This document shows, piece by piece, positions 1 through 64,000 of a stretch of 64,000 nucleotides of DNA. The stretch spans positions 1-64,000 of IMG/VR virus record IMGVR_UViG_3300030433_001358; one strand, 5' to 3'. Numbering within the stretch: position 1 is the first letter of the stretch; each line of letters opens with the position of its first letter. Source of the stretch: a virus. Taxonomy: Duplodnaviria > Caudoviricetes. The translations under genes were made by a program, and so were the position numbers. Under the pieces are notes generated by a model. That model searched no databases. It was given only the letters and a program-made list of their open reading frames with translations, and had not been told where the DNA came from.

Positions 1-86
1 TAATAGTCGTCTGGGTCTTTGTGATCTTGTTCACATAGCCATCGAGCATACTGCTCTACAAGTTCTTCATATTTATCCCAATCCAT
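1..86 (-). CDS. hypothetical protein, runs off the window edge
   Basis: ATG at 86 after GGGGAAAG and the promoter at 117-145; open to position 1 (MDWDKYEELVEQYARW...). Confidence 0.5.
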   Translation of the reverse strand, partial: MDWDKYEELVEQYARWLCEQDHKDPDDY

Positions 87-116
87 TTCTTTCCCCAATT
101 GATTTAACACATGCCT

Positions 117-145
117 ATAATAGAAAAAGCCCCCGAAGCTGTCAA
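117..145 (-). promoter_or_regulatory. sigma70-type promoter
   Basis: Minus strand TTGACA (145-140), 17-nt spacer, TATTAT (122-117). Confidence 0.65.
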
Positions 146-157
146 GCTAAGGAGGCT
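124..157 (-). terminator. intrinsic terminator overlapping the promoter
   Basis: AGCCTCC/GGGGGCT stem followed by TTTT on the minus strand. Confidence 0.6.
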
Positions 158-202
158 CTAAATATTTCTATCATGTCTCTTGCTCTGATAGAGAATTGTA
201 AT

Positions 203-403
203 CTATTGACCCATTCGGTCTGGGTATAATGACCAAGACATATCGTTGATTTTATCCTTCAGACCCTCAATGATCTTCTCAGCTTCCTCTCGATCAACTA
301 ATTCTTTACTGTACAAAAACCCTTCTGGCGTAAACCCTACACAACCCTCTGACCACTCAATGTTACCGTCTTCGTCTGTTTCAATATAACAAACCGTCTT
401 CAT
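203..403 (-). CDS. hypothetical protein
   Basis: 66-aa ORF with GGAGGT SD, in operon orientation. Confidence 0.6.
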   Translation of the reverse strand: MKTVCYIETDEDGNIEWSEGCVGFTPEGFLYSKELVDREEAEKIIEGLKDKINDMSWSLYPDRMGQ

Positions 404-448
404 ACTATACCTCCAATTTAAATTTAACTGATTTACCTACTACTACTA

Positions 449-886
449 CTACAAAGTATCATAATTGTATTGTTCCATCTTCTCCACCACTACGTTTGCC
501 TTTCTCAAGATTTCAATACTGCCAGTATGCCTATACTCTGTTTTATAAACTACACGTTTGATTCCAGAACTAATCAACATCTTACAGCATTGCTGGCAAG
601 GGCTGTGTGTGAGATAGATTGTAGCTCCTTTCGCTGAAACCCCTTCCTTCAACATCTTATATAAACAATTCTGCTCCGCGTGGATTGTTATAGATTCATC
701 TGTTGTGTGCTCATCAATCTCACACACGTTAGGGAACCCCGGAAGAGTCCCATTAAAGCCACAATACAATCCTCCGTTTTCTGTCAGAATAGCTGCCCCC
801 ACCTGAAGACGTTTGGCGTAAGACAGCTTTGCATGAGCCTCTGCTATGGTCAGATAACAGAGGTCTAAGTCTCCCTGACTAGCCAT
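449..886 (-). CDS. dCMP deaminase
   Basis: HAEQN and SPCQQC zinc-deaminase motifs, VGA and GFNG elements. Confidence 0.92.
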   Translation of the reverse strand: MASQGDLDLCYLTIAEAHAKLSYAKRLQVGAAILTENGGLYCGFNGTLPGFPNVCEIDEHTTDESITIHAEQNCLYKMLKEGVSAKGATIYLTHSPCQQCCKMLISSGIKRVVYKTEYRHTGSIEILRKANVVVEKMEQYNYDTL

Positions 887-1194
887 TACTTCTTAAACAC
901 CTCTTCAATAGCATTAAAGATTAGTGCATTAGCTTGCTCAAAATCTGCTGCTGAAAACTCATATTCGTATTCAGGCTCTTCCTCCGTCCCGTAATTTGTA
1001 AACTCTGGTTGGACAAGCCCTGCATCAGCAAGAGCGTTATAAAGATCAAAGTCCCAACCACTATTACCAAATGGACGCTTCCCTGAAAACCCTTCTCCCT
1101 CGTTCCATAATGTCCAAAGCAACATCTTCAAATAATCTCGCAGTGTTTCTGCTTCTGCGTCATTCACTCGCATTTTAATATCTAGAATGTTCAT
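886..1194 (-). CDS. hypothetical phage protein
   Basis: 102-aa ORF coupled to neighbours; distinctive EGEGFSGKRPFGNSGW segment. Confidence 0.7.
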   Translation of the reverse strand: MNILDIKMRVNDAEAETLRDYLKMLLWTLWNEGEGFSGKRPFGNSGWDFDLYNALADAGLVQPEFTNYGTEEEPEYEYEFSAADFEQANALIFNAIEEVFKK

Positions 1195-1206
1195 CTATTC
1201 TTCCTC

Positions 1207-1488
1207 CTATTTCAATCCTTTCAGTCTTGGTGAGAAGCATCTTCGTGTGGGTACACCAACTGCACTATACTCTTTACTGCCAGATTTATCAATAGAAAGT
1301 GTCTTCACTTTGAAGAACCCCTTTCCGTGTTGCTCATCTACATATTGTTGGGCTGCTTCCCTAGAACGTACATGAAGGAACACAAGTTGACCTAGAGAAT
1401 TAGTATAATGCCACTTAGAAGGTGGTTTGAAATCTTCATCTAGAGAGTCTTGATATTCTACTACTGTAGTTTTCACCTCTTTAGTCAT
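1207..1488 (-). CDS. hypothetical protein
   Basis: 93-aa ORF, GGAGGAG SD. Confidence 0.7.
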   Translation of the reverse strand: MTKEVKTTVVEYQDSLDEDFKPPSKWHYTNSLGQLVFLHVRSREAAQQYVDEQHGKGFFKVKTLSIDKSGSKEYSAVGVPTRRCFSPRLKGLK

Positions 1489-1612
1489 ACAACTCCTCCA
1501 ATTCTTGTTTAATGTTATGAGAAAGATTCTCCCCCATCTCCATCTCTAACCAAGAATCTTGGTGGGACAAGATTTCATTCATTTCTTCGTAGATTTGTTC
1601 TTCTTCGTTCAT
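1481..1612 (-). CDS. 43-aa acidic mini-protein (not in the ORF track)
   Basis: Translated by hand as MNEEEQIYEEMNEILSHQDSWLEMEMGENLSHNIKQELEELYD; ATGA overlap with the MTase stop; fills the gap exactly. Confidence 0.65.
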   Translation of the reverse strand: MNEEEQIYEEMNEILSHQDSWLEMEMGENLSHNIKQELEELYD

Positions 1613-2361
1613 TGTGCCCCCTTAACAACAAAAAGTTTCTCAACACCTTTCTTTGAACCTGTATTTTTGGTCAAAGAATTATTAACTTCTTTACTCCATA
1701 CACATTCAAAACGATCTTCAGGCATCCAATACTCACTGATAAAAACCTTATGCCCCTCTTTTGCACGATCTTCACACCAATCATAGAAACGGTCGTGATC
1801 AAAGCTGTCTTTATACTTAGTTGTATCACGGTATGGTGGGTCACAATAGATTGTAGCCTTTCCGCAACGACTAAAATCAATGTCAAATACAGACTTATTT
1901 TGGAAATGCACTCCAAGAAGATTCTTTTGTTGTTTTGCTAAACTCTCATAAGATTTACGACTTTGCTCCTCTTCATTAAAACGTTTAAGTTTTTGATCTT
2001 CTTTTGTACCAGCAACATCCCGTCGATAACCACCGAACCATTTTCCTCCAAATGACATAGCAAACCCAACATAGCCCGTCAAAGCTTTATTTTCATCTTT
2101 GTTATTACGAATATGTGTATAGTATTCCTCTGTAATTAATTTATTTGGCAACCACCCTTTACTTACAGCCTGCCACATTGCGATTAGATACTCATGTACA
2201 TCACAGCCAAGACGTTTAGGAGCCACTTGTGGAGACACTTTATCAATCATATTAGCACCACCAACAAAAGGCTCTACATACCACATATCCGAAGTGTGGT
2301 CTTTAAGGATAATAGGTAGCAACTCTTTTGCGTGACGTGCTTTTGACCCCATATATTTCAT
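1609..2361 (-). CDS. DNA adenine methyltransferase (Dam/D12 class)
   Basis: YMGSK start, YVEPFVGG SAM-binding motif, IYCDPPY catalytic motif. Confidence 0.9.
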   Translation of the reverse strand: MKYMGSKARHAKELLPIILKDHTSDMWYVEPFVGGANMIDKVSPQVAPKRLGCDVHEYLIAMWQAVSKGWLPNKLITEEYYTHIRNNKDENKALTGYVGFAMSFGGKWFGGYRRDVAGTKEDQKLKRFNEEEQSRKSYESLAKQQKNLLGVHFQNKSVFDIDFSRCGKATIYCDPPYRDTTKYKDSFDHDRFYDWCEDRAKEGHKVFISEYWMPEDRFECVWSKEVNNSLTKNTGSKKGVEKLFVVKGAQ

Positions 2362-2370
2362 AACACCTCC

Positions 2371-2667
2371 TCAAAACATCACTTGATTAAACAAGTCACT
2401 AGGATACTCCATGAATGTCACTTTGTCAACATTGCTATTCACTTTATAACGAAGACAGAATGTCCCATCTTCATTCTTGTTTACAAACTTAGCATAGCAA
2501 TATTCTCCAATGCGAATAGCTTGAATACTGTTCTTTGGTTTAGCTGATAGTCCATCATGTGTTACGATAGTGGCAACACCCGAGCAAGAATGCATGTGTT
2601 GCAAGAACAGACGATCAAACTTACGATTGGAGATTAGCTTACGTTCTCCTTGATAGCGGTTACACAT
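2371..2667 (-). CDS. hypothetical protein
   Basis: 98-aa ORF with GGAG SD, tightly packed. Confidence 0.65.
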   Translation of the reverse strand: MCNRYQGERKLISNRKFDRLFLQHMHSCSGVATIVTHDGLSAKPKNSIQAIRIGEYCYAKFVNKNEDGTFCLRYKVNSNVDKVTFMEYPSDLFNQVMF

Positions 2668-2678
2668 TTTGTTCTCCT

Positions 2679-2933
2679 TCAGTCATATTTCTCTTCTCCA
2701 ATATCCACCTTATAATCCAGCACTTCTTCGCTCTTACTAAGAATTGTACGTTCTGTTTGTTCAGCATAGATCAATGTAGATAGCTTTGTCAACAGAACAT
2801 CTGGAATCATTGGTAAGTATTCTACAACATCACAGTAGGCATTCATCATTAATTTACTAGAACACCCCATCTTGTGCGTACCATCTGTAGCACTACCACC
2901 GCATTCAGGACAACGAATATCCTCTATAAGCAT
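2679..2933 (-). CDS. hypothetical protein, possible Zn-binding N-terminus
   Basis: CPEC...H..GC motif, GAGG SD. Confidence 0.6.
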   Translation of the reverse strand: MLIEDIRCPECGGSATDGTHKMGCSSKLMMNAYCDVVEYLPMIPDVLLTKLSTLIYAEQTERTILSKSEEVLDYKVDIGEEKYD

Positions 2934-2942
2934 AGCATCCTC

Positions 2943-3236
2943 CTATTTAGCAACAATCCAGTACCCGTCAGTATTAAACTCTATGCTTTCATAACCATCG
3001 TACTCTCTGATCTTAAAGAGAGTTCCAGCTTCTACCCAACAAACTCGACAATCTTCTAAACCACCTAAGTATTCGTCAGGCCACCTACCTTCACAGTAAC
3101 TTTCCAACTCATCATGATCTGCACCTGATTCAATCATTACAGCAAGGGTCTGATCTAATGCCATTTCTTCATTCCCCCAGCTAGACCAACCAGCACCATA
3201 ACCGGGGCTATACACGATACCAATTTTCTTTTCCAT
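2943..3236 (-). CDS. conserved hypothetical phage protein
   Basis: YSPGYGAGWSSW motif typical of a widespread lytic-phage family; GGAGG SD. Confidence 0.7.
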   Translation of the reverse strand: MEKKIGIVYSPGYGAGWSSWGNEEMALDQTLAVMIESGADHDELESYCEGRWPDEYLGGLEDCRVCWVEAGTLFKIREYDGYESIEFNTDGYWIVAK

Positions 3237-3306
3237 AAAATCCTCCTTCTGTTTAAGAGATGGGAGCAGAGCGTAACCAGAATGTTACTCCCACCCCCTT
3301 TCTTTG

Positions 3307-4080
3307 TCAACTATCTTTTACTTCTTCTGTTGTTTCTTTCTTAGCTTTAGCTCGTGTCCGAGGATTAGGCTTAGGGGTAATATCGTATTTCTTGTGGAGA
3401 TTGTCAAGTGCTTTTGTCACTGCTGTACTAACAGCATCCTCAATCATTGTGGACAAGTCAAATTCTTGAATCTCTCCCTCCATCCCATCTGGTTCACATT
3501 CACCACACTGACAACCAGCTTGTTGACGAGCTTCTGCAAAATTCCCAAGACGTTCCATAATCTGATCAGCATCTAGGTACACGTCCATACCATTGATGAT
3601 GTTGTCAATTTCAGTGTCAGTTAAGAAATTTGAATACCGATCACGCATCAACTTGTGCTGTTGCTTACGCATGAATACGGCTTGTTCATAAGTCTCATGT
3701 TCTTTACCAAACGACATAGAACTTACTGTATGAGCAAAGAATTCAGCACTCTCTGATACACCCCATGTATGGCAGGCAAGGAAAATGAATGTAGCCATGC
3801 TCCCACAATCACTCTCAATAAATCCAACCACAGTTGCTTCTGACTCTGCAATGGCGTTGATGATCATATTACCAGTGCGTACTTGACCACCGGGACTGTT
3901 GATTCTAATAACAACCTCGTCCTGCGCTGACGCACTTCGGAGAATGTTGCACAAATCCAGATATTCTTCTGGATCACCAATCTCCCCTGTTAGGTAATAT
4001 TCATAACGAACACCACGAAACTCCGTAGTAAATGTCTTGTTTTGTTGCAGCAGTGGCATTAGTTTCATGTCTTCATTCAT
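3307..4080 (-). CDS. ClpP-like serine protease
   Basis: RINSPGG, GSMA (catalytic Ser) and downstream His (FFAHT), as in ClpP/crotonase-fold proteases. Confidence 0.8.
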   Translation of the reverse strand: MNEDMKLMPLLQQNKTFTTEFRGVRYEYYLTGEIGDPEEYLDLCNILRSASAQDEVVIRINSPGGQVRTGNMIINAIAESEATVVGFIESDCGSMATFIFLACHTWGVSESAEFFAHTVSSMSFGKEHETYEQAVFMRKQQHKLMRDRYSNFLTDTEIDNIINGMDVYLDADQIMERLGNFAEARQQAGCQCGECEPDGMEGEIQEFDLSTMIEDAVSTAVTKALDNLHKKYDITPKPNPRTRAKAKKETTEEVKDS

Positions 4081-4091
4081 ATTATTTCTCC

Positions 4092-4850
4092 TTATTTCCC
4101 GTGATTTTCTGTATAACCTGCCCCGGCTAGGTTGAGGCGTTCAATCATAACATCTCTAAGTTCACAAGCAGCAAAGAATGCAAGTTCATCTCCATACTTT
4201 TTGACAGAAAAGTACCGGCTTCTCTGTTTCCCGGCAGACTCATACCAAGATGCCACCCAATACCCATTACTATGCTTATAAACCCCATTAACTCCACTTG
4301 AGTTATTAGAATATTTTCCTTTATTTCTAGCCTGCTGTTCGTCGTTCGCCCACCTTACATTTCCTTCAATGTAACCTTTTGTATTATCTATACGATCAAC
4401 TGACACTCTCCCAACAAAATCATCAGGTATTTCTCCTATATCATTTAGGAAGTTCATAAAGTCAGAAGCAAAACTATCTGACATTCCTATTTTTGAGTAA
4501 GTTGGATACTCTTTTGAATTTTTATTCAGACACCGTTGTTTAATCCGTTTCCATGCTTTTTGTTCTCGTGTACCCGCCCAACCGTGCGTCTGGTATTTTT
4601 CTTTGAACTTTGCATTAGCCTCCTCCATATATTCTCGTTTTAAACAACCGCACGATTTAGTATCCCCTGCTGACAGTTCCACTGAAGTCACCTTTGTTTC
4701 GGCACCACACTCACATTTAGCCAACCATACCAAAGTTCGACGAGTAGGGTGTCTACCGACTAATTCAGTAACAGTCAACCTACCTGATACATATCCGGCC
4801 CAATCAGTAGAATTATAGGCAACCTTTATACCATTTATTTCTTTAGTCAT
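4092..4850 (-). CDS. free-standing HNH homing endonuclease with AP2-like C-terminus
   Basis: GRLTV...W..KCECG N-terminus; SVDRIDNTKGYIEGNVRW HNH motif; C-terminal GAGYTENHG. Confidence 0.85.
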   Translation of the reverse strand: MTKEINGIKVAYNSTDWAGYVSGRLTVTELVGRHPTRRTLVWLAKCECGAETKVTSVELSAGDTKSCGCLKREYMEEANAKFKEKYQTHGWAGTREQKAWKRIKQRCLNKNSKEYPTYSKIGMSDSFASDFMNFLNDIGEIPDDFVGRVSVDRIDNTKGYIEGNVRWANDEQQARNKGKYSNNSSGVNGVYKHSNGYWVASWYESAGKQRSRYFSVKKYGDELAFFAACELRDVMIERLNLAGAGYTENHGK

Positions 4851-4859
4851 ATATAGACC

Positions 4860-5639
4860 TCATTCATTATCATATGCTTTAATTACATCAATCACAACGT
4901 CATCTCGCATACATGCTTCAACAGGGAACTTATAGTAGCCAATATTATCATATTTTTTGCTACCGTCTTCATTAAAGAATCGTTTACGAGCATCTCGAAG
5001 CGCATTGCGACCATGCCCATTATCGGCATAGAGCTGACCACTGGAACCAAGAACAATCGTAGTGGTGTTATGACCAATCCGTTCTAATAGGAGCTTCAGG
5101 ATAAGAGGTTCTAGAAGCTGGCTTTCGTCGATCACATAAATACAATTTTCATAAGTCTTACCAAGTGCAAAATTTGGGATAGTAAAGATAATCCGTTTAC
5201 CTTCGTCTGCTTCCATCTTTCCTTTGCCAATAAAATCTACGAGTAGAGCTTTTGTAGACTCAAAGTGAGGACCAAGTTTATCAGATGTGTTAGCTTCACC
5301 CGGAAGAAAACCGATGCGGTCTTTACCCATCTCCGCTGGGGTACGAACGAATACAATCTTCTTGCCTACATCGGCCAGATACTGCTGGCAAGCAAAATAC
5401 AGGGCCGCTGAAGTTTTACCCACACCCGCTGAACTATCCACAAAGGTGATTCGGTGTTCAGCAATAACGTCAAGACATTCTTTTTGCCATTTACTCGGAT
5501 GAAAGGTTTTTACACCAACGCACTCAACCTCTGCACGACTAGATTGCTTTGGAAACTTATCAGCTCGACTTTTCTTACGCGGTACAGCCACTTCCATACC
5601 ATCCACTTCCATCATAACTACACGTTCACGACTTCCCAT
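4860..5639 (-). CDS. phoH: PhoH family ATPase
   Basis: SAGVGKT Walker A, VRTP..GFLPG, VIDESQ Walker B. Confidence 0.9.
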   Translation of the reverse strand: MGSRERVVMMEVDGMEVAVPRKKSRADKFPKQSSRAEVECVGVKTFHPSKWQKECLDVIAEHRITFVDSSAGVGKTSAALYFACQQYLADVGKKIVFVRTPAEMGKDRIGFLPGEANTSDKLGPHFESTKALLVDFIGKGKMEADEGKRIIFTIPNFALGKTYENCIYVIDESQLLEPLILKLLLERIGHNTTTIVLGSSGQLYADNGHGRNALRDARKRFFNEDGSKKYDNIGYYKFPVEACMRDDVVIDVIKAYDNE

Positions 5640-5694
5640 TATACTCCCTCCTCACTTCCATAAAAAGACTCTAGAAACTCAACATCTACTCCCA

Positions 5695-6165
5695 TCACCA
5701 ATCTCCTTGTAGCTTCAGAATGTTTGTAATCATTTGATTCTTCCCACGATTGAAACAATCTCGCACTTTAGCAGCAGCTTTAATCTCTTCATAGGACATA
5801 GCCTCAAGCTCCTCTCGTGTGTAGACAACATTAGCTTCGTGATCTTCTTTGAACATTGTAATGCGTTTTGTTCCAACAATGTTGTAATTGATTGTATTCA
5901 TTTCAAAGGAGTATCCAGACAGAATGTGACGTTGTACAGCAAACATAAACATCATACTATCATATTCCTCAATTACTACTTTAGGAGGAGCATCTTCATC
6001 TGTCAAGGTTACAACATCATATTCTTCTTTGAACATATCCAAGCTGTAGTGTGGATATGTAAAGAGATATGATTTATTAGGAATAAGGCGATAGCCATCC
6101 TCAATAAGTTCTTCCATCTCAAGCAACAGCTTTACAATATTTGTTTCAATAATTGTTTGTTTCAT
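5695..6165 (-). CDS. hypothetical protein
   Basis: 156-aa ORF, GGAGG SD. Confidence 0.7.
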   Translation of the reverse strand: MKQTIIETNIVKLLLEMEELIEDGYRLIPNKSYLFTYPHYSLDMFKEEYDVVTLTDEDAPPKVVIEEYDSMMFMFAVQRHILSGYSFEMNTINYNIVGTKRITMFKEDHEANVVYTREELEAMSYEEIKAAAKVRDCFNRGKNQMITNILKLQGDW

Positions 6166-6369
6166 TTAGTCCTCCCGTCCAGCAAATAGAAATACATACA
6201 TTAGAAATACAGGCCAAAACAAGCTACAAAGGAATAATCCTGTTTTCATGGCTTGTTCAGGAATCTCTGGAGGAGATGTATCATCCTTCCATTCTTTCGT
6301 CATTCCTTGGTGAATGATAAAGCCAATCACGCAATAAAGCAATACACCTAATACGACATATGTAGTCAT
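6166..6369 (-). CDS. small membrane protein
   Basis: Two hydrophobic segments; FWP motif. Confidence 0.65.
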   Translation of the reverse strand: MTTYVVLGVLLYCVIGFIIHQGMTKEWKDDTSPPEIPEQAMKTGLFLCSLFWPVFLMYVFLFAGRED

Positions 6370-6623
6370 TTATATTTCACTCCTGCTTTGTCTAGAGCCT
6401 CTATAACTTCTTCGTAAGTCAGGAAGTCGTTACACATCAGACTTGATCCAAACGGTTTTGGTAGACTCACACACAATGCCTCACGAGATGCTTTCCATGC
6501 TCGCCAGCAGAACTCGGTATACCCCGAAGCATAATTCTTGCTACGACTAAATGGCTTGCTCACATCATGATGTTGTGTCTTTGCCCATTTCTCAAACTCC
6601 TTCCGCAATTCATCTTCGTTCAT
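6366..6623 (-). CDS. hypothetical protein
   Basis: 85-aa ORF with overlapping start and stop codons. Confidence 0.7.
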   Translation of the reverse strand: MNEDELRKEFEKWAKTQHHDVSKPFSRSKNYASGYTEFCWRAWKASREALCVSLPKPFGSSLMCNDFLTYEEVIEALDKAGVKYK

Positions 6624-6880
6624 TGCTCACCTCCCAGCATCAAATAGCGTTTGTTGTAATGTTCAGCATCTTCTTTTACATACGGATTACCACGAAAGTC
6701 CGTATAATCCCATAGATCACCACACGTATCGTATTGATTGCCTTTATAGTCTGTACGGAAGTCAACAGTACGCGGTTCTCCCATCTGACTGTACATGCCT
6801 CCACTTCCAATACAGTACACCTGAACAATAGCTTCTTGGTCTTGTGTTTGCAACCACTCAATCATTTCTTTTACGTTCAT
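6620..6880 (-). CDS. hypothetical protein
   Basis: 86-aa ORF, first gene after the leftward promoter, GAGG SD. Confidence 0.7.
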   Translation of the reverse strand: MNVKEMIEWLQTQDQEAIVQVYCIGSGGMYSQMGEPRTVDFRTDYKGNQYDTCGDLWDYTDFRGNPYVKEDAEHYNKRYLMLGGEQ

Positions 6881-6938
6881 TTAGTTCTCCTCTCTACGTT
6901 ATGTTACACAACATGTAACTTTCTGTTTATTAGCCTAT

Positions 6939-6966
6939 ATTCTACCACACTTTTCAGATTTGTCAA
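6939..6966 (-). promoter_or_regulatory. sigma70-type promoter (leftward)
   Basis: TTGACA (6966-6961), 16-nt spacer, TAGAAT (6944-6939). Confidence 0.6.
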
Positions 6967-7008
6967 TCCCTTCAGAGGAAAGTATTTTCATTTATTTTAT
7001 GTGTAGGG

Positions 7009-7037
7009 TTGACATTTGGCAGAAATTAGGGTAGGCT
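7009..7037 (+). promoter_or_regulatory. sigma70-type promoter (rightward)
   Basis: TTGACA (7009-7014), 17-nt spacer, TAGGCT (7032-7037). Confidence 0.5.
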
Positions 7038-7240
7038 ATTGCAAATCAGGTGTCAAATCTATCACTAAAACACCTGTACAAAAATTAACCAAAAATAGGG
7101 TAAAATTCAAATACAAGGTAGTAAAAAATGGCTACAGCCCTAGTGCCACGGGGGTTTAGGTCTAAAAGTGTTGGACAATACAGTACCTACCTATTACTAC
7201 TACTACCATTATTACTACATATATATACAGGAGTACATTA

Positions 7241-8593
7241 TTGATTTATGATTTGAGTAAGATGAATGACCTAGACGTACACACTCTGTCTCTAGGTTGT
7301 GTAAAGAGCTATATCTATTACCATGACTCTAAATACTACAAACACATAACGGAACATTTCCTATCCCTAACAGGTGGGAAGTATGAGAAGGGGGTGAAGT
7401 GGTTTGTATCCAATATGGCAAGAGCTATGAGAAAGGGAGCACAAGGATTCCGCATATCCTTAGATGGTCATACATACACAAACAACAAACTGAAGATTGG
7501 GTTTCGTGGGGTGAAAGGGTTTTTAGAGATTCTTGAAGAAAGGGGGTATATTGACATTTACAAAGGTACTGTCTTGCATTGGAAAGTGGAAGGTGGTAAG
7601 CGCATGCCTGAACAAATCATCCCATCTTGTATTATATTCAAAGCAAGGACTATAAGTCTGTGGGGAGGAGTTAAGATTCCTAACTTATGGAAGGAGCTTG
7701 AGGATGCAGCTTGCGTAGAGATCAGGAACAGAGAGAGTCGAGATCAGATCAGCACAAAAGGAAAGAATGGTGTCAAAGAAGTGAGGAACCAAGTGATTAA
7801 ATATAATGATAGTTTGTCTGGTGCTAACATCCTTTTTGATGGTAAGCCGATTGCAGATGTAGAGTATAAGAGGGTGTTCTTGGATTCAATACATATTGCT
7901 GGGAGGATTTATGCTCAAGGAGGTGGTGTGCAACTGCTACCACAGAAATTACGTTCTGAGAGATTGACAATTGATGGAGAAGCTGTTGTTGAACTTGACT
8001 ACAGTGCCATACACCCTAACATCTGTTATCAGCTTCTGTTGACTTGTGACGGATTTAATGTTAAGGATGTTATGGGAGATGATTTCAGTCCTTACGGGGC
8101 TGACCTATCTTTTATTGAAGTTAATGAGGAAGCTGTTAAATACAAAGAGTCCATTACAGGTAAGAAGCATGATCCTCTGCGTAACTTGGCTAAGATGGCT
8201 ATCTTGATTGGTATGAATAGTGCAGATAAAGCTCAAGCTGTAGCTGGGTTGTCTAACAAGATTAGGAATGATAGTGATAACCCTGTAGCTAGTCAGCAGT
8301 TCTATGGTCTTGGTAAGATCAGTTCTCAATCTGTGTTAGACGCATTGAAAGAACATAACGATTTTATCTCCAATCAGTTCTTTTCTGATAGAGGTGTATT
8401 CTTACAGAATACAGATAGTAAGATTATGATGGAGGTTGTTGACATTATGATTCAGAAGGGTCATACTATCCTGACATACCACGACTCAGCTATCGTAAAG
8501 AGTAGTGCAGAAGAAGACCTACGAGAAGCAATGATAGCAGCTTGGTTGTTTGTAATGGGAGATACTACGTTTTGTAAAGTGGATAAGAAATAG
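7241..8593 (+). CDS. family-A polymerase-fold protein without an exonuclease domain (TV-Pol/ssRNAP-like candidate)
   Basis: GRIY, motif A ELDYSAIH, motif B-like LRNLAK, motif C YHDS; 450 aa; TTG start after AGGAG. Confidence 0.6.
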   Translation: MIYDLSKMNDLDVHTLSLGCVKSYIYYHDSKYYKHITEHFLSLTGGKYEKGVKWFVSNMARAMRKGAQGFRISLDGHTYTNNKLKIGFRGVKGFLEILEERGYIDIYKGTVLHWKVEGGKRMPEQIIPSCIIFKARTISLWGGVKIPNLWKELEDAACVEIRNRESRDQISTKGKNGVKEVRNQVIKYNDSLSGANILFDGKPIADVEYKRVFLDSIHIAGRIYAQGGGVQLLPQKLRSERLTIDGEAVVELDYSAIHPNICYQLLLTCDGFNVKDVMGDDFSPYGADLSFIEVNEEAVKYKESITGKKHDPLRNLAKMAILIGMNSADKAQAVAGLSNKIRNDSDNPVASQQFYGLGKISSQSVLDALKEHNDFISNQFFSDRGVFLQNTDSKIMMEVVDIMIQKGHTILTYHDSAIVKSSAEEDLREAMIAAWLFVMGDTTFCKVDKK

Positions 8594-8601
8594 GAGACTA
8601 C

Positions 8602-8895
8602 ATGAAATACACAGGACAGATACAAGAGTGCAGAGTGCTGTATGACAATCCATTTGACCTATGGCATCCTCTGTTCTTGGTAACAGATAGACAACAGATA
8701 GAACAATGTCTAATGTCACTACCGTGTGTTCCAACAAGAGATGCATTTTTGAAAGGAATGATGAGATTGACAAGGGGGAATATCAATCCTGCACTTGTGC
8801 TTGAGGTGTATGATAGTGTAGTGAGTGATGTTGTACTTGACACAGAGCTAGAACACATTATACTAAACAACATAGATGATCTGTATGAGGAGTGA
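8602..8895 (+). CDS. hypothetical protein
   Basis: 97-aa ORF, AGGAG SD. Confidence 0.7.
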   Translation: MKYTGQIQECRVLYDNPFDLWHPLFLVTDRQQIEQCLMSLPCVPTRDAFLKGMMRLTRGNINPALVLEVYDSVVSDVVLDTELEHIILNNIDDLYEE

Positions 8896-8908
8896 GGAGG
8901 ATTACTGA

Positions 8909-9076
8909 ATGAAACCGTTTCTACCTGTATGGGCTAAAGATGGGAATCAAGTGTTGAGTATGGTGGAGGATATATTTGTTGATCGTCTTGGTAATCAAGC
9001 TCTGATTGAATATGTCTATTGGAAAGATAAGAAAGGTAAGCAGCACAAATCAGTTGCATGGGTGAGGTGGGAATGA
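8909..9076 (+). CDS. 55-aa hypothetical protein (not in the ORF track)
   Basis: GAGGAGG SD, MKPFLPVWAKDG...VRWE; ATGA overlap with the next gene. Confidence 0.6.
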   Translation: MKPFLPVWAKDGNQVLSMVEDIFVDRLGNQALIEYVYWKDKKGKQHKSVAWVRWE

Positions 9077-9297
9077 ATAATTATATCAAAGAGAAGTGTT
9101 TCATCTCTAAACTCCTTGGCATTAGTCAGAGACGTATTGAAATTGATGACCAACATCCCTGTCCAGAAACAGTAATCTTTATTGATGGAACGTATCACGG
9201 CTATCTGGATCAAGAGTTCTATGATTTTATGGAACACGGATTAGACCCGCATGGAGATTTTAAAGACTGGATTGATGAGTGGAGGACTACTGGATGA
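9073..9297 (+). CDS. hypothetical protein
   Basis: Start reassigned to the ATG overlapping the previous stop. Confidence 0.65.
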   Translation: MNNYIKEKCFISKLLGISQRRIEIDDQHPCPETVIFIDGTYHGYLDQEFYDFMEHGLDPHGDFKDWIDEWRTTG

Positions 9298-9530
9298 ACA
9301 AGAAATCAATTGATGCTGTAAGAGCCTCTAATAGGCTTTCTGGAGTTGAAATCAGTGAGGATATGGGTAAGCACCTCCAAGACCTAGAAGATGGTGTAGT
9401 GGAGCTATCTGAGGTGATTGCGGAGCGTAAAGCGCACTATGCTAAACCAAATAATCTATCTGTTGACGATGCATTTGATTTGGTGTATGGGAGATATGTA
9501 GATACATTTGAGAAACTATCGGAGGAGTAA
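9294..9530 (+). CDS. putative VbhA-like/Phd-like antitoxin mimic
   Basis: GGAGG SD, ATG at 9294; ASNRLSG resembles the VbhA SxxLEG helix; C-terminal helix is in register with the P1 Phd C-terminus. Confidence 0.5.
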   Translation: MNKKSIDAVRASNRLSGVEISEDMGKHLQDLEDGVVELSEVIAERKAHYAKPNNLSVDDAFDLVYGRYVDTFEKLSEE

Positions 9531-9967
9531 TGAACATTATAAAGAACTATCTGTTTGCAAGGACTATCTGTAAGAAGTATGGTTATAAGCTGAAGTTGCA
9601 TTTGGATGCTGGTAGTGCATGGGCTGTGTTCAATGAGTATACAGGAGTACGAGAGATTCATATTAGCTTGTTTGATCGCTACTTCAAACAGACGTTCTTA
9701 CATGAGCTTTCACATCTCCGTAGCTTTACACGGATGGAGAATCGTGGACAGAGTTCTTGTGATGCAATGGAAAATCCTATCCTTCGTTTTACAGAAGAAT
9801 CTAGAGCATGGTTGTTTGCTAAACGTATCTTGAAGGGTGAGTATGATTCAGAAGAGAGTAAGGATTGCCTGTTGAGTTATAGTCACTGGCACTATCACAA
9901 ACAAGTGAAGCCTATGATGGTGAGTGAATATACAGATAATTTTGTTAAATGTATGCGGAGGGTGTGA
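9530..9967 (+). CDS. putative zinc metallopeptidase (ImmA/IrrE-like)
   Basis: FLHELSH (HExxH) plus downstream EESRAW third-ligand-like motif. Confidence 0.6.
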   Translation: MNIIKNYLFARTICKKYGYKLKLHLDAGSAWAVFNEYTGVREIHISLFDRYFKQTFLHELSHLRSFTRMENRGQSSCDAMENPILRFTEESRAWLFAKRILKGEYDSEESKDCLLSYSHWHYHKQVKPMMVSEYTDNFVKCMRRV

Positions 9968-10167
9968 TGGATTTTGAGAAGTGCATAAACGCATTATATG
10001 AGTCTAAAGGGAATACTTACACGTTAAAAGAAGCATTATAATGCCCTACACGGTGGGGAGCATATTGTTTTTAGAGTCTCTGGTAGATTTTGACTTTGAT
10101 AATGCACTTACGTTGGACCAGCTTCCAGAATCATTGCAAAATAAATTACAATTAGTTTCTAAAACTA

Positions 10168-10197
10168 TTGACTTTTGAAGATTTGTCATGCTATAAT
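10168..10197 (+). promoter_or_regulatory. sigma70-type promoter, extended -10
   Basis: TTGACT, 18-nt spacer, TGcTATAAT. Confidence 0.65.
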
Positions 10198-10236
10198 GTA
10201 TTTACTAACTGAGAATAATAACAAAGAGAAACACTT

Positions 10237-10446
10237 ATGGAACTACGATGCAAAGCATGTGACATTAAACTTACGGGGGATGACTTCTTCATCAAGAAAC
10301 ATGAAGATACCGATGAAGATGAAGACCTCTGCTCTACTTGCCGAGATGTTGTATTTTCGGGAGATGATATTGATACCCGAGAATATGCTTTTGAAGATTT
10401 AACAGAAATTACTAATATTATACGAAAAAGCCTTTACAAAGCATAG
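10237..10446 (+). CDS. small Zn-finger-like protein
   Basis: CKAC...CSTC. Confidence 0.65.
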   Translation: MELRCKACDIKLTGDDFFIKKHEDTDEDEDLCSTCRDVVFSGDDIDTREYAFEDLTEITNIIRKSLYKA

Positions 10447-10461
10447 TATTCATGTTATAAT
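10433..10461 (+). promoter_or_regulatory. sigma70-type promoter, extended -10
   Basis: TTTACA (10433-38), 17-nt spacer, TGtTATAAT (10456-61). Confidence 0.7.
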
Positions 10462-10467
10462 ATTAGT

Positions 10468-10594
10468 ATAAGAATGAAAAATTATATAACTTTTCCTCCT
10501 AACGTGCTTTGCACGTCCTCCCAAGTCTACGAGATAGGGGTTCCTCCTCCTTCCCTCTATTTTGTAGCAGAGCACTTTAAACAGTGCTCTTTTT
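10468..10594 (+). ncRNA. candidate sRNA of about 127 nt with repeated CCUCCU (anti-SD) motifs
   Basis: Bounded by a promoter and a terminator, no convincing ORF, two internal hairpins, CCTCCT at 10495, 10543 and 10546. Confidence 0.45.
10569..10594 (+). terminator. intrinsic terminator
   Basis: AGAGCAC/GTGCTCT 7-bp stem followed by a T run. Confidence 0.65.
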
Positions 10595-10670
10595 CATGTG
10601 CATTGAGAAGATACTTGTCTTACAGACAATAGTGCATAGCAGAAAGAGCATTACAACAGAGAATAAGAAT

Positions 10671-11057
10671 ATGGCTGAACGTCCTGTATTTCCAAAAGGC
10701 AACACATTTGCCAAAGACAATAAAAACCCCGCTAAGAAACGTATCCGTAGGTCCAAGCTACGCAAGACACTAGAAAAGCTACATGATCTAGAGCCAAAGG
10801 CTATGGAGAATATTAAGAAAAGCGTAGATGGAGATACGATTGATAAAGAGATGTTGGCTTCCTCTAAGTGGGTGGTTAATAGCTTAGTGACAATGACTAA
10901 AGCAGCTTCTCAAGATGAAGCAGAGCTTAATGGTTTGCGTTGGAAAGCAGATGCTATGGAGAAGGAAGAAGAAGAGAAAGAAAAAGATTCTGAAGAAGAA
11001 ATCACTTCTGCTCGATTTGTTCCTTATCTGGTAGACGATAAAGCTAAGAAACTTTAA
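10671..11057 (+). CDS. putative terminase small subunit
   Basis: N-terminal FPKGN..A...NP motif common in TerS proteins; upstream of terL; start reassigned to ATG 10671. Confidence 0.55.
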   Translation: MAERPVFPKGNTFAKDNKNPAKKRIRRSKLRKTLEKLHDLEPKAMENIKKSVDGDTIDKEMLASSKWVVNSLVTMTKAASQDEAELNGLRWKADAMEKEEEEKEKDSEEEITSARFVPYLVDDKAKKL

Positions 11058-11065
11058 AGATTTGT

Positions 11066-11251
11066 TATTGGTATCCGTAAGAGCAGTTAGCAGAGCTATC
11101 CGGTGTATTGGGCTTCTGCTTGTGGACGGATTGTTGGCACCACAACATTGAAAGCGGAAGAGAGGCTTTAAGCTGATTCTCTATTTTGGGAACCTATCTT
11201 CGTCAAGGGATGGAGTGGAGCTAACCGAAAGTTGCGACTTTCATATCAATA
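11066..11251 (+). ncRNA. candidate multi-branched structured RNA, about 186 nt
   Basis: Closing stem TATTGGTA/TATCAATA; arms TCCGT/ACGGA, TGTTG/CAACA, TGAAAG/CTTTCA. Confidence 0.45.
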
Positions 11252-11318
11252 CATTTAATTGAATTAGATTATTTCAGTACGATCATACTGTACCATCGCT
11301 TTGCAAGTAGGTACACAG

Positions 11319-11402
11319 GATAGACAACTTTATACGACTGATGAGCCAGTGAGATTCTGGTGAAACTGCCTAGTGCAGTCTCGTAGCCTCCTAGTGTCTA
11401 TC
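11319..11402 (+). ncRNA. type I hammerhead ribozyme
   Basis: Complete core: stem I TACGA/TCGTA, CTGATGA (11338-44), stem II GCCAG/CTGGT, GAAA (11362-65), stem III ACTGC/GCAGT, GUC cleavage triplet (11378-80); distal stem I GATAGACA/TGTCTATC. Confidence 0.9.
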
Positions 11403-11647
11403 TAGGTTTGGAGGGTGAGCAAAGCACTAACATAACATATCGTTCTTTAAAAGGTATGTAAAAGAATCAAGCTACGGCTTGGTGTCTTCGTAATTTTGCC
11501 TAGATTCCGAAGCAAGAGGAGAGGGGAGAGATTTTGCTTTCCCACGCCTTATCGCATGGTAGAGTGGCGATGGGGCAAGAATTGTGGTTTAGTAACCAAC
11601 CAAGGTTTAATAGCCAACCCCAACAATAATTTCTAATAGGGGATGAT

Positions 11648-12490
11648 ATGTCGATAATCAGCATACCAAGTAATACATCATATTCAAATCTAAACACACT
11701 ATCCGGTTATCCTGTTGGTAGTGAGTTTATCCTTACTAATAACACATCATCCCCTTTATTCATTATCAGCTCCAGTGTACAACCTTCTCCAGAGGTGTTT
11801 GAGTATCCTGTCAGATCAGGACAAACAGTGATTATTGAAGGTGGTGCTAATCCTTATTGGATTAAAGGTAATACTGGTCCTGTAGTGATTCAGGATGCTA
11901 CGTCTAGTGTCTCTCCTTATTCTATTATAGACCTCCCTGACTATATGTATACAAGTTCTGAACAAGGTTTCAGACGTATGCGTGTTGATGTTGGACAGAC
12001 AGGGTTCTTTGAAGCTAGGGAGTTCCGTACTGTACGGAAAGTTTCAGTTACAGCAGGAACACCTCTGGTATTTAAGTTTGTCTCTAATGTAGATTTCATT
12101 CTATTTGAACAATCCTTGAATTGCAGTGCTGGTGATATTGAGTATTATGCTTGGCGTAGTACACAAGGTACAGAAGGTGGTACATTTACTCCCATCCCTG
12201 TTCAACATATCGCAAAGAATATTAGTGCTACTTATAGAGATTATGGTGGAGACAGGTATCAGTCTCAAGTCTCTATTTCCAGTGGGGGTACATTCACTCC
12301 TACAGACCCTCTTCTTTATGTAGATTACGACAGAGCTAAAACGTCTGGTGCAACAGCTCAACGATCTAGTGTTTCTGGTGGTGATGATACAGTGAGGTTC
12401 TTGGCTGCTGGAACATATTATCTTATTCTTACATCCTTAGATGGTACAAGCGTTGGTAGGTTTGCTATTGCTTGGGAAGAACGTCCATAA
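11648..12490 (+). CDS. hypothetical protein, possibly virion-associated
   Basis: 280-aa Ser/Thr/Gly-rich ORF upstream of the packaging genes. Confidence 0.7.
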   Translation: MSIISIPSNTSYSNLNTLSGYPVGSEFILTNNTSSPLFIISSSVQPSPEVFEYPVRSGQTVIIEGGANPYWIKGNTGPVVIQDATSSVSPYSIIDLPDYMYTSSEQGFRRMRVDVGQTGFFEAREFRTVRKVSVTAGTPLVFKFVSNVDFILFEQSLNCSAGDIEYYAWRSTQGTEGGTFTPIPVQHIAKNISATYRDYGGDRYQSQVSISSGGTFTPTDPLLYVDYDRAKTSGATAQRSSVSGGDDTVRFLAAGTYYLILTSLDGTSVGRFAIAWEERP

Positions 12491-12493
12491 GTA

Positions 12494-12522
12494 TTTACAA
12501 TGTACGATTAGTGCTGTAAAAT
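12494..12522 (+). promoter_or_regulatory. sigma70-type promoter for the HNH-terL unit
   Basis: TTTACA, 17-nt spacer, TAAAAT. Confidence 0.65.
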
Positions 12523-12571
12523 GAATTAGACACGTTGGGAAACGCTCTGTTTAATTTGTGAACCGTAAGTC

Positions 12572-12635
12572 CTCCTATAGAGTTGTCAATGACGGCTACG
12601 GAGGCTGGGCACTCCTTCTAATTTTGTTATAGGAG
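12572..12635 (+). promoter_or_regulatory. RBS-sequestering leader structure of the HNH gene
   Basis: CTCCTATA (12572-79) pairs with TATAGGAG (12628-35), which contains the AGGAG SD; two internal hairpins. Confidence 0.55.
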
Positions 12636-12644
12636 TGATTTATT

Positions 12645-13559
12645 ATGCAAGAAGAAAATAAACCAAGAGGTTTTGTAGACTATACGGGTTTTAAGTCTGG
12701 TAAAGTCACAGTGCTGAGTTTTCACAGTTGGCATGTACAACCTTCTGGACAGCGTAAGTCAAAATGGTTGTGCTCTTGTGAATGCGGTAACGAATTTGTC
12801 GCAATGGGTAGTAATCTCAGGAAGGAAGGCCACACAACGTCTTGTGGTTGTGAGGTGAGAAAGGTTCTTGCCAGACACAGAGAAAGAGTAGCTTCTGGTG
12901 AGTGGATTCCTGAGAAGCTGAACGGTAAGCGTTATGGTCGTCTAACAGTTGTTGGGTTTGAACGGTGGGAACGGATTGCAGAAGATCAGCAAGTTTCTGT
13001 CTGGAAATGCACTTGTGAATGTGGGAATGAGCACATAACTCGCCGGAACAACCTTGGTGAACATTCAAGCTGCGGTTGTTGGTTTAGGGAAAAGATTTCA
13101 GCATCCTCTACAAAACATGGGATGTATGGTACACCAACACATAAATCTTGGACTAAGATGAAGGAACGGTGTTACTTATCTACTTACGAAGAAAAGGATT
13201 ACTATCAAGACAGAGGAATTACTGTTTGTGATCGTTGGTTGGAATCCTTTGAAAACTTCTTAGAAGATATGGGTGAGCGTCCAGAAGGGACGAGTTTGGA
13301 TAGGATTAACCCCAATCTTGGGTACTATAAAGAAAATTGTCGTTGGGCTGACCTGACAACACAGTCTTACAACAGGCGCATGAATACAAACAATACATCA
13401 GGTCGTACAGGTGTCTTTCAATTACGCAACGGTAATTGGCAAGCAATCATAGGTTACTATAAAGAGCGGATTGTTTTAGCATACGACGTGTCTTTTGAGG
13501 AGGCTGTCAAAGCTAGAGAAGACGCAGAACTTAAATATTATGGATGGAATAAGGAATGA
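12645..13559 (+). CDS. free-standing HNH homing endonuclease with AP2-like C-terminus
   Basis: Two W.C.CECG repeats, SLDRINPNLGYYKENCRW HNH motif, C-terminal AP2-like domain. Confidence 0.85.
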   Translation: MQEENKPRGFVDYTGFKSGKVTVLSFHSWHVQPSGQRKSKWLCSCECGNEFVAMGSNLRKEGHTTSCGCEVRKVLARHRERVASGEWIPEKLNGKRYGRLTVVGFERWERIAEDQQVSVWKCTCECGNEHITRRNNLGEHSSCGCWFREKISASSTKHGMYGTPTHKSWTKMKERCYLSTYEEKDYYQDRGITVCDRWLESFENFLEDMGERPEGTSLDRINPNLGYYKENCRWADLTTQSYNRRMNTNNTSGRTGVFQLRNGNWQAIIGYYKERIVLAYDVSFEEAVKAREDAELKYYGWNKE

Positions 13560-13651
13560 ATGAACCCGAGGTAATCGGACCTTCCTCGTCCAAGCAGCAG
13601 TTAATGTTATGTCAAGATGCTGATACTGCGATCCTTGGTGGGGCAATGGGT
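13556..13651 (+). CDS. terL: terminase large subunit, exon 1
   Basis: MNEPEVIGPSSSKQQLMLCQDADTAILGGAMG, joining in frame to SGKS to form Walker A. Confidence 0.85.
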
Positions 13652-13887
13652 TAGTTAGCCGAGGCCCATTTAAAACCGTGTGAATTCAGGGAACATCCTA
13701 ACGGGACGATCCTGAGCCAAGCCCAATATACTTGGGAAGGTGCAACGACTATCCTCTCGGGGAGTACACTCAAGTGAGTGGAAGCGCACGGCACAATTAT
13801 TTGTGATGATATAGTCTAATCTCCCAGTAATGGTGAGCTGCTATTTGATAGCGGGTAAGAATTAACGACTCTTACTGAATATTACTG
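13652..13887 (+). mobile_element. group I intron (IA2-like), ORF-less, 236 nt
   Basis: P1 ATGGGT/GCCCAT with U-G at the 5' splice site; AATTCAGGGAA, ATCCTGAGCCAAGC; P3 CCGTG/CACGG; P7 GACTA/TAGTC; terminal G13887. Confidence 0.9.
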
Positions 13888-14208
13888 TCCGGCAAAAGTT
13901 TCATCTCATTGCTTTACCCATTAAAGTTTGCAGATGACCCCCATTTTCGTGGGGTCATCTTTCGTAAGACAACAGGCGAGATTACAGCCCAAGGTGGCTT
14001 GTGGGAAAACGCTTGTGAAATTTACACTAAGATTTATGGTAATGCTGATGAGCTAAGAAAGCAGGGTAAGAAAGGTGGTGTTAAGATTCATATTAAGGAT
14101 TTAAAAATCACCTTCCCTGCTGGTGGTTCTGTTAAGTTTTCTTTCCTAGAATCATCTAAAGATTTGTTAAAGCATCAAGGTGCTGCTTATACATTCGTGT
14201 TGTTCGAT
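13888..14208 (+). CDS. terL: terminase large subunit, exon 2
   Basis: 107 codons, SGKSFISLLYPLKF...YTFVLFD, ending at the Walker B Asp. Confidence 0.85.
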
Positions 14209-14466
14209 AAAATTTGTCGCCTTGTGTAGTGATGCACATTGAATAACCTCTCTAATTCAGGGGAACTCTCTATCTACAGAGACAATCCTGAGCGAAGCCT
14301 AGAAATAGGAACGTGCAACGACCAGTCGAAAGACGTAAGTTCAAGTGAACTGAAATGGGAGGGGACTTAGTTAATAAGTTCGTGATATGGTCTGAACTTC
14401 TATAGTGATATAGAGATGCAGGTAAGGCTGCTGGTTAAACTTAACGAGTTTAATTGAACGGAATTG
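14209..14466 (+). mobile_element. group I intron (IA2-like), ORF-less, 258 nt
   Basis: P1 CGAT/GTCG with U-G; AATTCAGGGGAA, AATCCTGAGCGAAGC; P3 CCTCTC/GGGAGG; P7 GACCA/TGGTC; terminal G14466. Confidence 0.9.
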
Positions 14467-15555
14467 GAAGCAACACACTTCAGCCGGGAAATGGTTGAAT
14501 ACCTAATTAAGCGTATGCGCTCTGCCCGAGCAAAGCACCAGAAACAGATGGTCCTAACGTGTAACCCCGACCCTGATTGGGAGTGTTTGGAGTGGATCAA
14601 ACCTTATCTCACAGAAGATGGCACACCTAACGAAGAGATGGATGGTAAACTTCGTTATTATGTCGTAGACAATGGTGAATACGTATGGGCCGATAGTAGG
14701 GAAGAACTTGAAGCTATTTATGGTACAGGTACAGACTCTGGTATTCGTAGTTTTACGTTTGTCAGTGCAAACTGTATGGATAACGTCCCACTCATGCGAG
14801 CAGACCCCACATACCTGTCAAACCTGAAAGCTCAACCTTATGTGGACGTTCAGCGCTATCTTTATGGGAACTGGTTTGTAAGGCCATCTGGGGCGTCTAT
14901 GATACGCAGAGAGTGGTTTAAAGAGTGTGATCAAGAACCCCCTTGGACTGAGATTGTAAAGACTGTTAGAGCTTTTGACTTTGCTTTTAAAAAGAAAACA
15001 GATCAATACCCTAACCCTGACTACACAGTTTCTGTAAAGATGAGTAAGTTGAGAGACGGAAGTTACTTTATTCATGACATCAGAAGGACACGAATTCTTC
15101 CGGGTGAGTGGATGACCTTTATCCTTGAATCTGCTATGGAAGATGGTAGTGGGGTTGATATTATTCTCCCACTAGACCCTCAGACAAGATATAGCAATTC
15201 TTTTATTGCAAAGGATTTGTCATCTAAAGGGTTTTATGTAAGGCAGTTTAAGGCTGTTGGTAAGAAGGAAGACAGGTTCAAACCTTTCGCTTCTATTGTT
15301 ATGAACGGCGGCATGAGTATCTTACGTAATTGTGGGACCGACTATGAAAATGGTATCTCCAATGATCTAAACTTCTTTTATAAAGAGCTTGAATCCTATG
15401 ATGGGAGTAGGAGTAGTGGCACCCGTCATGACGACCTCTGTGACGCCTCAGCAGACGCATTTTCTGCTTGTGCGTCAGTAAGGAATATCCCAAGTTTCAT
15501 GGGTGGTCTACAAGCCTCCGATTCCGCATTAAAATCAACAAACCCTTTTAATTAA
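14467..15555 (+). CDS. terL: terminase large subunit, exon 3
   Basis: EATHF completes FVLFDE Walker B; LTCNP motif; nuclease residues FDFA, PDYT, HDDLCDA; spliced product 501 aa. Confidence 0.9.
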   Translation, partial: EATHFSREMVEYLIKRMRSARAKHQKQMVLTCNPDPDWECLEWIKPYLTEDGTPNEEMDGKLRYYVVDNGEYVWADSREELEAIYGTGTDSGIRSFTFVSANCMDNVPLMRADPTYLSNLKAQPYVDVQRYLYGNWFVRPSGASMIRREWFKECDQEPPWTEIVKTVRAFDFAFKKKTDQYPNPDYTVSVKMSKLRDGSYFIHDIRRTRILPGEWMTFILESAMEDGSGVDIILPLDPQTRYSNSFIAKDLSSKGFYVRQFKAVGKKEDRFKPFASIVMNGGMSILRNCGTDYENGISNDLNFFYKELESYDGSRSSGTRHDDLCDASADAFSACASVRNIPSFMGGLQASDSALKSTNPFN

Positions 15556-15566
15556 GAGGAGTAAAG

Positions 15567-17054
15567 ATGGCAGAAGAAAGAGAATTAAATTCTCCTCCTC
15601 TTACACAGGGGGATGAAAGTATCCCTCGTATTCGATTAGGTCAAATTTCTTATAATGGTCTAAACGTATTCGCTGGTAATGTTTATGAGAATTGCAACTC
15701 AGACCTTCGTTGGCCTAAAGCGATTTTCACATATAAAAAGATGGCACAAGATGCCACAATTGCCCCAGCCCTTTCTCTTGTTGAGATGGCTATTGCCCGA
15801 GTTCCTTGGACAGTCAAAATCCCAGAAGGGTATGAAGATGAGTTAAAGGACAAAGCTGAGTTCCTACGTCAATGTATGAATGATATGGACCATAGTTGGG
15901 GACACTTCATTCGTCAGTGTGTCACATTCAACCGTTACGGCTTTGCTGTTCACGAGAAAGTATATCGTAAACGTACAAAAGCTAAAGGTAGTAAGTACGA
16001 CGATGGGTTGATTGGTATTGCTTCTCTTCCACTAATTACACAAGACTCCATTGAATCTTGGGATTGGGATGAGAGTGGTCGCAATCTGATTGGTCTGTAT
16101 CAGTATAAGAACAAACCAACAGGGAAAGATGGTACTCAATATCTACAAGTCAATGATGACCAATGGATTAGAAAAGAGAAGTTCCTGCACTTCCGAAACA
16201 GTTATCTTAAAGATGACCCTGTAGGGATTTCACCTCTAGCTTCATGTTATGTTGCTTGGAAATATAAAACAGAGCTTGAGAAGTTTGAAGGGACTGGTGT
16301 AGCTAATGATGCTCGTGGTCTTAAACATCTTAAACTTAACCCTCGCTATCTAGACCCTAACGCATCTGAAGAAGATAAGCAAGTATTAGCTTATTATCAG
16401 AACATGCTTCGTAATCTCCACATGGGAGAACAGAGTGGTGTCATCACTCCCTCATTGAAAGATGAGAATGGTAAGGAGATGATTGCTGAGTTTGAATTGC
16501 TCGGTGTAGCTGGTAGTAAGGCGTATGATGTTACAGCAATCATTTCACGTTATCAGAAAGAGATTATTACATCTCTGATGGCTTCACAGCTTATCCTTGG
16601 TCAAGAAGGTGGTGGTTCTTTTAGTCTAGCAGAGTCACTTCAAGGTATCAGCGATATGGCTATTGAAGCTAAGCTGATTGAGATTAGAGAACAGCTAAAC
16701 CATGATCTTATCCCACAACTATTTTCGCTAAATGGTTGGGATGCATCTGTAACACCTTATTTTGAGTTTGGTGATCTTAAAACCCCCGATCTTGATGTGC
16801 TCTCTAAGTTTATTCAGCGTGTTGGGGCTGCTGGTATGCTTTCTCAAGATGCTGCTACTGTCAACTGGATTGCTGAACAAGCTAACATGCCAACACCTTT
16901 TGATGATGTAACTATCCCTCTAGAAGAAGTAAGAGAACAGCTCACAGGCTTTACGTCTAATGCTGGAGAAGGTATGGAAGAAGGTATGCCATCTGGTACA
17001 GGAGACGCTACAGGCGGTGGGGATCAGTCTACAGGAAACAGTGAGAACACTTAA
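15567..17054 (+). CDS. portal protein
   Basis: 495 aa directly after terL; DUF935-like portal features (GGGSFSLAE, LIPQLFSLNGW). Confidence 0.85.
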   Translation: MAEERELNSPPLTQGDESIPRIRLGQISYNGLNVFAGNVYENCNSDLRWPKAIFTYKKMAQDATIAPALSLVEMAIARVPWTVKIPEGYEDELKDKAEFLRQCMNDMDHSWGHFIRQCVTFNRYGFAVHEKVYRKRTKAKGSKYDDGLIGIASLPLITQDSIESWDWDESGRNLIGLYQYKNKPTGKDGTQYLQVNDDQWIRKEKFLHFRNSYLKDDPVGISPLASCYVAWKYKTELEKFEGTGVANDARGLKHLKLNPRYLDPNASEEDKQVLAYYQNMLRNLHMGEQSGVITPSLKDENGKEMIAEFELLGVAGSKAYDVTAIISRYQKEIITSLMASQLILGQEGGGSFSLAESLQGISDMAIEAKLIEIREQLNHDLIPQLFSLNGWDASVTPYFEFGDLKTPDLDVLSKFIQRVGAAGMLSQDAATVNWIAEQANMPTPFDDVTIPLEEVREQLTGFTSNAGEGMEEGMPSGTGDATGGGDQSTGNSENT

Positions 17055-18403
17055 TGGCACATGAATTAAAACTGCTGACTAAGAAACTCAATAACACACC
17101 ACATCTCATTGATCCTGTAAGTTTTCAAGGGATTGTTGATTACCTCTCAGATCGTAATGTCGGAGAGATGGTTATTGATTCAAAGTCAAAGAAGAAAGAA
17201 GATAAATACCTAAATTACAACCCTGACACAAAAGCAGGTGTTATCTCCGTAGAAGGTCCACTTACATATAAATCGACAGGCTGGGAAGCTCTGTGTGGTG
17301 GGTGTTCCTATGAATCTGTTGTTGAGCAATTCAACAGCATGGTTGATATGGGGGCTAAGACAGTCATTCTCTGGGCAGACTCTGGCGGTGGAGAAGCCTA
17401 TGGGATGATGGAAACTGGTCGGTACATGCGTAAACGTGCTAATGAGGCTGGTGTTAAAATCCTCACATACATTGACGGTATCTCCGCTTCCGCTTGTTAC
17501 GGTATTACTTGTATTGCAGATGAGGTTATCGCTAACCCGAATGCTGAAGTAGGTAGTATTGGTGTTGTTGTAAGGTTGATGAATGATTCTAAAGCCTTGG
17601 AACAAAAAGGCTATGAGCGCACCTTCGTTTATGCTGGTGGGAATAAAGTTCCTTTCAATGCAGAGGGTGAGTTTAGAGAGGACTTCCTTTCAGATATTCA
17701 ATCTAAAGTGGATGCCCTCTATGAAGAATTTACAGGCTATGTCTCAGAGATGAGGGGTATTTCTGTAGATCAAGTTAAGAGTACAGAGGCTAAAGTCTTT
17801 ATGGCTAAAGATTCTGTTCCCCTTGGCTTAGTTGATAAGTTGATGACCCACGAGGAGTTCATGGACTATCAAGCAGACTTTTCCAATAAGGAAACAAATA
17901 TGTTGTCAAAAACAAATCTATTCGGCATGAAGGCCGAGGATAATCTCAGTGAGGTAGAAATGAGTAAACTTGAGGAACTGCAAGCGCAGCACTCCGAACT
18001 TGAAGCAAAATTCAATGAACAGGGCGCTGAGCTGCAAGCTCAGGTAGAAAAAGTAGCCTCCCTGTCTGCTGAACTAAGTCAAGTACAAGAGCAACTGCAA
18101 GCAGCACTAGAAGAGAAACAAGCCCTTGAAGCATCCGCTGAAGAGCAAAAGGTGAATGCTCGTAAAGAGGCAATCAAAGCTGTTGAAGGTGATGTAGAAA
18201 AACAAGCTGCTCTCTTTGAAGCAACCGTCTCTCTTTCTGACGCAGCTTTTGAAACCATCGTTTCAAGCATGAAAGCTAAAGAAGAAAAACTAGAAGAATC
18301 CGATCTATTTACCCAGAAGAGTAAACAGATGGAAGTTGAAGAGCCGAAGGATGAAAACCCTACCGCCACTCTTCTGAAAACCAAGTACCAACCAAAACAA
18401 TAA
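17054..18403 (+). CDS. head maturation protease (S49) with C-terminal scaffold
   Basis: DSGGG, SASACY, GSIGV S49 motifs; C-terminal coiled coil. Confidence 0.85.
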   Translation: MAHELKLLTKKLNNTPHLIDPVSFQGIVDYLSDRNVGEMVIDSKSKKKEDKYLNYNPDTKAGVISVEGPLTYKSTGWEALCGGCSYESVVEQFNSMVDMGAKTVILWADSGGGEAYGMMETGRYMRKRANEAGVKILTYIDGISASACYGITCIADEVIANPNAEVGSIGVVVRLMNDSKALEQKGYERTFVYAGGNKVPFNAEGEFREDFLSDIQSKVDALYEEFTGYVSEMRGISVDQVKSTEAKVFMAKDSVPLGLVDKLMTHEEFMDYQADFSNKETNMLSKTNLFGMKAEDNLSEVEMSKLEELQAQHSELEAKFNEQGAELQAQVEKVASLSAELSQVQEQLQAALEEKQALEASAEEQKVNARKEAIKAVEGDVEKQAALFEATVSLSDAAFETIVSSMKAKEEKLEESDLFTQKSKQMEVEEPKDENPTATLLKTKYQPKQ

Positions 18404-18422
18404 TATATCGGAGATATAATAA

Positions 18423-18815
18423 ATGACTATTATCGCGACTGATACTGCGCGCCTTTCTAATCTGGTCAAGCATGAGCTGTGGCCTGAAACCGGCTACTGC
18501 CGTAAAATGCTAACCGTAAACGAAGCTGCTGCCAAAACTTATGTGGTTGGTACTGTACTTGGTTTTGATGGCACTGACTACAAAATCTCAGTAGAAACTG
18601 CTGTTGATGGTAGTGAAGTTCCTGCCGCTGTTGTTATGGCAGATTACAGCGTAGCTGCCACCACTGACACTCAAGTCCTGTGCCTTGTCAAAGGTCCAGC
18701 AGAAGTTAGTCAAGACGCTCTTGCTCTCGATGCATCTTTTGATGACGACACCAAGAAAGCTGCTGCTTATGCTGCTCTTGAAGCTCTCGGTATTAACATC
18801 CTGACTACTAACTAA
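18423..18815 (+). CDS. head decoration protein
   Basis: 130 aa between protease and major capsid gene; lambda-D-like position and composition. Confidence 0.7.
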   Translation: MTIIATDTARLSNLVKHELWPETGYCRKMLTVNEAAAKTYVVGTVLGFDGTDYKISVETAVDGSEVPAAVVMADYSVAATTDTQVLCLVKGPAEVSQDALALDASFDDDTKKAAAYAALEALGINILTTN

Positions 18816-18846
18816 GATAATAAGACTAATTAAAGGAAATATAAGA

Positions 18847-19884
18847 ATGCCAATTGTACGAGATTTTACTAATCCCTTTAACATTGCGGATTGGACTCAA
18901 GAGCTTCTGATTGTACCAAACCAGTACGGTAAGATTCAAGGTATGGGTTTGTTCTCTACCGAAGGTGTTTCTACCAACACTGTAACTTTTGAACAGATCA
19001 ACCAAACCATCGGTCTGATTGGTGACCGCCCTCGTGGTGAGCGTAACAACGTCTCCTCTGACTACAGCCGCCTGATCCGTTCCTACGCTCTGCCTCACTT
19101 CCCTCTGGATGACGCTATCAAGCCTGAAGATATTCAAGGTAAGAGTGCTTACGGCGGTGCTGGTACTGGTCAGCCTGAAGTTCTGGACATGGTTCGTGCT
19201 CGCAAGCTGGAGCGTATTCGTCGCTCTCATGCACAAACTCTGGAAACTGCTCGCGTTAAGCTGCTAACCACTGGTGATGTATATGCACCAAATGGTACTA
19301 TCGCTGGTAACTTCTACACCGATTTTGGTGTTACTCGTAAAGAAGTGGACTTTGATCTGGATACTGCTACCACTGAAGTTCTGCTGAAAGTAGAAGAAGT
19401 TGTTGCTCACATCCAAGACAACATCCTGTCCGGTGAAGTTGTAAACGAAGTTGTTGCCCTGTGCTCTCCCGAGTTCTTCAGCAAGCTCATCACCCATGCA
19501 TCCGTTAAAGACGCTTACAAGTTCTACGTCTCCACTCAAGAGCCTCTGCGTCGTGGTGGCCGTGAGATGGGTAGTGCTGGCGGTCTGGATCGTGAGTTTG
19601 TTTGTGGTGCTATCCGCTTTGTAGAATATCGTGGTTATGCTCCAGACGGTACTCGTTTCATTCCTGCAAACGATGCTTATTTCTTCCCGATGGGTACTAC
19701 TGATATCTTCAAAACCTACTTTGGTCCAGCCAACCGTTTTGAATTCACTAATACTATGGGTATGGAAGCATACGTCTTTGAGTATCGTAACCAAACCGAC
19801 ACCGAGATTCTGCTTCAGTCTGAATCCAACTTCCTGAACATCTGCCGTAAACCTGATGTTCTGGTTCGTGGTTATACCGCTTAA
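18847..19884 (+). CDS. major capsid protein
   Basis: 345 aa, lambda gpE-like family features (GLF..EGV, LPHFPLDD.I); strongly biased codon usage. Confidence 0.9.
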   Translation: MPIVRDFTNPFNIADWTQELLIVPNQYGKIQGMGLFSTEGVSTNTVTFEQINQTIGLIGDRPRGERNNVSSDYSRLIRSYALPHFPLDDAIKPEDIQGKSAYGGAGTGQPEVLDMVRARKLERIRRSHAQTLETARVKLLTTGDVYAPNGTIAGNFYTDFGVTRKEVDFDLDTATTEVLLKVEEVVAHIQDNILSGEVVNEVVALCSPEFFSKLITHASVKDAYKFYVSTQEPLRRGGREMGSAGGLDREFVCGAIRFVEYRGYAPDGTRFIPANDAYFFPMGTTDIFKTYFGPANRFEFTNTMGMEAYVFEYRNQTDTEILLQSESNFLNICRKPDVLVRGYTA

Positions 19885-19894
19885 TAAAGCTAAT

Positions 19895-19928
19895 GAGGGG
19901 CGGGGAGATTAGTTCTCCCCCTTCCTTA
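19895..19928 (+). terminator. probable terminator after the capsid gene
   Basis: GGGGAGA/TCTCCCC hairpin, weak T tail. Confidence 0.5.
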
Positions 19929-19943
19929 ATATAAGGAGTCCCT

Positions 19944-20396
19944 ATGGCTTTAACCCCAATCCAACAAGTTAGGTTGCTAATTGGCCTAACTGCCAGCAGT
20001 CCTTTTATTGACCTTGTTGATCTAACAGACGAAGAAATCCAATGGTTCTTGGATCATAATGGTGGGAGTGTTATTGCCGCTGCAAAGATGGCTGCTATTG
20101 CAGTATCTTTTCAGGTCACAGGAATAAATACCCGTGAAATCACGGGCGATATTCATGTGTATAATGACTTGTCAAGTCAATACCTAAAAGCACTGGATAA
20201 TTTCATCAAAGACGCTTCAGCGTATACTCTCCCTAACGGTCTTATGCCTTACGCTGCTGGGATTAGTTGGCAAGACGTTTGTGATAATAACAACACACCT
20301 GACAATGTAAGACCAGCGTTATCTAAGATTCAAGTTTGTGACGGGAAGGGATTGTTTTATTCTGATCCGTTTAACTCTGAATCTTGTGGTTGCTAA
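19944..20396 (+). CDS. head-tail adaptor
   Basis: Position after MCP; QVRLLIG...L.DEEI..FL motif. Confidence 0.7.
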   Translation: MALTPIQQVRLLIGLTASSPFIDLVDLTDEEIQWFLDHNGGSVIAAAKMAAIAVSFQVTGINTREITGDIHVYNDLSSQYLKALDNFIKDASAYTLPNGLMPYAAGISWQDVCDNNNTPDNVRPALSKIQVCDGKGLFYSDPFNSESCGC

Positions 20397-20884
20397 CCAT
20401 GATCACATCAGATAAGAGAGTGTGGGAACGTCTTAAAAAGAACTTCCTTAAACAAGAACAAACTAAATTGAACTTGGGTTGGTTTGAATCTGACAGGTAT
20501 GGTCCTGAGAATGACAACCTCCCTATGGCTCAGGTAGCTAAATGGAACGAGGAAGGTCACAACAACGGGGAAGGAAGTCTTGTTCCCGGTGCTGAAACTC
20601 CTCCACGTCCTTTCATGCGTGTAGGGCTTAGGAAAGAGCTTAAAGCTGGATCAAACGATAAAGAGTTTAAGAAGATTGTTCAAGCTGTTGCAGAAGGGAA
20701 GTCGGTATTCCAACCAATGCGTGAATCTGGTTCTGCCTTCAGAAGAACTTTACAAGAGACAATGATGAGGTGGGATACACCCCCTAACGCTGATTTCACT
20801 ATCGACCTAAAAGGTTTTGACGATCCGTTGTACCGCACAGGGCAACTTATTAGTAGTGTCGGATTTAAAGTAGGAGAAGATTAA
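20384..20884 (+). CDS. neck/tail completion protein
   Basis: GW....YG, A..NEEG, P.RPFMR, PN...T...KG.DDPL..TG.L motifs of this neck-protein family. Confidence 0.65.
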   Translation: MWLLTMITSDKRVWERLKKNFLKQEQTKLNLGWFESDRYGPENDNLPMAQVAKWNEEGHNNGEGSLVPGAETPPRPFMRVGLRKELKAGSNDKEFKKIVQAVAEGKSVFQPMRESGSAFRRTLQETMMRWDTPPNADFTIDLKGFDDPLYRTGQLISSVGFKVGED

Positions 20885-21246
20885 TGCTAAAACCAAAGTT
20901 TCTCCTAACTAAGAAAATCCCCCTCACTATCTACAGGGTTGGTCTTGGTAGTTGGGTGGATGGTAAGTGGGTGGAAGGAAGTGAAACACAGGTGCAAATT
21001 GAAGTAAACATCCAACCATTCAAAAACCATGAGTTGATGATGCTCCCTGAATCAGAGCGTTCCCGTAAGTGGTACAAACTCTATTCTGCTGATGAGATAC
21101 GCACTCTTAACGAAGGTGAGAATGGGAGTGATGAGTTTATCTTTGAAGGTGAGCGTTATCGTGTAATGTCCACTCGCAGGTTTTCTATGGGCACATTGGA
21201 TCATTGGAAGGCTACTGCTGCTAGAATCCCTCTTACTCCGAATTGA
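20884..21246 (+). CDS. head closure protein
   Basis: G.WV.GKW start, F.GERYRV; synteny. Confidence 0.65.
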   Translation: MLKPKFLLTKKIPLTIYRVGLGSWVDGKWVEGSETQVQIEVNIQPFKNHELMMLPESERSRKWYKLYSADEIRTLNEGENGSDEFIFEGERYRVMSTRRFSMGTLDHWKATAARIPLTPN

Positions 21247-21255
21247 GGATAATGA

Positions 21256-21789
21256 ATGACAATTTATTCCAACCTTGAGACGGCTGTAAGGAATGTTTGT
21301 TTGGTTGCAAATAACAACTATCCAAACATGCTGATGAATTTTTCTCACCAAGGGGGAAGTGAACCTGTAACATCTTATGCCTCTATTAACATCCTAGATA
21401 TGCAACAGATGGGTCATCACTCCACACCTGCACTAACAAACCAACTAAAACAACTTGATATTCGTGTTGCTTACGAAGTAATGGTTCAGATTAGCTTCTT
21501 TGGAACAGATGCTGGAGATGCTTCACATCTATTCACTAACGCTGTAAATAACAACCCTCTTGTTCTAGAAGCAATGCAACAAAACAATCTAGGATTGATG
21601 AGAAAGTCTACATTAAGACGTAATCCCCAGAAGAGGGATAGTCAGTGGGTAGATTCTTTCAATATAGATTTAACATTTAGCTATATCATTAACACAGCTC
21701 AACTCGTAGATGTTGTTGAAGCAGTGATAATTCAAGATGAGTATTCGGGGGATGTTTTTACAGTACCTCCTGATGCTGTAACCCCATAA
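21256..21789 (+). CDS. tail terminator/completion protein
   Basis: 177 aa immediately before the sheath gene. Confidence 0.6.
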   Translation: MTIYSNLETAVRNVCLVANNNYPNMLMNFSHQGGSEPVTSYASINILDMQQMGHHSTPALTNQLKQLDIRVAYEVMVQISFFGTDAGDASHLFTNAVNNNPLVLEAMQQNNLGLMRKSTLRRNPQKRDSQWVDSFNIDLTFSYIINTAQLVDVVEAVIIQDEYSGDVFTVPPDAVTP

Positions 21790-21810
21790 TAAAATAATAG
21801 GATAGTATAC

Positions 21811-23100
21811 ATGAGTGACTTGAATGACGTAGTTCAGGTGGTGATCTATGATCAGTCCACTGCTATCGCCACAACCTCTTTCTCAATTCCCCTAATTCTC
21901 TCTACCTTTACAGATTTCTCTGAGCGTACTCGCACTTATACCGGCATCACTGGTGTAGGTGAAGATTTCAGCTCAACGTCACCAGTGTACAAAATGGCAG
22001 AAAAGCTATTTGGTCAAGCTGGTGTTCTCGGGGCTATTCCTCCGAGCATTGTTGTTGGTCGTCGTCAAGTTGATGAAGTAACTATCACCCCGACAGTAGC
22101 TAACAACCAAACATATACAGTTACCTTGAACGGTGTTGATTACAATTATACCTCAGATGCTGATGCAACTGCTGCTGAAATTGCAACTGGTCTTGTAACA
22201 GCAATTGGTGTTGTTTCTGGTATTACTGTTACCGACAATACTGGTTCTCTGACTGTAGAGGTTACTACTCCCGGTGATGCTTGGAGTATTACTGTTTCTA
22301 GTAACCTAGTTAAAGTTGATACCACTCCCACTGAGACTTGGGTGGAAGCTCTTGAGGCTGTAGAGCAAGAGAATGACAGTTGGTATTGCCTTGTTTCTGA
22401 TGTTCAAACCACTGCTGATCAAGAAGCTCTTTCTGACGCTATTCAAGCTCGTGAGAAGATTTATGGTCTGAGTTCTGCTGATGCTGTAGCTCCCACCACT
22501 GGTACTACCGACATTGGTTATCTGCTTAACGCTAAGTCTGCCGCACGTACATTCGGTGTTTATTCTCCAACTGCTGCAACTGAATATCCAGAAGCTGCTT
22601 GGGTGGGTAGTCAACTAGCCGTAACTCCCGGTAGCAATGATTGGGATTTCAAACGGGCCAATGGTGTTACTGTTAGCAAACTAAGCTCCACTGCAATCAC
22701 CAACCTGAAAGCTAAGAGCTGGAACTACTACATTGCCAAAGCTGGTGTAAACATTTTCCAGAATGGTGATATGTTTGATGGTAAGCCAATCGACACGGCT
22801 GTAGGTAAAGACTGGCTGAAAGCACGACTGCAAGAAGCTGTGTATTTCCGCATGATTAACGTACTCAAGATTCCGCTGACTGATCCCGGTCTTCTGATTA
22901 TTGAGAATGAAATCCGCTCTGTAATGGCTCAAGCAGAGTCTAATGGTCTTGTTGACACTGGTTGGACTGTTTCTACTCCTCCTGTTTCAAGCATCCCTGA
23001 GAATCTTCGTGCTCAACGTACTGCCGGTGTGTTTGTTATCCGTGCCCGTCTTGCTGGTGCAGTTCGTAAAGTAGACATCGAAGTTTACCTTTCAGTATAA
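21811..23100 (+). CDS. tail sheath protein (DUF3383-like)
   Basis: 429 aa; G.DWLKARLQE, KIPLTD.GL..IE motifs. Confidence 0.85.
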   Translation: MSDLNDVVQVVIYDQSTAIATTSFSIPLILSTFTDFSERTRTYTGITGVGEDFSSTSPVYKMAEKLFGQAGVLGAIPPSIVVGRRQVDEVTITPTVANNQTYTVTLNGVDYNYTSDADATAAEIATGLVTAIGVVSGITVTDNTGSLTVEVTTPGDAWSITVSSNLVKVDTTPTETWVEALEAVEQENDSWYCLVSDVQTTADQEALSDAIQAREKIYGLSSADAVAPTTGTTDIGYLLNAKSAARTFGVYSPTAATEYPEAAWVGSQLAVTPGSNDWDFKRANGVTVSKLSSTAITNLKAKSWNYYIAKAGVNIFQNGDMFDGKPIDTAVGKDWLKARLQEAVYFRMINVLKIPLTDPGLLIIENEIRSVMAQAESNGLVDTGWTVSTPPVSSIPENLRAQRTAGVFVIRARLAGAVRKVDIEVYLSV

Positions 23101-23112
23101 TAGGAGAATAAA

Positions 23113-23649
23113 ATGGCAGTTATCGGAAATTACAGTCCAGACGACTACACAGTAGTTATCTCTGTTCCGGGTAAAAACTTCACTCACCGAATCACTGGGT
23201 TCTCTGAAGGAAGTTTCATTTCAATGGAACGTCTTGTTCCAACCTCAAGTGCATACCAAGGGGTCGGTGCAAAATCACAGGGTCGCGTGAAACGTAAAAT
23301 CACTTCTCTCTCTGTAACCATTACACTTAGTCAACTATCAAGCTCTAATGATGTGTTGCAAGCCTTGCAAGCAGCAGATGCCCAAGACTCTACAAGTAAT
23401 GAGTGGGTGTTTTCTTGCACTATGGCAGACCTCTCTGGTACTCATAAAGTATCAACCAATACGGCCATCATCCAAGCACCAGCTACTAAAGCCTTTGGTG
23501 ACACTATTGATAGCCGTGACTGGGTGATTCACATGTTTGACTCCAATGAAGAGGGTGGCGGTAACATGCTTCTCTCTGAGGCAGAAGTTGCATCTATTAC
23601 TGCTGCGGGCGGTACTGTAGACGACCGTTGGAAACTGAGCAATCAATAA
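23113..23649 (+). CDS. tail tube protein (DUF3277-like)
   Basis: Follows the sheath gene; NYSPDD start, ITLSQLSSSND. Confidence 0.75.
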   Translation: MAVIGNYSPDDYTVVISVPGKNFTHRITGFSEGSFISMERLVPTSSAYQGVGAKSQGRVKRKITSLSVTITLSQLSSSNDVLQALQAADAQDSTSNEWVFSCTMADLSGTHKVSTNTAIIQAPATKAFGDTIDSRDWVIHMFDSNEEGGGNMLLSEAEVASITAAGGTVDDRWKLSNQ

Positions 23650-23651
23650 AT

Positions 23652-23671
23652 AGAGGGGAGAAATCCCCTCT
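23652..23671 (+). other. GNRA-capped hairpin after the tail tube gene (terminator or mRNA stabiliser)
   Basis: AGAGGGGA-GAAA-TCCCCTCT with no long T tract. Confidence 0.4.
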
Positions 23672-23687
23672 TACAAGGAGTATATGA

Positions 23688-24182
23688 ATGTTTAATTACG
23701 CTCCTGATGAAGTGAATGTAGTTGTTGCTGGGTTTATTCCTTTAGTCGGTTTTGTTGACGGAACATTTATTGAGATTAGTAAAGATGTTCCTCCGTTCAC
23801 TTCAAACACCACATCAGATGGATTTGTAAGTAGGGTGTATAACAACAGTCCTGTGTATACTCTAAAGATCACGTTGATTGCTGCTAGTAATTCAAATCAA
23901 GTGATGGACAAGTTGTGGAAGATTGATCAGATTACACAAAAGGGAAAGTTCCCTATTATCATTAAAGATCAATCTGGTAGTGATTTGTTTTTTAGCACTA
24001 CAGCTTGGATTGAAGACCCACCAAACATGGTTAAAGGTACGACCATTGAAGGTAATGTTTGGACATTGAAGTGCAGCCAAGCAATTATCAACTTTGGTGG
24101 TAATGAGGAAGTATCGTCTCTTGTAGATGATCTGGCTAATGCTGCTATTGCTTCATTACCAATTCTTGAGGGGATTATTTAA
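23688..24182 (+). CDS. tail tube-like paralog
   Basis: NYAPDEV start, ITL...SNSN, F.STTAWI, similar to 23113-23649. Confidence 0.65.
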   Translation: MFNYAPDEVNVVVAGFIPLVGFVDGTFIEISKDVPPFTSNTTSDGFVSRVYNNSPVYTLKITLIAASNSNQVMDKLWKIDQITQKGKFPIIIKDQSGSDLFFSTTAWIEDPPNMVKGTTIEGNVWTLKCSQAIINFGGNEEVSSLVDDLANAAIASLPILEGII

Positions 24183-24667
24183 TGGCTCAAATGCAAGTCA
24201 CTACATACAGCCCTCAAGACGTTAAGTTGGTGATTGGTGGATACACTATTGTAGGGTGGGATAGTATTACAATCTCGCGTCTACAAGAGACATTCAAAGT
24301 GATTAGGGGGATTAGGGGGAAACATACAAGGGTGAGTAGTGGGGATACATCAGCTACCCTCACTGTTAGTCTTGTTCAAACATCCCCTAGTAATTCATTC
24401 CTCACAGAGGTTCATCGTCTTGATGAAGAAAGAGGAACAGGACGACTAGAACTTACGCTGAAAGATAATTCTGGAACAAGTGTGTTTAACAGTAATGAGG
24501 CTTACATTGTAAGCTATCCAGAAGCTACAAATACTGCTGGAATTGAAATGCGTAATTGGAATATCTTTTGCCAGACAACAGGAAGTTATGTTGTTGGCGG
24601 CAATACCAAAGCAGAGACAACTATTGTAGATGCTTTGGCTGGTGTTATTGGTGGTAACATTTTTTAA
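24182..24667 (+). CDS. tail tube-like paralog
   Basis: TYSPQDV start, VSLVQTSPSN. Confidence 0.65.
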   Translation: MAQMQVTTYSPQDVKLVIGGYTIVGWDSITISRLQETFKVIRGIRGKHTRVSSGDTSATLTVSLVQTSPSNSFLTEVHRLDEERGTGRLELTLKDNSGTSVFNSNEAYIVSYPEATNTAGIEMRNWNIFCQTTGSYVVGGNTKAETTIVDALAGVIGGNIF

Positions 24668-24691
24668 TTTTCTATTTTATCCGAGGTAAAT

Positions 24692-25021
24692 ATGAGTAAG
24701 ATTGATTTGAGCAGTATTGCTCTCGATCAAGATGAAGTTGAGGTTGATGGTGTAGTGTATATGCTCACTGCCCTCCCTGCAACAGAAGGCTTGAAGTTTC
24801 TTGAACAATATCAAGAACAGCTAGATACAGGTAAAGTTGATCTGTCTGTGATGAAACATTTAGTATGTAAGTCAGTGACAAAAGATAATAAAGTTATCTC
24901 TGACAAGACTTTTGACGTAATGTTCGCTCGTAAGCTGGGTCATCTTCGTAATCTATTCCAAGAGATTCTTCAGTACAACTTTAGCGACATTTTCGGAACG
25001 AGCGATGGAGACGAGGAGTAA
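24692..25021 (+). CDS. tail assembly chaperone (G-like)
   Basis: 109 aa upstream of the tape measure gene. Confidence 0.7.
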   Translation: MSKIDLSSIALDQDEVEVDGVVYMLTALPATEGLKFLEQYQEQLDTGKVDLSVMKHLVCKSVTKDNKVISDKTFDVMFARKLGHLRNLFQEILQYNFSDIFGTSDGDEE

Positions 25022-25251
25022 GTCCATCGCCAAGACACCCATCTCCTCTTGAAAAAGATATTGAAAATAAGTTTTCCCAACGATGGGAAATCTATAGGGT
25101 GGTTACACACGAGCTTGGTGGTTTGCATCTACTTCCGTTGTTTAGTACGTCAATATCTGTAAAGCAGTTGTTTGACATATTAGAAATCATTGAAGTCCAC
25201 GATGCCTTGAAAGAACAAGCATACGAAAAAGCTAAAAACAATAAGGGTTAG
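24994..25251 (+). CDS. -1 frame extension of the tail chaperone (GT-like), no own start
   Basis: 85 open codons in the -1 frame overlapping the chaperone end and stopping 2 nt before the tape measure ATG; not in the ORF track. Confidence 0.7.
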   Translation, partial: RNERWRRGVSPSPRHPSPLEKDIENKFSQRWEIYRVVTHELGGLHLLPLFSTSISVKQLFDILEIIEVHDALKEQAYEKAKNNKG

Positions 25252-25253
25252 TC

Positions 25254-27176
25254 ATGCCTGCCATCGCAAATTATTATGCTAGTCTTGGTTTCAGGGTAGA
25301 TAAGAAAGAGCTTCGTAAAGTTGATACTCACCTGAAAAAGATTGAGCGTAGACTTAAAAGGTTTAGTAAAGGTGTTGATAATGGGATGCGTCTCAAGATT
25401 GACCTCAAGAACTTCGATGTTGATGAACGTAAGTTACGGATGACTCTCGGTAATGCTTTTGACAGAATTAGTCAAGGGTTAGTATTTCAGATTAACAAGT
25501 TTGCTGTAAACGAAAGAAATCTTAGAGCTTCGATGTTGAGGGCCGCAAGACGTGTTGGTGATATTCCTGTAAATGCTAATGTAAGAGATATAGGTGGTGT
25601 AAACCACAGGACGGCTCTGGGTGCTGGTGGTATAGCTGGTATGACTTCCAGCTTGTATTATGGAGCTATGCGTCCTGCTTTTGTGGCTGGTGCAGCTATG
25701 TATGGGCTAGGTCGTGTTAATAGAATGAACCAAGAAGTTGTTTCTGCACAACTCCAAACTCAGGCCGTTGCTCAGGCTTATGGTGGTACAGCAGCTCAAG
25801 GGGAAGCTAACTTCAATTGGTTACGGGAGCAGGCAGATCGTGTAGGCTTTTCCTATATGGATGCTTCCAGTGACTTTAATATGCTGACTTCCAACCTTCT
25901 AGGTACTGGTGCAACAAATGAAGAAGCCCGTCAAGTCTTCATGGGTTTTTCTGAATATGGTCGCGTAAACAAGTTGTCAAACGCTAGGCAGAACTTAGTG
26001 TTCAACGCCTTGGGTCAGATCGCAGGTAAGAATGCCCTGCAAGCAGAAGAATTGACAAAGCAGTTGGGTAACAGCTTACCCGGTGCAAAGTCTATTTTTG
26101 CTGAGGCATGGCAGAGGAAAACAGGAGGCCGTTTACAAGGACAACAGGCAATTGCTGCTCTTGAAGAAGCCATGCAGAAAGGTTTGGTTAAGGGAGATAT
26201 CCTAACAATCGCTGCCCAGATTGCTTCGGAGATGGCCCAACCCGGATTGTCTGCTGCGTCCAGAGCATCTCAAGCAGAACAGAATAGATTTAGAAACATG
26301 GTGGCCAATTCTTCCATCATAGCCTCTGATAACGGTCTTGAGCAAGGATACGCCCGGTTATTCAGATCAATGACTGTAGCTCTAAAAGAAGCAGAACCTA
26401 CTATTGTAGCAATCTCAAAAGCCTTCAATGAAATTAGTAAAGTAGCATCTGCAATCATCCTAATTCCCCAGTCTATCAGACGTGCATTTGAAGGAAGAGA
26501 TAGTCTTGTAGCTGATCTTCTAGGAGAAGAGAATGTTCAACTTCTCAAGTCATTTACAGAAGGCTTGTCTGATATTACAAGTGACTTGAAGGGAATCTTA
26601 ACAACTGCTGTTGAAGGGTGGAAATTACTTTTCAATGAGTTTGGAGATGAAATCTTAGCTGTAATCACAAGCATGACTAATGTTTTGCGTTATTCCATTA
26701 AGGCACTGAACCAAGGGTTGAGTGGTGATATATCAGGGATGAATAACTCCCTTAGGGCTGTACGTGGTTCTCTTGCAGGTATGTCTCCAACAGAAGTTGC
26801 ACAAATCGCCCAAGGGCAAGGAGAAACACCGAGTCTGGCTTCTATGGCTGCTGGCTATTATGGAATGATTTTGCAAAACAGTCCTCCGGGTCAAGCATGG
26901 GAGAGAATGGTTAAACCTGCTTGGCAATATGGTCTTGCTTCTGTTGTTGGACCGGGATATTCCAAAGACGTTCCTTGGATGGCTAAGCGCTGGGAAGATT
27001 ATTACAATCAGCAGAATATGGCTAACGGCAATAACACAGAAGTCACTTTCGGTCCTAATAGTCTTATCATCCAAACACAAGCTACTGATGCTGAGGGTAT
27101 TGCAAGAGATTTGAAGCCTGCCCTGAACAGTCTAATTGGCGAAGAACTCCTCATGTGGGGTCAAGGAGAGAACTAA
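25254..27176 (+). CDS. tape measure protein
   Basis: 640 aa Ala/Gly-rich; tape-measure domain motifs (ALGQIAGK..LQAEEL..QLG..LPGA). Confidence 0.85.
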   Translation: MPAIANYYASLGFRVDKKELRKVDTHLKKIERRLKRFSKGVDNGMRLKIDLKNFDVDERKLRMTLGNAFDRISQGLVFQINKFAVNERNLRASMLRAARRVGDIPVNANVRDIGGVNHRTALGAGGIAGMTSSLYYGAMRPAFVAGAAMYGLGRVNRMNQEVVSAQLQTQAVAQAYGGTAAQGEANFNWLREQADRVGFSYMDASSDFNMLTSNLLGTGATNEEARQVFMGFSEYGRVNKLSNARQNLVFNALGQIAGKNALQAEELTKQLGNSLPGAKSIFAEAWQRKTGGRLQGQQAIAALEEAMQKGLVKGDILTIAAQIASEMAQPGLSAASRASQAEQNRFRNMVANSSIIASDNGLEQGYARLFRSMTVALKEAEPTIVAISKAFNEISKVASAIILIPQSIRRAFEGRDSLVADLLGEENVQLLKSFTEGLSDITSDLKGILTTAVEGWKLLFNEFGDEILAVITSMTNVLRYSIKALNQGLSGDISGMNNSLRAVRGSLAGMSPTEVAQIAQGQGETPSLASMAAGYYGMILQNSPPGQAWERMVKPAWQYGLASVVGPGYSKDVPWMAKRWEDYYNQQNMANGNNTEVTFGPNSLIIQTQATDAEGIARDLKPALNSLIGEELLMWGQGEN

Positions 27177-27982
27177 TGTCTTTAGCCCTAAAATGGGGAG
27201 ATAATAACACAGAGGATGGCGGGTTTATCTTCTTTGATGCTATTACAGCATACTCCCAAAATTATAGTGGTCAGGTAACTAAACATCCTATTGATGCTGG
27301 TGCTTCTGTTGTAGATCATTATGTTAAGAATAACCCTGTCTTCACTCTGTCTGCTGTTATTACAGGGGTGGATGTGTCTACAGGGTCTTATCTTATCCAA
27401 GACACGGAAGGGAATACTCCTGTCAACACAAGACCTGCACCTTCTGCTGTATCTGTAAACTCAACAAACGATAGTATTCTTTCTCAATACCTTCCAAGTT
27501 CTATTGGGCAGTTTCTTCCATTTTCAACTCCGAACGTAGTAATGGATGAGGCACGAGAAGAACTGATTGACCAGATCAGAGATGCTTTGATTGATCTTAC
27601 GTCTGGTAGTAGGTTTAATGAGCAGACAGATCAAGTTGAAAGTAATATTCAGTTGGTAAAACTCTTTGAATATAAAGAGACATTCCTGAACAGAGTGGTG
27701 AATAATCTAGTTATCACCAATATTAAGTTTAATGAAGTAGCTGATACAGGTTATGCCTTGTATTGTGATATTACTTTTGAACAAGTGATGTTCGCCTCTC
27801 TCAGACTGGAAGAGATTCCCAAGGATGTACAAGAAGCTCTAAGACCAAGAGCAAGTACAAGGCGTTCACAAGGGATGTGCGATAGTACAGAGAGAAACAC
27901 AGAAGACCCAGACAACACAGACCCAGACTCTAAGAAAGAGGCTATTGAGGACTCTGATCCATTACGGACAGTAGGAGAATAA
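27155..27982 (+). CDS. baseplate/tail tube initiator-type protein
   Basis: VTKHPID.GASVVDH motif; true start probably the ATG at 27176. Confidence 0.65.
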   Translation: MGSRRELMSLALKWGDNNTEDGGFIFFDAITAYSQNYSGQVTKHPIDAGASVVDHYVKNNPVFTLSAVITGVDVSTGSYLIQDTEGNTPVNTRPAPSAVSVNSTNDSILSQYLPSSIGQFLPFSTPNVVMDEAREELIDQIRDALIDLTSGSRFNEQTDQVESNIQLVKLFEYKETFLNRVVNNLVITNIKFNEVADTGYALYCDITFEQVMFASLRLEEIPKDVQEALRPRASTRRSQGMCDSTERNTEDPDNTDPDSKKEAIEDSDPLRTVGE

Positions 27983-27984
27983 TA

Positions 27985-28317
27985 TTGGTTATTTATGTAG
28001 ATATTCCAATTATCCAGTATCCTCATTATGACTTGTCTATTTCTTTAGAGGGTAACTCTTACATTCTTGAGTTTAAGTATGTTGAGAGGATGGGGTTGTA
28101 CACACTCTCTCTCTATGATGCTGAACGTAATCCGATCATTCTTGGCTCTGCTGTTGTTCCTGAATATCCTATGTTTGCAGACTACGCTATCCCAAATCTC
28201 TCAGGGTACTTCCTACTTACAAGTAAAGGTAACGTAGGTCCAGAGCCATACAAGCTGTACCCAGAAAATATCAATGAATACTACTATATGGTTTATGTTT
28301 ATAACGCGGAGGAATAA
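27985..28317 (+). CDS. virion structural protein (baseplate)
   Basis: 110 aa; ISLEG..Y.L.F.Y motif; synteny. Confidence 0.6.
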   Translation: MVIYVDIPIIQYPHYDLSISLEGNSYILEFKYVERMGLYTLSLYDAERNPIILGSAVVPEYPMFADYAIPNLSGYFLLTSKGNVGPEPYKLYPENINEYYYMVYVYNAEE

Positions 28318-29216
28318 TGGTTGAAGTTAATAAGCTCTACCAAGTAAACCGCGTTTACAGATTCCAAGTAGGGGATGCTATTACAGGGCAAGGTCTTGAT
28401 CTTAGTCAACACCAAGTAACTTTCGATATCAGTAAAACTTCAGACAATACTAACAAGACAAACTCTGCAAGTATTGAAGTTTATAACTTGTCTGACGAAC
28501 ATTTGAAAGTTGTTGATATTGATTATCCTGCTGCTGTGTTTGAATGTGGATACAGAGATATTGGTATTAAGAGGTTGTTTGCTGGTAAGGTTGCAGATAT
28601 TACCACACGTAAAAGTGGTACAGATAGGGTCACACAGTTTGTCCTTGGTTCTGCATACACAGAGATTAACCACAATCTAATGTCATCTTTGGTTGCTCCG
28701 GGCAGGACAGTACAAGATGTAGCGGAAGATATTCGTAAAGCTATCCCCGGTGTTAATCGCGGTGTATACAATGGAACCAATCTAACCAATCCCATTCTTT
28801 ATGGTTATCCTCTGCAAGGTACTCCACGTCACATGCTAGATGAACTGGCTAAGAAGTATAGTCTAGAGTGGCAGATTGACGATGATGTTCTATATGTCCA
28901 TGATAACGATAGAGCAAATACAGAGAACTTTGAACAAGCCTATGTTGTGTCTAAGTTTACAGGTTTGATTGAAAATGCTTACCGCGTAAGTGGAGACTCA
29001 AGGCGTTCTTCAAGAGACAAAGCAAAGAAACCTGCTGTTCAATGGAAGATGCTACTTAACCCAGATATTGTTTGTGGTTCAATTGTTAAGTTGGAAGACA
29101 CTCTCCTTTCTGGTTGGTATAAAGTGACCTCACTACGGCACTATGGAGACTTCAGAGGTACTAACTGGTACACAGATATTCGGGCAGAAGCCATCACAAA
29201 AGTTAATAAGTTTTAG
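28317..29216 (+). CDS. baseplate hub protein
   Basis: FDISK...N.ASIEVYNLS...GY; LNPDI..G..VKL. Confidence 0.7.
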   Translation: MVEVNKLYQVNRVYRFQVGDAITGQGLDLSQHQVTFDISKTSDNTNKTNSASIEVYNLSDEHLKVVDIDYPAAVFECGYRDIGIKRLFAGKVADITTRKSGTDRVTQFVLGSAYTEINHNLMSSLVAPGRTVQDVAEDIRKAIPGVNRGVYNGTNLTNPILYGYPLQGTPRHMLDELAKKYSLEWQIDDDVLYVHDNDRANTENFEQAYVVSKFTGLIENAYRVSGDSRRSSRDKAKKPAVQWKMLLNPDIVCGSIVKLEDTLLSGWYKVTSLRHYGDFRGTNWYTDIRAEAITKVNKF

Positions 29217-29224
29217 AGGCTAAT

Positions 29225-29995
29225 ATGAGCGATAAACAAGGCACTCTACAAGAGCTTCTAGTGGCCTCCTTTAACTACCAAACAGATAACCTATACACCG
29301 CTATTCCTTGCATCGTTATCGCTGTCAGAGAGGCTGGTGACACTGCTCTCGTGGACATTCAGCCTACAGTCAATCAAAGATTAGTAGATGGAACTGTAAG
29401 TGAAAGAGCACCTATCCTTGGTGTTCCTGTTAGCTTCCCTATCAGTAGTGATGCTGGAGTAATATTCCCTATCAAAGTTGGTACTACAGGCACTGCTATC
29501 TTCTCTATGAGAAGTATTGAGTCTTGGAAAGCTGGGAACGGTAGACCACGTTCACCAACAGTACAGTCTAAGTTTGATAAGAGTGATGCCATCTTCTTTC
29601 CCGGTATTCAACCCCCCGGTGTAACTATAGTTAATCCTACTAAACATGTATGGTCTCACACCAACGAAGATGTTGTTGTATTCAACAATGTAGGGTCTGG
29701 TACAGAGAATGAAGTGCGATTGAAGGCTTCTGGTGAGATAGTGATTAACACAAACCAGAATGTATCTGTTAATTGTAATAATGCCTCTATCACTGCTCAA
29801 GGTGAAGTAGCGATTGATTGTTCTAATTTTGATCTAACGGCAGATACAGCAACCTTTGCTATTGGGAACACAACATGGCAAGGAACCTTCACTGGCAATG
29901 GTGCCAGCTTCACATTCAATGGTCTTGAGTACAACACACACTATCACACCAATGTTTCACCGGGTAGTGGTAATTCTGGTGGTCCTGTTAGCTAA
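29225..29995 (+). CDS. baseplate central spike (Gp138/V-like)
   Basis: YTAIPCIV...VDIQP; C-terminal HYH iron-binding motif. Confidence 0.8.
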   Translation: MSDKQGTLQELLVASFNYQTDNLYTAIPCIVIAVREAGDTALVDIQPTVNQRLVDGTVSERAPILGVPVSFPISSDAGVIFPIKVGTTGTAIFSMRSIESWKAGNGRPRSPTVQSKFDKSDAIFFPGIQPPGVTIVNPTKHVWSHTNEDVVVFNNVGSGTENEVRLKASGEIVINTNQNVSVNCNNASITAQGEVAIDCSNFDLTADTATFAIGNTTWQGTFTGNGASFTFNGLEYNTHYHTNVSPGSGNSGGPVS

Positions 29996-30004
29996 GGAGA
30001 TTTA

Positions 30005-30391
30005 ATGGATATCAAATTAGATTTAAACCCCATCTCTCCTAGCTATGGGGATGCTGTATTTAAGAATGGTCCGCTGACAAAAGAAGATGTTACCCAACCT
30101 TTTACAGAGAATGTAGGGCAGAGGTTAAGACTTAGATTGCTAACCTTTGAAGGAGAATACTTCCTTGATACAACCTACGGAGTGCCTTGGTGGCAACGCA
30201 TTCTCGGACGTAAACCAACTAAGTCAGCAGTAGATCAGATTCTACAACAAGAGATTCTAGATGAACGTGGTGTAAAGGAGATTACATTCTTCTCCTCCAC
30301 GTTTGCTAACAGACAATATTCAGCTTCATTCCGCGTTAAGTGTGTGAATGGAGAGGAAACACAAACAATCAATATCAATCCTGTAAACTAA
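30005..30391 (+). CDS. baseplate wedge protein (gp25/W-like)
   Basis: QRLRLRL.TFEGEYFLD..YGVPW. Confidence 0.75.
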   Translation: MDIKLDLNPISPSYGDAVFKNGPLTKEDVTQPFTENVGQRLRLRLLTFEGEYFLDTTYGVPWWQRILGRKPTKSAVDQILQQEILDERGVKEITFFSSTFANRQYSASFRVKCVNGEETQTININPVN

Positions 30392-30399
30392 GGTAGATT

Positions 30400-31863
30400 A
30401 TGGCAGATTACGGACTTACAGATCAAGGCTTTAACCTACCACGGCTTGAAGACCTCCTCACAGCTCAAAGACAAAGAGCTGTCACTATTTTCCAAGACCT
30501 TTTAAGCCCCGGTGATGTAGTAGATACTTCCCCATCTTCTCTACTAGGGCGATTGATTGCAATTGATGCAGCAGGGGATGCTGACCTGTGGGAAGTAGCT
30601 CAACTCCTCTATTCAGCTTTTGATCCTAATAGTGCCACTGGTGTAGCTCTAGATAACCTAGTACAATATGCTGGTATTGAAAGGGAAGGGGATTCCTATT
30701 CCACGGTATCAGGGTTATTTGCAGGTAGCACAGGTACACTGATTAGCTCCGGTAGTGTTGTCTCTGACGTTAATACAAATAATCAGTTTGAAGTGGTGTC
30801 TAGTGTTGCTTTATCTCCAACAGCCTGTGCTGGTGTTACTCTCACTATTCAATCTGTTGCAAACAACACTAACTATTCTCTGACATACACAACCTCTGGT
30901 GGTAGTTCTGTAATTACATACACCTCAGATGCTGATGCTACAAGCTCAGAGATTCTAAATGGTTTACAATCTCTAATTGCATCCAGTCATCCGCTACTGA
31001 TTGCTTCTGTTGTTGGTAGTACATTGGTTGTCAATAGGGCTGATGTATTCCAAACAAGTACATTCTCTGTTACCAACAACCTAGCTATTAGCAAAGTACG
31101 GAAAGTAGGTGATCTACAAGCAGTTGAGGCAGGTGCTATTGAACAAGAAGCTAATACTATCAGCACTATTGTAACTCCTGTTCTCGGTTGGGATAGTATC
31201 ACAAACCCTTTAGCAGCTTCTCCCGGTAGACTTAGAGAGACAGATGAAGAACTGCGTCTACGTTTCCGCAGCACTAAGCTGGATCGTAGTAGTAACATTC
31301 TAGATAGTCTCTATTCAGCTCTCCTGAACGTAGAAGGTGTAGAGGAAGTAGCAATCTATGAGAATGATACAAACGTCACAGACAGCAATGGTGTTCTTGC
31401 TCATAGCTTCCTTCCTGTAGTGCTAGGCGGCAGTAGTCAACAGATTGCAGAAGCTATTTGGTTGAACAAACCTGCTGGTATTCTCAGTCAAGGTAATACA
31501 ACTATTTCTATCCTAAATAGTCAAGGGTTTGCACATAATATCTCTTTTGATCGTCCTATCCCCGTCACTATCTATGTTGAAGTGAACATCTCCATTGATC
31601 CTGAATCAGATGTATCCTTCCTCGGTGATGGTGCAGATCAAATTAAAGCTGCCATTATTGACTATGCAGGTAACAACTTTGGTGTTGGTAAGGATGTTAT
31701 CTATAGCCGTTTGTTCACACCTATCAATACAGTAGGTGGTCACCAAGTAGATAGCTTGTATATCGGTACTTCCCCTTCCCCTGTTGGTACTAGCAATTTG
31801 GTTATTGACTTCAATGAACTTTCTAGCTTTGAGACAGCGAATATCGTTGTTAATGTAGCATAA
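30400..31863 (+). CDS. baseplate J-like wedge protein
   Basis: YGLTDQGF start; G..RETDEELRLR motif. Confidence 0.85.
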   Translation: MADYGLTDQGFNLPRLEDLLTAQRQRAVTIFQDLLSPGDVVDTSPSSLLGRLIAIDAAGDADLWEVAQLLYSAFDPNSATGVALDNLVQYAGIEREGDSYSTVSGLFAGSTGTLISSGSVVSDVNTNNQFEVVSSVALSPTACAGVTLTIQSVANNTNYSLTYTTSGGSSVITYTSDADATSSEILNGLQSLIASSHPLLIASVVGSTLVVNRADVFQTSTFSVTNNLAISKVRKVGDLQAVEAGAIEQEANTISTIVTPVLGWDSITNPLAASPGRLRETDEELRLRFRSTKLDRSSNILDSLYSALLNVEGVEEVAIYENDTNVTDSNGVLAHSFLPVVLGGSSQQIAEAIWLNKPAGILSQGNTTISILNSQGFAHNISFDRPIPVTIYVEVNISIDPESDVSFLGDGADQIKAAIIDYAGNNFGVGKDVIYSRLFTPINTVGGHQVDSLYIGTSPSPVGTSNLVIDFNELSSFETANIVVNVA

Positions 31864-31872
31864 GGAGATACA

Positions 31873-32664
31873 ATGGCTATCGTACCTTACGAAAGTATAG
31901 ACTACTTAACAGAAGCTAGAGGAAGGGTTACAGAACAGCTTAAAGAGAAGGATGTTTTTGATAGGTACATTCAACTCCTGATTGCTGAACAGACAGAGAT
32001 TCAAAACACGTTCAAAGACCTTCTTCAAAAGAGAAGTATTGATGAGGCTGCTGGTGCTCAACTAGACATCATCGGAAGAATCGTAGGGCAATCAAGAGAA
32101 CTAATCTCTGTAGACAACTTTGACTTCTTTGGTTTTGCTGGAGCACCTAAAGCTGGTTCTTTTGGTACTGTTGGTAATCCTCAGATTGGTAGTAAGTTTT
32201 GGAGTATTGGAACACCTTTAGCTGGTAACGTCCTTCTTGATGATGAAACATACCGGCTGTTCATTAAGGCTAAGATTCTAAAGAACCAAACAGCATCTAC
32301 CCCTGAAGAAGTGTTGGCATTTGTCAACTTCTTGTTTGGAACAGAACAATCTGCAATCTTTGAAGGACAAGCTGAATACACCATCATGTTTGGTAGGGTG
32401 TTGAGCTTGTTTGAACAAAACCTACTGAATTACATCACCAACTCTCCCGGCTATCCATCACGACTAATCCCTAAAACAGTGGGTGTAAGGATTAACTTTG
32501 GTTACTTCTTGGCTGGACAATACTTCGGATTCCAAGGTGTTCCGGGTGCTCTTGGGTTTGGTGATCTAAGCGGCACCTATGGATATGGTCTTGGTTACGG
32601 TATTGGTTATGGTGCATCTGACTTTTCATTGGAAGGTGGCGGGTACTTCGCATCTCTTTTTTAA
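31873..32664 (+). CDS. baseplate protein (DUF2612-like)
   Basis: A.GAQLDIIGRIVG, FFGF, L.DE.YRLFIKAKI. Confidence 0.8.
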   Translation: MAIVPYESIDYLTEARGRVTEQLKEKDVFDRYIQLLIAEQTEIQNTFKDLLQKRSIDEAAGAQLDIIGRIVGQSRELISVDNFDFFGFAGAPKAGSFGTVGNPQIGSKFWSIGTPLAGNVLLDDETYRLFIKAKILKNQTASTPEEVLAFVNFLFGTEQSAIFEGQAEYTIMFGRVLSLFEQNLLNYITNSPGYPSRLIPKTVGVRINFGYFLAGQYFGFQGVPGALGFGDLSGTYGYGLGYGIGYGASDFSLEGGGYFASLF

Positions 32665-32690
32665 TTTTTAAATATATCTGAGGAAACAAA

Positions 32691-33557
32691 ATGGCACAGA
32701 TTTTAAAGCCTTCCGATCTTAGTTTGATTTGGGCTTCTGCTGGGGATTCTCTCGACCCCGGCCCTACTAAATATGCATCTGGCTGGGGAGTTGAGATTCC
32801 TCCTCTCCAAACTTTCAACTACCTTGATAGTCGTCAAGACCAAGCTATTGCTCATATCAACCAACACGGTGTTCCTGTTTGGGATAGTAATACAGAATAT
32901 CAAGAAGATAAGTCTTATGTACAGGGTGTTACAAACGGCACTATCTATCGTTGTGTACAAACCCACACCAACCAAGACCCAGAGACTGATGTATCCAACA
33001 CATACTGGATCATTGCATTCGCTTCTGCTGGTGACTTCTATACCAAGACAGAGGCTAACAATCTCTATCTAGCTAAAGCGTCTAATGGTAGTGACATTCC
33101 TAACGCTGCTACATTCCGTAGTAACATTGATGTATACCAAACCACTCAGGTTTATACTAAAACGGAAGTGGATGCAAAGACTACTGTAGCTTCCACTGCA
33201 CAAGCACAGGCAGGTACATCAAACATTACTTTGATGACTCCCCTGCGTACAGAGGAGTGGGGTAATGCTAACGTATTAGGTATGGGGCAGACTTGGCAGG
33301 ATGTTACTGGATCAAGAGTGCTGGGGGTGAATTACACCAACACAACTGGACGAGCTATTTGTGTTGTCGTTGCCTCAACGACAACCCTGAACCAGACTGC
33401 TGTGTCAATTACTGTAGACGGCATTGTGGTCAGCAGTATTTCAGTAGATCAGGATGCTGGTGGTGGATTCTTGTCATCATCTGCAATTGTACCAGCGGGT
33501 TCTGTTTATTCAGCCACTGTAGCACCGGGACTTAATTATTGGAGGGAGTTGAGATAA
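32691..33557 (+). CDS. tail fibre protein
   Basis: N-terminal WAS.G baseplate anchor; C-terminal GMGQTWQDVT..R..GV.YTNTTGR tip motif. Confidence 0.8.
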   Translation: MAQILKPSDLSLIWASAGDSLDPGPTKYASGWGVEIPPLQTFNYLDSRQDQAIAHINQHGVPVWDSNTEYQEDKSYVQGVTNGTIYRCVQTHTNQDPETDVSNTYWIIAFASAGDFYTKTEANNLYLAKASNGSDIPNAATFRSNIDVYQTTQVYTKTEVDAKTTVASTAQAQAGTSNITLMTPLRTEEWGNANVLGMGQTWQDVTGSRVLGVNYTNTTGRAICVVVASTTTLNQTAVSITVDGIVVSSISVDQDAGGGFLSSSAIVPAGSVYSATVAPGLNYWRELR

Positions 33558-33898
33558 TGATATACTATAAAGATAAAAACAACACTGTTTTTGCATACGA
33601 AACAGAAGAAGATCGTAAGAAGTTTGGTTCTCCCACTCTTGTAGAAATGAGCGCAGAGGAAGTAGTACAACATACTGCTAAACCTAAAACAGACACCACT
33701 GAGATTCAAGAGCGTCTATGGCGTGACTCAGAACTATCACGTGCAGATATTGAACTATACAAAGTACAAGATAGCGACCCTAAAGCTAAAGGCTCTGTAT
33801 CTGAATGGCGTGAGTACCGCAAGGCTCTCCGAGCTTATCCTGAATCTGAAGGATTCCCAAACCAAGAAAGTCGCCCTGTTGCCCCGGATGCAGCGTAA
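33557..33898 (+). CDS. tail fibre assembly chaperone
   Basis: ER.WRDSEL...D...W..YR.ALR.YP...GFP...RP motif; start at the ATG overlapping the fibre stop. Confidence 0.8.
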   Translation: MIYYKDKNNTVFAYETEEDRKKFGSPTLVEMSAEEVVQHTAKPKTDTTEIQERLWRDSELSRADIELYKVQDSDPKAKGSVSEWREYRKALRAYPESEGFPNQESRPVAPDAA

Positions 33899-33908
33899 GG
33901 AGTAGTAT

Positions 33909-36260
33909 ATGGTACAGCAAATTTCTCCATTCATTGAAGCCAAGTACGGGTGGGGGTATGGGGCTGATAATTGGGACCCCGGAATGGATGAGAACCTTCT
34001 AAAGTTCTCTTTCATGTTTGATGGTAGGGTGGACGGTGTTGTTGCTTCCCTCCCTGCTGCTATTAATGGGCAATCTTATTTCCTCACGACAGATAATCGT
34101 TTCTATTTTGCTGTAGGAACTACATGGTATTCGTCTCCTTGTCCTCAATACTTCGTATTTAAGATTAAGGGTACAGGAGACTATTATCAATACGATGGGA
34201 GTAACGCCGTACAGATTGACAGTCCTGCACAAGCTGAATCTCGCTTCACTGCTATCGAAGCTACTCTATCCTCTCTAGGTACTGCTGCTTTCGAAGATGT
34301 AGCTGACCTTGCAACACAAGCTGAGTTGGATGTTGTAAGTGCTCAAGCTAACGCTTATACGGATACTTTGAGGGATGATCTAGCGGACGACACAAACCCC
34401 GCGAAAGGGGCGGCGATTGTGGGGCGTTCGTCCGTAACCGTGTATTCCCTTGCTGAGATGGCGGCACTGCCTACTAATCGCAAGTTGTCTGCATCTCTTT
34501 CGCTTGGCGGTCGCTCTGGTCATTTCTTCTTCAACTCGTCGGACCTTTCCGCAGAGGTCTCAGCTGACACGCTGCAAGGAATCTACATTGCCACATCATT
34601 CGACCCCACTGGCGCGTCCGGGGCGTGGGTTCGACAGTTTGGGCAGTCTGTAAGCGGCATGCCCGAGGTTAGTCCCGCATGGTGGGGGTCTGATCCTGCG
34701 CTCCCAGACAACACGGCAGCATTTCAGGCTGCGCTTGATACTGGCTTAAATGTAAAAGATACCCGAGACGGAGTGTTTGCCACTGGCGGCTTGTTAATGA
34801 GTACCGCCGGCCAGCGTTTTGAAGGTAGTGTCACGCTTAAAAAAATTGCAAATACAAACATCCAGCATATTCGGGTATTTGCGGATAACTGTTCGGTGCG
34901 CGGGCTTACACTTGACGGAACAGAGCCGCAAAGCGGGTCTACTAACGCGAACGACTCCATCAGGATCGGCACGTTTGAGACTGGCGGCTTTGATGGAGTA
35001 GAAATTCGGAATTGCACGGTGATCGGGGGCAAGGGTGGCGGTATTATGGCCTACCGCTCAAGTAACTGCAAAATCATGTTCAATACCACCCGCAATACTG
35101 GGACAAATGGCATTTTCTTTGGCGGCGGCGGGTCGGACGACAACCAGATCATCGGCAACACGGTTGACGGAACCGCAGGGCAAAACGGAATTTTTATTAC
35201 AGCTAGCCCTGACTCCAGCCCTACGGCTGAATTTATCTACGGGAATATTATTTCGGGCAACACCGTGCGCAACTGTGCGGATACCTGTATTGAATCGGGA
35301 ATCCACGCCGTAGGCACCCGCATATTCGGCAACGTGACAGAGAACTCACCAAATCCGGGGATTTTGGTCCGCGACGGGCTGCGCGTCTCTGTGACTGGGA
35401 ACGATGTTATATCTGGAGCGTCGTCGCTTTCGACATGGGATGGGATTGCTTTCGTTCGGCAAACTGAGCCGTCAACGTGGGCTTATGATTCAAACGTGTC
35501 CAGCAATACTATTTTGCGCAATCATGGACGCAACGGTATTTACATTATTGGCTCGGATGTTTCAGTCACAAACAATACCATCACTGACAATCTAAGAGTC
35601 CCAGCCGCAGACGGATCAGGACTTACCGGATTCGGCATTGCTCTAGGCATAGAAGCTGGCGGGGCAAAAGGAATTGTTATTCGCGGCAATGACGTTTCCC
35701 GAGTAAGCACCGGCATAAATATGAACTTTGCGAACCTAGCGGGCGCAATTCTGACTAACTCAGTGGTGGACAACAACACAGTTAGAGAAACGTCTACCGG
35801 AATCAGCCTTTTCAGATGCGATATGTCCAGATGCTCTGTGTCTCGAAATAGCATTTTTACTGTGGCGCTAAAGGGTTTTGCTACGGCGTCCATGATCGGA
35901 AACAATACAACCGCATGGATTGACAATATTGTCATGCCGGAAGGTTTTACAGTTGTAGGTGGTATTGGTGATCTGCCGCCCGTTGACGTGTACCGTGGCG
36001 ATGACAGAGCTTATGTGGCTAACATCACGCCCGCATCTGTCGCTGCTGGCGCTACGTCTTCTCAAAACTTTACCGTTACCGGCGTTACGGTGCGAGACAC
36101 GGTTTCTGCAAACCCGCCGACAGGGCTGGCAGCAGGGCTAATAATCGCCAGCGTCAGAGTTTCTGCCGCAAACACTGTGACAATCGGTTTTGTAAACGTC
36201 TCCGGTGGCGCAATTGTACCTCCGGCCGGGGAGTGGAAATTTTCGGCGTTAGTTCGATGA
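33909..36260 (+). CDS. tailspike / putative polysaccharide depolymerase (parallel beta-helix)
   Basis: D...DNTAAFQAALD entry motif, then many I.GN.V PbH1-type repeats; GC-rich after about 34390. Confidence 0.8.
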   Translation: MVQQISPFIEAKYGWGYGADNWDPGMDENLLKFSFMFDGRVDGVVASLPAAINGQSYFLTTDNRFYFAVGTTWYSSPCPQYFVFKIKGTGDYYQYDGSNAVQIDSPAQAESRFTAIEATLSSLGTAAFEDVADLATQAELDVVSAQANAYTDTLRDDLADDTNPAKGAAIVGRSSVTVYSLAEMAALPTNRKLSASLSLGGRSGHFFFNSSDLSAEVSADTLQGIYIATSFDPTGASGAWVRQFGQSVSGMPEVSPAWWGSDPALPDNTAAFQAALDTGLNVKDTRDGVFATGGLLMSTAGQRFEGSVTLKKIANTNIQHIRVFADNCSVRGLTLDGTEPQSGSTNANDSIRIGTFETGGFDGVEIRNCTVIGGKGGGIMAYRSSNCKIMFNTTRNTGTNGIFFGGGGSDDNQIIGNTVDGTAGQNGIFITASPDSSPTAEFIYGNIISGNTVRNCADTCIESGIHAVGTRIFGNVTENSPNPGILVRDGLRVSVTGNDVISGASSLSTWDGIAFVRQTEPSTWAYDSNVSSNTILRNHGRNGIYIIGSDVSVTNNTITDNLRVPAADGSGLTGFGIALGIEAGGAKGIVIRGNDVSRVSTGINMNFANLAGAILTNSVVDNNTVRETSTGISLFRCDMSRCSVSRNSIFTVALKGFATASMIGNNTTAWIDNIVMPEGFTVVGGIGDLPPVDVYRGDDRAYVANITPASVAAGATSSQNFTVTGVTVRDTVSANPPTGLAAGLIIASVRVSAANTVTIGFVNVSGGAIVPPAGEWKFSALVR

Positions 36261-36321
36261 GAGCGAGCGGCAATGCTAAAATGACACCACTAGTCACGGG
36301 TGGATGATGAGGCGTTCGCAG

Positions 36322-36459
36322 ATGTCAAAGCAATCTATCAAATCCAAACTAATCGCAGCATTCGCAGCAGCAGGTATTAGTGCCTCTGCTGCTTATGTAG
36401 CATATGATTTAACATACCCCTCTGAAGGATTAGTACAAGAAGTATACCTTGATCCTGTT
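36322..36459 (+). pseudogene. orphan 5' end of a SAR endolysin
   Basis: MSKQSIKSKLIAAFAAAGISASAAYVAYDLTYPSEGLVQEVYLDPV; homology stops where the antisense endonuclease stop codon begins. Confidence 0.7.
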
Positions 36460-37168
36460 ATTGATTCCATAAACACACAGTCTCCCTGCCAACCAACATA
36501 TCCGTCTGTATGGAGGTAATTACGGTCTCAATGGAATCAATAACCCTTAAGTTTACTTCTGGCTCTTGTATGTACCTACTAATAGCAAACCTCAGTGCTC
36601 GTATTTTCGCTTCTTGCCAAGCGTGGTGAGCAATCATAGGTTCTGTGAAATACCCAAGAATTTCCCGCTTACCGTTACCTGTCGTCTTACAATAAGACAT
36701 GAACTTTCCTGTAGATTCTACTTTGCTTACACCCAAGGGGTACTCACCTCTTATTGCGGAAGAAGTTCCTGTTATCTTGTTTAGGTATTGCGGTATAAAA
36801 CAGCAAGAATTTTCGGAGTATATTTTATCGCCATCCCCTAAAATATCTTTGTCTAGAGACCAATACCTTCCGGGAGCGTCTTTGCAAAGATATCCGGGTT
36901 GGTCTGAGCACCACTCCGCAAAGAAGTCAAAGCTCTTAAAAGCGTTGGTAGCCCCGCATACTGAAGCACTCTTTGTTTGGTAGTGCCCACCCTGAAGACA
37001 GCGTGAGTTAATTTTACTCCAGACACTGAACGCCCTTGTGGAGTAATTGTGCTTCACACCAGATAAGGTATCTGTAAAGGAGAATGTTTTTATATAAAAA
37101 CCATCCCTATCCTTGAAGTCTGGTAAATTTACTATAGATACAGTTTTTCGTGTGTCTTTCTTACGCAT
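36458..37168 (-). CDS. homing endonuclease (HNH/His-Me family), antisense within the lysis cassette
   Basis: AF.VW..I..RC, F..FAEWC, WSLDKDIL.....YS..SCCFIP; paralog of 47194 and 59728; AAGGAG SD. Confidence 0.75.
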   Translation of the reverse strand: MRKKDTRKTVSIVNLPDFKDRDGFYIKTFSFTDTLSGVKHNYSTRAFSVWSKINSRCLQGGHYQTKSASVCGATNAFKSFDFFAEWCSDQPGYLCKDAPGRYWSLDKDILGDGDKIYSENSCCFIPQYLNKITGTSSAIRGEYPLGVSKVESTGKFMSYCKTTGNGKREILGYFTEPMIAHHAWQEAKIRALRFAISRYIQEPEVNLRVIDSIETVITSIQTDMLVGRETVCLWNQ

Positions 37169-37183
37169 GTAGAGGTCGCTCCT

Positions 37184-37705
37184 TTGAATTTAAAAAGTAA
37201 CAAAAATATACACCGCTGGTTAATAGCCGCCGGCTTATCTTCAACAATTGCACTGTCTGGCGGTATTGTTTCATACTTTGAAGGAAAAAGCAATACCGCG
37301 TACCTTGATCCGGTAAATATCTGGACAATTTGTTATGGTGAGACTAGAGGGGTTAGTGAAGGGGATTTCAAGACGGATGAAGAATGCCTTCAATCCCTTT
37401 CAGAAGAGCTCCAAGTCCATCACCAGCAAATGGTTAGGTATATCAAAATCCCTATCACAGAAAAAGAAGAGGCTGCATATCTGTCCTTTACCTATAATGT
37501 AGGTGACGGTGCTTTTAGACGCTCCACTCTTCTGAGGAAACTTAACGAGGGTGACAGGGTAGGGGCTTGTAATGAGTTGCTGCGTTGGAATAAAGCTGGT
37601 GGTAAGGTACTCAGGGGTCTTACTTTACGTAGAGAAACTGAAAGAACTCTTTGTTTGGAGGGTGTGGCAGAATATGAAAAAGCTCGCAAAGAACTGGAAG
37701 AATAG
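37184..37705 (+). CDS. endolysin (GH24 lysozyme, SAR-type N-terminus)
   Basis: FEG..TAYLDPVNIWTICYG (E-D-T triad), SFTYNVG.GAF..STLLRKLN, GL..RR..E. Confidence 0.9.
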   Translation: MNLKSNKNIHRWLIAAGLSSTIALSGGIVSYFEGKSNTAYLDPVNIWTICYGETRGVSEGDFKTDEECLQSLSEELQVHHQQMVRYIKIPITEKEEAAYLSFTYNVGDGAFRRSTLLRKLNEGDRVGACNELLRWNKAGGKVLRGLTLRRETERTLCLEGVAEYEKARKELEE

Positions 37706-37919
37706 ACTGCTACGTTCCTATTCCTCCTTGGCTATTATTGCCAACGTTCTTGTTGCTGCTTCTGTCTCTGGTTTATCTGTACTAGGGGTAATCAGCAATG
37801 TCATTACGATTCCACTTCTGGTTGGTCTTGCTGCTATTTTTGGGGTTCTTGGTTTGCTTGGCAGGGTATTGGATCAGGGTATTGATGATCTTAAAGGAGA
37901 AGATGAGGATGTTCAATAA
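37674..37919 (+). CDS. putative holin
   Basis: 81 aa, two hydrophobic helices, overlaps the endolysin end, GGAGG SD. Confidence 0.65.
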   Translation: MKKLAKNWKNRLLRSYSSLAIIANVLVAASVSGLSVLGVISNVITIPLLVGLAAIFGVLGLLGRVLDQGIDDLKGEDEDVQ

Positions 37920-38346
37920 GTATATCCTAATTGCATTTCTCATCTCTCTTTCTGCCAACTTCGGATTAACATACGCAACATATCAGCTCCATTCTAAAGT
38001 GGCTGTTACAGAAGAGAAGTTATCTCTGTGTCAACAGAGCAATAAAGAAAAAGATGAAGAGATTGAAAAGCTAGAATTAGCTTGTGCTGTCTCTGAAGAT
38101 ATTATTGCTGAGTATGCAGAGACGAAGAAAGAAGTTGACCAAGAGGAAGAAGACGCTCTTTCCCAACTAGAAGAATTGCATTCAGAGCAACTACGTTCAA
38201 CTGAATCACAATCAGCACCACTCGTTAAACAAGAACCGCAAGTACAGCCAGAGGCAACCAATGAAGACAATACTGCTTCCCTTGACGATAAGCTGCCTGC
38301 TGTTGTTACAAGGATGCTCGACCAGCACTATAGAGTATCGAAATAA
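37909..38346 (+). CDS. inner-membrane spanin (Rz-like)
   Basis: N-terminal TM helix plus coiled coil; start at ATG 37909. Confidence 0.7.
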   Translation: MFNKYILIAFLISLSANFGLTYATYQLHSKVAVTEEKLSLCQQSNKEKDEEIEKLELACAVSEDIIAEYAETKKEVDQEEEDALSQLEELHSEQLRSTESQSAPLVKQEPQVQPEATNEDNTASLDDKLPAVVTRMLDQHYRVSK

Positions 38347-38530
38347 ACTTCATTTAATGCCAGATGCTTTACTTGTTGACCCATGTGAGATTAGTCCTGC
38401 TGGAGATACAGTAAGGAGCTTGGCTGAAGGGTATATTAAGAATACGTCTTGTGTAAAACAATATAGACTCCTCCTTGATAAACAGAGACAATACAAAACA
38501 AAAATAATTGAGGTGTATGAAGATGGCTGA
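38261..38530 (+). CDS. outer-membrane spanin lipoprotein (Rz1-like)
   Basis: Lipobox LLLQGC; P..LL.PC motif; overlaps the i-spanin 3' end. Confidence 0.8.
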   Translation: MKTILLPLTISCLLLLQGCSTSTIEYRNKLHLMPDALLVDPCEISPAGDTVRSLAEGYIKNTSCVKQYRLLLDKQRQYKTKIIEVYEDG

Positions 38531-38813
38531 TAGCACAGGTCATAGTGCAAACCAAAGGATCAACAATCTTACGGAGCGATTAGCCATCGGGCTGTTAGTT
38601 CTTATGTTGGGTGGTGTTCAAGCACAGTATTGGGCAGATAAGACAGAATCTAAGGAAGAGATTAAAGAGCTTAATGTTAAGGTGTTAGAGCTATATAGAA
38701 CATCTGTAACCAAACAAGAACTAAAAGAACTTGAAGCTAGGATGACCCAGAATGTCGAGGGGATTCGTAGTGATGTAAGGAACATGCTCACTCTTTATTT
38801 AAAAGATAAATAA
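38523..38813 (+). CDS. single-TM coiled-coil membrane protein
   Basis: One TM segment (LAIGLLVLMLGGV) followed by a coiled coil. Confidence 0.6.
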   Translation: MADSTGHSANQRINNLTERLAIGLLVLMLGGVQAQYWADKTESKEEIKELNVKVLELYRTSVTKQELKELEARMTQNVEGIRSDVRNMLTLYLKDK

Positions 38814-38837
38814 CAAACGGAAAGAAGGAAGAGTGAT

Positions 38838-39191
38838 GTGTTTTGGAAAACGCTTAACCTTGTCGTAAACTTAACTTTCCTTCTGCTTGCTATTACAATT
38901 ATGACCATGCTGTTGAGGAATGATTCATATAGGACAGACCTATCTAATTATGAAATCTCTCTTGAGCAATTAGGACAAGAAATAAACAGAGTAAATAGAA
39001 GTAACTTTACATACTTAGAAGATAAGATCAATAGAGTGGCTGCAAGTCAAGACAGCTATCAAGCGAATATCACTAGACGTATTGAAGTTATTGAGGCGAG
39101 ACAGAAAGCCATACTAGAAAGCCGTAGCAACACAAGAGTTATTAACAATAACACGGCTACAGCTAATGGTGTTCCGTTGAATGCGGAGTAG
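38838..39191 (+). CDS. single-TM coiled-coil membrane protein
   Basis: N-terminal hydrophobic helix plus heptad-rich region. Confidence 0.6.
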   Translation: MFWKTLNLVVNLTFLLLAITIMTMLLRNDSYRTDLSNYEISLEQLGQEINRVNRSNFTYLEDKINRVAASQDSYQANITRRIEVIEARQKAILESRSNTRVINNNTATANGVPLNAE

Positions 39192-39265
39192 AATAAAATA
39201 AAGAAGCTGCTAATAAAGCAGACGAATAATAATGGAAATGGTTGTTATATTTCCTCCTCGGATAT

Positions 39266-39312
39266 AGAAAAGCCCCGCCACTTCGTAATTGAGGTGAGCG
39301 GGGCTTCTTTTT
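39266..39312. terminator. bidirectional intrinsic terminator between convergent modules
   Basis: AAGCCCCGC...GCGGGGCTT long stem, with an A tract before and a T tract after. Confidence 0.85.
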
Positions 39313-39317
39313 GTCTG

Positions 39318-39536
39318 TTATTTGTACAGTGCTTGAACTAGCCTCCACATCGAGAACTGTTTAGTCTTTGCCGACTCTTCACGATCATCAGAGATGGTGC
39401 TACCAAGGGCATCACGTGCGGATTTAAATGCTTTACCATCCACATTTAGGCAAATAAGTAACGCATCTACTTCTGCTTGACTCTCCAAAACAATTGTTAC
39501 AGGTTTAAACTCTTTTTCCTCTTGTGTTACTTTCAT
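39318..39536 (-). CDS. hypothetical protein
   Basis: FKPVTIVLESQAEVDAL motif common in lytic-phage small proteins. Confidence 0.65.
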   Translation of the reverse strand: MKVTQEEKEFKPVTIVLESQAEVDALLICLNVDGKAFKSARDALGSTISDDREESAKTKQFSMWRLVQALYK

Positions 39537-40069
39537 TGTTCTTTCTCCTTAAACATTTGGAAGCGTTCTTCATAGAACTTGTCCTTAGCTCGACAAACAG
39601 CAGAACGTCGCTCTCCTGCTCCCCCAAACAATTCATCACCAACAAACATTCCTTTCATGTCAGGACTTGTTGTTGGGATAGGGGAGCCTTTACCATACAC
39701 ATCAAAGAACTTTGCCTCATTTTGAATAGCTTGGTAATGATTGCCAGCAATACCGTAACCTTTACCCCAACTCTCCAGAGCATACACAGTCTTACCTAGA
39801 TTCCGAGCAAACTCAATTTCTTTCATGGTAGACTCTCCGATATAGGCATGTCTGTTTAACACAAGGATGGCATCAGAGTTCCGAATCTTATCAAGATGTA
39901 CTTGGTCCAACACTTGTTTTTGTTCTTCGGTGTACCAATCCTTCCCACTTTGTTTATCACTAGGGTAAACGCTTAGACTGTACACCACATGTCCACACAA
40001 TGAGAGTTGTTCATTCCAGAATTTAAAATAATCTTCAAATCGTGCACTACCGCATAGCGTAATTTTCAT
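39533..40069 (-). CDS. nucleoside 2-deoxyribosyltransferase-like protein
   Basis: ITLCGS.RF, H..KI..SDAILVLN..AYIGEST..EIEFA...GK.V Rossmann-like NDT pattern. Confidence 0.6.
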   Translation of the reverse strand: MKITLCGSARFEDYFKFWNEQLSLCGHVVYSLSVYPSDKQSGKDWYTEEQKQVLDQVHLDKIRNSDAILVLNRHAYIGESTMKEIEFARNLGKTVYALESWGKGYGIAGNHYQAIQNEAKFFDVYGKGSPIPTTSPDMKGMFVGDELFGGAGERRSAVCRAKDKFYEERFQMFKEKEQ

Positions 40070-40494
40070 TGCTGTTTCTCCTCTTGTTCTTGCAGCTCTT
40101 CTTCTAGACGAGATACCCGCTGCTTGAGATAATTGTTTTCTTCACTAAGTTTAGTGTTCTTTTCGTGTAACTTCTTCATCTGATCTTTGACACTAATCAT
40201 TTGTTCCATTGGCAGAGCTTCATACTTCTCAAGAATAGCTGTGCTCTCCCCTGCATGAATGATTAGGTCGGGACGGGGTGGTTCATTATAAGGTTCTCCA
40301 CCCTCAAACTTAACGCTACTCCCGACAGTGATGGTACAGTCCAGTTTGACACCCTTAGCACCATAATAGTCTTTTTGTACTGCCACTACGTTCGTTTCAA
40401 ACATACGCAACATGTCTTGCACATATTCAACCTTCTCCACAGGAATGTTGATAATTAGGTCAGTTGCACCATTGGTTTTTACTTGCATCAGCAT
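40066..40494 (-). CDS. hypothetical protein with C-terminal coiled coil
   Basis: 142-aa ORF, GGAG SD. Confidence 0.65.
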   Translation of the reverse strand: MLMQVKTNGATDLIINIPVEKVEYVQDMLRMFETNVVAVQKDYYGAKGVKLDCTITVGSSVKFEGGEPYNEPPRPDLIIHAGESTAILEKYEALPMEQMISVKDQMKKLHEKNTKLSEENNYLKQRVSRLEEELQEQEEKQQ

Positions 40495-40523
40495 ATTTTA
40501 GTTCTCCTTCGTTTAATTAAACA

Positions 40524-40826
40524 TCAATTTTCAATAGCAAGGATAAGACGATCTCCCTTACCTGCTTCCATACATCCTTCGTAAATATTACCACTCTCAT
40601 CTCCAAACCATTTCAGATAGAATACAGATTGAGGGTATTCCTTGTCAAGCTCTTTTACAAGATCAAGAGCTTCTTGTAGAGATAAACCGTGAACAATTGT
40701 CTCCTTGTGTCCTCCGGCATTACTCTCTATCTTCATAATAAATTCAGCTACGTTCATACTGTCCTCCTCCACTCGTTTAAATCCAAAGATACCCATAAAC
40801 GTATCTGCTGCTTGTAAGTTACTCAT
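40524..40826 (-). CDS. hypothetical protein
   Basis: 100-aa ORF overlapping the upstream stop. Confidence 0.55.
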   Translation of the reverse strand: MSNLQAADTFMGIFGFKRVEEDSMNVAEFIMKIESNAGGHKETIVHGLSLQEALDLVKELDKEYPQSVFYLKWFGDESGNIYEGCMEAGKGDRLILAIEN

Positions 40827-41085
40827 TCTTACCCCTTTCTATCAGCATGGTGTCGGCCATCTTGTACGCAAAATGGGCAATAACTCCATCCACGTCGCCG
40901 TCGCCGTTGGCGGCAATAGACTTCATTTCGAGAATCTGCCATTCGGGGCCAGATAGAATAGCCTGCATCACCTTGGCCGCAAAGTAATCACGCAGGGTCA
41001 TACCATCTGTAATTACGTGACCCTCGTAACGCTCGCCCGGATTAAGCCGAATCGGAAACGCTGGACCACCTGTGTCTTTGCTCAT
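40819..41085 (-). CDS. conserved phage hypothetical protein, GC-rich
   Basis: GGPAFP...GMTLRDYFAAK.MQA...AY.MAD.ML..R family; GAGGAGG SD before ATG 41085. Confidence 0.7.
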   Translation of the reverse strand: MSKDTGGPAFPIRLNPGERYEGHVITDGMTLRDYFAAKVMQAILSGPEWQILEMKSIAANGDGDVDGVIAHFAYKMADTMLIERGKNE

Positions 41086-41098
41086 AACACCATCCTCC

Positions 41099-41308
41099 TC
41101 AATACCCACAACTATCTTCTTCGTAGAAGTGATCTTCGGCAATTACTCCAGCTACGATTAGTGCAGGCCATGTTAGAGTAGCAATCCCAACATCAGCAAC
41201 ATCTACTTTGATGGGGTGTCCACAGTCTTTTGATACTTGAACAATACTACCACCAAAGATTGCACCACCAATAATCAGATAGATAATAAATGCAATTATG
41301 TTTTTCAT
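41099..41308 (-). CDS. small membrane protein
   Basis: Two hydrophobic segments, WP motif, GGAGGT SD. Confidence 0.6.
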   Translation of the reverse strand: MKNIIAFIIYLIIGGAIFGGSIVQVSKDCGHPIKVDVADVGIATLTWPALIVAGVIAEDHFYEEDSCGY

Positions 41309-41366
41309 GTCACCTCCTTTTTAGTTTAATAACAATTGAATTTACGCCGATTATTACCGTAAACTC

Positions 41367-42074
41367 TCAATTCCATAAACTCTTACGAATCTTAATCAGA
41401 GCAATCAGCATCTGACCCTCTTCCTGTTGATACTTCTCTTCAAGTTCCTTGAGCTTCTCCAACACTATAACATCTTCTTCTGATCTTTCAAGCATAAATG
41501 TTTTACTGTCGCACAGAGTACTCCAACCACTCTCCTCCATGAGATCACGATCTTTGTTAGCCTTCCACCACTCATAGATACGTTGTTGCTCTTTAGCAGC
41601 TAACGCTTGTCGTGTAGGCTGTCCGTATTCTGGATGGTCTTCAGTATATCCCATACCCTCATCACATACAAGACCCATTTCCCAAAGAAGATGATCCAAT
41701 CCTTTCTCTTTCTCAATGTACTTCTCTAACTCTCCAAACAGACAACGAGAGATACGATGATCGAGGTCATACCACTGTCCTTTCTCCAGTCCCCCATCCA
41801 GAACGTGAGTGTTCCCCATTACATTACGAACGTATACACGAATGCTGTGTACAATGTCAATAGGGAACATTAGAACATTCTGAAGATGGTCAGGAGCCTC
41901 TTCCAGCATCCAGTGAAGGATTGGGTAAGACTTCTTAAAATCTTCTTCATACTTATTCCACCCCTCCATAGAGGCATACTTAGGCTTTTTGATTCCTAAT
42001 AGTTTCTCACGAATAAACGATACAGGGCGTGAGCATGACCAATATGTGTAACGTTGTTTACGATAGAATTTCAT
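41367..42074 (-). CDS. hypothetical protein
   Basis: 235-aa ORF with GAGGAGG SD after a promoter. Confidence 0.75.
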   Translation of the reverse strand: MKFYRKQRYTYWSCSRPVSFIREKLLGIKKPKYASMEGWNKYEEDFKKSYPILHWMLEEAPDHLQNVLMFPIDIVHSIRVYVRNVMGNTHVLDGGLEKGQWYDLDHRISRCLFGELEKYIEKEKGLDHLLWEMGLVCDEGMGYTEDHPEYGQPTRQALAAKEQQRIYEWWKANKDRDLMEESGWSTLCDSKTFMLERSEEDVIVLEKLKELEEKYQQEEGQMLIALIKIRKSLWN

Positions 42075-42094
42075 TTAATGTTCCTCCTCTGCAA

Positions 42095-42134
42095 ATAAAA
42101 ATACCCCCACCAACTTTTTAGGGTCAGTGAGGGC
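42095..42134 (-). terminator. intrinsic terminator after nrdA
   Basis: GCCCTCACTGAC/GTTGGTGGGGGT 12-bp stem with wobbles, then ATTTTTATTT. Confidence 0.6.
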
Positions 42135-42135
42135 T

Positions 42136-42164
42136 AGTGTAGTGTAGTTATTGTCGTGTGTCAA
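42136..42164 (-). promoter_or_regulatory. sigma70-type promoter
   Basis: TTGACA (42164-59), 17-nt spacer, TACACT (42141-36). Confidence 0.6.
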
Positions 42165-42176
42165 GGAATTATTTAC

Positions 42177-43868
42177 TTACATACAAGCAGCACAGTCATC
42201 CTTACTTGCTTGAACACCAGCTTTTGAGTAGACGTAGTAAAGACCAAGAATCTTCTCACTTTCAATAGCATATTGATGTACTTGAGAAATGTATTCTTCA
42301 TCTTCCCCGGCAGCGAAAAACAGATTTAGGCTCTGCCACTGATCCAGATAGTCAGAACGTGCCTCTGCTTGCCGTAGGATTGCCATTTGGTCAATCTCAA
42401 AAGCTGTTCGGAATACCAATTTCTCTTCGTCTGTGAAGCAGTCTTCTTGCTGAATACTCCCCATGTTATCCCGAATACGTTCAATCAGCGCTCGACTATA
42501 GATTCCTTTCTCTTTCATCAGTTTTAGTAAGAAAGGATTGACCCGATCTACCTCACCACCAGCACTCCGTTGTGTGAACACCATTGCGGTATCTGGGTTA
42601 ATACCTTCACTAACACCGCCCATAATAAGGGCTGTTGACTTTGTTGGAGCCACTGCAAGAAGGTGACTATTAGCCCGCCCATAACCTTTACACCATTCTG
42701 GTTCTCCCCATTGCTCTGCAATCCATTTGGTTGCCTTCTCGGCCTCTTCACGAATATGTTTGAACAATTGACGGTTCAGCATGTGAGCTTCTAGGCCTTC
42801 AAAAGTCACCATCTTACTTTGGAACAACGAGTGTAGACCGCAGACGCCTAATCCAAGAGCGCGAGACTTCTTAGTGAAGGCAACAGCCTTTTCCAAACCA
42901 GCAATGTTTTTAGCACGCTCAATAAACTCTTGAGCTACACAATCAAGAAAGACAGTTGCAACAAAAACAGCATCCGTATTTTTCCACTCATCAAAATGCA
43001 GAGCATTCATGCTGGCCAGTACGCAAGTATATGTATAATCCTTGCTACTGTGTAAAGTGATTTCATCGCAAAGCTGAGCTGCCTTAATATCTAGGTTGTG
43101 GTCCTTATACCATTGTGGACGTTTACGGTTTGCTTTGTCTGGGAAGAAGAAATACCCCTTGCCAGTAACCATCTTAGTTTTTAGTAGTTTCTGATACTTA
43201 CGCACTGCTTCTGGATCGCCCGAGCGCATAGCTTCTGTATCACTATCGTGCCAATTCCATCCAATATTATTTCCATCTGGGTGTTGTTCTAGGTAACTAC
43301 ATACTTCATCAAAATCCCCATGAGACACTGGCAAATACCCGGCCCAACTACCACGTCTAGCAGTTCCTTGTACTACATACTCCATATCGTTCTGTACACC
43401 TTCGATCACAGGAAGGACGCCTGTAGATTTACCACCAGCACTGATCGCAGAACCACGAGGACGAATATCACCAAGATAGCCAGCAGTACCAAAACCATAC
43501 TTAGTTAGGATTGCAGTCTCATGCTTGGCTTTGTAGATACCGTCAATACTGTCTGGGAAATAACTTCCTGCACAAGAAACTGGTAGCCCTCTTGTAGTAC
43601 CGCAATTAGCTAAAATGGGAGTGGATGGACTAAGCCATCCTTTCCACATAATATCAAAAAACTTTTCTTTCCACAGAGCCGGGTCTGGGGTATGTGCTGA
43701 CAATGTAGCAGCAATACGTTGGTACTGCTCTCGCGGATTTACTGCTTGGTACAGATATTTTTCTTTAAACAACTGCCACCCGCCTGTACTCCACCACTCA
43801 GGCATATTCCCTTCAGCCTGTAACTTCTTACGCTCTTCGCTTAGTTTGTCGTACACACCGCTTGTCAT
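42177..43868 (-). CDS. nrdA: ribonucleotide reductase class Ia alpha subunit (short form)
   Basis: SPSTP, VSC, AQLCDEI (thiyl Cys), TCVLAS, AVAPT, GLYY, C-terminal CAAC. Confidence 0.92.
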   Translation of the reverse strand: MTSGVYDKLSEERKKLQAEGNMPEWWSTGGWQLFKEKYLYQAVNPREQYQRIAATLSAHTPDPALWKEKFFDIMWKGWLSPSTPILANCGTTRGLPVSCAGSYFPDSIDGIYKAKHETAILTKYGFGTAGYLGDIRPRGSAISAGGKSTGVLPVIEGVQNDMEYVVQGTARRGSWAGYLPVSHGDFDEVCSYLEQHPDGNNIGWNWHDSDTEAMRSGDPEAVRKYQKLLKTKMVTGKGYFFFPDKANRKRPQWYKDHNLDIKAAQLCDEITLHSSKDYTYTCVLASMNALHFDEWKNTDAVFVATVFLDCVAQEFIERAKNIAGLEKAVAFTKKSRALGLGVCGLHSLFQSKMVTFEGLEAHMLNRQLFKHIREEAEKATKWIAEQWGEPEWCKGYGRANSHLLAVAPTKSTALIMGGVSEGINPDTAMVFTQRSAGGEVDRVNPFLLKLMKEKGIYSRALIERIRDNMGSIQQEDCFTDEEKLVFRTAFEIDQMAILRQAEARSDYLDQWQSLNLFFAAGEDEEYISQVHQYAIESEKILGLYYVYSKAGVQASKDDCAACM

Positions 43869-44872
43869 TGACCCTCCTTATTTACCCATTTAAAACTGTT
43901 TGAATCCCAGTTGCGTTGATATTGGTTTCCCTGACTACTAAAGAAGTCTTGCATTTGGTAGCCATTTATTCCACGGTAGAACCAATCTGCGATAGGATTG
44001 TAATCAACTTCCCATTTATTCTTATAACCAAGCTCTCTCAAGCACTTATTGATACGGCTCTTCGCAAAGTGCTCAAGCTGAACTTCGGTGATACCTTCAA
44101 TCTTACCCTTGCTGAAAATCTTCTTGATAATGATACGCTCATGTTCTAGGACGGTTTCAGCAGCCTCATAAATATCTTTCTCCAACTCTTGCAAGTATAC
44201 ATCGTCAACCAGTCCGGCTCCAATCTTTTCCTGCTTCAGTGTTCGGAATAACCAAGCAGCGGCTTCAGAGTGGAGAGCCTCATCACGGGCTGAAAAATTA
44301 ATTCCACTTACAACATTAAGAAGTTTATTTTTCCCTTGACTCTGAAAATGTTTCAGGAACGCAAAGCTAGTATAAAGAACAGCACCTTCACCAAACGTAA
44401 ATCCACCCAAAGCACGAAGGTCATCTTCCTGATGCAAGACAGTCTCAAGATACTCAATTCGCTGGTTAAGCTCCTCATCTGTTTTATAAGAGTCATAAAA
44501 CTCATCTGTAGCAATACCTAACTCTTCATTTAGCGTCTTGTAGAAAAAGAGGTGAACACCAAGCTCAGTTGCACCAAAGAATGCAGCCATTGGTTGAATA
44601 TCCCCAGCACGAGGAAACTTCTTCATTACAAAATTAAGCCAAAACTCATCTCCAATAATAGCTTCATATTTAGCAAACAAACGTAATGTTTCGATTACAC
44701 CATGACTTTCAGCTTCTGTCATATTGACAAGAATATCTTGTTTATCCTTAGCAACCTTCACTTCGAAATGAGGCCAGAAGATAGATTGTTGTTTATTCAT
44801 AAACTCCACTGCTTCAGGATAATCTACAGTAAACGTATCCTTTGGGGTTTCAATACGTGTTTTCAAAATCAC
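43865..44872 (-). CDS. nrdB: ribonucleotide reductase beta subunit
   Basis: Q..IFW, E..VH...Y, EG..LYTSF, RDEALH, DFF diiron motifs. Confidence 0.92.
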   Translation of the reverse strand: MILKTRIETPKDTFTVDYPEAVEFMNKQQSIFWPHFEVKVAKDKQDILVNMTEAESHGVIETLRLFAKYEAIIGDEFWLNFVMKKFPRAGDIQPMAAFFGATELGVHLFFYKTLNEELGIATDEFYDSYKTDEELNQRIEYLETVLHQEDDLRALGGFTFGEGAVLYTSFAFLKHFQSQGKNKLLNVVSGINFSARDEALHSEAAAWLFRTLKQEKIGAGLVDDVYLQELEKDIYEAAETVLEHERIIIKKIFSKGKIEGITEVQLEHFAKSRINKCLRELGYKNKWEVDYNPIADWFYRGINGYQMQDFFSSQGNQYQRNWDSNSFKWVNKEGQ

Positions 44873-45243
44873 TCCTTACTATAATTTTTACTATCATACT
44901 TATCAAATGCTTTATCAGCACTACCTTCACGTCCCATATTAGCTAGATCAGCTCGTAGTTCAGGATCACGAATCAACTCTCTCTTCACTTCCCAGCTAGC
45001 CAACCCAGAAGCAATATAGGCTTCATCCCGTCTTTCGTTTCCAATCGCTATAGGTCCGTTGAATGTAAGAGGTTTATCTGGATATGGACGATGTTCTACA
45101 CTCTCCACATCATAAGGGAGGGATGTATCAATCCCAGCTTCATACAGAATACTTTCAAATGTTTCTCTATCATTCTCTTTCACAGCCTTAGCAAAAGGAG
45201 GGTACTGCATTAGAATGTGAAAACTAATTTCTTTTTGTGCCAT
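44869..45243 (-). CDS. hypothetical protein
   Basis: 124-aa ORF coupled to nrdB. Confidence 0.7.
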   Translation of the reverse strand: MAQKEISFHILMQYPPFAKAVKENDRETFESILYEAGIDTSLPYDVESVEHRPYPDKPLTFNGPIAIGNERRDEAYIASGLASWEVKRELIRDPELRADLANMGREGSADKAFDKYDSKNYSKE

Positions 45244-45248
45244 ATTTA

Positions 45249-45827
45249 TTAACCTGCCTTATAGTTATTAGGGATTAGTTGACGCTGTTCACCATGATTA
45301 CAAGTATAGCCAGCTCCTTGTAAGTTTAGCAAATCAATTTGCTGCTGTCTATACTCTGCTGCTAAAAATATTGCAAGCTCCTCCCCATATTTCAGAAAAG
45401 AAAACGCCTTTGACTTGTGCTTCCCCGATAAATCTCGCCACTGAGCTACAGCATAAGTATAGTTCTCCGTTTTTTGGTCAATTGAAACACCGTTATATCC
45501 TGTCTTATTGAATTTGTTTCTCTTCATATTACGAGAGTTCACTTTCCTACTAACCGCTCGGAGATTGTCAATATGATTATTAAAAGGGTTTCCGTCGATA
45601 TGATCTATGACACACCCTTCAGGAATCCAACCATTTACTACCTCATATATTATTCTATGCACTTTATAAAACTTACCTTCCAACCATATACGATAAGATT
45701 GATTTTGTTGGATAACTCCTGCGACGTCATTGACATAATGTTTACTAACGCCTCTGCCGCCCTCTACTCTCCAACGCAACCCAGTAGGGGAAGTTGGGTC
45801 TATGTATACATATTTTTCAAAATTCAT
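45249..45827 (-). CDS. HNH homing endonuclease carrying a thyX-like C-terminal tail
   Basis: VHRIIYE, IDHIDGNPFNNHIDNLR HNH motif; ends IPNNYKAG, like thyX IPNNYRSG. Confidence 0.85.
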   Translation of the reverse strand: MNFEKYVYIDPTSPTGLRWRVEGGRGVSKHYVNDVAGVIQQNQSYRIWLEGKFYKVHRIIYEVVNGWIPEGCVIDHIDGNPFNNHIDNLRAVSRKVNSRNMKRNKFNKTGYNGVSIDQKTENYTYAVAQWRDLSGKHKSKAFSFLKYGEELAIFLAAEYRQQQIDLLNLQGAGYTCNHGEQRQLIPNNYKAG

Positions 45828-45828
45828 A

Positions 45829-46782
45829 TTAACCCGACCTATAGTTATTAGGGATCAACTTTCGATGCTGAATCCACCCTTGTAGATTACCACTCCAGAA
45901 CTTCCCATTACGATCAACATGTGTGATACCTTTTTCCCAAGATTTAGGGAAAGCTGGTTCATTTATAATACTAACACCCCATTCGTTCTCTGATTCTTTC
46001 ATAGGAGTAGCTTGGTGTTCCAACGGGCTTGCGTGGACTGGATCATCTGGTTGCTCTCCCTTCAAGTTTAGATTAGCACTGACTCGCTTAGCTTTCTCAA
46101 TAGTATCATCTAGTGTGCGATAGGACGCCTGAGCGCAACAGCTCTCACTAATAGCTAACGCATCCTCTAGCCGCCCGTCTTGATTTTCGCTTCGCCAGTA
46201 CCCTTCATTAAAGTATGGAACGTGCCACATCCCCGGTTTCAATGTAACTGGACTGCTATTCTCCTTAGCTTTCTTAATAGCCTTGGCTAGTGCCTCAATA
46301 GTAGGGTCTGCTGCCGGATGGTCACGAAGCCAAATAAAGTTATTAAGCTCTGTAGCTGTCATTACTACTTTCATCATTTGGAACGACTCAACCAGCCGAT
46401 TACAGACTTGTTTAGCATATCCTGCTTTATCGTACTCATCTGCAAAGTTCGCTGCACTGAGGGCCGCTAGACGCCACCACTCTTGGGGAGTATACATACC
46501 CTTAATTAGTTCATTATGTTCTCCTGCATCCTGCATTCCTTTATTCTTCTTACCAAAGCGTACAGGCATTGCAGGGTCACTACGAACACTACTGATCATT
46601 GTCTGTACAGGGATTGCACGAGACGAACTTGAGTTTTTAGAGAGCATGTTATGTGTGTTGAACTCAGCCAGAACAATCCGAGGGAACTCTAGCTCAAACG
46701 TAATAATCTCTTTACCGTTTACACTACTTTTACTGTGTGCAATTACTTTTGCCTTAATCTCCACTAACAACCTCCTTTTCAA
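45829..46782 (-). CDS. thyX: FAD-dependent thymidylate synthase
   Basis: EFNTHNMLSKNSSSSRAIP (RHR..S...SSR equivalent), HASPLEH. Confidence 0.85.
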   Translation of the reverse strand: MKRRLLVEIKAKVIAHSKSSVNGKEIITFELEFPRIVLAEFNTHNMLSKNSSSSRAIPVQTMISSVRSDPAMPVRFGKKNKGMQDAGEHNELIKGMYTPQEWWRLAALSAANFADEYDKAGYAKQVCNRLVESFQMMKVVMTATELNNFIWLRDHPAADPTIEALAKAIKKAKENSSPVTLKPGMWHVPYFNEGYWRSENQDGRLEDALAISESCCAQASYRTLDDTIEKAKRVSANLNLKGEQPDDPVHASPLEHQATPMKESENEWGVSIINEPAFPKSWEKGITHVDRNGKFWSGNLQGWIQHRKLIPNNYRSG

Positions 46783-47002
46783 TCATACCTTGTTGCACAC
46801 CTACCAGAATACGAGAGACTTCCCTTTCTCGCTCAATAACTGTAGTAGGCAGAGAACGTACAGTATACTTAGTAGCTTCCTCACCCCCTTCCTCTGTGTC
46901 GATGTCGTAGTATGTATACTCAACACCCCTCACGTCAAGGTAATCTTTTAACTGCTTACACCCACTACACCAACCCGCCCCGAATACTTTAATTGTCTTC
47001 AT
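46754..47002 (-). CDS. glutaredoxin/thioredoxin-like protein
   Basis: WCSGC active site, SLPT cis-Pro; start at MKTIKV. Confidence 0.85.
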   Translation of the reverse strand: MKTIKVFGAGWCSGCKQLKDYLDVRGVEYTYYDIDTEEGGEEATKYTVRSLPTTVIEREREVSRILVGVQQGMIEKEVVSGD

Positions 47003-47207
47003 TGATAATCTCCACTTTACTCCTGCCCAATTCTTTAATCTGTGCCACGTTGCACAAAGGCCACCACACACTTTCTGACCCCTCTGCCACGAGTCTCAAT
47101 AAACCTCCCTCGGTCAAGACGTTTTGAACACCATCCACATATATTGGAGTGGGGGAATCCTTAAAATGAACCACCAAATTATACACACGTATCTTACTCA
47201 CCTTCAT
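46989..47207 (-). CDS. hypothetical protein
   Basis: 72-aa ORF coupled to neighbours. Confidence 0.6.
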   Translation of the reverse strand: MKVSKIRVYNLVVHFKDSPTPIYVDGVQNVLTEGGLLRLVAEGSESVWWPLCNVAQIKELGRSKVEIINEDN

Positions 47208-48078
47208 TCTCCTCTAATATTCGTTTAGCCTCATCCCACGAAAACGGCAACGATGGATACCATTCATAAGCCATACCTGTCGATATTAAATCTTGGTAGG
47301 TCTTGCAGTCAATCACAAAATCTTGCCACCTACTGGTTGAAAGTTCTAGTAGTCTTGCATAGACATTCTCATCCAACTCTTCCTTATACTCATTAGCTAA
47401 CAACCAAAGGTTATATTTCTTGTAGTTTTTATAAGCCATCTCTGCCTGTTTTTGAGTTGGAAAAGTCCCCAACTTTCTCCCATTCGCAGCCGCCCTATAA
47501 TTACCAGACTCCATCTTAGTGACACCCTTCGCCAAATTTTTATCTCTTTTCTGGGCAGTTCTTCCTTTTAAGAAGAATTTGTTTATAACTTGGGGCAAAA
47601 AGCAGCACACATCAGGGCCGTACACCCTATTACCCTCTACCAGAAAATCCTTATCCAGTTCAAAGTGCCTGTTAGAAAAACCTTTCTGTGTTCCACACCA
47701 TGCAGCAAAGTTTTGAAAATTATGCCAATCTTCACAGACTATCACATCTTCATAGTTCTCATAGTGAGGGTGTCCTTGATAGTAACACCTTTCCAACATC
47801 TTACTCCATATTAAATGCTCTCTTTTATTTTTATCTGTAGAGTAGTCACCGTATCCCAGATATCCAACACCTTGCTTAGTTATACTGTAAGGGTTTTTCA
47901 CATTCCCGCTTCTGATAGCTGATTTATGCACCTCTCTCACATGCTTGTGTTTGTCTGTAAATTCAATTAAGCACTTTTTGTGATTCAAATCCTCAACCAC
48001 AACAAACTCTTCCCCTTTCGTATTCTTGCACAAAAGGCCCTTTTTAATGTCTTTAATATCTACAAAAACATCACTCAC
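47194..48078 (-). CDS. homing endonuclease (HNH/His-Me family) fused to the 3' half of a small host gene
   Basis: W..MLERCY, WHNFQNFAAW, ELDKDFL..GNRVYGPD.CCFLP; probable GTG start at 48078 after AAGGGG. Confidence 0.8.
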   Translation of the reverse strand: MSDVFVDIKDIKKGLLCKNTKGEEFVVVEDLNHKKCLIEFTDKHKHVREVHKSAIRSGNVKNPYSITKQGVGYLGYGDYSTDKNKREHLIWSKMLERCYYQGHPHYENYEDVIVCEDWHNFQNFAAWCGTQKGFSNRHFELDKDFLVEGNRVYGPDVCCFLPQVINKFFLKGRTAQKRDKNLAKGVTKMESGNYRAAANGRKLGTFPTQKQAEMAYKNYKKYNLWLLANEYKEELDENVYARLLELSTSRWQDFVIDCKTYQDLISTGMAYEWYPSLPFSWDEAKRILEENEGE

Positions 48079-48101
48079 TATATACCCCTTTCTTATTCTC
48101 T

Positions 48102-48218
48102 CTAGACAAAATCCCAATACATCCCTGAAGCCATCCACTTATCGTAGTCTTCCTTACTTTGGATACACTTCCTCCAGTCTGGGTGTTTCCTTCGTTTAGG
48201 GATAATTGCTTCAATCAT
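48102..48218 (-). pseudogene. 38-aa truncated gene, duplicated at the endonuclease C-terminus
   Basis: MIEAIIPKRRKHPDWRKCIQSKEDYDKWMASGMYWDFV; aligns in register with WQDFVIDCKTYQDLISTGMAYEW. Confidence 0.55.
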
Positions 48219-48219
48219 A

Positions 48220-48717
48220 TTACATCTCCGGTTGTTTAGGACAATATTGTTCAAGCTCTACAGCTTTAAACCCCACCTTCTTCATAATCTTCCCATCTAG
48301 TCTACGCACTGTAAAATATGGAACTCCTATAACGTAAGCTGTTTCAATATAGTATTCTACATCGTCACGTTCTTCAAGTAGTTCTTTTTCTTCCACAGCT
48401 TGATAATAGCTATTTAAAATCTTTTCATCATTGTTATCACAGATAGTCTCAAATGCTCCCATTACATCATACCCTGCTTGGTGGAGCATATCAGCTAGTT
48501 TGAAGGCGATAACTAGGTTGTCAATGCACCCATCAAGTAGTTCTACGCTATTTCCATAGCGTGCAGCATCATAGCACTCTTCTGATTCTTCTACAAGAAG
48601 TTTAGACTGAAGTTCAACGGCTTTCCACCACTCGAAAGAAAAAGGAACTTCATCCTTAACACCAGCCTTCAGATTGAAGTTGATAACACGATCATACATC
48701 TCAACAAAACCTTTCAC
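48220..48717 (-). CDS. MazG-like all-alpha NTP pyrophosphohydrolase
   Basis: EESEE...ELLDGCID acidic helix motif; N..K; R.DGKIMK. Confidence 0.75.
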   Translation of the reverse strand: MKGFVEMYDRVINFNLKAGVKDEVPFSFEWWKAVELQSKLLVEESEECYDAARYGNSVELLDGCIDNLVIAFKLADMLHQAGYDVMGAFETICDNNDEKILNSYYQAVEEKELLEERDDVEYYIETAYVIGVPYFTVRRLDGKIMKKVGFKAVELEQYCPKQPEM

Positions 48718-48726
48718 ACATTCTCC

Positions 48727-48990
48727 TTAAATAATAAATGCTACTTCAACAATTTTATAATATGGACCTTCTTCCTCTGGCATTTCTTCCAGATTGTAAT
48801 TAATTGTATATGTGACTGTGTTCTTCTCTGTACAATTACGTTCAACCTTACTCCGGACCTTCCAGCCAATAACGTCTTTAGGCAGGACGGCAGCTTTCTT
48901 TAGTTTATCAATGTCGTGTGAAAACAGGTAACTCCCACTCCAATAGCTTTCTTTATCCTTCAATACTTGCAAACCATACAACTTTTTCAT
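48727..48990 (-). CDS. hypothetical protein
   Basis: 87-aa ORF, GGAG SD. Confidence 0.65.
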   Translation of the reverse strand: MKKLYGLQVLKDKESYWSGSYLFSHDIDKLKKAAVLPKDVIGWKVRSKVERNCTEKNTVTYTINYNLEEMPEEEGPYYKIVEVAFII

Positions 48991-49000
48991 TTAGTTCTCC

Positions 49001-49540
49001 TTAATAAAACAACATATCATAAAATTTAACTAGAAACTTACTATCCCAACTACTGAAAGACATTGCAACATCACACTCAACATCTTGTATATATTTAGTA
49101 GAATATCGCACACGTTTTGTCTCTTTAAACTTAGCTAGGATACTGTTTCTGTCATCAATCATAGCAACTACAGAATCATTCATCAAGTGTTTTTCTTTCG
49201 TAGCAATATACCCTTCCATAAAAGGAAAGTGCTGTTGTAACCAATAATACTTACTCTTGTTGTGATTCCCCTTGACAGAGCTAATAAAGACAATACCAAA
49301 ATCCTCAGAAAGGTATTTAAGAGTATCAACACTACCTTCAATTGGTTGGAATTGATTGTAGTTCAAGTCTCTCCAATAAGCATAGGGGTCTCCGCACTGT
49401 GGATAGTATTTACTGAAATCATACTCAATCATTGGTGTCTTAACATAACCATGCTTCTCAGCCAACCACTCACACCACCCCACATCACTAGGACAAACTG
49501 TCAGGTCGCAATCAACTCCAATCAATTTCTTAGGCATCAT
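49001..49540 (-). CDS. 5'(3')-deoxyribonucleotidase (HAD/NT5C-like)
   Basis: IGVDCDLTV (DxD), FISS, K..WL..HFPF, MIDDR. Confidence 0.8.
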   Translation of the reverse strand: MMPKKLIGVDCDLTVCPSDVGWCEWLAEKHGYVKTPMIEYDFSKYYPQCGDPYAYWRDLNYNQFQPIEGSVDTLKYLSEDFGIVFISSVKGNHNKSKYYWLQQHFPFMEGYIATKEKHLMNDSVVAMIDDRNSILAKFKETKRVRYSTKYIQDVECDVAMSFSSWDSKFLVKFYDMLFY

Positions 49541-50156
49541 CTTTCTCCAAACTTTCGTAATACATCTCTCGTGCTCTGTCAATAGTACATTGCAGCTCTT
49601 CAATTAGCTCAATTTCTGTATGACCTTTTCCTGTCCCTCGTAGAGTCTTCTTGACCAGATGTTCCTGCCATCCTCCAAGATTATAGACAGTGGATACACG
49701 GTAGGGGTCAACCTTCACCATCACAAAACCGTTAGCAATATCTTCTTCAGAAAGATTAAGACGGAAAGAATAACGATAATGTTTACCATAGTCTTGAATA
49801 ACACGTTCTACTTCTTCCTCCATCTCTGGAGGAGAAACAGCTACATATTCCTCATCTGCTCCAAGTGTACGATTATCCCATTGTTCTGTGTTGTCATCTT
49901 CAAGCGTATTGAGTTTAACAACAGGACAAACCCCAAAGGATTCTAGTCCTACAACATTGTTTATTCCGGGTTTTTCTGTTTCCAGTTGTGTATCGTAAGG
50001 GATAATACGAACACCTGCTGTATTCACATCCCTAAGCACATCGCGATACTCGCCATGCTCCACAACTTCAACATACTTACCAACATCGTCCCATTTAAAA
50101 CCATAACCACCTTGTTTAATTAGGACAACATCCCCAACCTTTAGTTTAGTCTTCAT
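49530..50156 (-). CDS. hypothetical protein
   Basis: 208-aa ORF with GGAGG SD; HY...VDPY...HLVKK.LR.G C-terminal domain seen in phage proteins. Confidence 0.7.
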   Translation of the reverse strand: MKTKLKVGDVVLIKQGGYGFKWDDVGKYVEVVEHGEYRDVLRDVNTAGVRIIPYDTQLETEKPGINNVVGLESFGVCPVVKLNTLEDDNTEQWDNRTLGADEEYVAVSPPEMEEEVERVIQDYGKHYRYSFRLNLSEEDIANGFVMVKVDPYRVSTVYNLGGWQEHLVKKTLRGTGKGHTEIELIEELQCTIDRAREMYYESLEKDDA

Positions 50157-50190
50157 TTATTCCTCCTTTACTATGTACTCAAAGTATTGC

Positions 50191-50757
50191 TCATCCATGA
50201 TGTCTCTCTGTGTATCCTGCACCTAGTGAGTTTAATTCATCAATCATCTTCTGTCTATACTCAACTGCAAGATTGTAAGCATTTTCATAACCATACTTCC
50301 TTACATTGAAGGATTTACTCCTAAGTTTACCATCAAGGTCAGACCACACAGCCCTCCAGAGGTAAGACTTATTCCCACTTCTCTGAGTATTAACACAAAG
50401 ATTCACACCAACTTTACCGGACGTGTTGTCTCGTCTGGGAGTACAGTTCCTTGCATTCCCCTTTCTATCAACAACTCTTAGATTGCTAAGTTTGTTATTA
50501 GTCTTGTCACCATCTATATGATCAATGAACATCCCCTGTTCGATTGGTCCAAAATGCAACTCCCAAATTATTCTGTGAACTAGGATCAACCTCCCTTCTT
50601 TGCGTACTTGGTAGTAACCACTGCTGTTAATGCTGCCGGCAACATCCCCTACGCTCACGTTCTTAAAATTCTTCCATCGTCCTGAATAAATGTCTACAGC
50701 CCACCTAAGGCAAGAAGGGCTGGACTCATCGTAGACATAAAGTTGGCTGATTTCCAT
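50191..50757 (-). CDS. HNH homing endonuclease
   Basis: VHRIIWE, IDHIDGDKTNNKLSNLR; paralog of 45249; ends GAGYTERHHG. Confidence 0.85.
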   Translation of the reverse strand: MEISQLYVYDESSPSCLRWAVDIYSGRWKNFKNVSVGDVAGSINSSGYYQVRKEGRLILVHRIIWELHFGPIEQGMFIDHIDGDKTNNKLSNLRVVDRKGNARNCTPRRDNTSGKVGVNLCVNTQRSGNKSYLWRAVWSDLDGKLRSKSFNVRKYGYENAYNLAVEYRQKMIDELNSLGAGYTERHHG

Positions 50758-50835
50758 AACTAAACAATAGTCCTAAGTAAACATTCATCTCTAGTGTAGG
50801 TAATACCACCCTTCTCACAAACTTCCCAAACAGCA

Positions 50836-51618
50836 TCAGAGTTCATTGCGTCCATACCTCTCCTTCAAGTAGTTTAATGAGACTGGCATTGGTAATGCAA
50901 AACCATCTTCAACTTCATGCAACATTACAACACCTCGAAAATGGTTATTACCCGTAAAACCTTTATAGTCTTCAAGGTGTTCATAGCAAGCGCCATTCAC
51001 AATACCAAGCTGATGTTTACCATCAATAGTTGGTCGGATTGCAATATCCAACACCTGACGATGACCCACAACAAAACTACGACCTACGGTTTTCAACACA
51101 TTCATTGCAGTACCAGCATACGGCTTTCCGCTCATAGGGTTAGCTAGGTAATGCACAAAGAAGATACCATCAATCTCTACAGGTTGCAAGAAAGGATGTA
51201 CTTCCCAGCCGTATTGTTCAAGGTTCAGTGTATCCATCCCAACAAAACCTTCAAACTCTGGCATCTCACTTGAAACACGATCAAAGCGATTTTCATGATT
51301 ACCTGTGCAAAAAACCATCCGTGGAGAGTATACTTTCTTTTTGAATCGGCGCTGTTGGCGCTGAAGCTCCCAAAGAGGTTTTACTAGATTCTTTAGTCCT
51401 TGATTTCCAGCTTCAATATCAGCTTTGAGACGACGACCTTCAAAAGACAGTTTACCTCTGTCGTAAGTGCTAAGGGACTCGAAATCGTAGTTATCTCCGA
51501 TGTGTACAACAATATCTGGCCGCTTGTCAACAATGTACTTCCCAATCCAAGTCATATAGTCCAAACTAATCCCCGGTTTACACTGTGTGTCACCAATTAC
51601 TAAAATCTTCTTACTCAC
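50836..51618 (-). CDS. calcineurin-like metallophosphoesterase
   Basis: IGDTQ, HIGD.YD, GNHE, VGH motifs. Confidence 0.85.
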   Translation of the reverse strand: MSKKILVIGDTQCKPGISLDYMTWIGKYIVDKRPDIVVHIGDNYDFESLSTYDRGKLSFEGRRLKADIEAGNQGLKNLVKPLWELQRQQRRFKKKVYSPRMVFCTGNHENRFDRVSSEMPEFEGFVGMDTLNLEQYGWEVHPFLQPVEIDGIFFVHYLANPMSGKPYAGTAMNVLKTVGRSFVVGHRQVLDIAIRPTIDGKHQLGIVNGACYEHLEDYKGFTGNNHFRGVVMLHEVEDGFALPMPVSLNYLKERYGRNEL

Positions 51619-51838
51619 CCTTCTCCTCCTCTTTCATATTCTCAATCAATGCTGTAATAACCACTTTACTAAATCCACAAACAGCCCAAAACACTTCTGT
51701 TCGGTCTGAATCAGGCATTAGATGATATGTGTTTTCACAGATACCTAGCAATTCAAGAAACTCCTCGCATTGCTCTAAATCTGTCATCTGTTGTCTCTGC
51801 TTCTGTTTTGAAGCAAAGTCTACAATATTATCTGTCAT
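51611..51838 (-). CDS. hypothetical acidic protein
   Basis: 75-aa ORF, MTDNIVDF start. Confidence 0.6.
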   Translation of the reverse strand: MTDNIVDFASKQKQRQQMTDLEQCEEFLELLGICENTYHLMPDSDRTEVFWAVCGFSKVVITALIENMKEEEKGE

Positions 51839-51929
51839 TAAAGAATTCCTGTAGAGAAAGACCAGAGGTGCCAGAACACCACCCCTTCAATGTATTTACT
51901 GCACCAATAATAAAGCCAATAGTTTTCCA

Positions 51930-52127
51930 TTATTCCCTCCATTTCTGCATTGTACCAGCATCATCAAAACTACCTTCTTCCAACAAACCCTCCACCCCAT
52001 CTACCACAACAATAACCGGATTATTAAGCTGTTGTTTAATAAGCAACAGTTCTTGTTCCGCTTTGTCTAAACGATCAGAGAATTGTTGAAATTGTTTCTG
52101 AATACAATCCCATTCATAGGCGTTCAT
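51930..52127 (-). CDS. hypothetical protein
   Basis: 65-aa ORF coupled to the upstream gene. Confidence 0.55.
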   Translation of the reverse strand: MNAYEWDCIQKQFQQFSDRLDKAEQELLLIKQQLNNPVIVVVDGVEGLLEEGSFDDAGTMQKWRE

Positions 52128-52644
52128 TGTGTTCCTCCCTCAGCTTATTCACAATCTGCTCACGTCGCTTTGCAGCAGTTGAAGCAGGAGTTATATTATG
52201 ATCCAATAGCCACTGTTTGTCCAGCTTTTGTTTGCAAATAGCAATAGCTGTCTTTTCTACATAGGCTTCTTGGAATGTGAGTCCCTTTCGTTGGCTGAGA
52301 TTGATAACTTCGTGACATTCCACACACACCTCCTGAACATCATCAAAACCGACCCACAAGATCATTCTAGCCCATTCAGTGAAAGACTCCCAGTCTGTAA
52401 AGCCATAACCACCGTGTAGATGATCTACTTGACAGTCTCTAGATTGCTTACCACAAACTTCACAATCACTAACCCACACGTCCTTCCCGTTCTTACCAAC
52501 AGGGGCTTTATAACGCCTACTCTGCTTATAGGCAATCTTAACTGGATGACGTGACCAGATACGTCTGATTGAACCTCTTAGCCAATTAAGATAGGCTTTC
52601 TCATCCTTCCAAGGTGAGTTTGGAATTTCCCAAGGCTCTTTCAT
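52114..52644 (-). CDS. HNH/Zn-finger endonuclease (core replication-module nuclease)
   Basis: CEVC...QVDH...QEVC.ECH. Confidence 0.75.
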   Translation of the reverse strand: MKEPWEIPNSPWKDEKAYLNWLRGSIRRIWSRHPVKIAYKQSRRYKAPVGKNGKDVWVSDCEVCGKQSRDCQVDHLHGGYGFTDWESFTEWARMILWVGFDDVQEVCVECHEVINLSQRKGLTFQEAYVEKTAIAICKQKLDKQWLLDHNITPASTAAKRREQIVNKLREEHNERL

Positions 52645-52645
52645 A

Positions 52646-52828
52646 CTACCCCATCATAATCAATGTTGGTTTATCTAGGCCAAGTTCTTCACAGATACGG
52701 GTAAGTTCTTCGTCTGCTGCTTTCCACTTAGCTAAAGCATCTAGAGTTTTCTTCTTACTAGATTCCAAGTCAACGTCTTTCGGCTTTTTAAGGTCAAAGG
52801 TTTGAGCACCATCCCAGATTCCTGTCAT
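52646..52828 (-). CDS. hypothetical protein
   Basis: 60-aa ORF, overlapping junctions. Confidence 0.55.
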   Translation of the reverse strand: MTGIWDGAQTFDLKKPKDVDLESSKKKTLDALAKWKAADEELTRICEELGLDKPTLIMMG

Positions 52829-53778
52829 ATGTTTACTCCTAGATATCTATTTAAGTCCCACTCATCCTTTTCATGCCTCAACAAATACAGAAAGAAACCG
52901 TTATCATCTAGCCGTTCTTCCCAACCATCATCCTCACCGTACATTGCAGAGTAGCATTCATATACTCTAGAGGCTAGATCAGCTTCTGTCTTACAATCAG
53001 CAAGAATCTTCTTAGCTGTAGCAGGGCCAACTCCACTAACTTTAATGTTAAATTGCTCCCTTGTACTCTTGGCTAGTTGTTCAATACCGGGAATGGCATC
53101 AGCATTGTCACCTACTAACAACTGCGTGGCAAAGTTGTAAGATTGTTTAAATCCATCGTTCCAGAAGATTCCGTCCTCTAGCTTGTTGTAGTTCAGCATC
53201 CATCCTCGACTGTTGGCAGCTAAATCTTTATCACAATAAGCCAGAACAACATTACACTTCTCTTTATCCCTAGAACTAACCCCTTTGTTGTAGCTCTCCC
53301 AAGCCATGATGTTGCAAGTATCGTCAGTCTCCCGTCCTTCTGAGAGAATCACTTTATCTTTGTACTTCTTTAGGAAATACTCCCTGCAATCTTCAAACAG
53401 GATTGGTTTTTCACTCCTACCCCCTTTATAGTTTACAAACTTGGATGTGTAGTCTTTACGGAAGTTCCCTTCCCCTTCAATACAGAGAACATAATCCCCA
53501 CACCCAGAGGCATCTACAATCTTCTCCACTTTCTGTTTGATTGCTTGAAAAGCAAATCGTGGTTCTGCGTCTGGTTTAAGTTCTGATATTGTTTCAAACG
53601 AATAGCCTACTTTGTCTCGATTGTTCTCTTTAGCCCACTCATTAAATGCTGTCTTAGATTCAAACAAACGCTGACTTCCGTACTCATTGTTTGTAGCTAG
53701 GCATTTGTTAAGTTGCTGTTGGGCTGCTGAACTATATAATAAAGTATCAGCATCAATAACTAATATTTTGTTAGTCAC
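52825..53778 (-). CDS. 5'-3' exonuclease (T7 gp6/RNase H-like)
   Basis: IDADTLLY, NFRK...YKG.R, ETDD, DKDL, GD.AD.IPG. Confidence 0.85.
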   Translation of the reverse strand: MTNKILVIDADTLLYSSAAQQQLNKCLATNNEYGSQRLFESKTAFNEWAKENNRDKVGYSFETISELKPDAEPRFAFQAIKQKVEKIVDASGCGDYVLCIEGEGNFRKDYTSKFVNYKGGRSEKPILFEDCREYFLKKYKDKVILSEGRETDDTCNIMAWESYNKGVSSRDKEKCNVVLAYCDKDLAANSRGWMLNYNKLEDGIFWNDGFKQSYNFATQLLVGDNADAIPGIEQLAKSTREQFNIKVSGVGPATAKKILADCKTEADLASRVYECYSAMYGEDDGWEERLDDNGFFLYLLRHEKDEWDLNRYLGVNI

Positions 53779-54353
53779 CTAACTACCTCCGTTGCTGTCA
53801 ATCTCAATAACATCCTCCGACAATCTCTAGTTACAATAGGTCCACGATGAAGCTGGAATCTGTTATAAGCAGATATATGGCTTGGCTTTGCTGTAACATA
53901 CGGAAGACTTTCAGCGTCTAGGTCAGACAAGCATGAATTGAAATGATTTGTTGTCGCAGTGTATTCAATTGGTTGTGCTACAAAATCTGTACCAAACTCC
54001 GTAGAGTAGATTAAGTGATGATCTGGATTACTTTTATGGTTAGGGTTTGAGACAACATCCAGATGCCATCCTTCTAATATGCAACCACAGTCACCTACCT
54101 TCAAGTCCCTCACTTTATAATCGACTAACCAACGCATCCCTTTGTCATCAATAAGGCTCATCATATCCAACATCTTTTCTAAAAGTGGCTGAACAGATTT
54201 GTGAACACCTTTATCAAAAGCCCAATCCCAGCGTTTATATTTAAACTCTTGAACAGGGAGCGAAGCAAAGGCTTCGTCCCGGTATTCAAACAAATCCAAT
54301 GAAAGACTATCTTTGTTTAGATAGAGGTTAGTATCCGCAGTCATAATCATCAA
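53775..54353 (-). CDS. putative 2OG-Fe(II) dioxygenase-fold protein
   Basis: GWHLD (HxD), distal LHRGP (His), R.LLRL (2OG-binding Arg). Confidence 0.6.
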   Translation of the reverse strand: MMIMTADTNLYLNKDSLSLDLFEYRDEAFASLPVQEFKYKRWDWAFDKGVHKSVQPLLEKMLDMMSLIDDKGMRWLVDYKVRDLKVGDCGCILEGWHLDVVSNPNHKSNPDHHLIYSTEFGTDFVAQPIEYTATTNHFNSCLSDLDAESLPYVTAKPSHISAYNRFQLHRGPIVTRDCRRMLLRLTATEVVR

Positions 54354-54807
54354 CGTCTACTTTAACTTTCCCGTCTTCATTTCGTGTCACTACAATGCGG
54401 AAGTCTGTATGAAAGACACGTTCAATAATTTCCTCATACTTATCAATATCGGCTTTCGCTTCCGAGAGAGTAAGGCACTCAATGTTTAGGTGAGTACGTT
54501 CTTCTTCATCCCACTCAAAATCTTCCTCGAAGTTACCAGATTCGTCCTCAAAATCTGGATATGAATGATCCCGCCAACTAGAAGTATGCATTTCTCCTGT
54601 GTAGGTGCATTGTTGGTGGTAACAAGGCTCACCATCATTGAAACCCATTGTCCACCCTACAATACCAACAACATTCAAACCCGGATGCTTGTCAAACACT
54701 TCTTGAAAAAGAGATTCAATAAAAGCCTCTCCGTTTGCAACAATCTGGTCATTAAGTTCTGCATTCACTTCTTCATATTGTTTCAACAGCGTTTTGATAT
54801 CAGCCAT
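54328..54807 (-). CDS. hypothetical acidic protein
   Basis: 159 aa; GWT.GFNDGEPC motif. Confidence 0.65.
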   Translation of the reverse strand: MADIKTLLKQYEEVNAELNDQIVANGEAFIESLFQEVFDKHPGLNVVGIVGWTMGFNDGEPCYHQQCTYTGEMHTSSWRDHSYPDFEDESGNFEEDFEWDEEERTHLNIECLTLSEAKADIDKYEEIIERVFHTDFRIVVTRNEDGKVKVDVDDYDCGY

Positions 54808-55064
54808 CAGCTCAACTCCTCAATTAGAGTATCTAGTTCCATTAGCTCTTCAGCCTTCTCCTTCAGATCATTCTGTTTAGCATAAGCCTTAGCAGCTTTT
54901 AGTGTTTTAGCTACAACATCTTTAGACAGACCATCAGTATTTGTATCAGCATCGTATGTGTATTCGGCTTTCAGTTCTTTCAGAAACTCTTGTGCATCAA
55001 TAATCTCTGTTTCATAGCCGTAGGCTTTCTTGAATAGTTCTTGTTTCATTTGTTGTTCAGACAT
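54807..55064 (-). CDS. small helical protein, possibly DsbA/GapR-like DNA-binding
   Basis: E.E....LKELK.....GLSK..V...KAAK pattern; weak resemblance only. Confidence 0.4.
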   Translation of the reverse strand: MSEQQMKQELFKKAYGYETEIIDAQEFLKELKAEYTYDADTNTDGLSKDVVAKTLKAAKAYAKQNDLKEKAEELMELDTLIEELS

Positions 55065-55074
55065 TTAGTTCTCC

Positions 55075-55494
55075 TTATTTATCGTTAGTTGCTTCTAGAC
55101 GTTGGAGTGCTTTTGAGTATACATCAATCATCTGTGCATTGTTTGATTTGGTAGCATTCCACAGACCAAACATGAGCCATTGTTTAACTGATTCCTTTGT
55201 AACTTCATCATAATCTTCTTCAAACAATTCGTAAGTCAGCGCATTTGATATTCGACTTATTTTCATAAAACGAAGACCGAGTTTCTCAATAGTGTTTTCA
55301 AGAACACAGATACTATTTGCATTTTCAGGCATGAAATCAACGGGTTGATTAGGGTTTCTAAGGGCTAGTGTGATGCACTCTAGAACATTAGCTGTTGTTT
55401 TACCAGTAATACCTCCATCTGCACCTACAGCCTTTTCAAAAATCTTATAAGAGTCTTCACCAAGAATCTCTTTTGCTAGTTTGTTTACTTTCAT
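55075..55494 (-). CDS. hypothetical protein
   Basis: 139-aa ORF, GGAG SD. Confidence 0.65.
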   Translation of the reverse strand: MKVNKLAKEILGEDSYKIFEKAVGADGGITGKTTANVLECITLALRNPNQPVDFMPENANSICVLENTIEKLGLRFMKISRISNALTYELFEEDYDEVTKESVKQWLMFGLWNATKSNNAQMIDVYSKALQRLEATNDK

Positions 55495-55515
55495 AATCTC
55501 TCCTTATTTGGATTT

Positions 55516-55552
55516 AAAAGTCGGGTTATCAAGAATATTTCCCAATAACCCG
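55516..55552 (-). terminator. intrinsic terminator after the SSB-like gene
   Basis: CGGGTTAT/ATAACCCG stem followed by CTTTT on the minus strand. Confidence 0.65.
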
Positions 55553-55573
55553 CAGTTTATTGCTGATTAGACC

Positions 55574-56578
55574 TTAAAATGGGCAGTCGTCTAGATCAGG
55601 ATCATGCTCAGTATTTACTTCAGCATTATAGCCCTCGTTTGGAGCTTTTTCAGCCTTCTTAGCTTTAACAGGCTTAGACGCCTTAACTTCTTCCTTTGGA
55701 GCTTCACTGGAAGAGCTACCACCACGTAGGGATTCAATCTGCTTCTGAATAACACTACCCTCGTAGTTGCTAGCCTTCTTGATTGTGTTGACTACATGAG
55801 CACGAAGCTCTTTAACAGCATCCTCTGGGTTTTCCTTGTTAAACTGAATCAGCATTGGTGTAGTGATATGCTCTGGTGCTGTCTGACCACGACCAAGACC
55901 ACTTACAAACTTAACATATTCAGTATAATACTTCTTACCCTTGCTCTCCTTGAAGAACACTTGAGCCTCAAACTGGAATGCTTTACCGAGCAGTTCGTCA
56001 ATTCGTTGAGGAACAAATACTTCATTTGGTTTAATGATCTTCGCTGCTACAGCCATCTTGTGAAACAGATTCTTTTGATCAAGGCTCCAATCACCAAGTT
56101 TCTTGTTCACTTTGAGAGGCGTAGGACGACCGACCACCATGCCAACATTCTCAATGTAGAACTGACCCCCAAGCCACAGACGTAGAGGAAGAGGTTTACT
56201 CTCACCAAAGAAGCTGCCTTTGTCTACGATAATTTCGGGGAAGTCTACAGCTACAGCAACACACTGCACTGGTTTCTGCGGCCAGCATTTGTAACGTACC
56301 TTGTTCTTACTTACAGGATCAATACCATCCTTAAAGTATGTATCAGGCATTTCAGCTACAGCTTTACGCTCATCTTCCTCTGTCCCATTGAACACCACTT
56401 CAGCATCTGGTTGTTCTTGTGTACCAAGGTCTACAATCATAGACACATAACCAACCAGAGTTTCACGTTGTTCAAGCTCTGCTGTCTCGACCACATAAGC
56501 ATTTAGCTCATCGAAATTGACAGACTTAGTTGAAGTGTTACCACCATTTTGTGCTGCACCGTATGAATCAAAACTCAT
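55574..56578 (-). CDS. putative single-stranded DNA-binding protein
   Basis: 334 aa in the replication module; flexible tail ending in acidic DLDDCPF. Confidence 0.65.
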   Translation of the reverse strand: MSFDSYGAAQNGGNTSTKSVNFDELNAYVVETAELEQRETLVGYVSMIVDLGTQEQPDAEVVFNGTEEDERKAVAEMPDTYFKDGIDPVSKNKVRYKCWPQKPVQCVAVAVDFPEIIVDKGSFFGESKPLPLRLWLGGQFYIENVGMVVGRPTPLKVNKKLGDWSLDQKNLFHKMAVAAKIIKPNEVFVPQRIDELLGKAFQFEAQVFFKESKGKKYYTEYVKFVSGLGRGQTAPEHITTPMLIQFNKENPEDAVKELRAHVVNTIKKASNYEGSVIQKQIESLRGGSSSSEAPKEEVKASKPVKAKKAEKAPNEGYNAEVNTEHDPDLDDCPF

Positions 56579-56636
56579 ATTTTAAATCTCCTATTTCACA
56601 TTTAGATTGGAGGGAGCAATTGTCCCTCCGTTTACA

Positions 56637-56855
56637 TCAAGCACTTTGCTTGAATTCTGTTTTCATATCTTGATAAATCTTCCTTTGGCTATCCTTCAGC
56701 TTTGCTGTGTACACAACATAACTAAAAGCTCGTCCTGTCAAATCCATCCATTGTTTCTGATATGTCTTAAACTCGTAGTCTACATAAGGAAGATTGTCTT
56801 GTACAGCTAGGACAAGAGCAGCCTTACGAAGTTCTTTACATTTTTTAGCGTTCAA
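56637..56855 (-). CDS. hypothetical basic protein
   Basis: AGGAG SD before TTG 56855 (NAKKCKELRK...R..YQ.MK). Confidence 0.65.
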   Translation of the reverse strand: MNAKKCKELRKAALVLAVQDNLPYVDYEFKTYQKQWMDLTGRAFSYVVYTAKLKDSQRKIYQDMKTEFKQSA

Positions 56856-56868
56856 TCTGTTTCTCCTT

Positions 56869-57072
56869 TTATTTAAGCATTTTACCGATAACGAAAAGAA
56901 TACCAAATACACCCAGCAACCCTAGTACGAAAGCAAACGGAATCCAGAAAGGACTCAGTACCCAAATCCAACTCCATGTTGCTACAACACCCCAACCACC
57001 AAGTTTCAGTGTTACAAAGATCAGACCAAGAATTCCCAGAATTGGGAAACTTACAGTAGTTTTATTTTCCAC
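56869..57072 (-). CDS. small membrane protein
   Basis: LGLIFVTLKL...WSW.WVLSPFWIP family. Confidence 0.7.
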   Translation of the reverse strand: MENKTTVSFPILGILGLIFVTLKLGGWGVVATWSWIWVLSPFWIPFAFVLGLLGVFGILFVIGKMLK

Positions 57073-57081
57073 ATTCCCTCC

Positions 57082-57237
57082 TTAACGAATCACACATTCA
57101 ATAGTTTTCTGTTGAACAATCTGTACATCAGGGTAGCGACTTTTGAGACGTTGTTTAGCCTCCCGTGCATCCTTCCGTGTGAATTGTTCGTCTACAACAA
57201 GGTCATTGCTTACAAGTTTATAAAAGTAGTGTTTCAT
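57082..57237 (-). CDS. 51-aa hypothetical protein (not in the ORF track)
   Basis: GAGGAGG SD; MKHYFYKLVSNDLVVDEQF... Confidence 0.55.
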   Translation of the reverse strand: MKHYFYKLVSNDLVVDEQFTRKDAREAKQRLKSRYPDVQIVQQKTIECVIR

Positions 57238-57413
57238 TTAATTTCCTCCTCAAGTATTACACGGTAATTTACAGAATTACGGTATTCTGGGTTTTCAAGA
57301 GTAATCCAACCGAACGGGGTTGAACACTGAACAATATAATTCTGGTTCTTAGAAATCGAGATGAAATCTTCACTCATCTCCCCATCAGCTTTACACAACT
57401 CTTGCAAGTGCAT
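57234..57413 (-). CDS. 59-aa hypothetical protein (not in the ORF track)
   Basis: GAGGAG SD; MHLQELCKADGE...; ATGA overlap with the next gene. Confidence 0.55.
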   Translation of the reverse strand: MHLQELCKADGEMSEDFISISKNQNYIVQCSTPFGWITLENPEYRNSVNYRVILEEEIK

Positions 57414-57507
57414 TTCACATCTCCTCTTTTAATAAAGCCATAGTGGCGTTTGAACGACAGGGACTAGCGTAGTCTATCCCGTCTCCTTTTTCATTTGATG
57501 TACTAAT

Positions 57508-57535
57508 ATTCTATCACATTTCTGGGGTATGTCAA
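57508..57535 (-). promoter_or_regulatory. sigma70-type promoter, extended -10
   Basis: TTGACA (57535-30), 16-nt spacer, TGaTAGAAT. Confidence 0.6.
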
Positions 57536-57570
57536 GGAATATTAGCAGATTATTTCAAGTATTTTCATGA

Positions 57571-59712
57571 TTAGTGAATCTCGCTGTAACGCTGTCCAAA
57601 TTGTGTTTCACAGCCAAGCTTACGTCTTAGCTTGTAGGTTACATTAACCTTCTCAATTGAATCAAGAATAATCTCAGAAATCTCATCACGAAATTTAGGT
57701 AAGTCCTTGATTACTAAGATATTTTCGTCATGAAAACTTCCAGTTAAAGTCTTTCTACCATATCTATTCTCCATACTTGTTAAGATGTTGTCAACCCACA
57801 TATCAAAAAAGAAGCTGCCTGTACCTTGGGCAAGAGTTGAGAACCTATCAGATTCCTTGCGAAGTGAGTAGCAGAACCCGTTAATGGGGTTTACCAGCCA
57901 CTTACCGCCACGACTATCCTTGATCACAACCTGCTCTTCTGCAATAGCCTTTACAGCCCAATTAAGCTTCCAGTAAGCTTCGTGAAGGGTTTTACCTTCA
58001 GCCAACGAAACTCCAGCAGCTTGAGCAATCTTAGCTGCACCGGCATTGTACACGGAAGCATAGTTTGTCGTCTTGCCTTTCTTGCGTGCAGCCTTGGCGT
58101 TGGCCGACTTAATTCCTTGTTTAAAATCCTCGTACTCCTTTTGAGTAATCATTTTAGCTGTAAGTGCCATGAGAATGTGGGGGTCAAAGTCATCTTCTTG
58201 CATTGTGGCAACATATTCAGGGTCATGAGGCAGCATGAAGTGGTGTTTAGTTCTGTCTTCCAAGCTGCTAAGGTCTGATCCAACACTAATTTTACCCTCT
58301 CCAGCAATTAAAACACCGCGAACAATATCACCATAAGCCTTGTCAACACCGGGCAGATTCACAATTTCAGAGTGCTGTACTCTTAAAGTGTTGGTAAACC
58401 CGTTAATACGAGCTTGTAGCTTTCCATCTTTTAGATTTTCCTTAAAGCCTTTAAGTACGCCAAGCCTATGCTTGAGAACGCAATACTTAGAATACACCCG
58501 AATCTCTGGTACTTCTTCAGCAAGCTCCTCTAGGCTAGGGCACAGTTCCTTTCCTTCTTCACCTGCAACAGTGATTTGTGGAATGGCTCTTTCTTCTGGT
58601 CTAGAGTCTTTCCATGCTGTCCACTCCCAACGTGGAGAGCCTTCAGCAGGTTTCCTTGCAATCCATGCATTAAATGCCTCTTCATCTTTTTCATATTTGA
58701 AGGTCTGTGGAACCCAATTTTTTGAGTACAGAAAAGCTTTAATTTGATCTGGGCTGTTTCCGTTAGGTTGCTCATAACCCACCAAAAATTTAACTACGCC
58801 ATCTTTTGTTGACGGCTTTACAATTGGGTTTCCATGCTCGTCTTTTGACTTGTTATGGACGTGTGTTTTAATCTCTTCCCAAGCTCTACCAGAAGCCGAC
58901 AGTTCCCCACTTTTCAAGTACGGTTTTGCCGGCTTCTTGCGGTCTGCGTATTTTGGGACTAGAGGCATCACAGACTCTAGTTCTGCCTTAGCTGCCTCGC
59001 CTTCTGTAGTAAGTTCAGCAATAGACTTCTCCAAAAGCTCGACATCAACTTCCCATCCTGTTTTTTCTTGCAGGCGGGCACAATCCATCTTGAACATCAA
59101 GAATGTTAGCAAACTATTAATGGCGTCAGATACGGAACTGCCTACAAACTGATCTAGATAAATCCCCTCGTCCTCGCTCATCCTTTTACCGCCGACACTG
59201 CCGCTATCAATCTCAGCCTGAGCAAGTGTGTACATTTCAATCAAACGAGCCTTCAGGTCTTCCCACAAAGCTTTATTGATTTTAACGTCCTCTTGGCAAC
59301 GATGCTTGTACTCTTCAAAAGTCAAACCCTCCCAGTCGTCAATTAGTGGCTTTTCAATCCCATAATCCTCATGAAAAGAAGCAAGGCCGTGTCGTTGTCT
59401 CGTTGTGTTGAGATACCAACTGAGGGCGAGGCTGTCAATAACCATAAGCTCGCTGAGGTCAATGCCCAAGACCTGCTCCACCATAGGAATGTCATAAGAA
59501 ATTCCATTGTGGATCACCATAGGAATGTTATTTTCAATGTGATATTGAAAGCAAGCTTTGATTCGTTTGCAATTCTCTTCTGTGCCGAGTGAAAGGATAG
59601 GCTTGTCTTGCATTTGCAATGACACTACATGAATCTTCGTCACTGTATCCAAAAGTCCATCAGCCTCAAGGTCTGCAACAGTGGCTTGCTCCCAGTTGTA
59701 AATCTGTTTCAC
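57571..59712 (-). CDS. DNA polymerase, family A (T7-like) with 3'-5' exonuclease
   Basis: DLEADG ExoI, HNGISYD ExoII, GSDLSSLE motif A, RKKGKTTNYASVY motif B, FHDE motif C. Confidence 0.93.
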   Translation of the reverse strand: MKQIYNWEQATVADLEADGLLDTVTKIHVVSLQMQDKPILSLGTEENCKRIKACFQYHIENNIPMVIHNGISYDIPMVEQVLGIDLSELMVIDSLALSWYLNTTRQRHGLASFHEDYGIEKPLIDDWEGLTFEEYKHRCQEDVKINKALWEDLKARLIEMYTLAQAEIDSGSVGGKRMSEDEGIYLDQFVGSSVSDAINSLLTFLMFKMDCARLQEKTGWEVDVELLEKSIAELTTEGEAAKAELESVMPLVPKYADRKKPAKPYLKSGELSASGRAWEEIKTHVHNKSKDEHGNPIVKPSTKDGVVKFLVGYEQPNGNSPDQIKAFLYSKNWVPQTFKYEKDEEAFNAWIARKPAEGSPRWEWTAWKDSRPEERAIPQITVAGEEGKELCPSLEELAEEVPEIRVYSKYCVLKHRLGVLKGFKENLKDGKLQARINGFTNTLRVQHSEIVNLPGVDKAYGDIVRGVLIAGEGKISVGSDLSSLEDRTKHHFMLPHDPEYVATMQEDDFDPHILMALTAKMITQKEYEDFKQGIKSANAKAARKKGKTTNYASVYNAGAAKIAQAAGVSLAEGKTLHEAYWKLNWAVKAIAEEQVVIKDSRGGKWLVNPINGFCYSLRKESDRFSTLAQGTGSFFFDMWVDNILTSMENRYGRKTLTGSFHDENILVIKDLPKFRDEISEIILDSIEKVNVTYKLRRKLGCETQFGQRYSEIH

Positions 59713-59727
59713 TTTTTACTCCTTAGA

Positions 59728-60405
59728 CTAAAGTTTTGTTTCTCTATAACTCGCGTGATCTTCCTGAATCTTGTCCAACCATCTGTTCAACCCTTCATAC
59801 AGTTTAGGGTGACAGTCCTCAAAGCTTTTTGCAAGCTCACGTCCAACAGAGACTTTTCCTACTTGCCAAGCTCTGTGCGCTTCCTCTGCTGTCTCATACA
59901 AACCAAGGTAGAGACTCGTGCCGTTTCCACGCACTCTTGCCTGAAATTTTTGATTTTTGTCTTTCCAAGACACACCAATTGGGTACTCCCCTCGTAGAGT
60001 ATTTCTAGCTGTCAAGAAAGTGTTTATGTTAATTGGTACAAAAATACATGTATCAGGTGAGTATACTTTAGAGTCTCCACCAAGAATATCTTTGTCTAAA
60101 CTCCATGCCCAAGATTTTCCGCCAACTAACTCTCTTTGTTCGTAACCTACTTCCATCCTACTCCAGTTCACAAAGTCTTGGAAGTCTCGAAACTTGTTTG
60201 TAACCCCTTCATACCTAGGGTGTTTTATTTGTTCTGAACCACTGCTTGAGCACCTTTTAAGCAGGCTTTCCCACCGTTGGCCAGAGAGTGTCACACAACG
60301 CTCATACAAACCCTCTTCAGTTGTTCGGTGAGTTCGTATTTGCCACTCACCATCCTTAAGCAAATCTTCATATAGTTTTACGTGTACAATTTTGTTTTTA
60401 GTCAC
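59728..60405 (-). CDS. homing endonuclease (HNH/His-Me family)
   Basis: RWESLLKRC, F.DFQDFVNW, WSLDKDIL.GDSKVYSPDTCIFVP; AP2-like C-terminus. Confidence 0.8.
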   Translation of the reverse strand: MTKNKIVHVKLYEDLLKDGEWQIRTHRTTEEGLYERCVTLSGQRWESLLKRCSSSGSEQIKHPRYEGVTNKFRDFQDFVNWSRMEVGYEQRELVGGKSWAWSLDKDILGGDSKVYSPDTCIFVPININTFLTARNTLRGEYPIGVSWKDKNQKFQARVRGNGTSLYLGLYETAEEAHRAWQVGKVSVGRELAKSFEDCHPKLYEGLNRWLDKIQEDHASYRETKL

Positions 60406-60420
60406 AAGCTAGCTCCTAAG

Positions 60421-62079
60421 CTAAATAAATGGTGGCTTATAAACCCACCCATCATCTTCTGGGACAACGTGAAGCCGACCATCTTCTAATTGCAACATAG
60501 TGTCACAGACGCCAAGTTCCCCCCACTCACGATCTTTAAGAACCTTTGTCCGAACTCGGCCACGAGTTTCATCAGGAAGAACCTCATTCTCTAGTGCAAT
60601 GATACAACTACTCATCTGTTCGATCCCGCTGCTGCCTCTTAAAAATTCCTTCTTCACTTGACGCCAGTAAGCTTTAGGTTCTTCACCCTCTTTTACCTTT
60701 GGTGCGTTATCTTCCACGCGCTTGAGGTGACAAACAGCATGGACAGTGACGTTATTGTTTGTCATAAATGCTGCAAGCTCTTCGTAGAGCATATCAATAT
60801 CTTTACGTTCGTTGTTACTTTCAAGTCCAGCAACAACCATAGAGATATGGTCAATAAAGATATGTTCACACCCACAAATGAAATGCAGGTATTTAATCTG
60901 TTGCATTAGCTTGTCAACTTTCATTGAACCAAAGTGATCCAGAAAATAAGTACGCCCATTTGAGATAACCTTATTTTTTGCTTCTAGTGCTTGCTCTCTT
61001 GTTGCCACTGCCAGAGGATTCTTTCGGAAATCAGGGAGTCTGACGCCAAGCTCAAGTGCAACCAAGGATTGTTGTGTCTTTTTTGTAGGCTCTTCTAGAA
61101 AGATAAAGCCAACTTTGTAACCAGCAGCTACAAGCTCCCAAGCAATCTCACGGTTTAGCGTAGACTTACCAACACCACTAAAAGCGGTGTAGGTGATAAG
61201 TTCGTTGCCTGTACGAATGCCGTGTAGTTTTTCCATGAGCTTGGGGTAGCGGTCAATGTAATGCCCTTCACGAAGTGGCTCAAGTAGACTATCTAAATCT
61301 ACATCATCACCACAGATAATCTTTTCTGGGCTGTACTTCTCCAAACCAAAAGCAAGAATCTTGCCGAGTTCTGAAGAGTGCCCATTCAGCAGGCAGTCAC
61401 GAGAGTCCTTCATACCGTGTGGGTGTGTGATGGTGTATATATTATCAGAAAGAAGCAGACCGGCAACTTCTTCTTTAGCCTCCTTGCCTTTTAGAATACC
61501 CTTCTTCAGCTCTTTTGCTGTCGCTTGGTCGCTATCAAAGGCCAGTACAATATCATTAAAAGACTGTACGAAGTCTAGGTTATGTGCTACGCACTCTGCT
61601 GCATTAGCTGTCCCCATAGAAATAGAAACTACACTTGGTTCAATCTTACCTTCGTATTTAGTTCCTTTTAGGCTGTCAAGAATAGCACGGCGAGTTGCTG
61701 GTACTTCTTCCTCACCCTCTACAATAATCAGCTTACGACCGCCCTTTGGCGTCTGCATCTGACCAAACATCTGCGCATTGACCTTTACAGTGCCAACAGT
61801 AGTAAAGTGAAAATCGTGATCTTTTGTGACAGTCCAATCACGTTTCTTAAAGCCAGTAAGCTCCCCAGCTTTGTTATAGTATGGAAAATAAGTTGCCTCT
61901 ACAGTTTTACCGTCTTTTTGGTTTACAGCAGACCGGATGCCATAAAACTCAGCATCTGCTTGAGTAAGCCCGCGCTCTGGTAGTGCTAGACATTTGTATT
62001 GCTGTACATCAGCAACAGTTTCTTTTGGAACATAACTTTCAGACATCTTTTCTCCTCTTTCTTTCTTAAAATAGCCCAA
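60421..62079 (-). CDS. primase-helicase (TOPRIM + DnaB-like), apparently lacking the N-terminal Zn-binding domain
   Basis: EGE, FDSD, KDSRD TOPRIM motifs; AFSGVGKST, FIDHIS; probable start MSESY. Confidence 0.9.
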   Translation of the reverse strand: MGYFKKERGEKMSESYVPKETVADVQQYKCLALPERGLTQADAEFYGIRSAVNQKDGKTVEATYFPYYNKAGELTGFKKRDWTVTKDHDFHFTTVGTVKVNAQMFGQMQTPKGGRKLIIVEGEEEVPATRRAILDSLKGTKYEGKIEPSVVSISMGTANAAECVAHNLDFVQSFNDIVLAFDSDQATAKELKKGILKGKEAKEEVAGLLLSDNIYTITHPHGMKDSRDCLLNGHSSELGKILAFGLEKYSPEKIICGDDVDLDSLLEPLREGHYIDRYPKLMEKLHGIRTGNELITYTAFSGVGKSTLNREIAWELVAAGYKVGFIFLEEPTKKTQQSLVALELGVRLPDFRKNPLAVATREQALEAKNKVISNGRTYFLDHFGSMKVDKLMQQIKYLHFICGCEHIFIDHISMVVAGLESNNERKDIDMLYEELAAFMTNNNVTVHAVCHLKRVEDNAPKVKEGEEPKAYWRQVKKEFLRGSSGIEQMSSCIIALENEVLPDETRGRVRTKVLKDREWGELGVCDTMLQLEDGRLHVVPEDDGWVYKPPFI

Positions 62080-62271
62080 CTAAATATCCTCCAAATCAAC
62101 CAACCTCTGCATTTCATTCATAATAAATTGCTCATTGATCTTACAATTCATAAGGGCTTGATGAATACGTGGATCATCTAACACTTCTGGATAATATTCT
62201 TCAAGAGCATATTCAAATCCGTATTTATCCACCATGTATTCCCACATGCTCAATGGAGTTTTAGTTTTCAT
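62080..62271 (-). CDS. hypothetical protein
   Basis: 63-aa ORF, GGAGG SD. Confidence 0.65.
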   Translation of the reverse strand: MKTKTPLSMWEYMVDKYGFEYALEEYYPEVLDDPRIHQALMNCKINEQFIMNEMQRLVDLEDI

Positions 62272-62281
62272 TTAATCCTCC

Positions 62282-63265
62282 TCACCATTTACTATAATAT
62301 TCTTGAAGTGCATTATAATCTTTCAACACTTCAGTATCTGCTTTACCGTAAAGAACTGAGTAATTCCACTCGCAGTCTCTAAACGTGCGTCCATCACAAA
62401 GGTCTTCATCATACGCAAGTTCGTGCAAAGAATCAAAGATTTCTTGGTCCTCTGGTGTTTCTACTACAAAACTATCCACAGCATATTGAACACGATCAAA
62501 ACCCTCTGACCAATCTCCACGCTGGTCTTCCAGAGCACGAGCTAGAGCAAAGTATTTACATTTGCTGTCCAGTGCTTCAAGAACATCAGTCCAATTGCTA
62601 TCCTCATCAAGCCCATATTTCACTTGCATACGAGCTAGAGCTTGAACAGATTTCTTTGCTTTTTCTTCCTTCTCTTTTTCAGCCTTTTCTTTATTGATGT
62701 TGGCAATAAACTGGTCAGCAATCCTTGAAAACGTCGAGGGATAGGACTTCATTTGAGAGATAGTATAATCATAGCTATCTGAAGTCTTAATATTTCGGGT
62801 CAGATCGCCAAAATAGCCAGCAGTATGCTTAATTGTTGTTTTATTCTTACTACGGCTTGTTTTGTACTCCGAAGTAGTGTAACTAGAAGGGATACCAAGA
62901 GTATCACGCATCAAGAGAGTCACCTTCTCGTGAATCTTTAGGTTGTTCTCAATTGCTCCTAGATTAGCTTCATGTACGACTTTCATGTTTTCAAGGTCTT
63001 TTGCATAAAGCTCATTAGCTTGTTTCAAAAGGTGCTGTACCTCTTCAACGGTGTTTGGTTCTCGTGTACTAGCCCATAAGCGGCCATCAATCTTCCAATT
63101 GTAACTGCTGGTAAACTTGCTACTAGCAGCTTTAGGTAGTGTCTCCACTTCCATTGGTTTAGGAAAAGCCTCGTCAGCTTTCTTCTTCAGTACCTCAATC
63201 TGCCCACCAAGAGCGGCATACGCATCATCTACATTTTTAATCCAAGTCATATCAATCCTCCTCAA
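62282..63265 (-). CDS. hypothetical protein
   Basis: 327-aa helical ORF. Confidence 0.75.
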   Translation of the reverse strand: MRRIDMTWIKNVDDAYAALGGQIEVLKKKADEAFPKPMEVETLPKAASSKFTSSYNWKIDGRLWASTREPNTVEEVQHLLKQANELYAKDLENMKVVHEANLGAIENNLKIHEKVTLLMRDTLGIPSSYTTSEYKTSRSKNKTTIKHTAGYFGDLTRNIKTSDSYDYTISQMKSYPSTFSRIADQFIANINKEKAEKEKEEKAKKSVQALARMQVKYGLDEDSNWTDVLEALDSKCKYFALARALEDQRGDWSEGFDRVQYAVDSFVVETPEDQEIFDSLHELAYDEDLCDGRTFRDCEWNYSVLYGKADTEVLKDYNALQEYYSKW

Positions 63266-63482
63266 TTTCTATGTTGCTGCATCCAATATCATCCAACCCA
63301 TACCCCATACTATCACATTCTTCAGAAATGTCAATACTTTCTTTCTTGCAATATCTGCATTTTGTGTATGCATCTCCATCCTCATCATATCCGTAGATAT
63401 ACCAAGAATGTCCATCCTCTAGGCAATCGTGCTGTGGAGTAGTAAGGATGATATCTAGTGTTTCTCGTTGTGAGCGGTTCAT
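63252..63482 (-). CDS. hypothetical protein with C/H-rich motif
   Basis: C...GH.W...CRYC. Confidence 0.55.
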   Translation of the reverse strand: MNRSQRETLDIILTTPQHDCLEDGHSWYIYGYDEDGDAYTKCRYCKKESIDISEECDSMGYGLDDIGCSNIEIEED

Positions 63483-63799
63483 TGTTTGTTTTCTTCCACA
63501 AAGTCTAGGAGGATTTTATCATACAGTGCAGATGCTTCTGAAGCAAGCTCTTCTGCTCCAGACAAAGCCTCAAGGTTTGTGATGCACTCTTTCAGAGCAT
63601 CTAGGGCGAAAGTTTTTGATTCTAGTACAACATACTCATCTCCATCCATATACCACTCACCATTGATATCAGATTTAAAGCCCACCCCACACCCGTCAAC
63701 ACCATCATACTCAAGGTACACACGAGTTACAATTTCACCAATATCAAAATCGTGTCCTGCATGACGTTCAATCACTTTCACTTTAGTTCCGGCTTTCAT
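63479..63799 (-). CDS. hypothetical protein
   Basis: G.KVKV.....HDF.IGEIV SH3-like start; GAGGAG SD. Confidence 0.65.
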   Translation of the reverse strand: MKAGTKVKVIERHAGHDFDIGEIVTRVYLEYDGVDGCGVGFKSDINGEWYMDGDEYVVLESKTFALDALKECITNLEALSGAEELASEASALYDKILLDFVEENKQ

Positions 63800-64000
63800 T
63801 CATATTCTCCTCTATAATGCTCTGTAGTGCTCTGTATGAGCTTTTAGCCCTTCCCCTGTACCATCGCATAGCCTCTATATAGATCGTTCAATATAGGACG
63901 CTGTAGAAAGCCAGAGAAGGCTTTTGGATGGCATCACTCCGTTCTTATTGTTGTTGCCACCCATCATTTGCAATCAGAGAGGACAATTGTTCCAGTTGTT

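Follow-up and report, generated by a model that had tools for sequence, protein, structure and literature searches.

Class I Fic antitoxins, represented by VbhA, FicA (YhfG), and BiaA (PF18495; PDB 3SHG, 3ZC7, and 5NH2), are small helical proteins. The three helices of an antitoxin of this family, together with the toxin helix α1, form a four-helix bundle (PMC8401265). The inhibitory glutamate outcompetes the γ-phosphate of ATP for the second arginine of the Fic motif, and the E-to-G mutants of all three Fic classes are active and toxic; in particular, the E24G substitution in VbhA lifts the inhibition, and VbhT stays active and toxic (PMC3667792). The VbhA E24G mutant itself is available as PDB 3zcb_B. 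SoFic is a Fic-based system of anti-phage defense (PMC12249575). In the literature searched, we found no experimentally characterized phage inhibitor of a Fic protein.

Two other described systems are relevant to the locus analyzed here. One is P1 Phd (PDB 3DD7, 3K33, and 3KH2), which ends in an amphipathic C-terminal helix of approximately 21 residues. The other is provided by the XRE-COG2856 pairs, such as ImmR-ImmA, DdrO-IrrE, and CapH-CapP, where a gene for a small protein precedes a gene for an IrrE/ImmA-like protease with the HExxH motif. Proteases of the COG2856/M78 group are commonly paired with a small upstream XRE partner, forming toxin-antitoxin-like or repressor-cleaving modules.

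Here, we describe a 78-aa gene from a virulent phage that, with high confidence, combines a toxin-less VbhA-type domain devoid of the inhibitory glutamate with a conserved C-terminal helix, and that is coupled to a gene for an M78-like protease. Like VbhA, FicA, and BiaA, its product is a small protein, predicted to be helical, that carries the signature of the inhibitory helix, AS-x-RL-x-G-x-E, followed by G...S-x-VI in register. In contrast to these antitoxins, it has serine in place of the inhibitory glutamate, scores below the Pfam cut-off, is encoded by a virulent phage with a Fic toxin neither adjacent nor elsewhere in the genome, carries a 28-residue C-terminal extension with a conserved helix of its own, and is coupled to the protease-like gene. 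VbhA-type antitoxins as such are already known; this gene is set apart by the lost glutamate, the C-terminal tail, and the protease neighbor.

The Phage Genome and the 78-aa Gene

The analyzed stretch of DNA, referred to below as the window, has a length of 64,000 nt and constitutes the first 64 kb of a viral record of 83,875 bp, which has direct terminal repeats and is estimated to be complete. In its major capsid protein, the phage shares 56% identity with Limnohabitans phage DC31 (Pakpunavirus), 51% with Curvibacter phage P26059A, and ~47% with the PAK_P1-type Pseudomonas phages. Based on these identities, the phage is assigned to virulent myoviruses of the Pakpunavirus/Felix-O1-like type. 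The complete 83,875-bp genome contains no match to PF02661 (Fic/DOC), and the control search was positive in 7 of 14 genomes. The preliminary description had reported no Fic/Doc toxin gene near the 78-aa gene, and this orphan status holds for the entire genome. Neither the 78-aa gene nor its 145-aa downstream neighbor is present in phages DC31 and P26059A.

The gene occupies positions 9294..9530 of the plus strand, stop codon included, with identical start and length in the relatives P0001 and P0002, and its translation agrees with the residues quoted in the preliminary description. A Shine-Dalgarno sequence, GGAGGA, can be read at positions 9281..9286 of the same strand, 7 nt before the ATG. 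Further upstream, a promoter-like site at 8837..8864 (plus strand; a consensus match only, at 11 of 12 positions) may serve the small-gene operon 8909-10178. Both neighbors are coupled to the gene: the stop codon of the upstream ORF overlaps its start as ATGA, and its own stop codon overlaps the start of the 145-aa gene as TAATG.

The distribution of the gene is extremely narrow. Searches covering 5.8 billion clusters and 1.84 billion representatives yielded no more than three relatives: two alleles of 78 aa, with 96% and 94% identity, and one 104-aa fusion, the latter in contig L001. A scan of IMG/VR found none, and a narrow VbhA pattern scan of the same collection was likewise empty; tblastn of the protein against phages and plasmids gave no match. 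The phmmer search against PDB sequences returned weak unrelated matches only, ESM Atlas provided no usable feature match for this protein, and PADLOC gave no match. Comparison with the 94% identical allele from contig L002 revealed 14.5 synonymous and 6.5 non-synonymous differences, that is, a pN/pS ratio of 0.13; the ratio equals 0.12 for residues 1-47, with 7 substitutions counted, and 0.13 for residues 48-78. Hence, the ORF represents a genuine accessory gene that evolves under constraint and has a very restricted distribution.

The N-Terminal Domain

Residues 5-50 (positions 9306..9443, plus strand) very probably constitute a diverged domain of the VbhA/FicA type, that is, of class I Fic antitoxins. 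The match of the Pfam profile PF18495 (VbhA) to the protein extends over profile positions 3-43 of 47; its score of 19.3 bits (E 0.0011) is below the curated cut-off of 25.9 bits. At E up to 1 it is the only Pfam match of the protein; moreover, it is the single PF18495 match in the whole phage genome (E 1.3e-4 per genome).

For profile-profile comparison, the VbhA reference sequence was checked against PDB 3zc7_B and 3shg_B, 54 close homologs were gathered, and a Bartonella-centered profile was built from 21 of them. This profile produced an hhalign probability of 43% (P 2.4e-4) and an HMMER score of 6.8 bits, exceeded by 5 of 5000 shuffles; it was too narrow, and a broader set of members was needed. 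The resulting profile, A5, consists of 19 members, 14 of which are genome-derived and score above the Pfam cut-off, and five come from the earlier homologs. The genome-derived members originate from six-frame Pfam searches of five genomes and of 401 genomes of one phylum. Against A5, hhalign gave a probability of 93.2% (P 2.9e-7), with residues 5-50 spanning the whole domain. Across runs, the probability was 93-94% with P from 1e-7 to 3e-7, and a re-run yielded 94.3% with a score of 36.8, to be compared with 17.9 for the best of 200 column shuffles and 9.5 for the reversed query. Removal of the members without glutamate still left 90% (P 1.7e-6), and thus the domain match does not depend on these unusual members; two orphan members of the latter kind, L045 and L046, taken alone produced 88%, with 32% identity over 41 columns.

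Hence, remote homology to class I Fic antitoxins is found by profile-profile comparison across the whole domain, and the suggestion of the preliminary description that the N-terminal half follows the VbhA/FicA pattern holds true in both the Pfam and the hhalign comparisons, with clean shuffles. Residues A11, S12, R14, L15, G17, E19, G34, E37, S39, V41, and I42 of the 78-aa protein are in register with A19, S20, R22, L23, G25, E27, G42, E45, S47, V49, and I50 of VbhA, respectively. BLASTP of the protein against VbhA and against L045 produced no alignment, and the likeness to VbhA is detectable solely at the profile level. A tblastn search of phages with P0057, a VbhA member of the phrog_18905 type, also gave no match, and phage T5 contains no PF18495 match. 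An apparent occurrence of "VbhA" in a paper on a Hafnia phage was in fact the string "vB_HalM".

The single-sequence AF2 model (pLDDT 71, pTM 0.32) contains helices at residues 4-15, 22-48, and 57-77. At this quality (pTM 0.32), the predicted helix 1 stops at the motif, similar to the inhibitory helix of VbhA, whereas residues 22-48 are modeled as one helix instead of the two seen in VbhA, with no break at G34, which corresponds to the VbhA turn. Foldseek (PDB) and a wide VIA-align search with the same pTM-0.32 model found generic helical matches only, the best with Z 5.2.

The Inhibitory Motif and Its Relatives

The inhibition motif (S/T)xxxE(G/N) corresponds to S12-N-R-L-S16-G17 at positions 9327..9344 (plus strand). 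As had been noticed initially, serine stands in place of the inhibitory glutamate: in the alignments Ser16 (codon 9339-9341) is the counterpart of VbhA E24, and it is invariant in all three known alleles. The other positions of the contact motif A-S-x-R-L-x-G-x-E are kept and are also invariant in all alleles. Two attributes of class I Fic antitoxins, the inhibitory glutamate and a cognate Fic toxin in the replicon, are accordingly absent here. Given the replacement of glutamate by serine and the precedent of VbhA E24G (PMC3667792), canonical Fic inhibition is not expected.

In the set of 14 genome-derived members that pass the Pfam cut-off, this position is occupied by glutamate in 11, by aspartate in two, and by serine in one. 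One of the proteins with aspartate, L053, is encoded next to a Fic gene; the other, L046, and the one with serine, L045, have no Fic gene nearby. Both of these score above the Pfam cut-off for VbhA: L045 (ASLNLSG, 90 aa) with 29.5 bits and L046 (ATLELDG, 64 aa) with 28 bits. Their genes lie on the minus strand (L045:1459-1731 and L046:1477-1671), and the respective genomes carry unlinked Fic genes. These two proteins may represent a Glu-less orphan subfamily of VbhA. They resemble the 78-aa protein in having serine or aspartate at the glutamate position and no adjacent Fic gene, but differ from it in being encoded by bacterial chromosomes or conjugative elements in the presence of unlinked Fic genes, and in having neither a comparable tail nor an HExxH neighbor. 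By eye, one of the two genes is located near a TrbL/VirB6-like gene and the other near an exonuclease I (sbcB)-like gene.

The C-Terminal Tail

The tail module, residues 51-78 (positions 9444..9527, plus strand), comprises a linker and a conserved amphipathic C-terminal helix, predicted by AF2 at residues 57-77. The preliminary description had aligned this helix, without gaps, to the Doc-neutralizing tail of P1 Phd, and had accordingly considered the whole protein as a two-in-one mimic of antitoxins against two toxin classes, Fic and Doc. The Phd peptide given there is correct (residues 53-73; PDB 3dd7_B and 3kh2_E), but the alignment itself is at the chance level, with four identities in 21 positions and a BLOSUM62 score of 9 (shuffle p 0.015 for that one register). 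An equal score is reached by 0.7% of the 21-mers in ORFs of the window, so that 21 of the 77 window ORFs of at most 120 aa (27%) hold a 21-mer matching the Phd tail equally well; when only C-terminal 21-mers are considered, the score is reached in 2 of 139 ORFs, presumably including the 78-aa ORF.

The similarity with P1 Phd is restricted to the presence of an amphipathic C-terminal helix. Unlike Phd, the 78-aa protein lacks the PhdYeFM_antitox domain (Pfam, E up to 1), the phage has no Doc gene, and the sequence similarity is not significant; no Phd is present among the PDB sequence matches at E up to 10. Of the three attributes of Phd/YefM antitoxins, that is, the N-terminal domain, the Doc-binding helix, and the Doc partner, none was found. 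Judging from these comparisons, any amphipathic helix would be expected to resemble Phd to this extent. Given the chance-level match of the tail and the absence of PhdYeFM, the two-in-one reading loses its second half: nothing links the tail to Doc.

Residues 31-78 (positions 9384-9527) also show a weak match to the start of the GatE/GatB helical domain (TIGR00134 in NCBIfam, E 0.0022; PDB 2d6f_C, residues 433-482), with the pattern L.E...E.K....LS.D.A..LV....VD.FE.L.E. This match is probably due to chance, and yet it is at least as good as the match to Phd.

Module Loss and Mosaic Structure of the Gene Cluster

The tail can occur separately from the N-terminal domain. As seen in the DNA alignment and in the sequence of P0003, the related contig L001 lacks ~143 nt corresponding to positions 9286..9428 (plus strand) of the window, and with this segment, the stop codon of the upstream ORF and the entire VbhA module are gone. 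The resulting protein P0003 (L001:6001-6315, corresponding to 9073-9530 in the window) joins the Y11B-like ORF in frame to the C-terminal 31 residues of the 78-aa protein; within this 104-aa fusion, the tail is still constrained (pN/pS 0.11). In the window, the upstream small ORF (phrog_1541) extends over 9058..9297 of the plus strand, with the likely true start at 9073; P0003 has a precomputed match to PF26882 (Phage_T4_Y11B). In L002-L005, the upstream gene is a different, T4_Y16D-like one, and homology, as determined for L002, begins ~18 nt before the ATG of the 78-aa gene. In all three contexts, the tail is followed by the same 145-aa gene, whose start is overlapped by the stop codon of the tail.

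The VbhA module is thus dispensable in at least one setting, that of L001, and the tail may be a separately conserved module, having its own function or tied to the downstream HExxH gene. A different explanation would be that an in-frame outcome simply keeps translation running into the downstream start, without any function of the tail; besides, an in-frame junction is expected by chance in one case out of three. For these two reasons, the L001 fusion is suggestive but not decisive.

The small-gene cluster at 8602-10446 is mosaic, with neighbors swapped between the window, L001, and L002. In L001, a Cys-rich 62-aa ORF takes the place of the 55-aa ORF of the window. The same early-type cluster includes, at 10237-10446, a 69-aa protein of phrog_10364 with the CxxC...CxxC pattern, which is likely a zinc-ribbon mini-protein. 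The gene at 7241-8593 encodes a 450-aa member of phrog_4756, whose homologs in phages of Aeromonas, Vibrio, Rheinheimera, and Pseudoalteromonas are ~30% identical to it; the homolog in Pseudomonas phage vB_PsaM_M1 is labeled "DNA polymerase", while others are hypothetical.

The Downstream HExxH Protein

The gene downstream (9530..9967, plus strand) encodes a 145-aa protein similar to IrrE/ImmA (Peptidase_M78), as suggested by its motif, phrog_87, and ESM Atlas. It contains HELSH at residues 58-62 and EESRAWLFAKRIL approximately 27 residues later, a combination that we take to fit the ImmA/IrrE (M78) pattern. The match to phrog_87, "metallo-protease", is weak (E 0.003), Pfam gives no match, and the AF2 model is poor (pLDDT 42). 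The ESM Atlas model of the protein has pTM 0.83; its neighbors there are IrrE N-terminal-like, Peptidase_M78, and ArdC-type protease structures with TM 0.56-0.69, along with many small phage proteins. From these predictions, the protein looks like a minimal zincin similar to the IrrE/ImmA (M78) or ArdC proteases. Its gene shares the narrow distribution of the 78-aa gene.

The order of the two genes is the same as in the XRE-COG2856 pairs, with a small upstream protein followed by an HExxH protease. In contrast to those pairs, the 78-aa protein is not an XRE helix-turn-helix protein, no repressor target is evident in a lytic phage, and the protease is a minimal form detected only by the motif, the weak PHROG match, and the ESM Atlas look-alikes. 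At all nine inspected loci with VbhA-family or sub-threshold matches, no HExxH gene is adjacent, and therefore the pairing of VbhA with M78 is not a general rule.

Discussion

The likeliest, albeit tentative, explanation of these observations is that the 78-aa protein, an accessory product of the phage, binds to a Fic-fold protein of the host in a non-canonical manner. It consists of two modules, a diverged Fic-antitoxin domain (residues 5-50) and a conserved amphipathic helix (residues ~51-78). The target of the first module would be a host Fic-fold protein, either a FicT-type toxin or a Fic-based defense protein such as SoFic; a host protein is the likeliest candidate because the phage itself has no Fic or Doc gene. 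Binding might occur by completion of the four-helix bundle with the toxin helix α1. The Ser16 form would be unable to compete with the γ-phosphate of ATP for the second arginine of the Fic motif. Since the glutamate is missing, any neutralization must be non-canonical; it could proceed by sequestering or sterically blocking the target, by displacing its antitoxin in the host, or by handing the target over to the coupled M78-like protease.

We infer Fic binding, and by extension a possible counter-defense role, from the homology to VbhA, the preservation of the contact motif apart from the glutamate, the bundle-completing mode of binding in this family, the absence of Fic/Doc genes in the phage, the constraint on the gene, the existence of Glu-less bacterial members in genomes with unlinked Fic genes, and the SoFic precedent; the location among the small genes of a mosaic, early-type cluster and the absence of the gene from the nearest sequenced phages are also counted in its favor. 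The points against it are the missing inhibitory glutamate, the sub-threshold Pfam score, the single AF2 helix over residues 22-48, the generic character of the fold matches, and the loss of the VbhA module from L001, where the rest is kept. With this balance, we consider Fic binding a possible function, held with less than even confidence. What the analysis itself shows is that the first module is homologous to VbhA, that its motif is altered, that the phage has no toxin partner for it, that the protein is modular, and that the gene is coupled to its neighbors and under purifying selection.

Several other explanations have to be weighed. A chance ORF, or a chance resemblance of a genuine protein to VbhA, would be consistent with the PF18495 score below the Pfam cut-off, with sub-threshold PF18495 matches (E up to 1) in 11 of 14 control genomes, and with several bacterial matches of 21-24 bits that belong to other families, e.g., SHOCT-like ones. 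However, no control genome has a PF18495 match at E ≤0.001, the hhalign probability of 90-94% comes with clean shuffle and reversal controls, and the ORF has a synonymous excess, a Shine-Dalgarno sequence, and coupled neighbors. A meaningless feature is hence very improbable, being already largely refuted by the selection, shuffle, and member-removal results. Equally improbable is the original reading of a fused anti-defense protein whose N-terminal half neutralizes FicT/VbhT-type toxins while the tail neutralizes Doc in the Phd manner. The VbhA homology of its first half is real, the tail is indeed a C-terminal amphipathic helix, and few ORFs of the window reach the Phd score at their very C-terminus; but four identities with a score of 9 occur somewhere in more than a quarter of the short ORFs, both the PhdYeFM domain and Phd matches in PDB are absent, the GatE match is at least as good, and even the first half has lost the glutamate required for Fic inhibition.

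Two further scenarios accept the domain but not the function, and we regard both as unlikely, although deserving more attention than the preceding ones. According to one of them, the protein is a degenerate captured Fic antitoxin, whose function was lost or now concerns an unrelated host or phage protein, so that the likeness to VbhA is historical rather than mechanistic. This agrees with the loss of the catalytically essential glutamate, the dispensability of the module in L001, and the extreme rarity of the gene, with only three alleles among 1.84 billion representatives; in addition, the extra C-terminal helix could take the place of the toxin helix within the bundle in cis, so that no toxin would be needed, as may be surmised from the family architecture (PMC8401265) and the AF2 helices. 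It is less easily reconciled with the retention of the remaining positions of A-S-x-R-L-x-G-x-E, which contact the Fic active site and are invariant in all alleles, and with the pN/pS of the N-terminal module, which, with 7 substitutions counted, implies continuing constraint. According to the other scenario, the main rival of Fic binding, the protein serves as an inhibitor, chaperone, or substrate adaptor of the 145-aa protease, with the VbhA-like fold reused without any link to Fic or with the tail docking the protease. Here, the TAATG overlap is preserved in all three lineages, the pair is intact where the upstream gene has been replaced (L002-L005), the tail and the protease gene stay joined and the tail stays constrained where the VbhA module has been lost (L001), the two genes are equally narrow in distribution, and the COG2856/M78 proteases set a general precedent for small upstream partners. 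On the other hand, such close packing with overlaps is common among early operons of phages, and the 78-aa gene is coupled to its upstream neighbor in the same way (ATGA); the nine loci mentioned above have no HExxH gene; L001, lacking the VbhA module, argues that the module is not needed to tame the protease; and the M78 assignment itself relies on the motif, the weak PHROG match, and ESM Atlas, with Pfam empty and the AF2 model poor. Finally, elements of Fic binding and protease partnership could be combined in an adaptor-protease pair for counter-defense, in which the Glu-less domain would recognize, but not inhibit, a host Fic toxin or defense protein and the tail would dock the co-translated protease, which would destroy the Fic protein; the tail would then be a portable handle for different recognition domains, cf. 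the Y11B-like fusion in L001. We consider such a pair quite improbable.

Fic-domain proteins are toxins and, as exemplified by SoFic, agents of anti-phage defense. A phage-borne VbhA-type domain that lacks specifically the inhibitory glutamate would be informative. If it is a degenerate relic, the gene is of little consequence. If the 78-aa protein does not neutralize a Fic protein, this would mean that an antitoxin fold has acquired a different role, perhaps that of partner or adaptor to a small M78 protease. If it does neutralize a Fic protein, it would reveal a non-canonical way of doing so. The module-deleted allele of L001 and the single-residue difference in the motif make both questions directly testable.

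Follow-up and report, generated by a model that had tools for sequence, protein, structure and literature searches.

The stretch between positions 11319 and 11402 of this phage DNA raises two questions: whether a real hammerhead ribozyme lies there, among genes for DNA packaging, and what its self-cleavage would do at such a site. Intergenic phage hammerheads have been established since 2011 (PMC3088659), and most genomic ribozymes were still called functional orphans in a 2019 review (PMC6765202). The window that we analysed covers the first 64 kb of an IMG/VR record of 83,875 bp, which has direct terminal repeats and is rated complete. A preliminary description of the window had placed a complete type I hammerhead between terS and the rest of the packaging operon. 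Here we follow the ribozyme from its anatomy to its family and its surroundings, and then weigh what it may do.

Results

The motif has every element of a type I hammerhead

Every element of a hammerhead can be read from the sequence at 11333-11385 on the + strand, lying within an 8-bp distal helix. Both catalytic core boxes match the consensus exactly: CUGAUGA at 11338-11344 for C3-U4-G5-A6-N7-G8-A9, and GAAA at 11362-11365 for G12 to A15.1, with A11365 pairing to U11379 as the A15.1-U16.1 pair. Three helices of 5 bp each, all with standard pairs, meet at the core; stems II and III are closed by loops and stem I is open. The proximal part of stem I joins UACGA (11333-11337) to UCGUA (11381-11385). 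Stem II (11345-11361) joins GCCAG (11345-11349) to CUGGU (11357-11361) around loop II, UGAGAUU (11350-11356), and stem III (11365-11379) is made up of the A15.1-U16.1 pair and CUGC/GCAG (11365-11369 with 11375-11379), closed by the loop CUAGU. The cleavage triplet, which in hammerheads is N-U-H with H any base except G, is here GUC (G11378-U11379-C11380), and by the hammerhead consensus the predicted cleavage site lies after C17 (11380) and before U1.1 (11381).

Stem I continues beyond an internal loop whose strands are ACUUUA (11327-11332) and, from the sequence and the minimum-energy fold, GCCUCCUAG (11386-11394). The distal helix follows, its 5' strand GAUAGACA (11319-11326) being the exact complement of its 3' strand UGUCUAUC (11395-11402). 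The minimum-energy fold of 11315-11410 is the hammerhead three-way junction together with the distal helix, and leaves UUA (11330-11332) unpaired. The fold-energy z-score of the same stretch is only -0.58 against shuffles, so folding energy alone is no proof of a hammerhead. The 3' product has an alternative hairpin at 11390-11406, CCUAG (11390-11394) with CUAGG (11402-11406), which is mutually exclusive with the distal helix. The first 32 nt 3' of stem I fold to -7.6 kcal/mol, with a z-score of only -0.91, which is not significant. All the coordinates in the preliminary description, those of the core, the stems, the 8-bp distal helix and the alternative hairpin included, proved correct when the sequence was read again, and the two positions that it proposed for inactive controls, G11340 (G5) and G11362 (G12), had been assigned correctly.

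The sole flaw of the motif is the pair that closes stem II. At 10.1-11.1 the window has a G11345.U11361 wobble in place of the Watson-Crick G10.1-C11.1. This is the most conserved pair after 15.1-16.1, and active natural hammerheads are known with even U.U there (PMC3088659). The wobble is thus a deviation, not a disqualifier of the hammerhead class.

A type I descriptor run over both strands of the window found exactly one site. As a control for chance we simulated 300 Markov 64-kb windows of the same dinucleotide composition. A loose descriptor (stems of 3, 3 and 4 bp) matched 0.02 times per simulated window, while a strict 5/5/5-bp descriptor, which the window site satisfies, matched in none of the 300. 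Given that about 250,000 windows had been scanned, descriptor statistics are not enough by themselves, and it is the comparative evidence that is decisive for a genuine hammerhead.

A widespread subfamily shares loop II and covaries

We searched with a pattern consisting only of the core boxes and loop II UGAGAUU, taken from the window. In IMG/VR it led to one locus (L019), in which all three stems differ from those of the window and yet are complementary. Allowing slack in the length of stem II, the pattern was found in at least 119 metagenome stretches and 24 prokaryotic genome stretches, more than 140 places in total. Among the matches listed, 113 of 151 fit the type I descriptor, with 90 non-redundant.

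Covariation was measured on an alignment of 76 non-redundant members among the matches listed, with the window left out. In this alignment 98% of cells pair, and 12 of the 15 pairs have changes on both sides. No shuffle attained the observed pairing or the covariation score, and when the partners were slid by 1-3 columns pairing fell to 23-42%. As the descriptor demands stems I and III, their pairing is partly selected; stem II is not demanded; 98.7% of its cells pair, and four of its five pairs show double changes (76 members).

The covariance model built from this alignment without the window, R1, matched the window site along the whole of the model (1-70), with all 15 pairs standard and a score of 62.8 bits (E 3.3e-16); this score is to be read knowing that the R1 seeds were fished with a window-derived pattern and that some 20 matched bases are therefore shared by construction. 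The score lies inside the range of the members (41-67 bits), and the window site is the sole R1 match in the whole 83,875-bp genome.

Several features lie outside the search pattern. Stem I is exactly 5 bp long in 65 of 90 listed members, and C17 of the cleavage triplet is present in 80 of 90. Of the two bases just 5' of stem I, the one at -6 is A in 88 of the 90 and the one at -7 is A or U in 85; the window has U-A. Among the 22 listed members that have no stop codon there, 20 still have the A at -6, which shows it to be structural and not a by-product of coding. Since the bases at -6 and -7, the GUC triplet and the 5-bp stem I were no part of the pattern, the agreement of the window with the family counts in favour of a hammerhead. 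The wobble is also found in the family: 4 of the 90 listed non-redundant members, from unrelated lineages, have U at 11.1.

Judged by sequence, the window motif is a member of a widespread phage and environmental subfamily with 5-bp stems I and II, the loop UGAGAUU and an unpaired W-A. It shares with the other members loop II, both 5-bp stems, the W-A, a purine at +1 and GUC. It differs in having U instead of C at 11.1, in lacking an abutting ORF and in its 8-bp distal helix, whereas members usually have no distal stem I. This helix is the longest among the 86 listed family members tested, and its length is reached by 0.5% of flank shuffles (p ~0.005). The preliminary description had likened the internal loop of stem I to the geometry of natural hammerheads, and the likeness holds: an unpaired stretch of stem I lies where natural hammerheads touch loop II. 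Within it, UUA 11330-11332 matches the family-wide W-A. These bases are likely to be a candidate docking site for loop II. We found no published name for the UGAGAUU-loop subfamily.

Anatomy, family and R1 score together bear out the type I hammerhead as complete and as lying on the coding strand of the packaging region. The motif is genuine; among ribozymes of a known kind it is well formed but unremarkable, and we regard it as very probably real and selected.

Rfam models do not capture the subfamily

A search with Rfam models had been proposed as a check on the ribozyme, and it failed. At gathering score Rfam reports no hammerhead in the whole window, only two group I introns. RF00163 (Hammerhead_1, gathering score 34 bits) gave nothing at E<=10 in either the whole genome or the 121-nt stretch searched, and RF03152 (RAGATH-1-hammerhead, gathering score 56.3 bits) had no match in the window at E<=10. 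The only Rfam match at E<=10 in the 121-nt stretch was a mis-permuted Hammerhead_3, at 12.3 bits.

We ran Rfam at E<=1 on 20 loci with descriptor-valid members of the subfamily, and all 20 fell below every hammerhead gathering score. Their best sub-threshold matches were 28-35 bits for RF03152, against 56.3, and 23-28 bits for Hammerhead_3, against 48.5. As the family members also lie below gathering score, 20 out of 20, the missing Rfam match reflects the coverage of the models and not a defect of the motif. This exposes a gap in Rfam 15, where no model captures an abundant subfamily with the loop UGAGAUU.

The ribozyme lies midway in an ORF-free gap upstream of terL

All ORFs of note between 7241 and 17054 are on the + strand. 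Upstream of the ribozyme is a terS-like ORF (10671-11057, +), 128 aa long from the ATG at 10671, which ends 275 nt before stem I. Eight related loci keep it upstream of terL, each in a complete form of 128-136 aa. Pfam, PHROG, tblastn against the phage collection and a PDB sequence profile gave no match to it. AlphaFold models it as a two-helix hairpin (pLDDT 69), for which Foldseek gave no match at E<=0.001. The putative label terS is drawn only from size and synteny upstream of terL. Of the position first given for the ribozyme, between terS and the packaging operon, the packaging-region location therefore stands, and the identity of terS found no backing in Pfam, PHROG, the phage collection, PDB or fold comparison. 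We also considered an interrupted terS and rejected it: relatives have complete terS-like proteins, to which no sequence beyond the gap could be aligned.

The ribozyme is midway along an ORF-free gap of 590 nt (11058-11647, +). None of the small ORFs in this gap is longer than 46 aa, none is plausible, and there is no ORF remnant 5' of the ribozyme. A tRNA scan of the window found none. No promoter-like or terminator-like site was found on the + strand inside the gap, and no terminator-like site between 10590 and 12023. The neighbours being on the same strand and no terminator-like site following the terS-like ORF, the ribozyme is probably co-transcribed with them as packaging-gene RNA. About 80 nt upstream of the ATG at 10671 there is a terminator-like hairpin with a T run (10569-10590), and further upstream, at 10168 and 10433, are promoter-like sites close to consensus.

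Downstream of the gap the order of genes is the 280-aa ORF, HNH, an intron-split terL and a Mu-type portal gene, all +. The downstream genes had been described as the rest of the packaging operon. This is right in that terL and the portal gene follow, and wrong for the next gene, which is not terL but encodes the 280-aa protein (11648-12490, +), of unassigned function, with matches to phrog_13935 and phrog_4770 and homologues in Pseudomonas, Ralstonia and Vibrio phages. The HNH endonuclease ORF (12645-13559, +; 304 aa; phrog_374, E 1e-78) ends where exon 1 of terL begins. In relatives, the two halves of this ORF have their matches at different places. terL is interrupted at 13623-13837 and 14199-14415 by group I introns (Rfam RF00028; 79.4 and 76.4 bits); by tblastn with the intact TerL of relatives, exon 1 falls at about 13547-13651, and exons 2 and 3 at 13888-14211 and 14467-15552. 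The second intron is common to two relatives (L009 and L010), and a third (L007) has a 5'-cut intron match before exon 2.

Both flanks of the ribozyme fold better than shuffled sequence, which is suggestive only. The 3' product, 11381-11647, does so against 199 of 200 shuffles (z -2.62), and the stretch 11060-11260 has a fold z-score of -1.95. In the surrounding 1 kb (10900-11900) Rfam at E<=10 gave only two snoRNA matches at chance level. The ribosome-binding site of the 280-aa gene seems to be sequestered by a small hairpin at about 11610-11647. This hairpin is formed by CCCC...GGGG in the window and by UUCC...GGAA in two relatives (L003 and L008), which we counted as one compensatory change.

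Related phages lack the ribozyme

Relatives were collected through terL exon 3 (16 phages, L003-L018) and through the 280-aa ORF (L002), giving 17 loci. No hammerhead was found in any of the 17 by regular expression, descriptor, Rfam or model R1, so the check on conservation in related phages that had been suggested came out negative and the ribozyme is not needed by the phage group. The sequence of the gap is not conserved either. Blastn of its 590 nt against 50,697 phage records gave no match, and no similarity to it was seen in L002-L018. In the gaps of relatives, L002, L003 and L008 included, the only shared RNA structure was the ribosome-binding-site hairpin of the 280-aa gene. The exact 29-nt core had no match in IMG/VR.

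In Pseudomonas phage Bitten (L176, PV037721.1, 67404-71330), the homologue of the 280-aa gene comes immediately after 17 tRNA genes. The position of this tRNA array is that of the ribozyme-bearing ORF-free gap in the window.

Members of the subfamily usually follow closely on genes

A same-strand ORF of at least 60 aa ends within 20 nt of stem I in 57 of 79 listed members, at a median distance of 0, and 34 of 77 listed members have a downstream ORF that begins no more than 60 nt away. The stop codon overlaps positions -8 to -5 in 67 of 89 listed members (for example L036:357-416 and L062:856-907). The window copy has no stop codon at -8 to -5, its nearest ORF of at least 60 aa ending 275 nt upstream. 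The genes concerned are diverse: the upstream ORFs of listed members form 34 clusters among 57, and their flanking proteins include an anti-restriction protein, ATPases, an integrase and baseplate proteins, most being of unassigned function.

At the IMG/VR locus L019, two subfamily hammerheads (L019:8216-8287, 66.9 bits, and L019:8538-8618, 59.3 bits) bracket a single ORF of 88 aa. The second of them stands directly before a hairpin and five U, which resembles a terminator. Such a pair around an ORF is the arrangement described for prophages (PMC3088659), where it was read as long phage transcripts being processed into gene-length RNAs (Perreault et al. 2011, PMC3088659). The closeness of members to same-strand ORFs and the variety of their flanking genes also agree with this published view (PMC3088659; PMC6765202). 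Processing into gene-length transcripts was still listed as a suggestion needing work in a later review (Weinberg, Weinberg and Hammann 2019, PMC6765202).

Discussion

The window copy takes its place among several known kinds of hammerhead. With the type I hammerheads of bacteria, phages and prophages (PMC3088659; RF00163, clan CL00010) it has in common the core, GUC and a three-helix junction open at stem I, and also an intergenic position between co-directional phage genes and an unpaired stretch of stem I opposite loop II. It differs from them in scoring below RF00163, in the G.U at 10.1-11.1, in being single in its genome rather than one of a cluster flanking genes, and in lying about 270 nt from both neighbours. 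Like the RAGATH-1 hammerhead (RF03152) it is a phage-associated type I ribozyme with a 5-bp stem I. RF03152, in contrast, has a minimal stem II and a conserved upstream hairpin, and with no match to it in the window at E<=10, the window motif is not a RAGATH-1 hammerhead. The extended type I ribozyme of the Schistosoma kind (PDB 2GOZ, via PMC3088659) is alike by published description in having a stem I interrupted by an internal loop and a loop II free for contact, but its loop and bulge sequences are different and its context is that of eukaryotic satellites.

Starting from the observed anatomy, family membership and family covariation, we infer transcription across the site, catalysis and an effect on expression. 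The ribozyme would be co-transcribed with the terS-like gene on the packaging-gene RNA. Its folding would be aided by the distal helix, isolating it within a long untranslated RNA, and by loop II docking on the unpaired UUA. The RNA would then cut itself between C11380 and U11381, giving the upstream RNA with the terS-like cistron a 2',3'-cyclic phosphate end, and the downstream RNA, with the 280-aa ORF, HNH, the intron-containing terL and the portal gene, a 5'-OH and a structured leader of 267 nt. The two halves might thereafter differ in their rates of decay or translation.

It seems probable that a genuine hammerhead which cuts the packaging-gene transcript into halves of different fate is the whole explanation. 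Against it stand the failure to reach any Rfam threshold, the rare G.U pair, the absence from 17 relatives and a placement atypical for the family, some 270 nt from either gene and abutting no stop codon. For the role itself, intercistronic processing, we are more tentative and put our confidence slightly under even. The 13 bp of stem I could hold both products together, and religation could be favoured.

The pattern of occurrence would also suit a ribozyme that recombination brought in, alone or together with a small gene cassette, and that persists in a tolerant non-coding gap, where it may still cleave but serves no selected role. The hammerhead is absent from the 17 related loci, the sequence of the gap is not conserved in relatives, and members are scattered beside unrelated genes, as the 34 clusters among 57 upstream ORFs of listed members show; the stop codon that usually abuts the ribozyme (67 of 89 listed members) is missing, no remnant of a preceding ORF is left, and the closing pair is the rarer G.U. 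Such an orphan would nevertheless have had to keep its core, all 15 pairs and the W-A intact, and the perfect 8-bp distal helix that is specific to this copy (p ~0.005) is hard to explain without selection for folding. We think this history unlikely. That the stretch was never selected as a hammerhead, and resembles one by chance, is extremely improbable. The missing Rfam match, a fold-energy z-score of only -0.58 and the scan of about 250,000 windows, in which rare chance motifs are to be expected somewhere, would all agree with it. However, the strict descriptor was never matched in 300 simulated windows and the loose one only 0.02 times per window, the exact 7-nt loop II and the W-A are common to a covarying family, and the 8-bp distal helix comes in addition. 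A rough product of the odds is about 1e-8 per window, which stays well below 1 over some 250,000 windows.

Folding of the flanks bears on a further possibility, that the cut serves to release or define a structured non-coding RNA, either at about 11060-11260 or in the 267-nt leader, instead of uncoupling cistrons. Two fold z-scores point this way, -1.95 for 11060-11260 and -2.62 for the 3' product at 11381-11647, which outdoes 199 of 200 shuffles, and so do the 17 tRNA genes of phage Bitten at the equivalent place. Yet these z-scores are modest, 10900-11900 contains no tRNA and no Rfam family at E<=10 except the two chance-level snoRNAs, and the gap has no sequence or structure conserved in relatives bar the small hairpin at the ribosome-binding site. 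RNA maturation as the purpose of the cut is therefore distinctly unlikely.

Cleavage of the packaging-gene transcript could take a more elaborate form, in which the distal helix and the competing 3' hairpin (11390-11406) make up a switch: the helix would fold the ribozyme within a long untranslated RNA, and after the cut the hairpin would release the products and cap the 5'-OH leader of 267 nt. The capped leader may then control the stability or translation of the message for the 280-aa protein, HNH, terL and portal. We rate such a switch as quite improbable; if it were true, the ribozyme would determine how much small terminase the phage has relative to large terminase.

Phage hammerheads are already catalogued, and as a further member the window copy adds little alone. 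It is the only ribozyme that R1 found in a complete 84-kb genome, at a defined site in the packaging region, and relatives are without it. A single copy at a defined place that relatives lack makes a clean natural test case for comparing ribozyme-dead with wild-type phage, if a host is found. As a by-product, R1 gives a usable model of a subfamily not caught by Rfam.

The subfamily offers a lead of its own. The overlap of stop codons with the ribozymes hints that the end of translation and the folding of the ribozyme may be coupled, or simply that genes are tightly packed. In a family-level variant of the cleavage proposed here, terminating ribosomes may gate cleavage, as the near-universal overlap of the 5' edge with the stop codon would allow. 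Stop-codon abutment is thus a testable lead on the coupling of translation to cleavage.

A hairpin directly 3' of stem I was also considered as a feature of the family as a whole and rejected; it belongs to a subgroup only, 20 of 87 listed members having z < -2. In a marine subgroup (L038, L053, L066, L072, L074, L076 and L093) the hairpin, seen in the first 17 nt, begins one base after stem I, and its stems covary: GCUAGC/GCUAGC, GCUUGC/GCGAGC, GCUAUC/GAUAGC and GUUAGC/GCUAAC. This hairpin may stack on stem I, which is 5 bp long, in much the way that the distal helix of the window would.

Ribozyme-associated RNAs cluster, and a sub-threshold RAGATH-13 match (51.8 bits against 80) at L033:601-695 on the - strand, near a family hammerhead, fits this pattern. 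In another member a tRNA gene (L034:507-591) lies 58 nt upstream of the hammerhead at L034:650-707.

Follow-up and report, generated by a model that had tools for sequence, protein, structure and literature searches.

Why would the lysis module of a phage hold, one after the other, the beginning of one endolysin gene, an endonuclease-like gene on the opposite strand and a complete second endolysin gene of a clearly different type? This arrangement occurs in a window of 64 kb, the first part of an IMG/VR virus record that spans 83,875 bp and has direct terminal repeats. The phage, a myovirus, has a portal protein with 71% identity to the one in Pseudomonas phage vB_PsaM_M1, an Ounavirinae isolate from seawater that is its nearest cultured relative and is detectable as such at the protein level only; a DNA search with positions 35800-38400 against 50,697 phage records, in near as well as distant modes, gave no match. 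In our view, the locus likely bears the scar left when a free-standing homing-endonuclease-like gene drove the replacement of one allele by another, i.e., a case of intronless homing. Throughout, "A-type" denotes the endolysin type of the truncated gene (the stump) and "B-type" that of the working gene.

The features of the locus and its surroundings are listed in Table 1. All genes from ca. 7 kb to ca. 39 kb, the late block of the window, lie on the + strand with the exception of the endonuclease-like gene (HEG1), which is the only minus-strand ORF of at least 100 aa with a protein-family match in this block; a scan for sigma-70-type promoters upstream of HEG1 found none. The tail fiber or tailspike gene preceding the locus has a GC content of ca. 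50%, compared with ca. 41% elsewhere. On the other side, the start of the holin-like gene overlaps the final 32 nt of the endolysin gene, and its product is 54% identical to that of the gene at the same position in vB_PsaM_M1. The gene for the Rz1-like lipoprotein, whose sequence contains LLLLQGC, is embedded in or overlaps the Rz-like gene.

Table 1. Coordinates of the features in and around the lysis locus of the window.
Feature	Position	Strand	Basis
Tail fiber/tailspike, 783 aa, directly upstream of the locus (context)	33909..36260	+	PF13229 Beta_helix 1e-14; NosD
Putative 46-codon 5' stump of the displaced A-type SAR endolysin	36322..36459	+	Similarity to A-type N-termini
Repeat copy 1, coding for Y-L-D-P-V of the stump	36445..36458	+	Window search
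Perfect 14-nt inverted repeat, arms 36457-36470 and 36531-36544	36457..36544		Sequence search
HEG1, free-standing endonuclease-like gene, 236 aa	36458..37168	-	phrog_953 'HNH endonuclease' 5.5e-51
15-nt divergent spacer with ribosome-binding sites for both genes	37169..37183		Read from sequence
B-type SAR endolysin (predicted functional), GH24 lysozyme, 173 aa, TTG start	37184..37705	+	PF00959 E 9.6e-41
Repeat copy 2, coding for Y-L-D-P-V of the working gene	37301..37314	+	Window search
Holin-like protein, 81 aa, two hydrophobic helices	37674..37919	+	phrog_21126 1e-15; phrog_297 holin 0.006
Spanin pair	37909..38530	+	Rz-like 37909-38346 (phrog_4349 Rz-like spanin 3.4e-7); Rz1-like lipoprotein 38261-38530

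The SAR endolysins R21 of phage P21 and Lyz of phage P1 are GH24 lysozymes that are released from the membrane. Like them, both the stump and the working gene of the window encode a Gly/Ala/Ser-rich N-terminal helix followed by Glu-x8-Asp, with the additional x5-Thr in the downstream gene only, and like in these systems the next genes encode a small holin with two helices and a pair of spanins. The enzyme itself is nothing unusual. The ORF of the stump (36304/36322-36519, + strand) encodes the hydrophobic helix and then SEGLVQEVYLDPV; its homology to lysozymes ends at V46 (36457-36459), after which 19 unrelated codons lead up to position 36519 and bring the total to 65 aa. The stump retains a GAGG ribosome-binding site, an ATG start codon, the membrane helix as well as Glu and Asp of the catalytic site, and over 42 aa it matches the N-terminal part of the vB_PsaM_M1 endolysin at 71% identity. 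Its last Val codon is overlapped by the stop codon of HEG1 (TTA on the + strand, 36458-36460). The working gene downstream combines the GH24 domain with the full triad, E33-x8-D42-x5-T48 as read from its translation, a putative SAR helix visible as a Gly/Ala/Ser-rich hydrophobic stretch at residues 12-32, and an AGAGG motif 8 nt upstream of its TTG. This enzyme is 86% identical to the product of a gene in another contig (L046), whose ATG start occupies the same position. HEG1 lies between the stump and the complete gene on the opposite strand, outside any intron or intein and with its own ATG (37166-37168) and ribosome-binding site (AAGGAG, ca. 10 nt upstream on that strand). The first-pass annotation had described this layout well: all its coordinates are confirmed from the sequence, including the break of the stump where the minus-strand stop codon begins and the 15 nt between the ATG of the endonuclease and the TTG of the endolysin with SD-like sequences on opposite strands, and its view that the original N-terminus lies stranded on one side of an antisense endonuclease-like gene, with a working endolysin on the other, is supported.

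How much of the endolysin gene was exchanged can be judged by aligning 11 full-length genes with 4 stumps. The window's stump shares 59-68% identity with A-type genes and 21-38% with the N-termini of the B type. The working gene shows the opposite pattern over its whole length, with 23-36% (N-terminus) and 27-37% (rest) identity to A-type genes, including 33% to the vB_PsaM_M1 enzyme from end to end, compared with 93% and 84% to the B-type gene of L046, 63% and 80% to that of L042, and 50% and 73% to that of L049 for the same two portions. Since its identity profile shows no jump at YLDPV, the incoming DNA seems to have carried a near-whole B gene and not merely a new head. The annotation's more specific proposal that the element had brought only a replacement 5' end up to YLDPV does not agree with these values, given that downstream of the motif the identity of the gene amounts to 27-37% with A-type genes, as opposed to 70-84% with B-type genes. 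As part of the replacement as a whole, the stump is probably the leftover of the former A gene, with lysis now relying on the B gene.

An exchange of this kind can be read directly from two contigs of one sampling project that represent the empty (L080) and the filled (L042) state of the site for HEG2, a sister class of HEG1. L080 carries an intact A gene of 187 aa in a backbone with the order 94-aa gene, DUF7338, A and holin. The two contigs are ca. 99% identical from upstream through A codon 107, where all similarity is lost, and again ca. 99% identical from ca. 12 codons before the endolysin stop, at the holin-start overlap. From L080 to L042, HEG2 and B codons 1 to ca. 158 replace A codons 108 to ca. 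175; the cassette supplies ca. 158 of the 170 B codons, and the final dozen or so codons of the enzyme are those of the resident backbone. Of the four differences in the left flank, three fall within 37 nt of the junction, which a short co-conversion tract would predict, and flanking sequence has thus been co-converted with the endonuclease gene in this sister class. Between L042 and L046, the flanks are 92-98% identical and the cassettes 45-75%, i.e., mosaic. The C-terminal tail of the window's endolysin (...YEKARKELE) is the same as in the mapped pair, which makes the same right border, near the holin-start overlap, likely in the window as well; by analogy with the sister class, the event in the window would also have run from the A to the B allele.

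Relatives of the phage display the locus in several further states. An intact A gene directly precedes the holin, with no endonuclease between them, in vB_PsaM_M1 and in two contigs (L026, L030), and these match the first-pass prediction that endonuclease-free relatives carry one contiguous gene with the N-terminus found at 36322. The prediction fails for L049 (84.7 kb; gene order DUF7338, B, holin), a contig in which an intact gene of the type found at 37184 stands with neither endonuclease nor stump, a state that the annotation had itself named as evidence against its reading. The endonuclease gene is therefore polymorphic in presence and absence, being missing at the locus in vB_PsaM_M1, L026, L030, L049 and L080. 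The succession of stump, antisense endonuclease and B gene is found in 16 further contigs (including L042-48, L051, L052, L072-73 and L079), while three more (L074-76) show only a cut endonuclease gene and B because the contig ends inside the former, so that a stump is not seen. In all of these loci, L042, L046, L051 and L079 among them, the endonuclease start is separated from the B start by 12-15 nt, and the endonuclease stop adjoins the stump.

The endonucleases at this locus form three clades that are 33-40% identical to one another, and each clade has its own stump end. In the HEG1 clade (the window, L051 and L072/73), the stump comprises 43-46 codons and ends in ...VY(I/L), or ...VYLDPV in the window; in the HEG2 clade (L042-48 and L079), it comprises 107 codons and ends in ...ALTDFTFN; and in the HEG3 clade (L052, with L074-76 in the same clade), it comprises ca. 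30 codons and ends in ...AYDLTL. Since each of the three clades has its own breakpoint, the stump end may mark the target of the nuclease, with the qualification that the junction is not identical throughout the HEG1 clade, where the stumps of L051 and L072 end 9 nt earlier than that of the window. A degenerate search of IMG/VR for the window's own stump allele returned nothing and thus no near-isogenic empty site. The locus has also been remodeled in other ways. In L077/78, codon ca. 32 of DUF7338 is joined to the first ca. 7 codons of HEG2 and then to B, a deletion through which both the stump and the endonuclease have been lost. Between the window and L046, the 5' end of the B gene is 84-98% identical from the start codon on, yet their endonucleases are unalignable, which suggests that endonucleases have also been swapped beside one and the same B allele. 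The endonuclease and the B gene thus do not form a fixed unit, and the locus is shuffled by ordinary recombination too.

What kind of protein is HEG1? Its confident AlphaFold model (pLDDT 92.5) comprises an N-terminal domain and an AP2 DNA-binding domain, followed by a helical hairpin at the C-terminus. The AP2 domain is established by structure and sequence alike: it is the only part of HEG1 that a Foldseek search against the PDB matched (1gcc_A, TM 0.70 by target, probability 1.00), the family profile matches the AP2 domain of WRI1 (8.5e-4), and Pfam AP2 is detected in 3 of 24 family members. The N-terminal domain has the invariant residues D106-K107-D108...N130 and no His, with a Lys at the expected His position. 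The best PDB match of residues 26-139 is a weak one to the HNH restriction enzyme PacI (3m7k_A; Z 4.6, rmsd 3.8, 88 aligned), and no HNH or other nuclease model of Pfam and NCBIfam matched HEG1. The label of phrog_953 is an annotation only. Sequence searches of the PDB tied HEG1 to no known catalytic family, and a VIA structure search with the whole model was dominated by the C-terminal hairpin; the fold is common among unnamed phage proteins. With the HNH-AP2 proteins of phages (HNH_3 plus AP2), of which the product of gene 45249-45827 in the window is a canonical example, HEG1 shares a small N-terminal domain followed by AP2, a similar size and its multicopy nature. It differs from them by the lack of an HNH_3 match and by its D-K-D...N core devoid of His, and its profile found nothing when compared with that canonical protein. 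We infer a nuclease activity from the behavior of the family, which includes several copies per genome (HEG1 has two paralogues within the same genome) and insertion polymorphism.

Two repeats at the junctions deserve separate consideration. The sequence TACCTTGATCC(T/G)GT begins at 36445 and again at 37301, and the earlier description of this 14-nt repeat holds, with 13/14 positions identical and exactly two copies in the 64-kb window. A chance match is excluded (zero copies are expected from shuffled sequence), and a duplication caused by the insertion was rejected as well; the two copies are homologous and encode the conserved Y-L-D-P-V motif in lysozyme alleles that have diverged. The copies are codon-aligned, and an 856-nt deletion between them would stay in frame. 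The annotation had expected recombination at the repeat to restore the original gene and so to provide a lysis switch. The product would be an A/B chimera instead, and such a chimera is seen in none of the 120 closest B-type proteins drawn from a database of 5.8 billion sequences; the proposed switch finds no support. The inverted repeat (Table 1), whose left arm begins exactly at the junction of stump and endonuclease, folds with z of ca. -3.5 on either strand and is absent from the junctions of six related loci.

Several other histories could produce parts of this picture. According to the one closest to the first-pass annotation, the mobile element consisted of the endonuclease and a substitute 5' end inserted at YLDPV, the downstream catalytic domain is original, and recombination at the repeat switches lysis. 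The stump and the 14-nt repeat are indeed real and in register, and the last ca. 12 codons of the sister-class endolysin are resident backbone, which makes that gene formally a hybrid. We nevertheless regard this history as very improbable: the pattern of identity to A and B after YLDPV is the same as in the N-terminus, endonuclease-free L049 has the entire B gene, the mapped sister cassette spans ca. 158 codons, and the A-type N-terminus occurs in none of the 120 nearest B proteins, with a repeat that offers just 11 contiguous identical bases. Alternatively, an ancestor may have carried tandem endolysin paralogues, A followed by B, with the endonuclease landing in a redundant A gene that then eroded with no replacement at all. 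The annotation of two adjacent 'lysozyme' genes in vB_PsaM_M1 would seem to suit such an ancestor, but the first of them encodes a DUF7338-type membrane protein and not a lysozyme, an intact A gene next to an intact B gene was seen in none of the relatives examined, and L080 and L042 differ by a replacement rather than an insertion, with no 3' part of A left; we accordingly give this scenario very little credence. The two copies of YLDPV in register could also be taken as the exon ends of a single endolysin gene interrupted by a group I intron with an antisense endonuclease ORF and spliced from 36459 to 37315. This is hardly conceivable considering that no Rfam family was detected in 35800-38600 at E values up to 1 and that the ribosome-binding site, start codon and SAR helix of the downstream gene are its own and are conserved in endonuclease-free relatives.

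A different question is whether the stump is more than a relic, i.e., whether the truncated SAR peptide of 65 aa with its helix and Glu/Asp is expressed and selected, for instance because it modulates the release of the SAR endolysin or the timing of lysis. Its ORF is intact in all 17 loci across the three classes, the start codon is kept unless cut by a contig end, and a ribosome-binding site is present in the stump of the window. Moreover, the stumps of L042 and L079, which share a breakpoint, have a dN/dS of 0.16 at a dS of 1.18, those of L046 and L042 differ by 11 synonymous and 2 non-synonymous changes, and the eight codons before the HEG2 junction encode an identical protein sequence across three loci while five silent positions differ. 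However, dN/dS should be just as low if the stumps had been copied recently from functional A genes, and the L042 stump does have intact A-type counterparts with up to 96% identity; stump lengths of 30, 43-46 and 107 codons speak against a single function, L077 has deleted the stump altogether, and L049 has none. A selected stump peptide is therefore an unlikely explanation in our view. The same applies, as a speculative possibility, to a broader scheme in which the three AP2 endonuclease clades, with Lys instead of the usual catalytic His, each cut another conserved motif within a single endolysin allele as gene drives that exchange the lysis enzyme while conserved stumps are expressed and tune lysis. 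The stumps diverged under purifying selection, and the simplest reading of the sequences is that cassettes have entered working A genes repeatedly, at a position specific to each clade. Truncated ORFs of 120-127 aa with 65-100% identity to the L042 stump have also been found.

The replacement that we favor would then have proceeded as follows. The phage lineage would formerly have had an A-type SAR endolysin like that of vB_PsaM_M1, and a cassette of the antisense endonuclease and nearly all of a B-type endolysin gene, which came with its own ribosome-binding site and start codon, would have replaced the A gene beyond codon 46 up to about the holin-start overlap, leaving the first 46 A codons in place. 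In a mixed infection, the endonuclease would cut intact A alleles in or close to the codons at which the stump breaks off, and the cell would repair the break using the cassette-bearing genome as template. That genome would itself be immune to cleavage, with a stump that lacks the downstream half of the site and a B allele that differs there. The stump may additionally serve as the left homology arm for copying the cassette into further A-type phages.

This scheme has counterparts in other systems. In atp6 of Allomyces macrogynus, a mobile endonuclease ORF reportedly arrived together with a replacement portion of the gene while the displaced portion stayed behind, as is said to have been described by Paquin et al. 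in 1994. The window resembles that case in that the endonuclease would have come with a replacement portion of the host gene and a stump remains, and it differs from it in extent and orientation, since in atp6 a short 3' end is replaced in frame and the endonuclease ORF lies on the same strand, as opposed to ca. 93% of the gene including the 5' end, with an antisense endonuclease gene, in the window. Further parallels come from T4-type phages, whose free-standing endonucleases cut alleles that lack them and drag along flanking markers (intronless homing and marker exclusion), and sometimes land within essential genes (PMC2988022). Like SegB, SegE, SegF, SegG and MobE, HEG1 is encoded outside any intron or intein beside an important gene, genes of its kind are present in some and absent from other related phages, co-conversion of flanks replaces the allele of the neighbor, and the same slot can hold different endonucleases (PMC2988022). 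Unlike in T4-type phages, the window's gene lies antisense in the late operon, the allele that came in shares just ca. 33% identity with the one it displaced, a 5' stump of the displaced gene is kept, and the HEG1 family is uncharacterized, its cleavage activity being putative. The location inside the conserved catalytic part of an essential gene is shared with mobE in nrdA of Aeromonas phage Aeh1 and mobA in T4 gene 39/60 (PMC2988022, citing Friedrich et al. 2007), but in these "genes in pieces" both halves are needed and reassemble, whereas the upstream piece in the window is redundant, given the complete gene behind it. The locus fits the intronless homing scheme known from T4-type phages, here in another group of phages, and the marker exchanged would be the lysis enzyme.

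If this reading is correct, homing-type gene drive extends to the lysis genes of a myovirus group that is marine or aquatic and distant from T4; exact filled and empty sites exist in natural populations. Selfish nucleases that bring a whole alternative enzyme into a related phage would explain the mosaic look of endolysin alleles. "Lysozyme" ORFs of 65-127 aa beside such endonuclease genes are stumps rather than enzymes. Together, the three nuclease clades and their three predicted target motifs provide a testable set for an uncharacterized protein family.

Two related contigs, L077 and L078, carry neither a complete antisense endonuclease gene nor a stump of the displaced A-type SAR endolysin, of which the window retains the first 46 codons. 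At L077:2880-3010, and likewise in L078, the first ~32 codons of the upstream DUF7338 gene are fused to the first ~7 codons of an endonuclease gene of the sister clade HEG2, and an intact B-type endolysin gene follows. This locus is a deletion derivative and gives direct evidence that endonuclease and stump can be lost. The working B-type endolysin of the window itself reads as a mosaic when set against two relatives that have stump, antisense endonuclease and B gene: it shares 84-98% identity with L046 at its ends but 53-78% in the middle (window 37393-37520), and 80-100% identity with L052 over that same middle portion but 44-70% at the ends.

At the junction of stump and endonuclease lies an inverted repeat (see table), because of which V-I-D-S-I is encoded in the stump's read-through tail as well as in the endonuclease; the window endonuclease has three C-terminal codons more than its family. 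Six related loci lack the repeat at their junctions. Illegitimate joining may have produced it as templated filler; alternatively, it may be a lineage-specific RNA hairpin (z score of folding about -3.5 for each strand).

Further endonuclease genes lie elsewhere in the window, and one of the two paralogues of the endolysin-locus gene sits between the genes for DNA polymerase and a DnaB-like helicase. In the related 88.8-kb phage L028, the spanin gene (19325-20435) shows a mirror image of the window's endolysin locus.

Features at the endolysin junction, other endonuclease genes of the window and the spanin locus of L028
Feature	Position	Strand	Remarks
Perfect 14-nt inverted repeat	window 36457-36470 and 36531-36544		left arm begins exactly at stump/endonuclease junction
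Canonical HNH_3 + AP2 endonuclease gene	window 45249-45827	-	domain content; abuts thyX (45829-46782)
Two endonuclease genes, paralogues of endolysin-locus gene	window 47194-48138, 59728-60405	both -	domain content
Complete Rz1-like gene	L028:19325-19597		
Paralogue of endolysin-locus endonuclease	L028:19588-20253	antisense	after complete Rz1-like gene
3' stump of second Rz1	L028, within ORF 20169-20435		after antisense endonuclease paralogue

In Pseudomonas phage vB_PsaM_M1, the gene upstream of the true endolysin (UZS00946.1, L004:3303-3923) is labeled "lysozyme" in GenBank. Its product has no similarity to lysozyme and is, judged by eye, ~90% identical to the DUF7338 (PF24027) protein of L049, a relative with an intact B gene; the annotation looks wrong.

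The tailspike gene adjoining the endolysin scar (window 33909-36260) has a GC content of about 50%, compared to about 41% for the remaining window, and only the first 150-300 residues of its product are common to relatives, which together suggests that its receptor-binding part was recently exchanged.
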